Of a stretch of DNA of 64,000 bases, positions 1-64,000 are shown in pieces. Each line of letters starts with the position of its first letter. Position 1 is the stretch's first letter. Under the pieces are notes generated by a model. It was not told where the DNA came from, ran no database searches, and saw only the letters and a list, made by a program, of their open reading frames with translations. This stretch comes from Eledone cirrhosa (Eukaryota): NCBI GenBank assembly GCA_964016885.1, contig OZ024745.1, positions 121,892,001-121,956,000 of the forward strand, given 5' to 3'. A program made the position numbers and the translations under genes.

Positions 1-513
1 ACCAACATGAGCACCTTATATGGTGGACTAAGGGCTTTTGTTGTGTCACCAGCATGCACACCTTACAGGATAGATTGAGAACTTTCAGCCACCCCAGCAG
101 CATTATCAGAGAGTGTGTTCGGCTTTCCATACTTGTATACATGGGTTGGTTAAAAGTGGTGCATCAGATGTGAAAAGTGGGGGAGGGTGACTGTGTATGT
201 AGGCTGGGGATTAGAGAAGTAGGTCTAGGATGGGGTACTTAGCTAGTGAAGGGTGGAATGATTACAATGTGGGAGGAGTATGAAAATAAGAGGGGGAGAT
301 GTGGTACCTACTAGAGACCACTAGATGTTGCTTCATCCTGTGTACATGGGAAGGTGGGTCTTCTGCAGTACTGAATAATGCCGGAGATCTCGATCTTTGT
401 GGGGTGCAATTGTGTGAGGTCAGTTTTTATCACCTCATCTTAAATTTTCCTAGATCTGCCTCTTCCATAGCTTCCATCTACTTTAAGTGCCCTGTACCCT
501 TTTATACGGCTGT

Positions 514-534
514 CACACATACATAAACACACAC

Positions 535-622
<88 letters not shown>
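514..622. repeat. (CA)n microsatellite
   Basis: Directly visible dinucleotide run. Confidence 0.97.
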
Positions 623-628
<6 letters not shown>

Positions 629-768
629 TGGAAAGGCTTCAAACAACGAAGTTCAGGTAGACATAACCATTGGTACATGATAGAAGCCACACATTGGCTT
701 TTTGTAAAAAAGAAGGACATATGAGGTACATAACCCAATTGCAATCTTTAGTCAATGTTTAGCAAATA

Positions 769-798
769 CTAGACCACCTGTGACCCGTTGGGTCACGT
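769..798 (-). mobile_element. Helitron-like 3' terminus (hairpin + CTAG)
   Basis: GTGACCC-gtt-GGGTCAC hairpin (780-796) a few nt from CTAG (769-772), which is followed by T on the minus strand. Confidence 0.55.
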
Positions 799-903
799 TC
801 ATTACAAAATATAAAAAAAAAATTATGTTCACTTAAAAATAAATTTTAAATAATTAAAATATACACAGACATGTATATAATGGGAAATGAAACCGGAAGG
901 CCC

Positions 904-1202
904 ATATATATACGTGTGTGTATGTATATATATATAAATGTGTGTGTATACATATATACATATGTATGTGTGTGTATATATATATGTGGGTGTCTGTGAT
1001 CTATATACACTGGTCATAGACACATACACACACACATATATACACACACACACTCACATATATATATATATATACACAACCACACCATCAGCTCTCTCTC
1101 TCTTCCATTCTCCTTCTCTGTCTCCTCTCCCCTCTCTATGTCTCTCTTTCAATCTACTCTCTCACAACCACTATCTCTTTCTCTCTGTCCTTCTCTCTCT
1201 CT
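904..1202. repeat. Compound (TA)/(TG)/(CA)/(CT) low-complexity tract
   Basis: Visible simple repeats. Confidence 0.9.
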
Positions 1203-1887
1203 GTTTATGAAGGTACCCAAAAAACCCCATATCTCGGGAACCCGTGCTCTGATTTACTTGAAACTTGTTTTATTCCATTTGTATTCCCATTTCAGAAAAA
1301 ATTTCCTTTCAAAGTATTTTCTTATTATGCTCCCTTTTGGCTGTATTACATTACAGACAAACAAGCAAACAAGCAAACATGCAAGCAATCACAGAATTTT
1401 TCCCTGCAAGCAGGGAAAAGCAGACATAGAATGATGATGATGATGATGATGATAGATAGATGTATTATTTTTGGAGATTTAATGAAAGTATTAATTACTT
1501 TCGTGGTGCACTTTTTAAAATTTCAATTCATTTTATTTTATTTCCACATGAGAGAAACCCGTCTATTAAGTTAAGCAGAAGCAACTTTGAAGGCTTATTT
1601 CTAAATTCCCATATGTTCTTTATTTCCTTTTGTGTTATTAATTCTTCTTTGTTGAAACAACACCAAAATGTATAACAGACAGCCAGTTAGGTAGGTAAGT
1701 AAGTAGTTTGGTAAGTTAGAATAATTTTTGGCTCACTGAGACTGTTTAGCTGTTCATGTAATTAAAGTAAAGATTTATGGTGATAGCATTTGCCTGAAAA
1801 TAACTAATCTCTATGATCTGATGATAATGAAGATTTTCCACCTGGCAAATATTAATCCATGTGTAAGGAAGATATTATTACACCCAA

Positions 1888-2110
1888 GGGCGGCGGATTG
1901 GCAGAATTGGTAGAGCGTCGGATACCATGCTTCAAGGCGGAGAGTTGTGGCCCTTTACATTCTGAGTTCAAATCCTGCCGAGGTTAGCTTTGTCTTTCAT
2001 CTTTACGGGGTCGATAAAATAAAGTACCAGTAATGTACTAAGGTGATTTTATCGACTTTGCCCTTCTCCCAAATTTGTTGGCCTTGTGCCTATAGTAGAA
2101 ACAATTATTA
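1888..2110 (+). mobile_element. tRNA-derived SINE family A (central domain resembles the Meta-SINE domain)
   Basis: A-box-like TGGCAGAATTGGT, B-box GAGTTCAAATCC, core CTTTCATC..ACGGGGTCGATAAAATAAAGTACCAG, tail GGCCTTGTGCC..AGAAACAATTATTA; ATTATTACA on both sides; about 10 related copies in the window. Confidence 0.85.
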
Positions 2111-2227
2111 CATCTATCTGAAAGGACACGCACACCTATAGCTGGTATTTACAAATGTACACAATTTCACATTGCTCCAGTTTACTCAGCTGTAGAAATG
2201 AGATGATAGGACTGGGGTCCCTATCAT

Positions 2228-2602
2228 CCCACTGAAAAGTGGTCGTGGAGGTGCCACGGCAAAAAAGCACCCAGCCCACACTGGAAAGTGGTTGTGGAGG
2301 TGCCACGGCAAAAAAGCACCCAGCCCACACTGGAAAGTGGTTGTGGAGGTGCCACGGCAAAAAAGCACCCAGCCCACACTGTAAAGTGGTCGTGTAGGCA
2401 CCACGGCAAAAAGCACCCAGCACTCACTGTAAATGAGGTTGGTATTAGGAAGGGCAGCCAGCTGTAGAAATCAAGCCAGAATCAGTTTCCGTATGAGGAA
2501 GACAAGGTCAGCCAACCGGACACTGCCCACAACAGGACAACCCGTCTAACCCATGCTAGCGTGGAAGAATGGATGTAAAACGGTGATGATGATGATGATA
2601 AT
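2228..2602 (+). mobile_element. RTE-type 3' tail with 49-bp tandem repeats, ending in (GAT)n
   Basis: About 4 copies of ACTG.AAAGTGGT.GTGGAGGTGCCACGGCAAAAAAGCACCCAGCCCAC, then GGAAGGGCA.CCAGCTGTAGAAA...CCCATGCTAGC.TGGAA...GATGATGAT; the same tail follows RTE ORF remnants at 15700 and 38100. Confidence 0.8.
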
Positions 2603-2817
2603 GACATCCATATTATCACAATCCTCAGCATCATTTTACATCAATTTTCCAGGCTGGCATGGGCTGGATGAGTTGGTATAGCTTAAGTGAACTCTTTGTC
2701 AGAATTACTCTTCTATATGGGTCAGTGTAAGTATGCATACGTACACACTCATATACACACACACACACACACACATATATATACATCTACATATGTAAGT
2801 ATGGGTTATATCGAACA

Positions 2818-3007
2818 TTAATAATTGTTTCTACTTCTGGCACAAGGCCAGCAATTATACCAGTGCATTACTGGTACTTTATTTTATCGACCCCGTAAGG
2901 ATGAAAGGCAAAGTTAACCTCGGTGGGATTTGAACTCAGACCATAAAGGAGCGTAACTCTTTGCTGCAAAGCATGGCATCCGATCCTCTACCGATACTGC
3001 CAATCCA
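2818..3007 (-). mobile_element. tRNA-derived SINE family A
   Basis: Reverse complement of the 1888-2110 motifs. Confidence 0.85.
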
Positions 3008-3029
3008 AATAATATTCAATTTGTTTGTA

Positions 3030-3480
3030 AACAAATGACCCAATTAAAGCTGTGCCATGTCGATGACAAATTGTCATCCGTTTGTTCAACACTGGCATCG
3101 AGGAACACTCAACATGTTTCTGGGTCATTATTCTTCATCAGGACTGTATACCTCTGCCAATATGTTGAATGGTTGAAAATATATAGTACGGGTCAGGTTG
3201 TAATGAAATCTCTTCACGGACTGACCCCCAGATGATATCTAACTAACATTTTCACTGCTATCTCCATTGGTGTTAGTTGTCTGAAGTGGCAGGTCATTTT
3301 TAGATGAAAGCAAAATAGATCCTTTTGATCAGTCGATAAGGAATCTTCATAGAGTAAAAATGTAGTATATTGCGTTACGCAGAACAGGCCCTTTGGGTCT
3401 CTCTCTCTCTCTACCAAGCCAGTGAAGTTCAATACACCCACGAAGTTTTGGTAAATACAACTTTAATAATACTTTTACAA
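3030..3480 (-). mobile_element. Possible Gypsy LTR/PBS/gag remnant
   Basis: Minus strand: ATTAAA...TACTACA LTR-like end, TGGGGGTCAGTCCG (partial match to a tRNA-Pro PBS), then NDPETC*VFLDA reminiscent of the gag DP..WF...EA motif. Confidence 0.3.
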
Positions 3481-3989
3481 ACAAACAAATAACACATACA
3501 TATCTTGACAAATAACGTAAAACCATTCATCTGTGTTTATTTGCTCTTAGTGTATTTTTATATAACTTTGGTGTAAGTTATATTTAATAAATTAGTAACA
3601 TAGTGGCTTTGTGTTATCGTGTTTTTTTTTAATATATTTCATTTTCTGCACGATCAAGGAACTATCATATCATCATCTTATTGAACACTTATTCACTTGC
3701 TTGAACACCATACAATCTCTGGTCACACTGTCAACAGCGCCCATACTGTTCAGCAATCTACAAGTGAGCACACATGCAACAAATGAATCAACACCACAAC
3801 ATCACCATCCATCTCGCTGGTGACCATGTCTCATTGATTGTGTATACTTATATATATATATATATGTATATATACACACACACATACACATATATTGTTT
3901 AGTCTGGTATGCTGGTCTGAGCATATTGTACCCACAATAGCTGGCAATGAAAAAGCCGTGGGAAACTAAACAAGAACAACCCGCCATCC

Positions 3990-6613
3990 TCTATATATCC
4001 TCACAAGCTGAAATCCAGATACAAAGTGTTGTCCTTAAATGCTTCTAGTTTATTCAAGAAGATCCATCTTTTTGATTCTTACATCAAAAGTATTGACCCC
4101 GATTTCATTACAGTCACGGAAGCATGGGTGCATTCTTTACACTGTGATGGGGTTTTCAGCATAGCTGGCTACAACTTTTTTTCGCAAAGACTACATTAAT
4201 CGCTGTGGTGATGATTTGATGATTTACGTTTGTTCAAACTTTTCAGCAATTCCTTGCAATGATTTAAACCAATCACAAGATATGTTCTGCTATATATGTA
4301 TGACCATATCAACACTTCTACTTGGAGTTGTTTACCGCCCTCCAAATTGCCATCAGGACACACAGAGCTGCTGCCTGGAAAACAGCCACTTATGTTTTCA
4401 TTGTAGACAACTTTAATTACCCTGAGATTAATTGGAAAACCTTTTGTTGGCTGCAAAGTTCAAATGATTACCTTGAGCTTGTGCTAGATTTGAGCTGGTC
4501 CCAAGTAGTCACCTCCTCCACAAGAGGTGACAACACTTTGGATCTATTCTTTACCACTACTCCTGAAATGGTTATTAGTGTCACTACTGAAGAGACTTTA
4601 GGTGACTCTGATCATGCTATGATCATTGCTAATCTGTCTCTTATGGGCAGTAACAAAAACCACAACCCTCTCCAAACTGTTTGCTTTGACTGGAATAAAA
4701 CAGACTGGAACTCTTACAACACTGAGTTACAAGACCCAAACTGGCTTGAATTTTACAACTCTGGAGATGTGAACACTATACTTCAGAACATCCTGAACTC
4801 AATATGGACAGCATGTACAGCATCAGTACCATGTAAGCACATAAACATCTCCAAAGTGCAATTTGGGAGACTGCAGCAGTCCGACTTGCCAGGGAAGAAA
4901 TTGTTATCCTGAACAGGAAAACAAACTACATAGATCAGAGGTTAATAGAAAAAAGTGCAATAAATCATCCAACCATCTCAAGCAGGAGATAAAAAAGGCA
5001 GTTCTTGAATTTGAATAACGCATAGCAACTAACCCTGACAGTAAAGTGTTCTGGAAATATGTATGTTCAAAGCAGAGACCTCATTCTCCAGTTGGTCCTC
5101 TTTGCAATCCCCACACAAGCCAGATTACTAACGATCCCAAAGAATTTGCAGAACTTATTGCTGAATGCTATGCAGGCATTGTTACTGTTGAAAACCAAAA
5201 TGTACCATTTCCACCACCTCTGACATAAAATTTGATAACAACTATGAAATTTACACCTGCAATGCTGCGACGCCATTTTAAGAATAAGCACAACTATACC
5301 TCTCCTGGTCTTGATGGTGTTACATACCTACTTCTCGAACCTGGTGGGTACTTTCTTCTGAATCAGCTTTCACTCTTCTTTCAATTCTGTCTGAACAATG
5401 GTGTTATCCCAGAGCAGTGGAAAATTTCCAGTGTCATTCCTCTGTTCAAAAAGAGTGTCTGGACGTCACCTGTCAACTATCGTCCAGTTAGTCTTACAAG
5501 TTGCATCACCAAACTGATCGAGTCCTGTATTAGAGAAACACTCTGGAACTCTCACAGCCTTATCTGGCCTTTGTAATTTGGATTTATCCCTAACTCCAGC
5601 TGCTATGATGAACTCATCGAGTTTCTTGAAGACATTGTCCGAATCACTGATGCCAGCTCATGGGTGGATATTGTGTATCTTGACTTTGCTAAAGCTTTTA
5701 ATTATGTGCCACACAAATGACTCATGGCAAAACTCTCTGAGGCTAGTGTGAGAGATGATTTTTATAACTGGTTGAAGTCCTTCATTCTCAGTCGAAAAAA
5801 GGTAGTCACTGTTCTAGGACAGCATTCTTCACCCTATAAGATGACATCTGGTGTACCACAGGCATCTGTTCTTGGTCCCCTTTTGTTTATTGCATATATT
5901 AATGACATAGATGCCAACTTAAATAATGCCACAGTACTGAAATACGCAGATGATGGCAAGCTGTACCTTGAGATAAAAAGGACAGACCCTGTATGCTATA
6001 GATCTTTCCTGCAATCAGACCTGGATTATGGACTGGCAACTCAAGCTGGCTGTGGACAAGTGTACTACCATGCATTTTGGGAGGAAAAACCCAGTTTTCA
6101 CATACTCCTTCCACAACACCAATCTCAATAAGTTTCTTGTAAATCTGACCTGGGCATTACCATCAACAGTAATTTGCGTTGGACAAAGCACATCTCTAAA
6201 ATTGTCATGAAAGCCAAGGGTGTCTTAGCATCACTCAGTAAGATCTTTGTCATCTGCTCTCCAGCTATCTATTTAAAGCTGTTTATAACTATGGTACGGC
6301 CACACTTAGAATTTACATCACCAGAACATTGACCTCTTGGAAACTGTTCAGAGATGTGCAACCAAGCGAATACCCTCCATCAGGCATCTACCATACTCTG
6401 AATGCCTCGCTTCCCTAGGCATGGATACATTAAAGCTCTGACGTCTGGTAATTGACTTGGTAGACACCCAAAAGATTATTTACCATCTTTCCAACAACAA
6501 CACTGAGAAGCTTTTTGAATTCCATGTGTCTAACACCAATGGACGTTGCTTAAAAAATCAGAAAACAGCACAGCTCCCATGACTTTCGGAAATATTTTTT
6601 CACGCTCAGAGTT
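3990..6613 (+). mobile_element. CR1-type LINE, degenerate ORF2 (APE endonuclease + reverse transcriptase)
   Basis: GVVYRPP, NFNYPEINW, TRGDNTLDLFF, LGDSDH (APE); SPGLDG, NYRPVSLTS, YLDFAKAF, SGVPQASVLGPLLF, YADD at 5943-5954 (RT); many stops and frameshifts. Confidence 0.93.
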
Positions 6614-6703
6614 TGCCTTTCATCCTTACAGGGTCGATAAAATAAAGTACCAGTAATGTACTGGATAATTGCTGGCCTTGTGCCAAAAGTAGAAACAATT
6701 ATT
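6613..6703 (+). mobile_element. SINE family A, 3' half, fused to the CR1 end
   Basis: TGCCTTTCATCCTTACAGGGTCGATAAAATAAAGTACCAG...GGCCTTGTGCC..AGAAACAATTATTA. Confidence 0.8.
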
Positions 6704-7236
6704 ATACATACATACATATATATATACATACATATATACACACATACATACATACATACACATACATACATACATATATACATATGTGTGTATGTGGGAA
6801 CGTTTAGGAAAAAGTAATGAAGTGTAGACAGCAATAAGAGTATAGAAAGATGTTTTAAATAAATAGATAGATAAATAAATATAAAATGACTTTTATCTCT
6901 CCATATACTTTGCCAACCATCTCAAATGGTTGAATATAAATAGATCATACTAGAATTGGTTTCATTGGAATATCTCTACTTAACACAGCATAAAACAGTC
7001 GGTATGCATTTGAAGCTAACACCTTTTCTGATTGCCTCTGACAGGTTTGCATCCTGGATATTTATGTTATTTAACTGTTAATATCCTGTACCACATGAAA
7101 GCACATTAACCAGATATTCTTGAAAAGTACAAACCAGTTACAAAACAGACTGCATCACATTATAAATTGATGTCTTTAATATAATATTGCAAATTTTCAC
7201 AAATATCTGTCCAGATACTATAAATATTTGATTTAA

Positions 7237-7639
7237 CCCTTTAACATTTAAGCCAGTCGTATTCAGCCAGAATTCTCTCACCTCTTTCTGTTAAAACCAG
7301 TTGTAACCAGTTGCTCGCACTGATTTTAATGTATTCTCAAAATAAATAATATCAAAATCTCATAGATTCGATATTATGTGAAGTAAAGCCTTTACCATGA
7401 AAATATAATAGTAATAATTGTTTCTACTATTGGCACAAGGCCAGAAATTACCCAGTACATTACTGGTACTTTATTTTATCGACCCCGTAAGGATGAAAGG
7501 CAAAGTTAACCTCGGCGGGATTTGAACTCAGAATAGCAAGGGCCGTAACTCTATGCATCAAAGCATGGTGTCCGACCCTCTACCGATACTGCCAATCCAC
7601 CGCCATAGTAATAATAAGAGTAATATAGATACTAAAGGG
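7237..7639 (+). mobile_element. piggyBac-type MITE (TTAA TSD) interrupted by a SINE
   Basis: TTAA-CCCTTTAACATTTA ... ACTAAAGGG-TTAA; internal sequence shared with 7 other copies. Confidence 0.85.
7419..7604 (-). mobile_element. tRNA-derived SINE family A inside the MITE
   Basis: Family A motifs; 11-bp TSD ATAGTAATAAT at 7408-7418 and 7605-7615. Confidence 0.88.
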
Positions 7640-7849
7640 TTAATCTAATATTGTAAATTTTCACAAATATCTGTCAAGATACTATAAACATTTGAATTAA
7701 CAAACACTTTTAAAAAATATTTTCTACTAAATTCTTTCATTAGTTTTGGTTAAATATTATTTAACCTTTTTGTTAAATATGTTCACTCCTTGTAAAATAA
7801 TAGTTTTATTTTATTTTTGGTTAAAGAGAGGTCTACATCCTAGTCAGCT

Positions 7850-8100
7850 GTCTAGTTGGATTTAATGGTAGAGAATTGGATTCTCAATCATGTTGTTGTG
7901 AGTTTGTTTCCCAGACTGGGCCATGCATTATGTCCTTGAGCAAGACACTTAACTTCATGTTGCTCTTTCTGCCAGGAGTTATGACTGGTAGATAGTAACA
8001 GCAATGGAAAGACCAATGGAAACATTGTTTCCTTGGTTCGATTTTGATGAGCTGCACCCTACTCATTAAGCAAATGAGGTCTGGGATCTTGTTGATCATT
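7850..8100 (+). mobile_element. tRNA-derived SINE family B (CORE-like domain)
   Basis: TGTCCTTGAGCAAGACACTTAAC...TTGCTC motif; similar to 42507 and 56903 copies. Confidence 0.65.
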
Positions 8101-8389
8101 AAAAAAAAATCTAATTAGAAATCATGCTGGTATGGGTTTGACAGGAATTTTTAGGCAATGATTTATGGCCAGATGCTCTTCCTCATGCTAACCCATTTAG
8201 ATACTTCTTATGACATGCTGTGACACACTATCTATTCTTAAAAAAACAGGGTACATGAATAAAATATGTCTAAGATATATTGTCTCAAAAGGGCTAGCGG
8301 TTGTTTTATGATTTCTTGGAATTCTCTAGAAGAGTTAATAGATAGGTGACTTGGTCACATATATTGTATTTTAATTTTTTTTTTACTGC

Positions 8390-9020
8390 TTCGATGGCTG
8401 TGTAATAGTAATATATATGAACGGCAAAGCATAAATGAACTGAGAGAGAAATTAGGCATAAGAGGGATCAGATGCAGTGTGCAGGAGAAGAGATTGCAAT
8501 GGTATGGGCATGTGATGCATATGAAGAATGAGAGCTGTATAAAAAGGTGCAGGGCACTCAAAGTTGATAGAAGCTATGGAGTTGGAAGACCCTAGGAAGA
8601 CTTGGGATGAGGTAATAAAAGCTGACCTTACACAATTGCACCTCTCAAAGGTGATGACACAGGACCGAGATATCTGATGTTATGCAGTAATACAAAAGAC
8701 CCACCTTCGTATGAGTACAGGTTGAAGCATTCATCTAGTTAGTATGCACCACCTTCTCTTCCATACACCTCCACCCATGCCCTAACACTCCATTCCTAGA
8801 TCTACCTCCTCAATCCCCACACACCTCCCCCACCCAAGTCTCCAGTCCACACTGTAAATGTGGTTGGCATTAGGAAGGGCATCCAGCCATAGAAACCAAA
8901 CCAAGATCGGTTCTGTATGAACATGACATGCTCGCTTGACTTAACTTGTCTCACAACGGAATAACAAATCCATGCTAGCATGGAAAAATGGTGGTGATGA
9001 TGATGATGATGATGATGATA
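8390..9020 (+). mobile_element. RTE LINE 3' fragment
   Basis: Encodes ...LREKLGIRGIRCSVQEKRLQWYGHVM...; collinear with 15350-15880; (GAT)n tail. Confidence 0.85.
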
Positions 9021-9211
9021 ATGGTGTTTAGTCAAGGAGAGAAGTGACTCATGACCCTTTCCAGGGCCTTCAATACAGAAGGTAGAGAGAAAGAAGGATA
9101 CATTGAAACCAGAAACCTGATCTGAATGTTTGCAATAAATAGGATTCCATGAAAGGCACCCATGAGCCAGGTGGTGGTGGTAAACCAGCAACACTATGAT
9201 TTTAACAGAAA

Positions 9212-9420
9212 TTCTTCTTCTTGTCATGTCCACAACAGTGTCAGTTACAAAGCTTGGCTAGATGTAGTTCCGCCACAGCTGAACACATTGCTGTCCTTTT
9301 CCATTAAACTCTGCCAAGTCCAATGCTGTGCAGGGGTGTTCCAGCAGGGGGCATATCAGGAGGTGGTTTGATGCCACAGTCACACAACGTCCCCATCCTT
9401 TAAATATCCCCATTTTGCAA
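9212..9420 (-). mobile_element. Vingi/Ingi-like LINE 3' end (C-terminal CCHC zinc knuckle)
   Basis: Minus strand reads TLCDCG / (frameshift) HLLICPLLEHPCTALDLAEFNGKGQQCVQLWRNYI*, then a short UTR ending in (AAG)n. Confidence 0.6.
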
Positions 9421-9499
9421 GATTGATTTTTGCACGTCTGACACTAGATCTTAGTCAGTGTAGGCATTTCCACACTACATAGTTTGTATCTGCATCTAC

Positions 9500-9588
9500 A
9501 CCGTGGCCCTGGGAGTATCAATAAGATAGCAAGATCAACTAGATCGACAAGATACTGCTAATCCTATCACCACTACAAGCAACAGTTA
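9500..9588 (+). repeat. Short unclassified interspersed repeat (other copies at 48265-48380 and 62954-63041, both reversed)
   Basis: GGGAGTATC.ATAAGAT...CAAGATACTGCTAATCCTATCAC..C.ACAAGCAACAGT found three times. Confidence 0.75.
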
Positions 9589-10269
9589 ACAGGAATAAAA
9601 GTAGTCTTTTATATAAAAAAACAACTTCTTTAGTAAGTTAACATTTCCCAAACATTGTTTTGCACATTTCTTTTATCATTGTCAACTTCTTTCTTTATTA
9701 TTTTCTGAACTACCACTTCCTTTTCCCTTTACTTTTGTTTTTCCCCACCTTCGTTTTCTCATGTTCTGTCATACAACCAAGGAGACATATACATCTTTGG
9801 AATTAATTACAAAGAGCTAATCAAACACCTACACTTTAGACAGTTCACCAGGCTAATGTTTCCTCTTTATTCTGAAAGCCAGGTCACTCATTTGCAAACA
9901 TAAGATAACAGAAATGTTTATAAAATGTCTTTCTATAGGAATAACAGTTGAAACATTTTGTATTTCATAAGAAGCATGTCAGTGATATAATCTCTAAATA
10001 AAGACAGGGTATTTAAAGAGAATTACAATGCTTAATTTATTCTGCTTGTGGCTAATATTAACTTGAGCACAAGGTCACTAGTGTATTGTGAAGTGGTGTG
10101 TATATATTTGATAGAATCAACTTCAACTTTTCTGAGGTGCTTATTTTATTCCTTGCCTGGAAGGATTTGAACTCAGAACATAAGATGTAGTCAACTACCA
10201 GAAGATGTCATTTAGTTTACCTGAAATATCATTTAGTTTGGCAATCTACTAATTTTGACATTCAAGATA

Positions 10270-10395
10270 TAATAATGGTTTCTAATTTAGGCACAAGGCC
10301 AGCAATTTTAGTGGAGAGGAAAGTCAATTAAATCGATCCCAGTGCATTACTGGTTCTTTATTTTATCAACACTCTAAGAATAAAAGGCAAAGCTT
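10270..10395 (-). mobile_element. SINE family A, partial
   Basis: GGCACAAGGCCAGCAATT...CCCAGTGCATTACTGGT.CTTTATTTTATC. Confidence 0.75.
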
Positions 10396-10603
10396 AGCGG
10401 ACCACTTTATATATTTTCCGTGGATCTCTGAAATCTCCCATGAGCATTTTCAGTGGGTTTATTGATAAAAGGACTCACATTTTCTGAACAAAAGTACTTT
10501 ATATTTTCATATACTTGCAACAGATCAAACTAATAAAAAGAAAAGGAAGATAATATTAAAAACACACACAAAGAACAATAATAGCAACAAAATTTTGATT
10601 TAA

Positions 10604-10913
10604 CCCTTTAGCATTTAAACTGGCTGTAACTGGTCAGAATTCTCTCATCTCTTTCTTTTTAAACTGGCTGTATCTGGCCAGAATTGTCTCACCTATTTCT
10701 TTTCAAACTGGCTGTATCTGGTCAGAATTCTCTCACCTCTTTCTTTTTAAACTGGCTGTAACTGGCTACTCAACACTTATTTTAATGTATTGTTCTCAAA
10801 ATAAATAACATCAAAATCTCATAGAGTCGATATTATGTGAAATAATTATGTGAGATAAAGTGTTTGCTGTGAAAATACAATAGTAAATATAGAATAATGT
10901 AAATGCTAAAAGG
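10604..10913 (+). mobile_element. piggyBac-type MITE with internal ~44-bp triplication
   Basis: TTAA-CCCTTTAGCATTTA ... TAAATGCTAAAAGG-TTAG; unit AAACTGGCTGTA.CTGG.CAGAATT.TCTCA repeated three times. Confidence 0.85.
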
Positions 10914-11579
10914 TTAGATTGTAGCATCAATCAAATCACTTGATGGCATTTCTGTGATGGAAACTTTAAATTTATGATTCAATTTACTTAATTTCTGCTT
11001 TTAATGATATTAAGAACAAAAGACATTTTGAATAATGAAGAAAAACAGAAATATAGATAAAAGCAATTTCTGGTTGTGTGTAGTTAAAATCTACAAACAA
11101 AACATACCAAACAATGCTAACAATATCTAAAAATAGAAATAAAAAGTTTTCTGAATAATTGATAATATGATTAAAAGCAGACATTTAATTAATTTATCTT
11201 AAATTAAGGATAATTGTTTATACTTTTATAATTAAAAAATAATATTAAGGTTATATACTAGTTTGTGACATTGCTCTAAGCTGGTGTTTTCCAAAATAGG
11301 TTTCATGAAAATATTCTAGGTTCTGCGAAAAACATCTGGGGTTTCACAAGATAAGTCCCTTTTGAATATAATTTCATAATTTTTTTTATTATATATCAAT
11401 GAATTTTCTCTCTAAAATAATTTTTCTTACATAATTCCTTTGTGTTGTAAGAGGTGACTGAAACAGTTGGCATCATGAAGGACACCAGGCTGTAAAACAT
11501 TGTCTCAAAACATCCTATCCAACCCATGCTAGCATCAAAAAGTAATTGTAAAACATATATAATATAATTTTATTCATAG

Positions 11580-11915
11580 TTGCACAAATAACATTACAAA
11601 TCGTTTGCAATTCCTTCAGAACGAAAATATAAACAGAGCATATAAATAAATTTACAGTAGAATAACATAACAAATATGTTTTAAATATATACATTACAAA
11701 TGCTTCAGTAACACTATAAAGGATGATACAATGAAAGATATATTCTTTTAATGTTACAATATTAAAGAAAATGTAAAGGAAGAGGTGAACAACGGAGCCA
11801 ACACCAGAGCAAAAGACAACAAGGTTGCGAGTACTGGGCAACCTCTCTAATGATTTTTGAGGCAAGCCAGCACACTCGCAGCGTTGCCTCAGGTGATGGC
11901 GAGGCTGAACTGACA
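11580..11915 (-). mobile_element. CRE-clade non-LTR element, 3' end
   Basis: Minus strand reads QFSLAIT*GNAASVLACLKNH* (RGNA motif); AT-rich 3' UTR shared with 31985-32100. Confidence 0.6.
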
Positions 11916-12129
11916 ATGAATGATGATAATTCACCATTTTGATATCAAACCATCTGAAACCACCTCTGGTTTTCTCATAAAAACTGTTTATTTTAATGTT
12001 TTTGTATTTATCAAAGAGACTTGCAAGAGCAGTGCCTGCCATGTAGAGAGGAGTTGTTAGTAAAGTTAGAGTAGGTAATGAGTTTAGTGAAGAGTACAAT
12101 GTATAGGTTATCTCATCAGGACTCTCTCT

Positions 12130-12673
12130 TTAGCACACTTCTGTTTATTATAGTTCTCCAGGTCACATCAGAAGACAACTGGCTGTCCTTGGGAACTTCT
12201 ATATGTAGATGACCTGGTTCTTATAGCTGAATCTGTGGATGAGCTAGAGAAGAAATTCATGTGGAAATAGAACTTAGAACTTAAAGGGCTTAGAATAAAC
12301 TTAACCCTTTAGCATTTAAACCGGCCAGAATTCTCTCAATTTTTTCTGTTCAAACCAGTCGTAACTGGCTGCTCATACCCATGTTAAGGTATTGTTCTCA
12401 AAATAAATAATATCAAAATCTCATAAATTTGTTATGTGAGATATAATTATGTGAGATAAAGCCTTTACTGTGAAAATACAATAGTAAATATAGAATAATG
12501 TGAATGCTAAAGGGTTAACAAAGACCAAAGTTTTAGAAAGAAGGAAAGATGACAAGACTCTGATATCATCAGGGAAGTGGTTGAACTCAATATGTAGAAA
12601 TTCTATATGATGTACACAATATAAAATATCAATACACAAAAGGTGTAGTAGGGTACTTTTTGTTACGTAGGTG
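12130..12673 (+). mobile_element. RTE LINE RT fragment (hosts a MITE; ends at a hAT insertion)
   Basis: PWELLYVDDLVLIA, GLRINL/TKTKV, FCYVG; collinear with 14710-15125. Confidence 0.8.
12305..12514 (+). mobile_element. piggyBac-type MITE inserted in an RTE fragment
   Basis: TTAA-CCCTTTAGCATT ... AATGCTAAAGGG-TTAA; RTE sequence continues on both sides. Confidence 0.9.
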
Positions 12674-13893
12674 CAGTGGCGGCTCGTGTATAGGCACTGT
12701 GGAACTGCAGCACCCCCTATTTTCTCTTGATATTAACAATAACATTCAATATAATGAGTCTTTTCTTCTTCAATTCTTTCCTTATACTTGTACATTATAT
12801 AATCCTTAAGCTTAATGTTTGTAGCCAACCCGTCGTTCATGAAAATTTACAAAAATCCTTGTATGGAACTATGTGCTTCACAGTTCCTGCAATGCAATGT
12901 TTGGGTGTTATGCACATGCACACATGTCCAAGGAAAGAAGCTGCATGCTGGTTAGAGAGAGCACTGTCCCTCCCTCATGCAGTCTCAACCCTGTTGTCTG
13001 AGTGTAAGGTAGTGTGTTTATTTTTGAGTCAGCGTGTATTGTGATTACAAACCGTGTACCATATTCTTGAATGTGATAAACAGTAGATGATTATCATGCT
13101 TCCAGTTATTTTATTTAATTCATAGTTTTTTTTCTGGTTGTTTTATTGTATAGAAGATATAAATTAACTATGATCTCCTTGCATCCCCAAGAAATAATTT
13201 CTGTGACAGTAAGTGAACTTCAACAACTTAAGTTTTCACAGTTGTCTCTCCATGAGAAAGTTATAGTTAAGAAAAGAGGCTGTTCAACACCTGATATTCA
13301 ACATCTCAGCCAGAATAAGCAACAACAAAATCATGGGTGGAGGTGGTGAGAACTGACCTTAGATCGCTGAAGCTCACAGAGGAGTTGACGAAGGACTGTG
13401 ATGAATGGAGAGATGCTGTGCTGAAAAGGACCCGTCCCACCCTTGCAACCAAGGAAAAGTGGACGTAAAATGATGATGACGATGATATTCTGAATGGTGC
13501 TAACAGAAAAGTTGGCTCTGCCAACAAATGTATTGTTTTACTTCCTGTGTTTGCTGTTTGGGGGCGATTTAACGTGGACAAAAGACAATTTTAAAAATAT
13601 AAACAAAATAAAATAAAAAAACTGAAAAACATGTTGAAAGTGTGGTTTCAGTGTCACTTTTAGGAAACGTAAATATTTCAATCAATGAGCATAACATGAA
13701 GGTTAAAAAGAACCGTGAAATTTTATCCAAAATAATAGACTGTATTTTATTTTGTGGAAACTTTAAAACTCCCTTACTTGGACATGATGAAAAGGATGAC
13801 TCAGTAAATCCAGAAGTATTTAGGGGATTAATAAGTTTTGAATCTAAATTAGTTCCAGATTTGAAGAATCACTTAGAAACTAATAAGGTGTTC
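12674..13893 (+). mobile_element. hAT DNA transposon left end and degenerate transposase (ZMYM1/DUF4371-like)
   Basis: TIR-like start CAGTGGCGGCTC; peptides FSQLSLHEKVIVKKRG.STPD and EHNMKVKKNREILSKIIDCILFCG....LLGHDE..DSVNPEVFRGLI. Confidence 0.75.
13332..13486 (+). mobile_element. RTE 3' tail (second subfamily) inside the hAT ORF
   Basis: WVEVVRTDLRSLKLTEELTKD..EWRDAVL; CCCTTGCAA.CAAGGAAAAGTGGACGTAAAA(TGA)n; matches the reverse of 56484-56850. Confidence 0.8.
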
Positions 13894-15885
13894 AGGACCA
13901 CAAGACAGTGTGTCAGGGAAAATTGTGTTTGTCGCTGGGAAGAAGTGTGTCTGAAATGATTATGGCAATCTTGTCTTCAAGACGTTGAAAAGAAGGTAGC
14001 ATGGAAGTGCTACTTTGAAAGATTACTGAATGAGGAGAATACATGGGAAGAAGAAAGTTTGTCACAGAGGGACCGGCTGTACAAGTCAGCAGTAGTATAG
14101 TAAGTAAAGCAATCAAGGATATGAAGTCAGGCAAGGTAGCTGGACCCTCAGGGATAGTTGCTGAGATGGTTTTAGTCACACGATAGTCTCCCGCATTGCA
14201 AAACCAAGTAATACAAAATGGTGTCATACCCAGTGACTGGTGTAGAAGCATCATTGTAAACTGCTACAAGGGCAAAGGCGATGCTCTAGATAGAGAAAAC
14301 TATAGAGGCATTAAGTTCGTTGACCAGGTTATGAAGGTCACGGAAAGAGTCATAGCACAGATGATTAGGGAATGAGTTAACCTAGATGAGATGCAGTTTG
14401 GATATGTACCAGGTAAAAAAAAACCACAGATGCCCTCTTCCTTGTAAGACAACTGCAGAAGTACCTAGCTAAGAGTAAACCCCTCTACTTCGCTTTTGTA
14501 GACCTGGAGAAAGCTTTTGACTGAGTCCCCCGTTCCCTTATCTGGTGAGTGCTTAGAAAACTAGGAGTAGATGAGTGGCTTGTGAGGGCAGTACAAGCCA
14601 TGTATAGAGGAACAGTCAGCTAGGTCAGAATTAACAATGACTTTAGCAAAGAATTTAGTGTGCAGGTTGGTGTCCATCAGGGCTCAGTTCCTAGCCCTCT
14701 CCCGTTTATGACTGGCTACCATGGGAACTCCTGTATGCAGATGATCTAACCCTTATAGCTGAATTAGAGATGAAATTCCAAACCTGGAAGCACAGCCTAG
14801 AATCAAAAGGTCTTAAAGTCAACTTGGTAAAGACTATAGTTCTTTTAAATAGAAAGGAAAAAAGGGCCCATATCTCCTTAGGGAAATGGTCCTGCTCAGT
14901 GTGCAGAAATGGAGTAGGTAGAAATTCCATCCTATGTCCCAAATGCAAACTATGGGTACACAAGAGATGTAGTTGGATCTCCAGCAGGCTAACAAAGATC
15001 ATAGGTTTTACATGTGGCTGGTGCTCAGGGGCAGTAAGTAGCAAGAGCTCTCAGGATACAATCACCTTCAAATGCTCAGAGGGCTCTGTAGAAGTGGTAG
15101 ATAGTTTCTGTTATCTGGGTGACAAAATCAGCAGTGGAGGAGGGTGTTCCAAAAGTACAGTAATAAGAGTGAGATCGGGTTGAAGAAAGTTCAGGGAGCT
15201 ACTACTGCCGTTAACTACAAAAGGCTTGTTCCTCAAAATGAAAGGCAGACTGTATTACGTACGTATAAGAACAATTAGGTTGCACAGCATCGAGACCTGG
15301 GCACTGTGTGCAGAGGACCTGCAAAGATTGGAAAGATATGAAGCCTCCATGCTTTGCTGGATGTGCAATAGCAATACATATGAACGGCAAAGCATAAACA
15401 AACTGGGAGAGAAATTAGGCATAAGAGGGATCAGATGCAGTGTGCAGGAGAAGAGATTGCGTTGATATGGACATGTGATGTGTATGAAGCATGATAGCTG
15501 TATAAAAGGTGTACAGCGCTCAAAGCTGACAGAAGCCATGGAGTGGGCAGGCCTGGAAAGACAACTACACCTCTCTAAGGTGATGGCACAGGACTGTGAT
15601 CTCTGGTGTTATACAGTATTACAGAAGACCCACCCTTCCATATGCACAAGCCGAGGCATATATCTAGTATGCAACACTTTCCCTACCACCGCCCCTCCCT
15701 TGCTGTAATCATCCCACCCCACACCATAAAGTGGTCTCCACGGAGTCACGACAAATGTGGTGTTAGGAAGGGTAGCCAGCCGTAGAAACCAAGCCAAAAT
15801 CAGTTCTGCGTGAGCGAAACATGGTCCTACGACCTGAATCTCTTACAACGGGACAGCCCATCCTAGCACGAAAATAGACGTTCTC
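13894..15885 (+). mobile_element. RTE-clade LINE, 5'-truncated, degenerate RT + PHD-like finger + 3' UTR
   Basis: NYRGIK, QFGYVPG, AFVDLEKAFD, GVHQGSV, YADD at 14734-14745, WSCSVC..GVGRNSILC.KCKLWVHKRC, FCYLGD, GHVM. Confidence 0.93.
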
Positions 15886-15943
15886 GCCATGCATTGAGTA
15901 CTCTCACGATTAGTGTTCTCCCCGGTTTCAGAAACGCAGACTC

Positions 15944-16094
<151 letters not shown>

Positions 16095-16096
<2 letters not shown>

Positions 16097-16225
16097 TAAT
16101 AAAAGATCAGAGGCCTTATTCAGTTGATTCAGGTTTATTTAAAACTCCGTTATACATATTTCACTGAGGACTATCGGTTATGCTAGCCTGAGCTCTTCAG
16201 ACGGCGAAACCTAAAATAAACATTG
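16095..16225 (+). mobile_element. Penelope-like element 3' remnant with degenerate hammerhead core
   Basis: INKRSE peptide (typical of PLE C-termini), then CTGAGGA (16164-16170) ... GACGGC-GAAA-CC and AATAAA. Confidence 0.5.
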
Positions 16226-16519
16226 AAAGTTCCTAATAAACCTTTAAATTTTGGAAAAATCCAATAATTTCCCCGAAAAAAAAATTATTTTTATGATACA
16301 GGGGGCCAGCTGAACGCGTGGTATTGTTTCTTCAACGGCCGGCCCTTATATATCTATCTCTCTCTCTATATATATATGTCTGTGTACGCGTGTGTAAACA
16401 TTCTGTTTGTATGCATCGATATATATGTAAATACTGTTATATACAGCACAGCGTAACCGTTTCCTAGGTACTCGTCCGTATGACCACCTCCAGTCTTCCT
16501 CCCACCTCGTCTTAACCGT

Positions 16520-16613
16520 GCTTTATGATGTCACCATCACTGCAGCCCCCTATATTAGTGAAGTACCGAGTAGGCTTTATGACGTCACCAACATTGCAAC
16601 TCCTATATTAGTG
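16520..16613. promoter_or_regulatory. Tandem 54-bp-period module containing CRE and CArG-like motifs
   Basis: TGATGTCA (16526) and perfect TGACGTCA (16580), each followed by CCTATATTAG (16549, 16602). Confidence 0.45.
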
Positions 16614-17992
16614 CCGGGCAGGGGAGAGACTTTCGCTGTGAAACTTCACATTATAATCCGTACACTACTACACCTCCTACTTCTTGTCCATTATTGGAGC
16701 TTTCACTTGCAGCAGTTGTTATTATTTTGGGAAACCATGCCGTTTGTCGAAATCATGGATCAAATCTTACCTTTTCTCTTATATTTCAGCAAACTTAAAT
16801 AATTTCGCAACTTCTTAATTAGGCAGAAAGCTAGTAAGAAGAAAAAATATATTAAAGTCTTGGATACTTGGATGTAATTTACGTGTATAGTTAATAAAAT
16901 ATTATTTCGTATAATATTCGCTAAAAACTTTTCGATACATATATATATATATATGTGTATATATAAAAAAAACAATATATTATAAAGAAAAAAATCGAAT
17001 ATTCAACATATTCTACAGAATAATAAAAGAGGATGACTAATTTCGTGGATTTTTCGAGGATACAAAAGAAGCAGCAATAGGAGATATACACATAATCGAG
17101 TAAGCAACATATTTTAATATTACTTTTTCGAGGTTCATGTATTTTTTTAGTTTTATGAATATTGGTTTTGGACTGAGATAGAAGACAAAAGTAGAAATAT
17201 AAAGTGTGTGAGTGTGTTTCAATTTAGCTTTGTTGTTGTATATAAAACGTAATGGGGGATCATTTTATTTATAGTGTTAAACTATAAATTGGACCCCCAT
17301 TTTCTGCTCTGTCATCGGCGCCCTTCTTTTTATCTATATTTCTTACATATACATCATTATTGCGTTAATATTCTTGTGAACTCTTGTAAATAAACTACAT
17401 GATAATTATTGTAAAGTAATTATATTCAGATTACCATATTTTATCATTTAAGGATTATTATTTTCCACCTATTGTTTCTCTTCAGCCGCTTATCTCACCG
17501 TAAAATTTGTAAATCAATTAATTTTAAAGTGCACAGTTATGGGTATTTAAAAGAACAATGTTTTTTTAAATTTTTTATTGTACTTGGAGAATATCTTTTG
17601 GAGTTTAAATGGGATCGTTTTCTTTTCATTTATAACAAACACTGGACTATAATGTCCCACCATATATTTAAGCATATATTTTGTGGTGTCTGTTGTATTG
17701 TGGACATTACCTAAACTTTAATATATATTCATGCGTGTGTCTAAGACTACAGTCAGGTGTTCTAATTATTTTTGAGGGAATTAAACCTTGTAAAAATTAA
17801 TTTTCTTCTCAGGAGATTAATTAGTCATCAAATATCGACTCAAAGGTTCCGTTTTGAATACTTATTGCCCCAAAGACAAGGGCGTGTCAACGCTCCAACG
17901 GGGTACAGTAAAGCGTTTATTTTAAAATAAAATGATAAACACACGAAACTCGACCGTTCAGTCAAAAAATTAGTTTTAAAACAATTTTAATA

Positions 17993-24733
<6,741 letters not shown>

Positions 24734-25069
24734 AATATGATAATAATGGAGCTGCGGCGCTGCAAATGGGTTACATATGAAAAAGTCTGCCCTCATCAGT
24801 GGCCTTCCAACCGTCGTAGGCATTTCGTCGCATTAAAGGCCATATACCCCAGGTTGGTGCGAGCAACGGCTAAAAAAAGTCGTTGGGACACGTAAATAAG
24901 GGGGACGCTAGGGTAAACAAACAAAATGGTTTAAGCAACAGAAAGTGATGAAGAAGAAACAGAAGTCCGACGAGCTTTTGGCGGGCCAGATCGAACCTTG
25001 TGCTGATCAATCGCGAAACGCACGCCACTACTCAATAAGTGTAACGAAGACCTAACAAATCGTCCTTTT

Positions 25070-25071
<2 letters not shown>

Positions 25072-25119
<48 letters not shown>
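25072..25119. repeat. (TA)n microsatellite
   Basis: Visible. Confidence 0.95.
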
Positions 25120-25125
<6 letters not shown>

Positions 25126-25181
25126 GTGAGGTTTTTTTTTACAAAATGAAAAATAACCGAGGTGTCCTACACGAGTGGAAG

Positions 25182-25657
<476 letters not shown>

Positions 25658-25767
25658 TTCTGCACTGGCTTGTTATTTTCATTGTTGGAGATGTTGGGAT
25701 ATATTTTATAGAACTATTTGGTATTTAGTATCCCAAAAAGTGTTTATTACTGCTATTATTATAGGAT

Positions 25768-26020
25768 TATCCTTACGGGGTCGATAAAATAAAGTACCAG
25801 TCACGCACTGGGTCGATTTCATCGACTTTTCCCTCCCCCCACAATTGCTGGCCTTGTGCCTACATAAGAAACCATCATTATAGGATTGGCAGTATCGGTA
25901 GAGCGTCAGACACCATGCTTTACGTTCTGAGTTCAAATCCCGTCTTTCATCCTTACGGGGTCGATAAAATAAAGCACCAGTAATTGCTGGCCTTGTGCCA
26001 AATGTAGAAACAATTATTAT
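25768..26020 (+). mobile_element. Two tandem SINE family A copies (3' half + internally deleted copy)
   Basis: Core ATCCTTACGGGGTCGATAAAATAAAG occurs twice; head GGATTGGCAGTATCGGTAGAGCGTC at ~25883. Confidence 0.85.
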
Positions 26021-26884
26021 CAATGATAGCAAATAGTTACGATCAAGTGTTTACTGGTATGGGGCTATTGAGACGTCATTTGGTTTGTTTTTCTTTCATT
26101 ATCCCCGTAAAGTTACTCTTCTCGTTTTGTAAATATATCCAACAAAGGCATATAATAGCAGTCAGGAGAAAAAAATAAGAGTACACCTAAAGCAAAAAAT
26201 GATCAAACGGATCAACAAAAAAAAAGCCGCATCAGAATCTAAATAGTGTCTTCAAACCATGTGCAGCCGTTGGGAAAATATATGAGGAAAGCTATATTAA
26301 CTGGACTGTCAAACTACTTAAATGTTATAATAACACTCCCATTTAAAAGCAACCAACCAACAAGAGTAATACGTCGCCACTAACGACACTCCAGACTTGA
26401 TAACATAGCTCGGTTTTCTTTTCCTTTAAACGTTTACGTCTCACTTTCGACGACCGCTAGCTACTAGAACCTGTTGTTTTCAATTCTAGGAGTACATTCG
26501 CCCTGTTTTAATGATACACAATATACATATCAAATAGCTTTAAAAAAACCAATATACGATCGGATGTAAACAAACAACAAATCGACGGATATGTGATTAC
26601 TTTAATCAGATCTTACAATATTTTCTGAAAAGGTGAGTTGACGGGATCTTCTTTATCATGCTTGCTGTTTTCTAGTTTAGTTTGAAAGGGTTCAGTTCTT
26701 TTTAGCTACAATGTCTTGGGGGACGGGGTCATTGCGTGTAAGTCTTTATTTAATATCCTTCCAAATCTGTGTTAATTAAAAAACAAATACGTATATCCTA
26801 TTGATAAGCAGTTTACATTATGCTTAACTTTAAGTAAAGATGCGACTACTACTGTATGTATGTATGTATGTATGTACGTATGCA

Positions 26885-27338
26885 TGGTCGGGTCGTCGGC
26901 GACTAAACCGGGTGATTTTGGACACCCTGCAGGACAAAAAATAAAACCTGACAAAGGGCGGAAGAACTCATAAGAGTCAATGGCCATTCGAAAGTGTGTA
27001 AATATGTATTTACACATGTACCGCGCGGTTAAGCCGCTGGGAGTAAAGAACCCCTAGCCTTTGTCAGGGCATTCTTATAGAAGAAGGCATCTCAGGAAAC
27101 TGGGATAACTCCGACATAAAACCTGCGGCTCAGTAGTTACCGATGATGTTGATCTTTTCTTCCTTTCGGGTTATAGCTACTGTCACTCAGAGAGTGGGAC
27201 TGGCTCAGTGCACAGTCTTTCCTCACTTTAAAAAATATCTTCATGCACAGGCATTGCACGATAGAATTAATTAATAATTATTAATAATGGTACATCGTGC
27301 AATGGCCATACTCGATAACGAGGGGACAGCTATCATCA
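26885..27338 (+). mobile_element. Bipartite non-autonomous RTE (BovB-like) element
   Basis: Shares AACTC.GA.ATAA.ACCTGC, AGAGAGTGGG.CTGGCT, GTGCA....CTTT.CTCACT.TAAAA and 3' GGCC.TACTCGA.AACGAG..G.CAGC with the reversed copy at 28289-28667. Confidence 0.6.
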
Positions 27339-27527
27339 TGTGTGTATGTATATATATATTTACGGATTAATGGTGAAATATATTTCTTTAATGAAATATA
27401 TACAAGGAAGATTAATCATTTTTTAAAAGGTGATATTTGAAGCTCTGGTTAAACTTTAATTAGTTACCTACCTAGCTATGTGTGCTTACACACTTTACAA
27501 ATTATCCCCTGTGATTGTTTTATGTGT

Positions 27528-27826
27528 TTATATATATACTATATATATATACTATATATATATATATACACTATATATACTATATATATATATATATATA
27601 TACTATATATATATATATATATACTATATATATATATATATACTATATATATATATATATACTATATATATATATATATACTATATATATATATATATAC
27701 TATATATACTATATATATACTATATATACTATATATATACTATATATACTATATATATATATATATACTATATATATATATATATACTATATATATATAT
27801 ACTATATATATATATATATATATATA

Positions 27827-27857
<31 letters not shown>

Positions 27858-27870
27858 CTATATATATATA
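27528..27870. repeat. (TA)nC punctuated microsatellite
   Basis: Visible. Confidence 0.95.
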
Positions 27871-27916
27871 CACAATGATATTAAATAAATGGAAACTATA
27901 TTTATAAAACCATATT

Positions 27917-27980
27917 TATTTTATTATATATATTTCTAGGGTACCAAGACAACATTGGTACGCTTTCATCAGATAAAATA
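27917..27980 (-). ncRNA. Minimal type-I hammerhead ribozyme motif (Penelope-type)
   Basis: Minus strand: TATTTTAT (stem I) CTGATGA a-AGCGTACCAA-tgttgtc-TTGGTACCCT-a (stem II) GAAA tatata (palindromic stem III) TA ATAAAATA (stem I'). Confidence 0.65.
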
Positions 27981-28049
27981 CAAAGTTTGTTTTATAAATA
28001 GACATACCCATGAAAATCATACCTTATCGGTTGGAAATTCACTAGATAG

Positions 28050-28099
<50 letters not shown>

Positions 28100-28256
28100 G
28101 TGTGTATAATAAAATATATTTGATCACATGAATGTCTATATTTATTAATATTTTGAAGTAATATTAATAACTCCAGAAAACTTCTTTGTTGAGTGCTTCT
28201 AATCTATTGTAAAACTTTATCCATTGATTAATCAATGAACCTTGTTAAACTTTTGG

Positions 28257-28288
<32 letters not shown>

Positions 28289-28292
<4 letters not shown>

Positions 28293-28667
28293 TGGCTGCC
28301 AACTCGTTTTCGAGTACGGCCAATACTTTATATCCATGTAGGAGAACCCCTACCGATGCGCTGAACGAGTGTGACCTTAGTCCAGCCAGCGACTTGAAAA
28401 CTCTGGTACAAACACTACACTTGTGACAATTATTGACACATAGTGCTGGGCCCATGGCACAATGTGACGACAAGTGCAGAGAGATCTCCAGATATAAAGC
28501 AATGCCTGTGCCGTGAAGCTTTTATAGTGAGCAAAGGCACTGCACAAAGCCAGCCCCACTCTCTTGACCAAGATGATATTTACCAAAAAGAACAAGTCAA
28601 CATCATTGGATACCATCAGGGTTGCAGGTGTTATATCAGAGTTTTCCTTCTCCTAGAATTCTGCCTA
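28289..28667 (-). mobile_element. Bipartite non-autonomous RTE (BovB-like) element retaining a C-terminal C2H2 finger
   Basis: CHKCSVCTRVFKSLAGLRSH peptide; homologous to 26885-27338. Confidence 0.65.
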
Positions 28668-29012
28668 TATACATACACATACATATGTATTTATCGTTGT
28701 CATGGTATATATATGGTCACTGCTTTCGTTTTCTTTGTGTCACTCTTTATTAACTGTTGTGTTTACTCTGGATGGTAATGTACTAACATAACCACTCTAT
28801 CAAGTAATTGCCTCAAACAACTTGAATAGTACCTGCTATATGGCAGCTAAAACTTCGATTCCTACCTAATAATATTATATATATTTCCACATTATACATA
28901 TTGTTAGCACCCAAACACTTAAATTGGGTTTATATTTTAATATAACCTAATGTTTGTTGAGTGAGATGGTTACCAGTCAGAGTTTAGCTTTAAACTATCT
29001 CTGTTATTGTAT

Positions 29013-29045
<33 letters not shown>

Positions 29046-29247
29046 CGGCGATGAATATGTTTGTGTCTATATTGTATCTGTATTATTTTTGACCGCCGGT
29101 CAGTCAATGGCAACATCGAGGACCGAGTAAGTTAGATCGCAGATATATATATATAAAAGACAGCGAGAAGCGAAAACCAACCAAACAGTGAGTGTGTTCT
29201 GTTATTAATTCTGGCAATATTACGCAAATATGACCCTCCCCAAATAT

Positions 29248-29290
<43 letters not shown>

Positions 29291-29439
29291 ATATATTAAC
29301 AAATGGAAACTATATTTATAAAACCATATTTATTTCATTATACATATCAACTAAACTGACCAAATTTGCTCCCCTCCCCCCTTTCAAAAATGCTTCCACC
29401 GCCCCTGTATTTATATATTTATATATATATATATATATA

Positions 29440-29650
29440 CAGGGGCGGTGGAAGCATTTTTGAAAGGGGGGAGGGCAGCAAATTTGGCCAATTTAGTTGT
29501 TATTATCAAATATCAATCAAGATATAAAAAACTTCGATATGTGATAAACATAACATGTACAAGAAATATGTGTTTTGGTAGATTGGAGAGTAAAATATAG
29601 TTATATTGGCGGGCTCCATGCTTCCCCACCCCCCAGTACCACTGCTCCTG
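29440..29650 (+). mobile_element. hAT-like MITE with an adjacent inverted duplicate of its left end (29348-29407)
   Basis: CAGGGGCGGTGG ... CCACTGCTCCTG termini; 29348-29407 is the reverse complement of 29440-29499 with a few mismatches. Confidence 0.65.
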
Positions 29651-29652
29651 AT

Positions 29653-30726
<1,074 letters not shown>

Positions 30727-31984
30727 ATGTATGTGTAGCTAATTCGCAATTTTCGACTAATGATGGATAATTAAATAATGAACTATAAATATTTATAATC
30801 TTGAATTTTGTGTCTGTAAAAAAAAAAAAAAAAGCATTAGCTTTATAACTGATCTGTTTGTATATATATATGTATGCATGCGTCTTGATAGTAAAGTTAT
30901 AAAGTACAGCCACTATATATAGGTTGGCTACTGTTTTAGTTACTATTAAACGATATTGAGTCAAGGACGAAGTCAAATAAACTACTAATATTTCGCATGA
31001 AATATTTTCCTTTCTTAAACTTAAATATATGTGTGATGTTCGTATGTGCTGTAGCTGAGAAAGTGTTAGTTGATGTTATCGACAGGAACAGAGTTAATGG
31101 AACTGTTTGATCGAAGCTGATTCCTCATCTCCGCTTCCACTTATTATGTCAGCAAAGAAAGTAGTATAGCTTTAGCGAGTGCTTTACCGTTTTTTTTCTT
31201 TATTATTAATTTTTGTATTATGAATTCGGAATCGATTTCATCATGTACCTCAATTGAAGAATAAATGGAATTTAGAATAGCAAATCTCTTTACAACATGT
31301 TTTGCGTTCTTCTTCTAATATATAAAGAACACTCTCATCCCCAGGCAACGCCGGGTGCCTCTGTTAGAGGACCTGCGGTTGGCCCTTTATTTGTCTGTAT
31401 TTATCTGTCGTACACGACACAGAGGTTTGTTGTGGTAACCTGTTTTGCTAGATATGACAGCGAAATAAAACCTTAGCTTCTACAACACACACACACAGAT
31501 TGAGTTAAATCTATCTATGTATTACTCTTTTCTGTCTAAATTTACTGAAAGGTGGGTGAATGTAGCAAAAATGGCCCGAGTGATTGGGCCTTCTCTGTAT
31601 ATAAACCTGTAGGTTGAAGATGCGAGCAAAAGGAGGAAAGGAGCACTTGCACAACACGCTCCTGGAGTTGAGGGTTCTATCTATGGGGTATTAAACAATC
31701 CATTTGTAACGCCTAACGCCTATTGGGGATTTCGATTGTTGAATTTGTTTGTTTAACATTTTTTTTACACGATTGTATGTAAAATCCCCGGCATATGTCC
31801 TTGTATTGTCCCCTTTTCTTGTGTGCCCTTGTGGCAAATAAAGAAATATATCTATCAATGTTGTGGTAACTGGTTTTGGTAGAAATAACAGTGAAATAAA
31901 ACACTTGCTTCTACTGCACACACACACACACACACACATTGATTTGTACCTATCTATGTACCTATCTTTCATATATTAGATATA

Positions 31985-32620
31985 TTATAAATTACATTAC
32001 AAATATGTTTTAAATATATACATAAATAACATTACAAATGCATAAATAACATTATAAATTGCTCGCAATTCGTTCAGAAGAATATTACAAACATTGTTTT
32101 TACTTTTGGCACAAGGCCAGCAATCACCCCAGTGCATTACTGGTACTTTATTTTACCGATCCCGTAAGGATGAAAGGCAAAGTTAACCTCGGCGGGATTT
32201 GAACTCAGAACGTAAGGGGCCATAACTCTATGCTGCAAAGCATGGTCTCTGACGCTCTATCGTTCATAAACACAAATGTAAACGCTTTAAAGAGAGAAGA
32301 AAAGAAGGTGGAGGGGGTGGGGGCGAAAACAAAAACGACCATCAATTCACCACCAAGTGCAACAATCGACCGCACATCACATTACAAGGGTTAACTAAAT
32401 ACTTTTGAGGCAAGCCAATACGTTCACATTACCAGGCTAAGGCGCTTAAACAACCAAGCAACTCACGGGTATCACCTGACGCCTCAGAAAGGTGAGCCGC
32501 CAGCGATGACAAGAACTTTGTTGTCAGTGGCCCGACTGCACCAAACGTCTCGAATGCCACAGGTTGGAAAAAATAATTACTACATAAATCCAGGTATTTC
32601 TGAATTTTATTCCGTTTGAC
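31985..32620 (-). mobile_element. CRE-clade non-LTR retrotransposon 3' end (restriction-like endonuclease), interrupted by a SINE
   Basis: KIQKYLDLCSNYFFQPVAFETFGAVGP...LSEASGDTRE; 3' UTR similar to 11580-11720. Confidence 0.75.
32094..32263 (-). mobile_element. tRNA-derived SINE family A
   Basis: Family A motifs, reversed. Confidence 0.85.
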
Positions 32621-32819
32621 AAAGGAAGCAGTGACCCCCCCCCCCCCCACACACACATTTACCGTGGCGTCCATGATGTGGGAGGAAGCAAAATGTATTC
32701 ATATCTATCAATCTATCGCCAAGTACAGAAAGCATTCTCCAAAGGAGAATCAACTGGATTTATCACTTTTAAGACAGAAGAAAAGTTTTATTTCATATGT
32801 TGAAGGAAATTATGTTTGA

Positions 32820-34590
32820 GCTGGGTAAACAAAATTATTTGTGTTCTGGACAAATAAGTCTTGTAAACTACCCACCCTGGAGCAACCAACGTAAAGCTGA
32901 CCATGAGAAAAGTGAGGCTAACTTAAGTGCAAGCCAGTAGATTTCAAAGTCTGACATTCAGCTTTATTGATAGACATTACAAAGCAAAGTTGCACTGGGA
33001 ATTGTGTTCATTTGAACTCAAATGGCATGTCCATTGGTTTGATTGGAATTCTTGTAATGAAAACATCTTTCCCAGGGGCACACCCAGCGCTGATGGCAGC
33101 TTCAATCACATTGTGATAATGTTTTCACAATCAACTTTATCCCATTGCATAATTTTAGAGGATGTAAATTTCTTAGAAGCATTATGGCGAATCCAACCTT
33201 TAGAAAATGTTTGTGGAGGATTTCCAGCTGGCTCAAGAGAATTAAGGAACTCTGTTAGGCAATGGACAGCTTGATTTTCATTAAAGACTGAATCAACTGA
33301 TTTGAACTCCATAATTACTGTTGGAACCTTATTCATTAGCTCATGGTTAATCCTTGCTACTGTCTCATTTTTTGTTTAGCAAGAATTACCCTTTGTGTGA
33401 ATTATAATGATTACTTAAGTCTGGAAATACTGTTCTTCAATTCAGCTGGTGAATCCACCATGAAAGCAATATGAGCCCAATTGATATAACCATTTCCATA
33501 AATTGGTACTGTCCTATTTCCTAATTGAAGGAGTTAGGGTTGAAAACTGTTCTATACATTGGTCCCTGTGTAATAAAGCTTGCATATTAATATTGAAGAG
33601 GAATTTCTGTACTTTATTCCATAGCTGTGAAGACATAATGCAGGCTTTTATTTCATCAGCTCTTGTTCCTCTCGGAATAACTGGTAATGTCTGTCTGAAA
33701 TCTCCTGATAAAACTAATGTAACTCCTCCCATAGATTTATTGTTGTCTCTTATGTCCTGTAAGGACTTATCAAGAGCTTCCATTGCTCCTCTATGTGACA
33801 TTGTGCATCCATCTCAAATGATCAGGTGGCATTGGTGCAACACTTCTGCTGAACCCGAACCTTTGCTTATGTTACAAATTGGACCGTCATTAGCAGCCTG
33901 GTTTAGCAGTAATTTAAAATCAAAATGAGCTGTTTGTCCTCCTGGGAGAAGGGTGGCAGCAATGCCAGACAATGCTACAGCAAGTGCAATTCTATTTTGT
34001 TGCCTTACCTTAGAGAGAAGCAATGTTGTTTCAAATGCTTTACCTGTGCTACCTGGTGCATCAAGAAAAAAAATTCCTCTGACTGACGAAATGATTTCAT
34101 AATATGCACAGCATTGTTCTGGAAGACATTCAAGCTCATGTTCATTCACAAATACAGCCAACTTTGTGATATTATAATTTGTCTCTCTTGCAATTAACTC
34201 TTGAAGTTAAACCACTAATTTGACTGTTTGCTTTTGGCAGTTCAGAACGAGTCTCTTGCAAATTCTTGCCTCTCATGGCCAAAATTGATCCTCACTTTCA
34301 ATCAGTGCTTGATTGAAAATTTCTTTATAAAACTGAATATTGATACCTGGGTTTGCCTGTTGAACTGCAGACTTTAAGTTCGCAGCCAAAGCTGTAGGGC
34401 ACTGCCAATTTGGCACATGTTCAGCATAATATATCTTCCTCTCTCATACTGTGCAAATTTGTCATTTTTATTTATCTGCTGACTGCCATTCTGCACTAGA
34501 ATGTATGTTGCAGCATCTAAACCTTTGTTTACATATTTGCAAACATACTTAATGGACTTAAAAGAGCTGCAGAATTCAACATTGATATGG
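32820..34590 (-). mobile_element. Helitron RepHel remnant (Rep C-terminal part + Pif1 helicase)
   Basis: HINVEFCSS.KSIKYVCKYVNKG; FFLDAPGSTGKAF (Walker A); AVALSGIAATLLPGGQTAH; MSHRGAMEALD; LSGDFRQTLPVIP; EFLNSL; FSHGQLYVGCSRV. Confidence 0.92.
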
Positions 34591-34946
34591 AAGTTTGCAG
34601 TTGTGTAAATGTATTATGTATGCACACTTTGTTTAATAACATTAATACTCCCTGAGCGAGCCTCGATGTGGACACTCAACTAGCTAGAAACAGTAGTCAG
34701 TTCTCCCTCAAAATGCAACCTACCTTCTTAAATAAGAAGGGATACAAAAGGATGAGATTATAACAGTTTGAACACCTTTGATAAATGTAGGTTGCTTGAG
34801 GAGGGATTATTTATGTTTTTAAGCAACAATCACTACAATATCATCCCATGACAAATCAAATAGGCTCTCTGGATATTCATGAAATTATTGTTCATAAAAA
34901 TATTCCTGGTTAGTTGACTATTGCTCCTATGTTGCTACTGATGAAA

Positions 34947-35218
34947 CCCTTTAATATTTAAACCGGTCATATCTGGCCAGAATTCTCTCACCTCTTTCAG
35001 TTCAAACCAGCTGTAACTAGACCCTCATACTGATGTTAAGATATTGCTCAAAATAAATACTGTCAAAATCTCATAGATTCAATTTTATGAGAGATTCTAT
35101 GTGAGATAAAGCCTTTACCACAAAAATACACTAGTGTATATACCCACCCTTGCAAGCAGGGAAAAAATGGACGTAAAATGAAATGAATGAATGAATATAG
35201 TAATTAAATGCTAAAGGG
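34947..35218 (+). mobile_element. piggyBac-type MITE containing a ~55-bp RTE tail (35141-35195)
   Basis: Family internal sequence; right end AATGCTAAAGGG-TTAA; insert CCCACCCTTGCAAGCAGGGAAAAAATGGACGTAAAA(TGAA)n. Confidence 0.8.
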
Positions 35219-35937
35219 TTAAATCTCATGGAGAGTAAAGTAACTGGAAGGAATGTGATGTAAGCAAATCGCAAATCCCAAATACCTTGTCTTCATTAAT
35301 GCAGCATTATTGTTGCTGCTACTGATGATGCTAATAATAGTGTTTTCTAACTTTAGCACAAGGCCACAGATAATTCTTTTGAAGGTGCAGTATTGATGGT
35401 ACTGACCTATTCGAGTAATTTGGTGAGGACAGGTCAGTAGTAAATGGCCACGCTGGTGCCGCTGGATTTTGAATTCTGAACTTACAAGCGAAACTAAATA
35501 TCACAAGTGATGGTAAAATTAGAAGTGGTGATGTAAAACAAACTTCTTGTTCCAAGCTACCTTATTTTTGGCACTTTCAGTTACCTTCTGAACTCTTGAA
35601 TCAAATCTACTATTCAAAGTTGAAAGCTTATTTTGTTTTGAATGCATTCTGCAATAAAACTCATGTTATTATAGAAAATTTCTGTAAATGTCAAGTTTTA
35701 AAGTCTGATGGTTATTGCCTCAAAGTCTGGGGTTAGGGATGAATTATGTTTAACTCCAAGTCAAGCTTGACTATGCAGACCTTGTTCCACCCCCAAAACA
35801 ATGTGGAATTTATGGGAAATTTGGTTGCTATTTCTAGCAGGTTGAGTGACTTTTCTTAGTGAATCTGTATTAACCCTTTCATCACCATGTTTTAAATGAA
35901 ATACATGGCCTAGGTTCTCCAAATAATTTTGAAAATA

Positions 35938-36102
35938 CCATATTTCCTGGCATTGAAGATGCTACTTTTTTCCTAAAATAAGTCTCAAAAATCTACCATG
36001 CATTCTGGAAGCCGAAGGTTGTTTATTTTTTTTCAAATTCTTGGTTGTCAAAATTAGGGTGTGTCCTCGAGGACAAAGCATCTTCGGAGCCAGGAAATAC
36101 GG
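35938..36102. mobile_element. Tc1/mariner-pogo-type MITE with TA TSD
   Basis: TA-CCATATTTCCTGGCATTGAAGATGCT ... AGCATCTTCGGAGCCAGGAAATACGG-TA (~26-bp TIRs). Confidence 0.8.
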
Positions 36103-36989
36103 TAATCAAGCATTTGTAACATAACTTAAAAAAAAGGTTCTTGCATAGAATCACGATGAAAAGTTTTTGGATCAGTATAAACTCTTTAAAACAAAGTTTT
36201 GTATTGTTGAACTATGGGCAGTTTCAAGCCTTATCATTGTCGTCATTTTTATATTGACTTTTCCATGCTAGCATGGGTTGGGCAGGACTTTTAAGACATG
36301 GTTTTATATCTGGATGCCCTTCCTGGTACCAACCCTTTTAGTTGCTTCTTACGACATAATACAGCAGGGATAGTGTGTACCTATTTTACCCCCTTTGGAT
36401 CTTGTTATCCAAAGGGTTAGTATATGTACTCTAAATTTCTCACTAAGCCATCATTATCATAACTTTACTTGGAATTTTAACATGATTTTGACAACATTAT
36501 TTAAGTGGTATTTATGTGTTAAGTTGAAAAAAAAAACCCATTAAAAATAAAAAAATAAAAAAACCCAAAAAACAAAACTCTTCATAAATTTCTGACTGAG
36601 AATAAGGAAAATAATAGAAGTGATTGTCATATAGAAAATGACCTGAGTGTTCAGTAGACAAGTGACAGGTAAAGGAGGTATGACTGCTGAAACTTTACAT
36701 CAACAATCATTTCAGGTATGTGTGTCACAATGGTTAGATGAATATTAGCATCACATGACAGCTCGTATTTCCAATGGCCTGTTCATATTTCAAACATGTC
36801 ACCAAAGATAAGACATGAGGAAGATGTAAAACAGGGATGCCCAAACTTTTTAGACAATTGACCCCTTCATCAAATCCTTCACCCCCCACCCCCCATTGAC
36901 CCTTGGAATGTACAAAAATAAGTGAATAAATAAATCAGTAAACTGAATATAAAATAGACAATAAAAATTTATTTTATATAAATCAGAAA

Positions 36990-37270
36990 TGTGTATAAGA
37001 AAGTCACTCCAGGTAGAGCTGCTACTTCTCCGAATTGAGAGATCATAGCTCTGATGCTATGGGCATGTGGTTAGAATGTCTCAGGAAAAAATCGCCGGAC
37101 AGATTTTACGGGCAAAACCAACTGGCAAGAAACCATGAGCAAGGTGGTTGGATAACATCTATGAGCTTGGCTGGGCACGCTTGGGGATCCAGCAGGATCA
37201 GTTGGAGATGGTTGCTTCTGACAGGACTTGCTGGAAGGAGTGTTTGAGGATTCTGCCCCCACGATCCTTT
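36990..37270 (+). mobile_element. RTE-clade (Expander/Rex3-like) 3' fragment
   Basis: IRKSLQVELLLLRIERS*L*CYGHVVRMSQEK...LDNIYELGWARLGI. Confidence 0.7.
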
Positions 37271-37339
37271 ATTTTTATGGCTTTTTTCGTGGCAATATAT
37301 ATAAAAGATGTAGCGGGATCACAGGTAAGCTAACTAAGA

Positions 37340-38272
37340 ATATAGATTTTATATGTGGCTGGTGCTCGGGTGCAATAAGTAGCAGCAAGTGCCCACAATA
37401 CTAGCTCATTCCATTGCACAGATGGTTCTATAGAAATAGTGGACACCTTCCGTTACCTGGGTGACAAAATCAGCAGTGGTGGAGGGTGCTCTGAAAGTAC
37501 AGTAGCTAGAGTCAGAACGGGATGGAAAAAGTTCAGAGAGCTTATACCACTATTGGCCGCTAAAGGGTTCTCTAAAAATGAAAGGCAGGCTGTATGATGC
37601 CTGCATACGAACAGCAATGTTACATGGCAGTGAGACTTGGGCATTGTGTGCAGAGGATATATGCAGACTGGAGAGGAATGAAGCTTGCATGCTCCGCTGG
37701 ATGTGTAATAGTAATATACGTGAATGGCAAAGCATAAATGAACTAAGGGAGAAATTAGGAATAAGAGGAATCAGATGTTGTTTACTCGAGAGAAGACTAC
37801 GTTGGTATGGTCACGTAATGCGCATGAAAGACAACTTGATAAATTCCGATCTCACACACTTACACCTTTCCAAGACAATGTCACTGGACCGAGATCTTTG
37901 GTGCTACACAGTAATACAGAAGACCCGCCTTGCCTAAGTACAAAGCGAAACCTACAGTCAGTAGGCACCTCTAACAAAAATGAGGTCGTGTAGATGTCAC
38001 GAAAAAAAAAACAGTCCATGCTGTAATGTGGCCGTGTAGGTAACATGGTAAAAACTTCCCAGTCCACGCTGTAATGTGGCCGTGTAGGTAACACGGTAAA
38101 AACCTCCCAGTCCACACTGTAAACGTGGTTGGTGTTAGGAAGAGCATCCAGCCGTAGAAAACCCGCCAGACAGTCCTATACGAGCAAGACAACCAATCTT
38201 GCCTCAAGTGGGAAAATTCCCGTCCAAACCCATGGAAGCGTGGAAGATGGACGTTAAACGATGATGATGATA
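37340..38272 (+). mobile_element. RTE LINE 3' portion
   Basis: FRYLGD, KGRLYDACIRTAMLHGSETWA, RLRWYGHVMRM; 3' tandem repeats and (GAT)n tail. Confidence 0.9.
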
Positions 38273-38997
38273 TATATATATATTTTAACACTAAATTATT
38301 AACAATATACCGTATTTGCTGGCCGATTGAACACTCCTTCGCGCTAAGACACACCCTCTTTTTATTATTTATTATATTTTCCGTCCAATATTCAGTTTCT
38401 CACTCTTCGCGGGTGCTCTAGAAACGTAACCCCAATGAATACCGGGGGACAACTGTATATACAATGTTGGTAGAAATCCGTAGATGAAAGATCAAGGAAA
38501 ACGGTGCTCAATCTATTGTAAGAGAGATTATTTAGTATAAACAAAGTTTCATACACTTAACATGTATGTACTACTATTGGTTTCTGGATCCAATTATGGC
38601 CACCACTGTATATTGCAGAAGGCACTTTTAAACTGGCCCTTCATTCAGGCACATGGAGAAAGTTCTATGGAACAAAACCATCCATTTAGAAGGATCCTAT
38701 TTAAATTATCTTCCATCATAATTTTATATAAGAATATTTACAAATACCATCTTAATAATTGAAATATTTTTGTAAATCATTCAAAATTCTTAATTAATTA
38801 ATTAATTAATTAATTCAAATAGTGTATTTTATCAGAAATATGGTAATGAAAGGGGTAAATAATATTGTTGGAAAGTTTTAATTTATTTAGGAACCCTTTA
38901 AAATGGGTGGTTCTGTTTTCAAGAACCAGAAGCAGGCTGATTTTAAAAGGTTTAAAAACTCTATTATTGCTGCCATGATATTCCTTATTCACACTAA

Positions 38998-39216
38998 CCC
39001 TTTAGTATTTAAACCAGCTGTAACTGGCAAGAATTCTCTCGTCTCTTTCTGTTCAAACCATCTGTAACTGGTGACTCATACTGATGTTAAGGTATTATTC
39101 TCAAAATAAATAATATCAAAATCTCATAGATTCAATATTGTGAGATAATTATGTGAGGTAAAACCTTTATCATGAAAATACAATAGTATATATAGAGTAG
39201 TGTAAATGGTAAAGGG
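38998..39216 (+). mobile_element. piggyBac-type MITE
   Basis: CCCTTTAGTATTTA ... TAAATGGTAAAGGG; family internal sequence. Confidence 0.82.
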
Positions 39217-39736
39217 GTAAGGAAAATGCTCTGAGCATTGCAACTAGGGATAACAGGGTAAGATTAATATAGTCAATGTTGTATATGATTTAGTAAAGAT
39301 TTGTAGTAGTTTGAGAGGAAAGGTTAGTAAGACGGGTGGGAACATTAGTCAAAGTATTCATTGATTATTGTGTAGTGTCAGATACCGTAGGAAATGTGAT
39401 CTAAACCTTATAATCAAATGTTACTGCTGTGACCAGCATGTCTTTTTATTCAGATATAAAATACCCAAAACTACAATATCAAATGTATTCTTCCTTGTTC
39501 AGTCCTAGATTAACCTGAGAAAATTTGCAAACTTACGATCAAAAGCATGCCAGCCATGACTATCCTGCCTTTCACTAAGACAATGTATTTAGGACTACAT
39601 TTTCCGATGTATGGTCTGATTTAAGGGAGATTTTACTGCTATTTGTAGCTAGTTAAATAACTACATAGAAGCTTCTTTGTGGACTAATGTGTGATTTGTT
39701 TTTTTAGGTTGTATGGTATTATTTCATTAATCATCA

Positions 39737-39952
39737 GGGCGAGGGATTGGCAGTATCGGTAGAGGGTCGGACACCATGCTTTGCAGCATAGTTACGGCCC
39801 CTTACAGTCTGAGTTCAAATCCCGCCGAGGTTGACTTTGACTTTCATCCTTACGGGGGCAATAAAATAAAGCACCAATAATGTACTGGGGTCAATTTAAT
39901 CTACTTTCCTCTCCCCCCCAAAATTGCTGGCCTTGTGTCTATATAAGAAACC
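39737..39952 (+). mobile_element. tRNA-derived SINE family A, full length
   Basis: A/B boxes, core and tail; TSD ATTATTTCA(T/C)TAATCAT on both sides. Confidence 0.9.
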
Positions 39953-40115
39953 ATTATTTCACTAATCATGGAGCTCCTTCCTTGGGATTGATTTCCTCTC
40001 CCGATTTTTTAGAGGAAAACACCAGTTCAGAACCCAAGGACAACTGAAGTGATTGGCACAAAGGAAGCAGTCGGTGAAGACATACATTGACACAATTTCA
40101 CAATAGTGTAGTAGT

Positions 40116-40283
40116 TGTAGAATTTCAGTGAGAGAAAGCTTGGCTATCAGTCAGATGGCTTTTTATTCAATGTTTTCTAGAACATGTGCATGTGTGATGG
40201 AATGAACAACTGTTTCAGGTATACAAAGAACAAGAGAAATGTCTTATTTATCTTTATTCTTAACAAATTTCATGTATTCTACA
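40116..40283 (-). mobile_element. Putative short LTR
   Basis: TGTAGAAT...ATTCTACA 8-bp terminal inverted repeat; AATAAA on the minus strand; preceded on the minus strand by TGGTGGCGACA. Confidence 0.4.
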
Positions 40284-40636
40284 TGTCGCCACCATAAATA
40301 AAACTTAAGGGGAAATCTGCCTCGTGGTCCTGGCCAACAGGATGGAGAAGACATTGTGCCCTGGAGGACAGTGAGGGAGACATGCTGGAACAGCCAACAC
40401 TGCCCTGATAGTAGTGAGCAAGGATGTGGTTTGGAGGCTTAGAACGGAAGTCTCTACTGACACAGGCTCAACCACAAACCTAACAGTGTGGCCAATACTG
40501 GAACAGTTAATGTATTGATGTTATATTAACAGAATTAGTCTCTGTTTGAAATTATATGGTTACCTCTGGTTTAACAAAAACTGGGAGTTCTAAAGAATAG
40601 GAATGTTATTCAATTTGATGACAGATTTAACCCTTT

Positions 40637-41105
40637 CATCATCATTATCATCATCATCATCTTCGTATAACGTCCATCTTCCACTCTAGAATGGGTTAGA
40701 TGGGAGTTGTCCCACTTAAGGCAAGGTTGGTCGGGTGACCATGTCTCGCTCATATAGGACTATCTGGCAGGTTTTCTACGGCTGGATGCCCTTCCTAACA
40801 CCAACCACATTTACAGTGTGGAACTGGGAACTTTTTACCGTGTTACCTACACGGCCACATTACAGCGTAGACTGTGTTTTTTTGTCGTGACACCTACACA
40901 ATCTCGATCTCATTGTCTCATTTATTTGGACTGGATGTTGTGGTACCAACTTTACAGAGAGAGGGTGGTGTTGGTGGGAGTGGGAGGATAGGGTAGGGGT
41001 AGTGGATTGGGGTGTATATTTGGTTAAGAGGTGCCTACTGACTGCAGGCCTTGCCTTGCACGCAGGCATCACCGCGCAGCGCCAAAGATCTCGGTCGAGC
41101 GACAT
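40637..41105 (-). mobile_element. RTE 3' tail
   Basis: MSLDRDLWRCAV peptide, 3' repeats, (ATC)n; reverse of 37880-38270. Confidence 0.82.
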
Positions 41106-41402
41106 ATTTTCATACTAAACTGCTTGATGACTGCTCTAGGTTCTATCCTACAAAGCTGTTTGTTTTAAAATGTCTGTATTTATCTAAAAACCTTTTATCA
41201 GAATTTTATGTAAAAACCTTTGTTTCAAACACCAGCTTAATAATGAGAAAGTTAACCCCCCCCCCCCCCAATCGATCCCAATACCTGATTATTTTCAAAA
41301 TCATTTAAAAATTGTAGGCAGTCTTTCGTTAGAAATATAGTAACAAAAGGGTTAATAAAAAATTTGAAAGCATTTTCTCAAATTATGTATTATTTCATTA
41401 TA

Positions 41403-41602
41403 AGGACAGTGGATTGGCAGAATTGATAGAGCGTCAGACACCATGCTTTGCAGCATAGTTATGGCCCTTTACGTTCTGAGGTCAACTCCCACTGAGGTTA
41501 GCTTTGAGCTTTGCCTTTCATCCTTACAGGGGGTCGATAAAAAGCACCAGTAATGCACTGGGGTAATTGCTGGCCTTGTGCCAAAAGTAGAAACAATTAT
41601 TA
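41403..41602 (+). mobile_element. tRNA-derived SINE family A
   Basis: Family A motifs. Confidence 0.85.
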
Positions 41603-42093
41603 TGGTATCTTATTTGTACATATCTTCTCATATAAGATTGTTGGAAGATTTTAATTTAAACAAGAATCCTTTCAAATGGGCGGCACCAGGGCAGGTGGAC
41701 ACACAACACCTAAACAGTAGCATAGCAGTCTGCTTGGTGGTGATAATAGTTAATCACATTCTTTGGGTGCTGGAATAGTACTATTGGTCACTTTTGATGT
41801 GTATTATGTTGTTTTTGTGTGAGAAACAGCAAACTGAATAGCCCAGAGGAGTTCAAACTCTAATTATGCTAATGCACTGAAGTATATTATATATTAATTT
41901 AATTTGGGTGAGTTCATTAATGAATGTTCATTAATTAAAATTAACTTTAAATAATGTCAAACTTCATTCACTGCTGATATTACATAAGCAACAACTGTAG
42001 GTTTCATAAGCAGCTTTCATATCTGTGTCCTTTAACTTTTTCATTTGATTCAAACTGACATTTATATGTAGTCCTATGAACTTTGAGGGTTAA

Positions 42094-42300
42094 CCCTTTA
42101 GCATTTAAACCAGCTGTATCCGGCCAAAATTCTCTCACTTCTTTCTGTTCAAACTGGTTGTAGCTGGCCACTTGTACCGATGTTAAGGTATTGTTCTCAA
42201 AATAAATTATAACATCATCAAAATCTCATAGATTTGTATCATGTGAGATAAAGACTTTACCATTTAAATATGATAGTAAATATAATGTAAATTCTAAAGG
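42094..42300 (+). mobile_element. piggyBac-type MITE
   Basis: TTAA-CCCTTTAGCATTTA; family internal sequence; degenerate right end. Confidence 0.82.
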
Positions 42301-42506
42301 TTTGGTAGGGGTCAACGCTGCCAAAATCCACCTCAATGGCCGATGACCCTGAAGTTCTGTGTCCTTCGTTTGTATTTGTATTTTTAAAAACTAATTTTGT
42401 AAGGTTCCCCTTAAAAAATTGTTTTTCATTCATTGTCTTGTCCTCTCTTCGTTAATTTTCGTAAGTTTATATATACATGTATGTGTGTGTGTGTGTGTGT
42501 GTGTGA

Positions 42507-42821
42507 GAAGGCATATGGCTTAGTGGTAAGAGCTTTGGGCTAACAATCGTGAGGTTGTGAGTTTGATTCTTTGACCGAGCTTTGCGTTGTGTTCTTGAGC
42601 AAGACACTTTATTTCACGTTGCTCCAGTTTACTCTGTAGAAATGAGTTGCAATGTTGCTGGTGCCAAACTGTATCAGCCTTTGCCTTTCCCTTGGACAAC
42701 ACTGGTATGTATGGGTGACTGTTGGTCTTCCACAAACAACCTTGCCTGGACCTGTGCCACAGAGGGGAACTTTTTAGGTGCAAATCCCATGGTCATTGGT
42801 GACCGAAGGGGGTCTTTACCC
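42507..42821 (+). mobile_element. tRNA-derived SINE family B (CORE-like domain)
   Basis: TGGCTTAGTGGTAAGAGC A-box, GAGTTTGATTC B-box, GTGTTCTTGAGCAAGACACTTTATTTCACGTTGCTCCAG. Confidence 0.8.
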
Positions 42822-43237
42822 CCCCTCTCTCTCTCTAAGCAAGAGAGAGAGAACGCTGGGAGGTTATATCTAGTAAGTAGAGCAATTCAATGTAAATTTA
42901 GTTCCACAACATATGTCTATATATATATATCCGTATGTATGTGTTTGTCTATAGTTACTTAAGTGTGAATGCTTTTTATTAATGTGTATATTTCTCTAAA
43001 TATAGTTTTTTCAAAGAATCCTTGTTCTTAAAATCTCTTGGCCAATGATCTCTGTCCATCCCAATCACCACCTTCCCCTACCACCAGAAAACTTATAAAT
43101 ACCACCATATCACAATGACAGTTGGTTTTCCTGATGATTTCCTTAGAAAGAAACAGTTCTAGTCCTGTAGAAGCCATTTCTATATTAAATATTATACACC
43201 CCACCCCACACTGCATACTCCACCCTCTCACTTCCAT

Positions 43238-43483
43238 CCACTGTAAAGTGGTCGTGTAGGTGACACGACAAAAAGCACCCAGTCCACACTGTAAAGTGGT
43301 CGTGTTGGAGACATGGTGTAAAGGCTCCCAGTCCACACTGTAAATGTGGTTGGTGTTAGGAAGGGCATCCAGCTGTAGAACACCTATACGAGCGAGACAC
43401 GGTCACCCAACCAATCTTGCCTTAAGTGGGACAAATCCGTCCAACCTATGCATGCGTGGCAGATGGACGTTAAACGACGACGA

Positions 43484-43488
<5 letters not shown>
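43238..43488 (+). mobile_element. RTE 3' tail with ~48-bp repeats
   Basis: CACTGTAAA.TGG unit x3; GGAAGGGCATCCAGCTGTAGAA; GGACGTTAAACGACGACGATGAT. Confidence 0.8.
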
Positions 43489-43522
<34 letters not shown>

Positions 43523-43921
43523 CTCTTCTTTTATTTTAAGAAGTCAGTTTGGTTATTGTTTTTTTTTCTTTTTCTCTTTTTCTCTTTCTTTTAGTAAACA
43601 ACAAATGTATTACTAAACTGTTGGAGAGAGCAGTGGAGCTTTATATATTTTATTTATAAGATTTCTTGTGTAGCCTTGGATGTTGAATAAATTAATGGCA
43701 CATCTAAATCTGGTTTCTATTTTTGATGACATTTTGTAAAGTTAACTAAGTCAAGGTTATCAAACATAGATTGTAAGTTGGTTGTTGCTTACCATTTGTT
43801 TGTTTTTCACTTATATAAGGTTAATACTAAGTTTCAAAGAATGGATTTCTAAAGAATATAGAAGGAAAACTTTGTAAAACTAGGATTTTTTAATATGTAT
43901 GATTATATAAATATAAACGTG

Positions 43922-44039
43922 CAAACACAAACACAGACACTTACGAAATACACTCACAGATTCACACAAACACACACACACATTCACACAAACACTCACA
44001 CAAACACACACACACATTCACACACAGATTCACAAACAC

Positions 44040-44074
<35 letters not shown>

Positions 44075-44145
44075 CACATTCACACAAACACACACACACA
44101 TTCACACAAACACACACACACACATTCACACACACACACACAGAT

Positions 44146-44179
<34 letters not shown>

Positions 44180-44500
44180 TCACACACACACACACACAGA
44201 TTCACACACACACACACACAGATTCACACACACACACACATTCACACACAGATTTACACAAAAACACACATTCACACAAAAACACACACAGATTCACACA
44301 CACACACGCACAGATTCACACACATATTCACACGCACGCACACACACACACAAACCCATACACACAGATTCACACACACACACACATACACAGATTCACA
44401 CACAAAAACACAGATTTGCACACACATACAGATTTACACACACACACACACACACAGATTCACACACACACACACACAGATTCACACAAACACATACACA
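43922..44500. repeat. Degenerate (CA)n punctuated by (G)ATT
   Basis: Visible. Confidence 0.92.
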
Positions 44501-44513
44501 GCATAACAAATAG

Positions 44514-44682
44514 AACGCCAGCTGCTATTTTGCTACAGTTTTTTCACCACCCCCTTCCTTCCTTTTACATACACATACATTTACACAGGCAGCAGATGTA
44601 AAGAGAGAGGAGTAGTACGAGGTAGTCAAACTACTCCTCTCTCTTTACGTGTTTACAGAACCACAGAAATTTATATAGAGAT
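44514..44682 (-). mobile_element. Small hairpin-bearing repeat with a Helitron-like 5' end (second copy 51485-51630)
   Basis: 19-bp stem GTAAAGAGAGAGGAGTAGT/ACTACTCCTCTCTCTTTAC; minus strand starts A|TCTCTATATA. Confidence 0.55.
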
Positions 44683-44984
44683 GCTTGTAGCTTTTTTGGT
44701 TTCTCAGTATTTTAAAAATGTTTCTGTCTCTTGTATACTAAGAAAATGTGCTCCATTCCTAATTTAAAACGCCTAAGTTATTTATATATTTTTTTAAATG
44801 ACAAACTATATCATCATCATGGCATGTCGCACATGCACACATATGTACATGATGAGCTTCCTTACAGTTTTTAATTGACCCCTAGGCCAGTGATTTCCAA
44901 TATGAAGGCAGTTATAGTTTTATTATTTATTAAAGTTTATTGCCACAAAAGTACAGTTGGTAACCATTCATTTACTGGTTTCAG

Positions 44985-45285
44985 ACATTAGACTGTGACC
45001 ATGCTAAGGCACCACCTTGAAGATATTTAGTTGATCATATCGACTCCAATATTTATATTTTTTCAAATCTGGTACATATTTTATCAATCTCGTTTTTTTT
45101 TTTGTCAAACCGCTGAGTTACATGACATAAACTCTGATATAAATACGCGAATACAGAGACACACACATAACAGACTTCTACAGCTTCCATCAACCAAATT
45201 TCTTTGGGCAGCCTAATGTACCAGTCAACCCCAAACCATGTGATTGCAGAATAAATTGCTTAACCACACAGCCATGTGGGCACCA
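44985..45285 (-). mobile_element. Degenerate tRNA-derived SINE (family C)
   Basis: Minus-strand head GGTGCCCACATGGCTGTGTGGTTAAG; related fragment near 56245-56325. Confidence 0.55.
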
Positions 45286-45357
45286 TGGTAGTTTCCAAAG
45301 TAGATTCAGGATTAATTTTCTACATCACTTAGCCCTTTTGTTACATAATTTCTAATG

Positions 45358-45740
45358 ATCTGCAAAACTTTCTGAATGTACTGGCCAAACATTAGCTGGA
45401 GGCTGGCTTACACATCAACGTCTCCAAAACAAAATGTATGACAACTGATAAAAACAATGCTAATCTCCAATTCACAATCTACAACCAGAAAATTGCTCAA
45501 GTTAGAGTTTGTATATCTGTCACAAACTATCATCAAACAACAATGGAATGGTTGCTGTGCAGTATCTCGTCGCTCTAGGTTGGGCAGATTTCAACAAGAA
45601 CAAGGAAGTACTAACATCAAAACGAGTTTCCTATCATTTGAAGGCTTAGATCTTTGATACTTACATCCTACCAGTTGTGTTATATGGTCTTGACTGTGTT
45701 AATTGGACGACAAGGTCACTTCAGAAGCTCTTTTTGAACT
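45358..45740 (+). mobile_element. RTE-like RT fragment
   Basis: AGLHINVSKTKCMT; IFDTYILPVVLYGLDCVNWT. Confidence 0.7.
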
Positions 45741-47179
45741 GCTGCTGGTGATCGAACTTTATGGAGAGAGATATCACATGTTAATGCGCAGTCTGCAACT
45801 GGCAGAGTTTAACGTCAGAAGAGAAGCACTATTCCAAAGATCCACCACTACTTCTTTCCATAACATGGAACTAGGAAATTATAACACACATAACCCTATC
45901 AGTGAAGCCCTTTAGTATAGGTCAACTAACAGAAAATTGTATTACGGTTACGAAAAAAATTCTAAATAATTCTACAAAGTAAAAATTAAAAACAGTCATC
46001 TCGGGCCACTCTGACTGGTCTGGTGGGCCGGATTGTGGTCCGCAGGCCGCCTGTTACACACCCTTGATCTAGATGAAGTGTTGTAGTTTTCAATTAAAAC
46101 CAAGTTTTAATGAAGTCTATCTAAGGATATGTCTTACATAAATAGTGAGTGTAGTTAAGTCTGTATAATATTAATATAGTTGATAAAAATTCTTAAATTT
46201 TAATTTAAGGAAAATAAAAAAAATAAAAAATGAATGAAAAGAATTATTTTTAAGTGATATGTATTTCTGTTTCCAAAGAATATCTTCAGATTTCTGTGTG
46301 TATGAGAGGGGGAGAGAGTGTTATAGCCCTTTTCCTCCCAACTGAAAACTTAACATACTTATTTATTCCATGTCAAGAGAGATATATAATTCTTCCGCAG
46401 TGTTAGTTCCATTTAATACATGACCTCCGTCAACCCATTGTGGACAACAAATGCTCTCCACCCCCACTATTTATGAGTATTCATGTGAAATTGTGAGTTA
46501 TTCTTATTGTTTAAATGATTAATATAGGCGGAGATGTTTTGAAGTTTTCTTATTTATAGTTTGTTATTTGACAGCTTGATTCAATTGACTTAGAAGTTCT
46601 CTGATAAATTCCACCCTCATCAGTCATCCACAAGATCTAGCCTATATGCTGCTATAACTCAAGCTGCTAGAAGTAACAGCTAAATATTTCTCATATCATG
46701 TCCTACAATCTTACCATTCTTGATATCAATCCATCCAAAACTGCCCCTTTTTTTCTGAAAGAAGACCAACCGTTTAAAAAAGTTCCTATTTGAATAAAAA
46801 TCTTCCAACAGTATTTAATATAAGAACTTTTTAAATTATGTTACAAATACTATCTTTATAATGAAATAATTAGTAAATTTCCCTAAATTTTTCCTTAATT
46901 AATTGAAATACAGTGTATTTCAGGTAGAAATACAGTCACAAAGAGGTTAAAAAGAAAACAATAACACATTGGGTGTTGTTGCCATAGATACACTAATCTA
47001 AAAAATGAAAATCTAATCTAAAAAATGAAAATATTCCATCATGTGTTTACCAAAGCACATCTTCTGTAAGGCGTCTGAATGTTTCATTTAAAGGCACTAT
47101 CTTTTCCATCTGTTCCAGACAAAATTCAAAACACAGATATCATCATTGTTGTTACATATTTAGATCCATCTTACAACCA

Positions 47180-47715
47180 GTGCTGGGTGGTTGGTGATAG
47201 AAAAGGACTTCCAGCCATAGAAACTATGCCAAAAATGGTTAAGAGGACACGTCAATCTTGACACAGTAACCTCTATAGTGTTGGTGCCACAAAAAAAAAA
47301 AAGAAATGCACTCAATACACATTGTATTGTGGTTTGTGTTAGGGTTTCCAGCTGTAGAAACTATTCCAAAAAGGGTTAAGATGACACTTCAATTGTGACA
47401 TGACATGACATCCTCTTTTGTATTGGTGCCACAAAATATGCACTCAGTGCACCTTGTATGGTGGTTGGTGATAGAAAGGGCATCAAGCTATAGAAATCAT
47501 GCCAAAAAAGTGTTAAGAAGACTCTTTGGTTGTGTCATGGGCATGACAACCTCTCTGGTGTTGGTGATCTACATGATTAATGTATCCAGTACACTTTGTA
47601 AAGGTGTTGGTGATAGGAAGGTCATCCAGCCATAGAAAACTGGCCAAATAAAGGGTCAGGAGGGCTGTTCATGTGTTAAAAGACATGACAACTCCCACTA
47701 GTGTTTGTGTTAGGA
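47180..47715 (+). repeat. Old ~140-bp tandem repeat (x4) derived from the RTE 3' tail
   Basis: GGTTGGTGATAG.AAGGG..TCCAGC..TAGAAAC.ATGCCAAAAA.G.TTAAGA at ~47188, 47331, 47463 and 47605. Confidence 0.7.
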
Positions 47716-50087
47716 TAAAATGCCAACTGTAGAATGTGGGTATGTAAGTCAGATGGGGTTCCTGGCCTGCCTGGGAGATCAGTGATTCTGAAGCTGTTGC
47801 AGTGAAAAGGATAGATATTCTCATTCCAGTTCTCTCTGCAGATAATTGGTCAATAATTGTAATGTATTCCTCTGGAATAAGGGTGGCGAACTTACAGCAC
47901 ACATGGGGGAAGATTTTGATGATTTTTATATTTATAAAGAACAACAACAAAATTGTATGTGAGCTTAGGGTGATACAGTTTTTGTAGGTAGTGAGTGACC
48001 TTTTAGTCAAAGCAACATGTATTGCTTTGATCTGAGATTTTACTGGTATTGTCTATAATTAACGCTATGGCATCAAATACACTTTTATGGATGATTTCAA
48101 GTATTTTTATTCTCTTTTATCCCTAAAATAATTTGTAAACGTGTTATATTTTGGGTGGGTCATGCTGCCAATAAATTAGTTCTTTGTATCGTGTCCAGCT
48201 TGGTGTTCCCTAGCTTTGTGGATTGTAGCTTTCAGCATTGATTTTGGCTGTTCTGTAGCTTATGACTGTTGCTTGTGGGGGTGATAGGATTAGCAGTATC
48301 TTGTTGAGCTAGTTGATCTTGTCGATCTTATCGATACTCCCATTTCCACTGCGTGGACGCTCTTATCTTGACCCCAATAAGTTAATAATATAATAAATTT
48401 TATAAATTAGTAATATAATAAAAATGATAGTCTGCTGCTCAGAAATTCCTGTGAGCATGTGAAGGGAATTTTTCTAGATTATCACCAATGCAGCCTCACA
48501 TGCTTAAAAAGGTTAGCCACTCCTGCTATAGGATAAACAACAATAAATATCAGTAATCCAATGGCAGAGGGTAACATTGGGTTTAATAGTGGTACTCATC
48601 CTTGCTTTTAAGTATTCACACTTGCCTTTAAGTAGTTGAGGTCATCTCCAATAATTTTTTTTTTTTTTTTAAAAATAAAGAATAAGTCTTTCAGAGAATG
48701 TTCTGCCTAACTTCAGTTTAGCTTTAGCTGTTAGATTATTGTTGCCCTTGTCAACATGCCAAGTAAATTAGACTTTTGGCATGCTAAATTTCAATGTTGT
48801 TTATAGTCAACTTTTAAAGTTTGACATTGCTGTGAACACAAGCTTTTTTTTCTGTTATAATTTATTTTTGTACTTGAGATTGTTTCTCTCTTCTCTCCCT
48901 TTCCCTGTGTCTGTCTGTCTCTCTGTCAGCATATGTTTCTTTCTCTCTCTCCCTCTCTATTGGCATATGTTTCTCTCTCTGTCTCTCTACTTTTCTGCTT
49001 GTCTATCTTTCTGTCACTTTCTCCACCACTGTCTGTCTGTCTCCCCCCATCTCTCTCTCTCTCTCTCATCATGAATAGTTTGTTCTCTTTTCAGGATATG
49101 TTGAGTCATGTTTGTTTACATGGTGCCAAGTCACTAACATTACTATTTCCATACTACAATTATGAATTAAAGATTTAGGTGTATGTAGTAAGTTACTTGA
49201 AATACTTACAGATTAGTATTTTAGTTGCATTGAAAACATACAAAATCAAACTCACATGGTTACTATATTGAGACAGTTTTAACACAAATTCAAATGTTGA
49301 AAGCATAATGAATGAGTTAGGTTTATCTTATCAACATAGTATATGTAATTCTTATTATAGTTGAAAGAGAATGTCTGGTAATTATTTAAAAAGGGTGTAT
49401 TTAATTCTATTGAAATCAGACTAGATTTATTTAACACAGCATATTTAATTTTTTAATTAGTTAGACTGGGAGGAGAAACAGTGTTCTCAGACCTATTAGC
49501 CAACTCAATTAGACTGGTGAAATTGTTTTGGCTGAGGCCCATTTTGAATATTTTCAATTTAATTTCTGCCAGAAAAATGTCGGAAAAGAAACAGAATCAA
49601 TTTTACTTAAAGCCCCAAGAATATGCAATGGTATTAAAGAGTGATGTCCATATCATCATCATTATCATTTTACATCTGCTTTCCATGTTGGTATGGCTGG
49701 ATGGTTCATCACTGTTTGAGTCAGTTCTTATTTAGAGTTACTACTGCCCTCTCAGATGGGGGACCATGTTTTTGGCTTGGTTTCTATCACTGGATGCTCT
49801 TGCTAATACCAACCTCTTTATAGATTGTTCTGGGTGCATTTTATTGTGGCACCAGCACTCAAGAGGCTAGGCATTTAACACAACTAAAGAGTTATGTCTA
49901 CTCAGTGAAATATGAACACTAGATGTGAAAGATCTTTGGAGGCTGGAGAGAAATGAGCCATTGATAAGTCAGTAGATATGCATTATTAACTTGGATAAAA
50001 AGCTGAGCACAACTGAGTTAAAAATACTGCTAAGCATTTAAAGTTATCAGCTGATGTGTAGAGGACAGCTGGATGCATTGATTATAA

Positions 50088-50345
50088 TCATCATCATCAG
50101 CATCATACGTCCATTTTTCCATGCTGGCATGGGTTAGACGAGTTGTCCTGTTGTGGGCAATGTTAGGTCAGGTGACCATGTCTTGCTCATACAGAACTGC
50201 TTTTGGCTAGGTTTCTACAGCTGGATGCCCTTCCTAACACCAGCCTCATTTACAGTGAGTGCTGGTTGCTTTTTTACCGTGGCACCTACACAACCACTTT
50301 ACGGTGTGTACTGGGTGCTTTTTGTTGTGACACCTACATGACTTT
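50088..50345 (-). mobile_element. RTE 3' tail
   Basis: Reverse of 2380-2600. Confidence 0.8.
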
Positions 50346-50808
50346 TGCTTTTGGCTTGGTTTAGATGCCTTTCCTAACCAAGTACATTACAGCAAGTACT
50401 GAGACATTTCTTTTTTCTTGTGGTATTACCTAAATGACAGGGATGATAGTAATGATTCACTTCTACTTTATAGCAGTGAATTCAGCAAATCACTGATTTT
50501 CATTACATTCATCAAATATTAACTAATTTAGCTTCAATGAACCTTTCCAGTATTTCCCCCAGAGACCCCCTACAAAGGATGGTAGGCATTTTATTGCTTT
50601 TCCTAAAATTCAACACAAAAATAAATGCATTCTATCATTTCAGACATTCTCATGATTAATGATTCTAACTTTATCTGTTAAAATGTTTGATGACTCATTC
50701 ATAGACTGTAGCAGTTATAATGTTACTCCATCATTTCGATAATCCCTTCAATTGCTCCAAAAATTGAGGATAAAATATAGTACCAGTTAAGTACTGGCAT
50801 CTGTTTAA

Positions 50809-51012
50809 CCCTTTAGCATTTACATTACTCTATATTTACTATTGTATTTTCATGGTAAAGGCTTTATTTTACATAATTATCTTACATAATATTGAATCTA
50901 TGAGATTTTGATGTTATTTATTTTGAGAACAAGAGCGGCCAGTTACAGCTGGTTTGGACAGAAAGAGGTGAAGGAATTCTGGCCGGATACAGCTGGTTTA
51001 AATGCTAAAGGG
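50809..51012 (-). mobile_element. piggyBac-type MITE inserted in a SINE family A remnant (50765-51060)
   Basis: TTAA-CCCTTTAGCATTTA ... TAAATGCTAAAGGG-TTAA (14-bp TIRs); GATAAAATATAGTACCAG..GTACTGG to the left, TTGACTTTCC...AGAAACCATTAT to the right. Confidence 0.9.
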
Positions 51013-53354
51013 TTAATTGACTTTCCTTTACCCCCTTGAACCTAAATGAGAAACCATTATTTGACTTCCATAAACAGTAGCTGAATTGTTTAACTATGAT
51101 CAAAGAAACTTATGATCAGAAAACATTCCAGCTATAACCATCCTGTTATTATTTTGTTTTTTAGATTCTATATCCACAACTATATTTTCTAATGTGTCCT
51201 TTGTTTAATTTGATAGGGTGTGATATGTGGGAGATTTGACTCCTATTAATTTCTCATTGGTCTGAGTTGGTGGAAATGCTACATGTTATTCAATGTCACA
51301 CACACTGATTTTATATTGAAACTAGAATTTCCATATGCTGACATCTATGTGTGTGCATGTATGTATGCATATGCATACATTTATATGTATATAAATATAA
51401 ACTTACAAAAATACACACCCAAAGGCACACATTCACACAAATACACATACATTTACAATCACACACATACACTCACACATAGCGTAGTTATTTCGCCATC
51501 CCCTTCCCTTCCTTTTACACGCACATTCATGCAGGCAGCAGATGTAAAGAGAGAGGAGTAGTATGAGGTAGTCAAACTACTTCTCTCTCTTCATGTGTTG
51601 TGACAGAATCACAGAAATTTCTATATAGATACCACCACGTTAAGCAATCATCTTCATCTTTCTCTCTGATTGCTAAAGTTCAAACCCTAAGATGAGAAAC
51701 AATAATGAGTCTCATCATCATTATTTTACAACCTTAAACCTAATATACAGTAATAGTGACTAATAGTAAATCATTTAACATATATATTGTTAATGTCTGT
51801 ATAATTAGGGACAGAAATGAGAGGATTTAAAGAACACACTATGAATTGAGGGTTATATGTGTTGTGTGTTGTGTGGGAGTGAGAGATAGTTGAAGAAATA
51901 AAAGTGAAAAAAAAGCCCGTCTCGATTATTTATAAGTTTATAGAAGTTAATCTTTACTTAAGTGCTGTTTTGGTTGTGTTAAGCTGTTGTGAATCATAAC
52001 TGATAGAAGCAATGTTTAAGTAGTTAACTTTATTTAAATGTGGTTTGTTCACATGTTTTAGTGGTGGCCAGCCATGGCTTAGGCATGAGTCATGTCTCTC
52101 ATCAGGAGTAATTGTGTACTTAATTAAACACACAGTATAGTCATCATAATTATTATTTCATTACATCTAGTAGCAGCTGTTGTCATATGCCCAGATAACA
52201 TTGGTGGTTGTCAATTGGTAGTGAAAGTAATAGTAGTAGTGGTAGTAATAGTAGTATTAGCAGAATCTATCTTTTTCTTTTCAGCTTATCTTTTTCCAAT
52301 CTATCTACAGTATCTTTCCAAATCCTCTCATATTTTAGCACACTATTTTTTTTACTTCTCAATGTTTTCCCCCTTTTATAGATTTTAAGATGTATTTAAA
52401 TTTTCATTTTTCTTTCAAGTCCCTCACATTATCTACAGACCCATTCATTCTGTTTATATATACTCATTCAATCTTCTCTCTCCAAACAGGCATACACTTT
52501 TCATCACAAAAGAAATCTTTATAAGAATGCATATAGGCACACACATGCACACCCAAACACCTTCCATACATATTTACTGCTTTTATATGCAATATATGGT
52601 TTTATCTTTAATGTGAACTTGTTTCAGTTGTATCCATATGAAGCAAATTGAGATGTAATTTCAGATATATTCAGTGTTGAGGTGCACGTATGGCTGAATG
52701 AATACTCAAGACATTTTCTTTATAATTATTGAAGTTCATTGCACAAGTTTATTCAACCATAGCTTTGGGCCTTGTATGTGGAATTAGGTTGATAGGAACT
52801 GTTTGATAGTCTGTTGGATAGATTATACCTATAATTCAAAGGGTGAAATATATCACGTAGTGTCGTGTTGATTCTGCTTTAGGATTCTGGTAAGAGTACA
52901 CACACATCTGTGGAATACTCAGCCTTCTTCACTATAGTACAATGAGTAGGAAGTGTTGATTGAACAACTGAAATACTCATCATTGGACATAACAATAAGC
53001 ATTAATTTTTTTATATTTTCTGTATTTGTGTGACTGTTGGCAAAGAGTAATTTTCAATTTAGTTTTTATCTTTATACCATTATTTCCTATCGCTACTATC
53101 ACCCCCCCCCCTGTTATCATCATCATTACCAAGTCTATAGTAAACACTGACCAAGGTGCCACACAGTGAGGTAGTCTTCTCCCTTCCATACACTTCCCAT
53201 GTCAACACTTCATCTTTCAACAGCTAACTATCCCACCCTTGACATACCTCTTCAACCCCCCTATCTACTTTTCTCATCTAACTCACCTCTTTTGTCCAAC
53301 AAGCTTGGAAAGATGAACACTTACAATGGTGCTGAAATGGCTAATGGCTCTGTC

Positions 53355-54085
53355 CACCCTGTAAGGTGGTCATGCTGGTAACACAACAAAAGCCTCTAGT
53401 CTACCATGTAAGGTGCTCATGTTGGAGTCATGACAACAGACCACCTAGCCCCCCCCCCCCCCGTAAGGTAACGTGATAAAAGTGCATCTAGCCCGCTCGG
53501 CAAGGTGGTTTTGCTGTTGAAATAAATAAGCACCCAGTCCACCTTGTAAGGTGGTCATGTTGGTGACATGACAGGAGGCACCCAGTTGACCCAGTTTGCC
53601 TTGTTGAGTGACATGACAAAAGTGCCCAGTCCACATTGTAAAGTGGTCGTTTTAGTGTCATAACAAAAGTGCCTAGTCCACACAGTAAAGTAGTTGTGTA
53701 GGTGTTACGACAAAAAGTGCCTAGTCCACACTGTAAAGTAGTTGTGTAGGTGTTACGACAAAAAGTGCCTAGTCCACACAGTAAAGTAGTTGTGTAGGTG
53801 TTACAACAAAAAGTGCCTAGTCCACACTGTAAAGTAGTTGTGTAGGTGTTACGACAAAAAGTGCCTAGTCCACACTGTAAATGTGATCATTTTGGTCTCA
53901 CGACAAAAAGCACCTGGCACACCCTGTAAATGTAGTTAGCATTATGAAAGGCATCCAGCTGTAGAAACCAAGCCAGAAAGAGTTCTATATGAGCAAGATA
54001 TGGCCATCTGATCTGACTCGTCTAACCCATGCTAGCATGGTAAAATGGACATTAAATAATGATGATGATGATGATGATGATGATT
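53355..54085 (+). mobile_element. RTE 3' tail with an expanded 48-bp repeat array
   Basis: ACAC(A/T)GTAAAGTAGTTGTGTAGGTGTTAC.ACAAAAAGTGCCTAGTCC x4 plus degenerate units; (GAT)n tail. Confidence 0.85.
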
Positions 54086-54156
54086 TAACTTAAGCCAAAA
54101 TCTCAATTGAGATATCTAAGTATATTAGACAAATAACGTTGTTTTATATGTATATA

Positions 54157-55640
54157 CTAGCTGCCTCCTGGTCTGTACTGTGCTAAAATATATTTGTAAG
54201 GCACCTATTGTCTGTCATTAATGTCCAGTTTCCTTAGAATAAAAGATGTTAAAAGGTATTTAGATATTGTGTAACATAATTTTTAAAATTTATTTAGAAT
54301 ATCTAAATACAAAATGTAATAAAGAAAATAATAGAAAAAGGTATTCTACGAAAGTTACAAACCATTTATGGAACTTCAGTATATGGAACTTCAGTGTTTT
54401 AAACATTTTTCTTTGGAGCAAATGTAAGGTGTTTGTGGGGTCTTCCTAATCTGGAACCTACATACAAGTAGCCTTCTTCTAGTTGGAGACCAACAACCTG
54501 CAGGGTTTGACTTTGGGACTTGTTAATAGTCTTTGTGCAACTGATTTCACTGAGAATTGCAATCGTGTGAAACGAAGGGTGACATCTTTTGGTATTAGCG
54601 ATATTCTAGGTATAAATGCGATGTCTCCCTTACCACTTCCAGTGAGGATTACTCTTTCACACAGCCACTTCTCATTGGAATTGTGGATTTGGAAATTGGG
54701 GAACACTTAATGAAGATTACAATGCTTTCCACAACAGTACAAAATGATGAAGGATCAAAACATCCTTCAGTATCAAGGGATTACTTTTCTATAAATTTGA
54801 GCATCTGAGATGCTTATCTGTAACTCTGAGTGTCCCCCCTCTTTTCCTGCCTGTTATTCACGCTGAAGAAATCTCAGATTAGTTGAAAACACTTGAAAGA
54901 CCATAATTATTATCAACTAGCATAAGAGCCCTTTGTTGCCAGGCACACCTTTCACCACTGTAAATAAAGACACCCACCCACTCTCTCCTCAACAGGGCCG
55001 TCTTTAAATAGTCCCAGAACTCTGCTATTTTAGGGAAGAGCAAGATTTAAACTATATGTTGACATGCTCCGGGAGCTAAATAACCTATGTATCAAATTTG
55101 AACAAAATCGGATGGAAACTGTGGAAATGCCTTAACTGCACACACAGACACAGACATTTTGTAGTGGAGTCTGTGCTGCTGTACGGGTCTGAGACTTGGA
55201 CACTGACCAAGAAACTCACTCAGATGGTGGATGGGTGCTACACGAGAATGCTGAGGATGGCTCTGAACATTAATCAGTATACACTGAGGATGAAAAACTC
55301 AGAACTATATGGGAGCCTCCCAAAAGTCAGCTCAAAAGTGACACAGAGGAGACTGAGGTTAGCTGGACATGCTCACCAACATCCAGGGTTGACACAGCAC
55401 TCAGTGCTCTTGTGTGAGCCCCTACATGGACACACTGGAAGAGGAAGACCGAGGTTAACGCATGTTGTTGCCCAAAGGACAGACACTGGTCTGTTGGAGA
55501 CGCAGGACATGGCAGGGACAGAGACCGCTGGAGAGAACTCGTCCATGGATCTCGGGAATTTACCCGCCCTAGATAGAGATTTTATTTAGTGTTATTAGCA
55601 GTTAGCCTACAAACAAAATTCCTCTTTATAAGTATATAGA
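54157..55640 (-). mobile_element. Non-autonomous Helitron with both termini, a Pif1 C-terminal remnant and an RTE fragment
   Basis: 5' A|TCTATATACTTATAAAGAGGAATTTTGTTTG; 3' CTAG|T at 54157; VILTGSGKGDIAFIPRISLIP....RLQFSVK and INKSQSQTL at 54480-54660. Confidence 0.72.
55160..55590 (+). mobile_element. RTE-clade 3' fragment (distinct family)
   Basis: VESVLLYGSETWTLTK....DGCYTRMLRMALN; RRLRLAGH; GRGRPRLT. Confidence 0.85.
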
Positions 55641-55788
55641 TATATATACATCAAACAATAAAGTTTTTCTGTTTTTGTCCAATTTGATTGCATGCCAGCA
55701 AGAGAGCCTCTACATAGTGCTAGAAATAGTTGCCAAAACACATGAAATACACATGAAATTAATGAGCATTCCACAAATGTACCCTTAA

Positions 55789-56172
55789 CTTTTCAGCATT
55801 TACATTACGCTGTATTTACTACATGTAAAATTCCGTTAAAACGAATACGATTATAATGAATTTTTCAGTATAACATTTTTTTCAATCACCAGCCACAAGC
55901 TCGATGTTTTTTGATCAATCTCGTTGTAAAGAATTTTTTCATTACAACAAAATCTTTTTTATACCTTGTGAATTTCATTAATGGAATTTCACTGTATTGT
56001 ATTTTCATGGTAAAGGCTTTATCTCACATAATTATCTCACATATGAGATTTTGATGTTATTTATTTTGAGAACAATACTTTAACATCAGTATGAATGGCA
56101 GATTACAGCCGGTTTGAACAGAAAGAGGTGAGAGAATTCTGGCTGGATATGGTTGGTTTAAATGCTAAAGGG
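55789..56172 (-). mobile_element. piggyBac-type MITE hosting a TA-flanked pogo-like MITE (55822-55994)
   Basis: TTAA ends; insert TA-CATGTAAAATTCCGTTAA ... TTAATGGAATTTCACTG-TA; removing it restores TATTTACTATTGTATTTTCATGG as seen in the 50809 copy. Confidence 0.85.
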
Positions 56173-56331
56173 TTAATGTAATTCACACTGAGATTCAGCA
56201 TGACAGTGGGGCACATGGCTGGCTCTTTGTAATCCTGATAGCCCATTTGATAGTTTTCCAGTTTTGATCTACCCAATTTCATTCAAACGGCTTGGGTTGA
56301 CCCAAGGCTATGGTAAATGACACATGCCTGA

Positions 56332-56365
<34 letters not shown>

Positions 56366-56483
56366 GCAGACATACTCACCCATACACACTGGCCTACTTA
56401 CACCCACCTATGCACACACATATATACACATGCACACAATGAGAGTTGTAGATTTATAAATCTACAACTCAACACTACCATCA

Positions 56484-56850
56484 ATCATCATCATCATCAT
56501 TTTACGTCTGCTCTTCCCTGCTTGCAAGGGTTGGACGGGTCTTATTCAGCACAGCATCTCTCCACTTGTCACGGTCCCTCGTCATCTCCACCGTGAGCTT
56601 CAGCGATCTGAGGTCTGTTCTCACCACCTCCGCCCATGTTTTTCGTGATCTACCACGTCTTCCTTCAACTGGCATTTCCTGGCACTTCTTCACCCATCGG
56701 TCATCCTCCATGCGCATCACATGTCCATACCACCTCAGTCTCCTCTCCCGTACACTACATTCTATCCCTCTCAGACACAGTTTCTCTCTCAACACATTCA
56801 TGCTGGGTCGTTCACGCACATTTACACTGCACATCCAATGGAGCATGCTT
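56484..56850 (-). mobile_element. RTE LINE 3' fragment
   Basis: RERRLRWYGHVMRMEDDRWVKKC...GRSRKTWAEVV; (GAT)n tail. Confidence 0.9.
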
Positions 56851-56902
56851 GCTGGATGTGCAGTGTCAATGTGTGTGAATGATCAATGTGTGTGTGTGTG
56901 TT

Positions 56903-57122
56903 TGAAGGCGTGTGGCTGAGTGGTAAGAAAATTGGATTCACAATCCTGAGGTTGTGAGTTCAATTCTTGGACCGGGTGGTGCGTTCTGTCCTTCAGAAAG
57001 TCACTTTATTTCTCATTGTTCCTTCTACCTGGAGTTGTGGCCGATACATAGTATTAGCAACTGGAAAGACCAATGGAAACATTGTTTCCTCGGTCCGGTT
57101 TGACGAATGTCGATCAACTGTC
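56903..57122 (+). mobile_element. tRNA-derived SINE family B
   Basis: GAAGGCGTGTGGCTGAGTGGTAAG, GAGTTCAATTC, GTCCTT..GAAAGTCACTTTATTTC. Confidence 0.75.
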
Positions 57123-58020
57123 AAGATATATATATATATGATGATATATATATATATATATAAAAAACAATGTTGTCTCTGATTGAGATGAAGCGAGAGT
57201 ACATTTGAATACTTATAAAAATGAGAGAGCTCATGGCTAGAACGGCCTTTAAAACAGCTAAATACTGTGACTGGGAAAAAAGGTCACAATCCACAAGGTC
57301 TGTGACAGGCAGACGGAATATAGAAATGACTGAAAGAGGAGGAGGGCAAGAAGTGTGTTGGTACAGAGAAGTGATTGGGAAAAGGAAATAAAGAAAGGTG
57401 ATGTTCAAGACAAGTTTACACACACACATCTTCACACTCATAGGCTCTCAAACCACCAGAGTTTTCTCATTTTTATATGTTTATATTTATTTATAGAAGT
57501 CTCTCTCTGTGTTTGTAGACATGCATGACTAAAAATGTTAAAATTATTTCATCACAATAAGAAAAATGGCAGTTATTTTAATTGTGGCAGCTTGCAAAAG
57601 CTCAATTGAAGGCCGGGAAGTAAATATTAACTCTGATATAGCTCTTTCTCATCTTCTCTCACTATCTCGTTCTCTCTCTCTCTGTCTCTTTCATACTATT
57701 CCTTTTTTACTGTCTCTCTCTGTCTCCACCTCTACCTCTCTCCTTTCTCTCTCTCTCTCTCCTTTCTCTCCTTCCTATCTCTCTCTCTCTCTCTCCTTAC
57801 TTTCTGCCTCTCTCTCCTTCCTTTCTGCCCCCCCCCCCCCTCCTTCTTTTCTATCTCCCCTTCCTTCCCCCTTCTTTCTCCACCTCTCTCTCTCCTTCCT
57901 TTCTCTCTCTTTTGTGTTTATATGAAATGTTACTCTTTTTTTCACAATACGGAAATTGCAATTATTACAATTGATTGTTTGGAAAAGCTCAACTATATTA
58001 TCAAAGTAAATATGCCTGAA

Positions 58021-58575
58021 ATCTCTCTCACTCCTACTCTTTCCCGTTCTCTCTCTCTCCTACTCTTTCCCGTTCTCTCTCACTCCTACTCTTTCCCGTT
58101 CTCTCTCTCTCCTACTCTTTCCCGTTCTCTCTCTCTCCTACTCTTTCCCGTTCTCTCTCTCTCCTACTCTTTCCCGTTCTCTCTCTCTCCTACTCTTTCC
58201 CGTTCTCTCTCTCTCCTACTCTTTCCCGTTCTCTCTCTCTCCTACTCTTTCCCGTTCTCTCTCTCTCCTACTCTTTCCCATTCTCTCTCTCTCTCTCCTA
58301 CTCTTTCCCATTCTCTCTCTCTCTCCTACTCTTTCCCGTTCTCTCTCTCTCCTACTCTTTCCCGTTCTCTCTCTCTCTTACTCTTTCCCGTTCTCTCTCT
58401 CTCTTACTCTTTCCCGTTCTCTCTCTCTCTTACTCTTTCCCATTCTCTCTCTCTCTTACTCTTTCCCATTCTCTCTCTCTCTTACTCTTTCCCATTCTCT
58501 CCTACTCTTTCCAAGTCTCTCTCTCACTCTTTCCCATTCTCTCTCTCACTCTTTTCCATTCTCTCTCTCTCTCCC
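58021..58575. repeat. ~26-bp polypyrimidine minisatellite CCTACTCTTTCCCGTTCTCTCTCTCT
   Basis: About 20 units visible. Confidence 0.95.
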
Positions 58576-58945
58576 TCTATCTCTCATGAATACTATTGGG
58601 TATATGTATCTATGGTAGAGAGATATGTCCATTCTCAAATACTCAAACTTGACCAGTGCAACAATAAAGCTCCCAGCCCACCTTTTAAAGTGGTGGCTTT
58701 AGTTTCTAAAATGGTCGAGGTGACAATTTATTCCATTACAGATTCAGACCATTCTCCTCGCTCTTCATGTTAGTTGGGAGAATATCTTTTTCATTTACCG
58801 TTTTAACATGTTTTTTTATTGTCTACAATTTTCAAATAATTTTAAAAATAATCAAAACTTTAGAGGGATTTAGTAATATAACCAATTTGATTATTATTAA
58901 TCTGGTGTTTGGTATGTAACTTATCTTTCTTACATAAAATTATGT

Positions 58946-61900
58946 AACCAGTCTAACCACACAACACTCCAACCAGTCTAACCTCACAACACTCCAACCA
59001 GTTTAACCACACAACACTCCAACCAGTCTAACCTCACAACACTCCAACCAGTCTAACCTCACAACACTCCAACCAGTCTAACCTCACAACACTCCAACCA
59101 GTCTAACCTCACAACACTCCAACCAGTCTAACCACACAACACTCCAACCAGTCTAACCTCACAACACTCCAACCAGTCTAACCTCACAACACTCCAACCA
59201 GTCTAACCTCACAACACTCCAACCAGTCTAACGTCACAACACTCCAACCAGTCTAACCTCACAACACTCCAACCAGTCTAACCTCACAACACTCCAACCA
59301 GTCTAACCTCACAACACTCCAACCAGTCTAACCTCACAACACTCCAACCAGTCTAACCTCACAACACTCCAACCAGTCTAACCTCACAACACTCCAACCA
59401 GTCTAACCTCACAACACTCCAACCAGTCTAACCTCACAACACTCCAACCAGTCTAACCTCACAACACTCCAACCAGTCTAACCTCACAACACTCCAACCA
59501 GTCTAACCTCACAACACTCCAACCAGTCTAACCTCACAACACTCCAACCAGTCTAACCTCACAACACTCCAACCAGTCTAACCTCACAACACTCCAACCA
59601 GTCTAACCTCACAACACTCCAACCAGTCTAACCTCACAACACTCCAACCAGTCTAACCTCACAACACTCCAACCAGTCTAACCTCACAACACTCCAACCA
59701 GTTTAACCATAGAACACTCCAACCAGTCTAACCTCACAACACTCCAACCAGTCTAACCATAGAACACTCCAACCAGTCTAACCTCACAACACTCCAACCA
59801 GTCTAACCTCACAACACTCCAACCAGTTTAACCTCAGAACACTCCAACCAGTCTAACCTCACAACACTCCAACCAGTCTAACCTCACAACACTCCAACCA
59901 GTCTAACCACACAACACTCCAACCAGTCTAACCTCACAACACTCCAACCAGTCTAACCTCACAACACTCCAACCAGTCTAACCTCACAACACTCCAACCA
60001 GTTTAACCATAGAACACTCCAACCAGTCTAACCTCACAACACTCCAACCAGTCTAACCATAGAACACTCCAACCAGTCTAACCTCACAACACTCCAACCA
60101 GTTTAACCATAGAACACTCCAACCAGTCTAACCTCACAACACTCCAACCAGTTTAACCATAGAACACTCCAACCAGTCTAACCTCACAACACTCCAACCA
60201 GTCTAACCTCAGAACACTCCAACCAGTCTAACCACACAACACTCCAACCAGTCTAACCTCAGAACACTCCAACCAGTCTAACCTCACAACACTCCAACCA
60301 GTCTAACCACACAACACTCCAACCAGTCTAACCTCAGAACACTCCAACCAGTCTAACCTCACAACACTCCAACCAGTCTAACCTCACAACACTCCAACCA
60401 GTCTAACCATAGAACACTCCAACCACTCTAACCTCACAACACTCCAACCACTCTAACCTCACAACACTCCAACCACTCTAACCTCACAACACTCCAACCA
60501 GTCTAACCTCACAACACTCCAACCAGTTTAACCATAGAACACTCCAACCAGTCTAACCACACAACACTCCAACCAGTCTAACCACACAACACTCCAACCA
60601 GTCTAACCTCACAACACTCCAACCAGTCTAACCTCACAACACTCCAACCACTCTAACCTCACAACACTCCAACCACTCTAACCTCACAACACTCCAACCA
60701 CTCTAACCTCAGAACACTCCAACCACTCTAACCTCAGAACACTCCAACCAGTCTAACCTCACAACACTCCAACCAGTCTAACCACACAACACTCCAACCA
60801 GTCTAACCTCAGAACACTCCAACCAGTTTAACCATAGAACACTCCAACCAGTCTAACCTCACAACACTCCAACCAGTCTAACCTCACAACACTCCAACCA
60901 GTCTAACCTCACAACACTCCAACCAGTCTAACCTCACAACACTCCAACCAGTCTAACCTCACAACACTCCAACCACTCTAACCTCACAACACTCCAACCA
61001 GTCTAACCTCACAACACTCCAACCAGTCTAACCACACAACACTCCAACCAGTCTAACCTCACAACACTCCAACCAGTCTAACCTCACAACACTCCAACCA
61101 GTCTAACCTCACAACACTCCAACCAGTCTAACCTCACAACACTCCAACCAGTCTAACCTCACAACACTCCAACCAGTCTAACCTCACAACACTCCAACCA
61201 GTCTAACCTCACAACACTCCAACCAGTCTAACCTCACACCACTCCAACCACTCTAACCTCACAACACTCCAACCAGTCTAACCTCACAACACTCCAACCA
61301 GTCTAACCTCACAACACTCCAACCACTCTAACCTCACAACACTCCAACCAGTCTAACCACACAACACTCCAACCAGTCTAACCTCACAACACTCCAACCA
61401 GTCTAACCTCACAACACTCCAACCAGTCTAACCTCACAACACTCCAACCAGTCTAACCTCACAACACTCCAACCAGTCTAACCTCACAACACTCCAACCA
61501 GTCTAACCTCACAACACTCCAACCAGTCTAACCTCACAACACTCCAACCAGTCTAACCTCACAACACTCCAACCAGTCTAACCTCACAACACTCCAACCA
61601 GTCTAACCTCACAACACTCCAACCAGTCTAACCTCACAACACTCCAACCAGTCTAACCTCACAACACTCCAACCAGTCTAACCTCACAACACTCCAACCA
61701 GTCTAACCTCACAACACTCCAACCAGTTTAACCATAGAACACTCCAACCACTCTAACCTCACAACACTCCAACCACTCTAACCTCACAACACTCCAACCA
61801 CTCTAACCTCACAACACTCCAACCAGTCTAACCTCACAACACTCCAACCAGTTTAACCTCACAACACTCCAACCAGTCTAACCACACAACACTCCAACCA

Positions 61901-62928
61901 GTCTAACCACACAACACTCCAACCAGTCTAACCACACAACACTCCAACCAGTCTAACCACACAACACTCCAACCAGTCTAACCACACAACACTCCAACCA
62001 GTCTAACCACACAACACTCCAACCAGTCTAACCACACAACACTCCAACCAGTCTAACCACACAACACTCCAACCAGTCTAACCACACAACACTCCAACCA
62101 GTCTAACCTCACAACACTCCAACCAGTCTAACCACACAACACTCCAACCAGTCTAACCACACAACACTCCAACCAGTCTAACCACACAACACTCCAACCA
62201 GTCTAACCTCACAACACTCCAACCAGTCTAACCTCACAACACTCCAACCAGTCTAACCTCACAACACTCCAACCAGTCTAACCTCACAACACTCCAACCA
62301 GTCTAACCTCACAACACTCCAACCAGTCTAACCTCACAACACTCCAACCAGTCTAACCTCACAACACTCCAACCAGTCTAACCTCACAACACTCCAACCA
62401 GTCTAACCTCACAACACTCCAACCAGTCTAACCTCACAACACTCCAACCAGTCTAACCTCACAACACTCCAACCAGTCTAACCTCACAACACTCCAACCA
62501 CTCTAACCTCACAACACTCCAACCACTCTAACCTCACAACACTCCAACCACTCTAACCTCACAACACTCCAACCAGTTTAACCACAGAACACTCCAACCA
62601 GTCTAACCACAGAACACTCCAACCAGTCTAACCACACAACACTCCAACCAGTCTAACCTCACAACACTCCAACCAGTCTAACCTCACAACACTCCAACCA
62701 CTCTAACCTCACAACACTCCAACCAGTCTAACCTCACAACACTCCAACCAGTCTAACCTCACAACACTCCAACCAGTCTAACCTCACAACACTCCAACCA
62801 GTCTAACCTCACAACACTCCAACCAGTCTAACCATAGAACACTCCAACCAGTCTAACCTCACAACACTCCAACCAGTTTAACCTCACAACACTCCAACCA
62901 GTTTAACCATAGAACACTCCAACCAGTC
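58946..62928. repeat. 25-bp satellite AACCAGTCTAACCTCACAACACTCC, about 159 units
   Basis: Directly visible; constant 25-bp period with a few recurrent variants. Confidence 0.98.
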
Positions 62929-63337
62929 AAATCAATGTTCTTATAGTGTCCACACTGTTGCTTGTGGTTGTGATAGGAGTAGCAGTATCTTATCAATACT
63001 CCCACGACCACCGCGAGTACACTCCTTACTTGACCCCAAATAGATGTTAAACAGTGATGATAATGATTATTTTAACATTGTATTTAAATGAAGTCTTATT
63101 GAATTAAAGTATTTAAAGACAATTTTGTGCTAAAGCACATAACATTTTTTGTAGTAAAGTTAATATATATAGGATAATACATCCCTTTGTGTTGGCTGAA
63201 GAAACTTCCGCTTCTGAATATAGTAGATATTGTTTTATACTTAAGTGATGGCGTGGCCAGCAAAGTACATCCTTTTTATGTTACATTGAATGTGGTAAAA
63301 ATACATTAAAGCAATAAGCCAACACCAACTGCCAATT

Positions 63338-63340
63338 GTA

Positions 63341-63418
<78 letters not shown>

Positions 63419-63520
63419 CACGCACACACACACTGACACAGACACACACACAGACGCACGCATGCATGGGCGGACACAGACACACACACAGACACACACA
63501 GACACACACACAGACACAGA
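63338..63520. repeat. (TG)n(TA)n(CA)n compound microsatellite
   Basis: Visible. Confidence 0.95.
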
Positions 63521-63559
63521 TGTCAACATACAACTTGAGCAATCTGTAAATAATTCAAA

Positions 63560-64000
63560 CCGTATGCTTAAAGTTTTCTCTGGAAAGAAAAGCCAACAAA
63601 CACAAACATATTATTCCCAGAGACGGGATAATCCTTATGAGAAGAACGATGATCTCAAACTACATATACAAGTAAATAACAAGAAGGAATCCCATTTGAA
63701 GCAGGCACTTTGAAATTGAAAATGAACTGAAAATCTCCCAGGAAAAGGAGAGAGCAGAAAGAGAAGCCAGGTCTATAAAATACATAAAGACGAACCTTAA
63801 GGCCGTCTTTAAATTTGCGAAAGAGACTTCCTCGGCACACTGTGATAGAGCCACTTTTCAAAAAAAGTGGCTCACTGACCGCAGACCTCCAAGAGATAAG
63901 TGAGGTAGTGAACGAGCAATATGTGTTTTCACACCTCCAATGAGTAAGCCAGATGAATTCCTTAACACCACTGGATTTCACAGAGAAATGGCAACCATCA
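63560..64000 (+). mobile_element. CR1-like LINE ORF2 fragment (endonuclease-RT linker), running off the window
   Basis: IKTNLKAVFKFAK ... IEPLFKKSGSLTADLQEISEVVNEQY ... VFTP. Confidence 0.65.

Follow-up and report, generated by a model that had tools for sequence, protein, structure and literature searches.

The closest described systems are the Hydra-clade Penelope-like elements (PLEs), including Hydra-1_Obim, for which DKT, CxCX5C, RW[KR] and CxxC/CxH motifs together with (TA)n targeting are diagnostic, and in whose hammerhead ribozymes the base of stem II is U.U in 14 of 26 rows, counted by eye in the available portion of File S2 (Craig et al., 2021; PMC8557442). In the accessible alignment of metazoan PLE hammerheads, A-U occupies this position in a few of 56 rows (Cervera and de la Pena, 2014; PMC4209133). 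The Poseidon PAc element of Anolis carolinensis has two internal reverse-transcription starts and an uncut RNA template, and its hammerhead, which depends on protein, is not required for insertion in vitro (Frangieh et al., 2024; accessible sections of PMC11167929). Beyond the papers cited, PMC6765202 and PMC6466107 among these (each available in part), nothing was found in the literature on Hydra or cephalopod PLE ribozymes.

Inspection of structure and family alignment revealed a type I hammerhead motif at positions 27917..27980 of the window (the whole 64-kb stretch of DNA analyzed here), with all of its parts on the minus strand. The initial annotation had read this strand correctly, letter for letter, at 27980-27917. 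The 5′ arm of stem I (27973..27980) pairs with the 3′ arm (27924-27917) at 8/8 positions, which bears out the perfect 8-bp stem proposed earlier, and 96.6% of the cells are paired in 59 aligned rows. Both core boxes are present with no base absent: CUGANGA (C3-A9, here CUGAUGA) lies at 27966..27972, and the GAAA box (27936-27933) and an 8-nt palindrome (27933-27926) occupy 27926..27936. The stem II region (27937..27965) consists of an A.A at 10.1/11.1 (27965/27937), where the family norm is A-U, two pairs, a C.C mismatch as the fourth position (27962/27940), seven pairs and a 7-nt loop; its arms (27964-27955 and 27947-27938) hold nine pairs and the C.C, in agreement with the ten-position stem with one mismatch described before. 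GAAA is followed by a UAUAUA loop, U 27926, A 27925 and the 3′ arm of stem I, so that the palindromic stem III sequence and the AUA triplet of the initial annotation are both found. The triplet fits NUH and accompanies the CUGANGA and GAAA core; from hammerhead numbering, cleavage is predicted after AUA (27924..27925), and the 3′ product would begin at 27924. The label "near-complete" understates the motif, in which every core base is there. "Minimal type I" was right as to type I, but the strict minimal form is replaced by a variant with a small palindromic stem III.

Searches with Rfam hammerhead models and with a type I descriptor had been proposed as checks. The Rfam models gave no match to the motif at E ≤ 10, whereas the descriptor found it, with 2 matches in the 64-kb window vs. 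0.067 per sequence of that length after dinucleotide-block shuffling (n = 60). In none of the 60 shuffled sequences did a match have a palindromic loop or a stem I of 8 bp. The folding energy by itself is ordinary (z −0.31). We confirm that 27917-27980 is a real and complete hammerhead motif.

The motif lies in an insertion at 27873..28051 (minus strand, ∼180 bp, both ends uncertain by a few bases through TA microhomology) that, by identity to other copies, is the 5′-truncated 3′ end (pseudo-LTR) of a Hydra-clade PLE of the youngest subfamily, with a "short" 3′ end. A (TA)n target array (27529..27870) adjoins its 3′ end and (AT)22 (28053..28097) its 5′ junction, as seen by repeat inspection. 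The 182 bp between the TA arrays gave 2170 candidate matches in the 3.0-Gb genome; 40 of the 2170 candidates were scored and yielded 47 matches at 94–100%, and the insertion is 97–98% identical to the 40 best scored. Three substitutions and a 2-bp deletion set it apart from copy L004, and in the long copy L034 its sequence corresponds to the 3′ UTR. An exact 34-mer, marking the youngest subfamily, occurs 310 times in the genome. A conserved, hairpin-forming 33-mer (27884..27916, minus strand) between the cut site and the short 3′ end, common to older subfamilies, has 23,291 exact genome matches, and it recurs with 0–1 edits in 26 of 32 matches within endonuclease-anchored loci; it is possibly a protein-binding or RT-initiation signal.

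Across (AT)22, head-to-head with this insertion, lies the long-tailed 3′ end of a different hammerhead-bearing family (28103..28258, plus strand), truncated inside stem III and recognized by its identity with L125/L127 (84–85% across 170 bp) and with L086 (98% across 60 bp). A short end and a long tail across (AT)22 mimic one inverted insertion whose arms belong to two families; otherwise they are two insertions into one TA tract. The truncated copy of the 3′ flank reported at 29283..29347 (minus strand) does exist; it is not of the same copy type, however, but a 3′ end from a sister subfamily (97% identical to sister-subfamily copies vs. 93% to the copy at 27873-28051), truncated in the GAAA/stem III region, and it retains the palindrome, the NUH triplet and the stem I 3′ arm. 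A second complete hammerhead, from another repeat family (1368 genome candidates, 86–92% identity), was observed at 16100-16345 (minus strand, core 16151-16200), with three pairs followed by a C.C mismatch, a palindromic loop and a 3′ end on (TA)n. Neither a Hydra-type ORF (by inspection of the reading frames) nor a partner hammerhead of the same family was found within the 64-kb window. The window further contains a 6.7-kb TA/TG compound array (17996-24738), a 25-bp satellite (58946-62928; 159 copies, 96% match) and long inverted repeats at 29341-29506 and 25251-25402, MITE-like or inverted insertions, which account for sub-threshold microRNA matches. The segments at 4304-6128, 14695-15180, 33517-34206, 37506-37934 and 55080-56882 are presumably fragments resembling LINE reverse transcriptases and a Helitron-type helicase.

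The parent element was traced outward from ten copies to L034, in which, between two (TA)n tracts, an inverted truncated copy is followed by a broken ORF, ∼1.2 kb of 3′ UTR and a sense hammerhead. Forty loci spanning 70–95% identity were then taken from the 150 endonuclease matches listed. The family hammerhead lay in sense downstream of the endonuclease in 25/40 of these loci, at a spacing of 1.08–1.72 kb in 23 of the 25. Among all 22 loci found with a 33-mer of the 5′ UTR, the ORF start was closely preceded by a hammerhead in sense in 13 by script and in 14 by eye, and in tandem copies the cut site is ∼200 nt before the AUG. A hammerhead located both after the endonuclease and before the AUG lies in the pseudo-LTR, and the PLE origin suggested in the initial annotation is thereby upheld. 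The parent unit is ∼3.5 kb with a 3′ UTR of 1.1–1.7 kb, and a tandem and inverted pseudo-LTR structure with hammerhead and optional tail is present.

For a 688-residue frame (L062), 126 homologues score E ≤ 1e-10, and those with a species name are from Argonauta and Elysia; its atlas neighbours carry HTH_animal, RVT_1 and GIY-YIG. Its model (pLDDT 85) has TERT as best fold match (E 4e-9), with low TM-scores of 0.34–0.40, and no GIY-YIG structure is among the fold matches listed. In the putative GIY-YIG part, the Y-x-G motif and a downstream R/H are conserved; the part has no Pfam match, and PF01541 occurs in 26–31% of atlas-neighbour members. Pfam returned no family on the ORF pieces except one weak unrelated match, RVT_1 was matched by only 1 of 26 aligned homologues, and a PDB sequence search with the ORF gave no match. 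As modeled, the parent ORF is a single frame with a telomerase-like RT. The DKT, CxCX5C, RW[KR] and C-terminal CxxC..CxH motifs are conserved across the 26 aligned sequences; on these motifs and (TA)n insertion, the clade is assigned as Hydra. Assignment to the Neptune clade was dropped in favour of Hydra, as was a hammerhead antisense to the ORF, an impression that arose from inverted 5′ copies. The family is a large and apparently undescribed Hydra-clade expansion.

Conservation was assessed at 99 distinct sites, taken from the first 100 of the 33-mer matches listed, a choice unbiased as to upstream sequence. The motif is kept in 90/99 sites and is truncated or deleted in 9. In these 90 copies, chosen by fuzzy anchors that include the core, with 9/99 left out, 0/11 core columns vary at 5% or more vs. 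21/25 near-flank columns; the CUGANGA box varies by no more than 1–2% except at N7, which varies in 34% of the copies and takes all four letters. Among 59 distinct rows, we counted 73 double-change cells vs. 31.8 ± 6.6 in shuffled and 5–26 in slid controls, a figure inflated by the repeated counting of related sequences. The stem covariation sought as a check is thus seen above both controls; it concerns 4/10 pairs of stem II (chiefly pairs 2, 5 and 6), and nearly all changes in stem I and the palindrome give G.U. Judged from these alignments, the pattern is that expected of a maintained hammerhead: a core near-invariant except for N7, a covarying stem II and a kept palindrome point to selection for a dimer-type ribozyme.

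We consider it very probable that 27917-27980 is a type I hammerhead of a Hydra-clade PLE terminal repeat, stranded in a 5′-truncated (TA)n copy, that the parent likely cleaves weakly and as a dimer only, through the palindromic stem III, and that the lone copy likely has no host role. Stem III is predicted to form between two copies via the 8-nt palindrome, the letters of which differ between families yet remain self-complementary. The active monomer fold (−5.3 kcal/mol) has a probability of 0.0002, whereas the double-hammerhead fold reaches −23.2 kcal/mol, although the best dimer fold (−26.7) is 3.5 lower; a disfavoured monomer and a better double hammerhead agree with the low PLE dimer activity described in the available part of PMC4209133. 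Copies end 52 nt past the cut site or ∼92 nt further (64 short and 35 long of 99, by a rough classification). The long-end extension is the element's own 5′ start, and inverted pairs often have one short and one long end, a pattern that fits the two internal starts of Poseidon PAc (PMC11167929, accessible sections).

These data would be accommodated if tandem source copies were transcribed and reverse transcription started internally ∼52 or ∼145 nt downstream of the cut site, running back through an intact hammerhead. The template would then be uncut, or re-ligated into a circle, which would look the same in DNA. Any cleavage would set free an RNA of unit length that begins ∼200 nt ahead of the AUG, and the element protein may assist folding, as with Anolis Poseidon (PMC11167929). 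In ∼90% of copies the sequence continues across an intact cut site, and 5′ junctions are not enriched there: by eye, 6/99 fall within ∼+8 to −6, of which 2–3 fit the exact site, confounded by TA microhomology. In two sister families with palindromes that are not TA repeats, the junction is at the cut site in 0/30 and 1/30 copies. A genomic cleavage footprint was not found, and no enrichment is claimed.

The A.A at the base of stem II is predicted to lower activity, a plausible effect. The initial annotation took G-C as the norm at this position, which does not hold here: the base is A-U in 43/59 rows, and published Hydra rows are often U.U. The G10.1-C11.1 pair and the extra base after A9 of the PLE consensus, as given in the accessible part of PMC4209133, are both absent from the window motif, and the available portions of PMC544870 and PMC2837043 hold no data on A.A at 10.1/11.1. 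Position 11.1 is U in 87/90 and A in 0/90 mostly older copies, and A in 46/310 exact copies of the youngest subfamily. A is present on both arms in five inverted pairs, and together with its frequency among the young copies this argues that A.A was inherited from a still-mobilized source copy. No second base was linked to the variant at p < 0.01 among 44 copies. Nine of the 46 A.A copies lie on the window's contig (C5, 135 Mb of 3.0 Gb) vs. 7 among the first 100 copies listed, on C1-C3, which possibly reflects local spread from one source.

The strongest competing explanation, which we hold to be possible but clearly the less likely, is that the retrotransposon RNA retains the fold for a structural role or for protein binding, that cleavage is negligible or dispensable, and that A.A spreads freely for that reason. 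The uncut motif in 90/99 copies, the scarcity of cut-site joints in the two sister families, and A at 11.1 both among young copies and on both arms of inverted pairs are what it would lead one to expect; Poseidon catalytic mutants insert unimpaired in vitro (PMC11167929, accessible sections), and Naiad elements thrive without hammerheads. However, exactly the catalytically required bases are conserved while N7 is free, and A at 11.1, with 0/90 in mostly older copies, did not persist.

Another reading starts from the C.C mismatch. The fourth stem II position is unpaired in 58/59 rows. Six families with a 6-nt palindromic loop, found among the loci analyzed, carry C.C (five) or C.U (one) at this position; their flanking pairs and palindrome letters differ, whereas the C.C position is shared. 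Fresh samples of two of the families had C.C in 24/25 and 27/27 copies, and one of the six is also linked to a Hydra-like ORF. We found no C.C at the fourth stem II position in the accessible alignments of PMC4209133 and PMC8557442, nor a C.C mismatch in literature searches, although Lunse et al. (2016) may describe one. Hammerheads of these families might be a distinct structural subtype, in which a C.C (or C.U) after three pairs replaces the usual loop II contact and serves tertiary or protein docking, and the palindrome of each family is a pairing code that chooses which genomic copies can cleave one another, either in trans or within a read-through transcript. We regard this proposal as rather unlikely; if it were true, 27917-27980 and 29347-29331 would exemplify read-through pairing, and the code would act among tens of thousands of copies. 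As separate observations, families with TGATCA and TGCGCA loops (L211-L270) have 5,111 and 17,311 exact flank matches, in the TGATCA-loop family the base of stem II is U.U in 25/25 parsed copies, and at L090 four CTAG-loop hammerheads stand in tandem ∼430 bp apart, in a retrozyme-like arrangement.

It is improbable that the window copy is an active cis-cutter, in which a hypothetical read-through minus-strand transcript would pair the core with 29347-29331 and cut between 29339 and 29338. Both pieces are on the same strand, 1.3 kb apart, the pairing gives an 8-bp stem III and an 8-bp stem I, and no fold of the two strands is lower in energy than the two-piece hammerhead (−14.0 kcal/mol). This fold was, however, computed for the two short strands by themselves, the A.A pair probably lowers activity, and the window's reading frames show only repeat fragments. 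Even less credible is a non-autonomous retrozyme, that is, a tandem hammerhead repeat spreading as a small circular RNA, in place of a coding-element fragment: most copies are short and non-coding, with 49/99 extending at least 225 nt upstream, and animal retrozymes may derive from PLE repeats (bioRxiv 2026.07.22.740005, available in part), but the family is not a tandem array, its 5′ ends are scattered, and on the upstream side its sequence passes without a break into the ORF's 3′ UTR, a linkage that largely refutes the idea. A chance match in AT-rich sequence, for which the ordinary z-score and the AU-only stems I and III might speak, is refuted by the descriptor null, family conservation and covariation, and is practically out of the question.

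Within the terminal-repeat reading that we prefer, the locus is a single dead-end copy out of >23,000, and it is useful as a way into the Hydra-clade expansion, whose graded subfamilies are a natural mutagenesis of a PLE hammerhead. These subfamilies bear on the function of PLE ribozymes: selection acts on the core, yet copies seem to derive from uncut RNA, and the A.A variant, presumably a weakened one, was mobilized all the same. Both the C.C mismatch and the natural A-U vs. A.A pair lend themselves to direct tests in vitro.

Such ribozymes have been described before; the one unusual trait here is the conserved C.C mismatch. As to animal non-LTR retrozymes, the available part of PMC7229834 describes the same type I hammerhead, weak stem III and dispersed repeat, but they are short tandem non-coding repeats, whereas the window motif belongs to a coding element; a tandem non-coding repeat with one hammerhead per unit is not what the window family forms. 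Poseidon PAc has the same two internal RT starts, short and tailed 3′ ends, uncut RNA template and AT-rich targets, but its ORF starts inside the hammerhead, whereas in the window family the AUG lies ∼200 nt after the cut site (PMC11167929, accessible sections). The metazoan PLE hammerheads, as far as PMC4209133 is available, share type I topology, CUGANGA/GAAA, a palindromic stem III, a long stem II, a terminal-repeat location, mostly solo truncated copies and predicted dimer action. Their consensus has an extra base after A9 and G10.1-C11.1, unlike the window motif, which lacks both and has an 8-bp stem I; their accessible rows have no C.C, and two have another mismatch at the fourth pair (by eye).

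The Hydra-clade PLEs, including Hydra-1_Obim, are closest (Craig et al., 2021; PMC8557442, accessible sections). They have a C-terminal endonuclease, which is putative in the window family, and share with it DKT, the CxCX5C linker, RW[KR] and CxxC/CxH, (TA)n targets, a hammerhead lying in sense close to the 3′ end, truncated copies in inverted orientation, an optional tail and a stem II base other than G-C. Published elements are generally <3 kb, and published PLE tails are 30–40 bp, whereas the window family is ∼3.5 kb, with a 1.1–1.7-kb 3′ UTR and tails of ∼92 nt. The Hydra-1_oBim hammerhead as listed has another sequence than the window family, and a long stem II with C.C and an 8-nt perfect palindrome has no counterpart among the 26 Hydra rows in File S2. 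Compared with these systems, the element and the ribozyme are of known kind, the family is new, and its stem II is modestly unusual.
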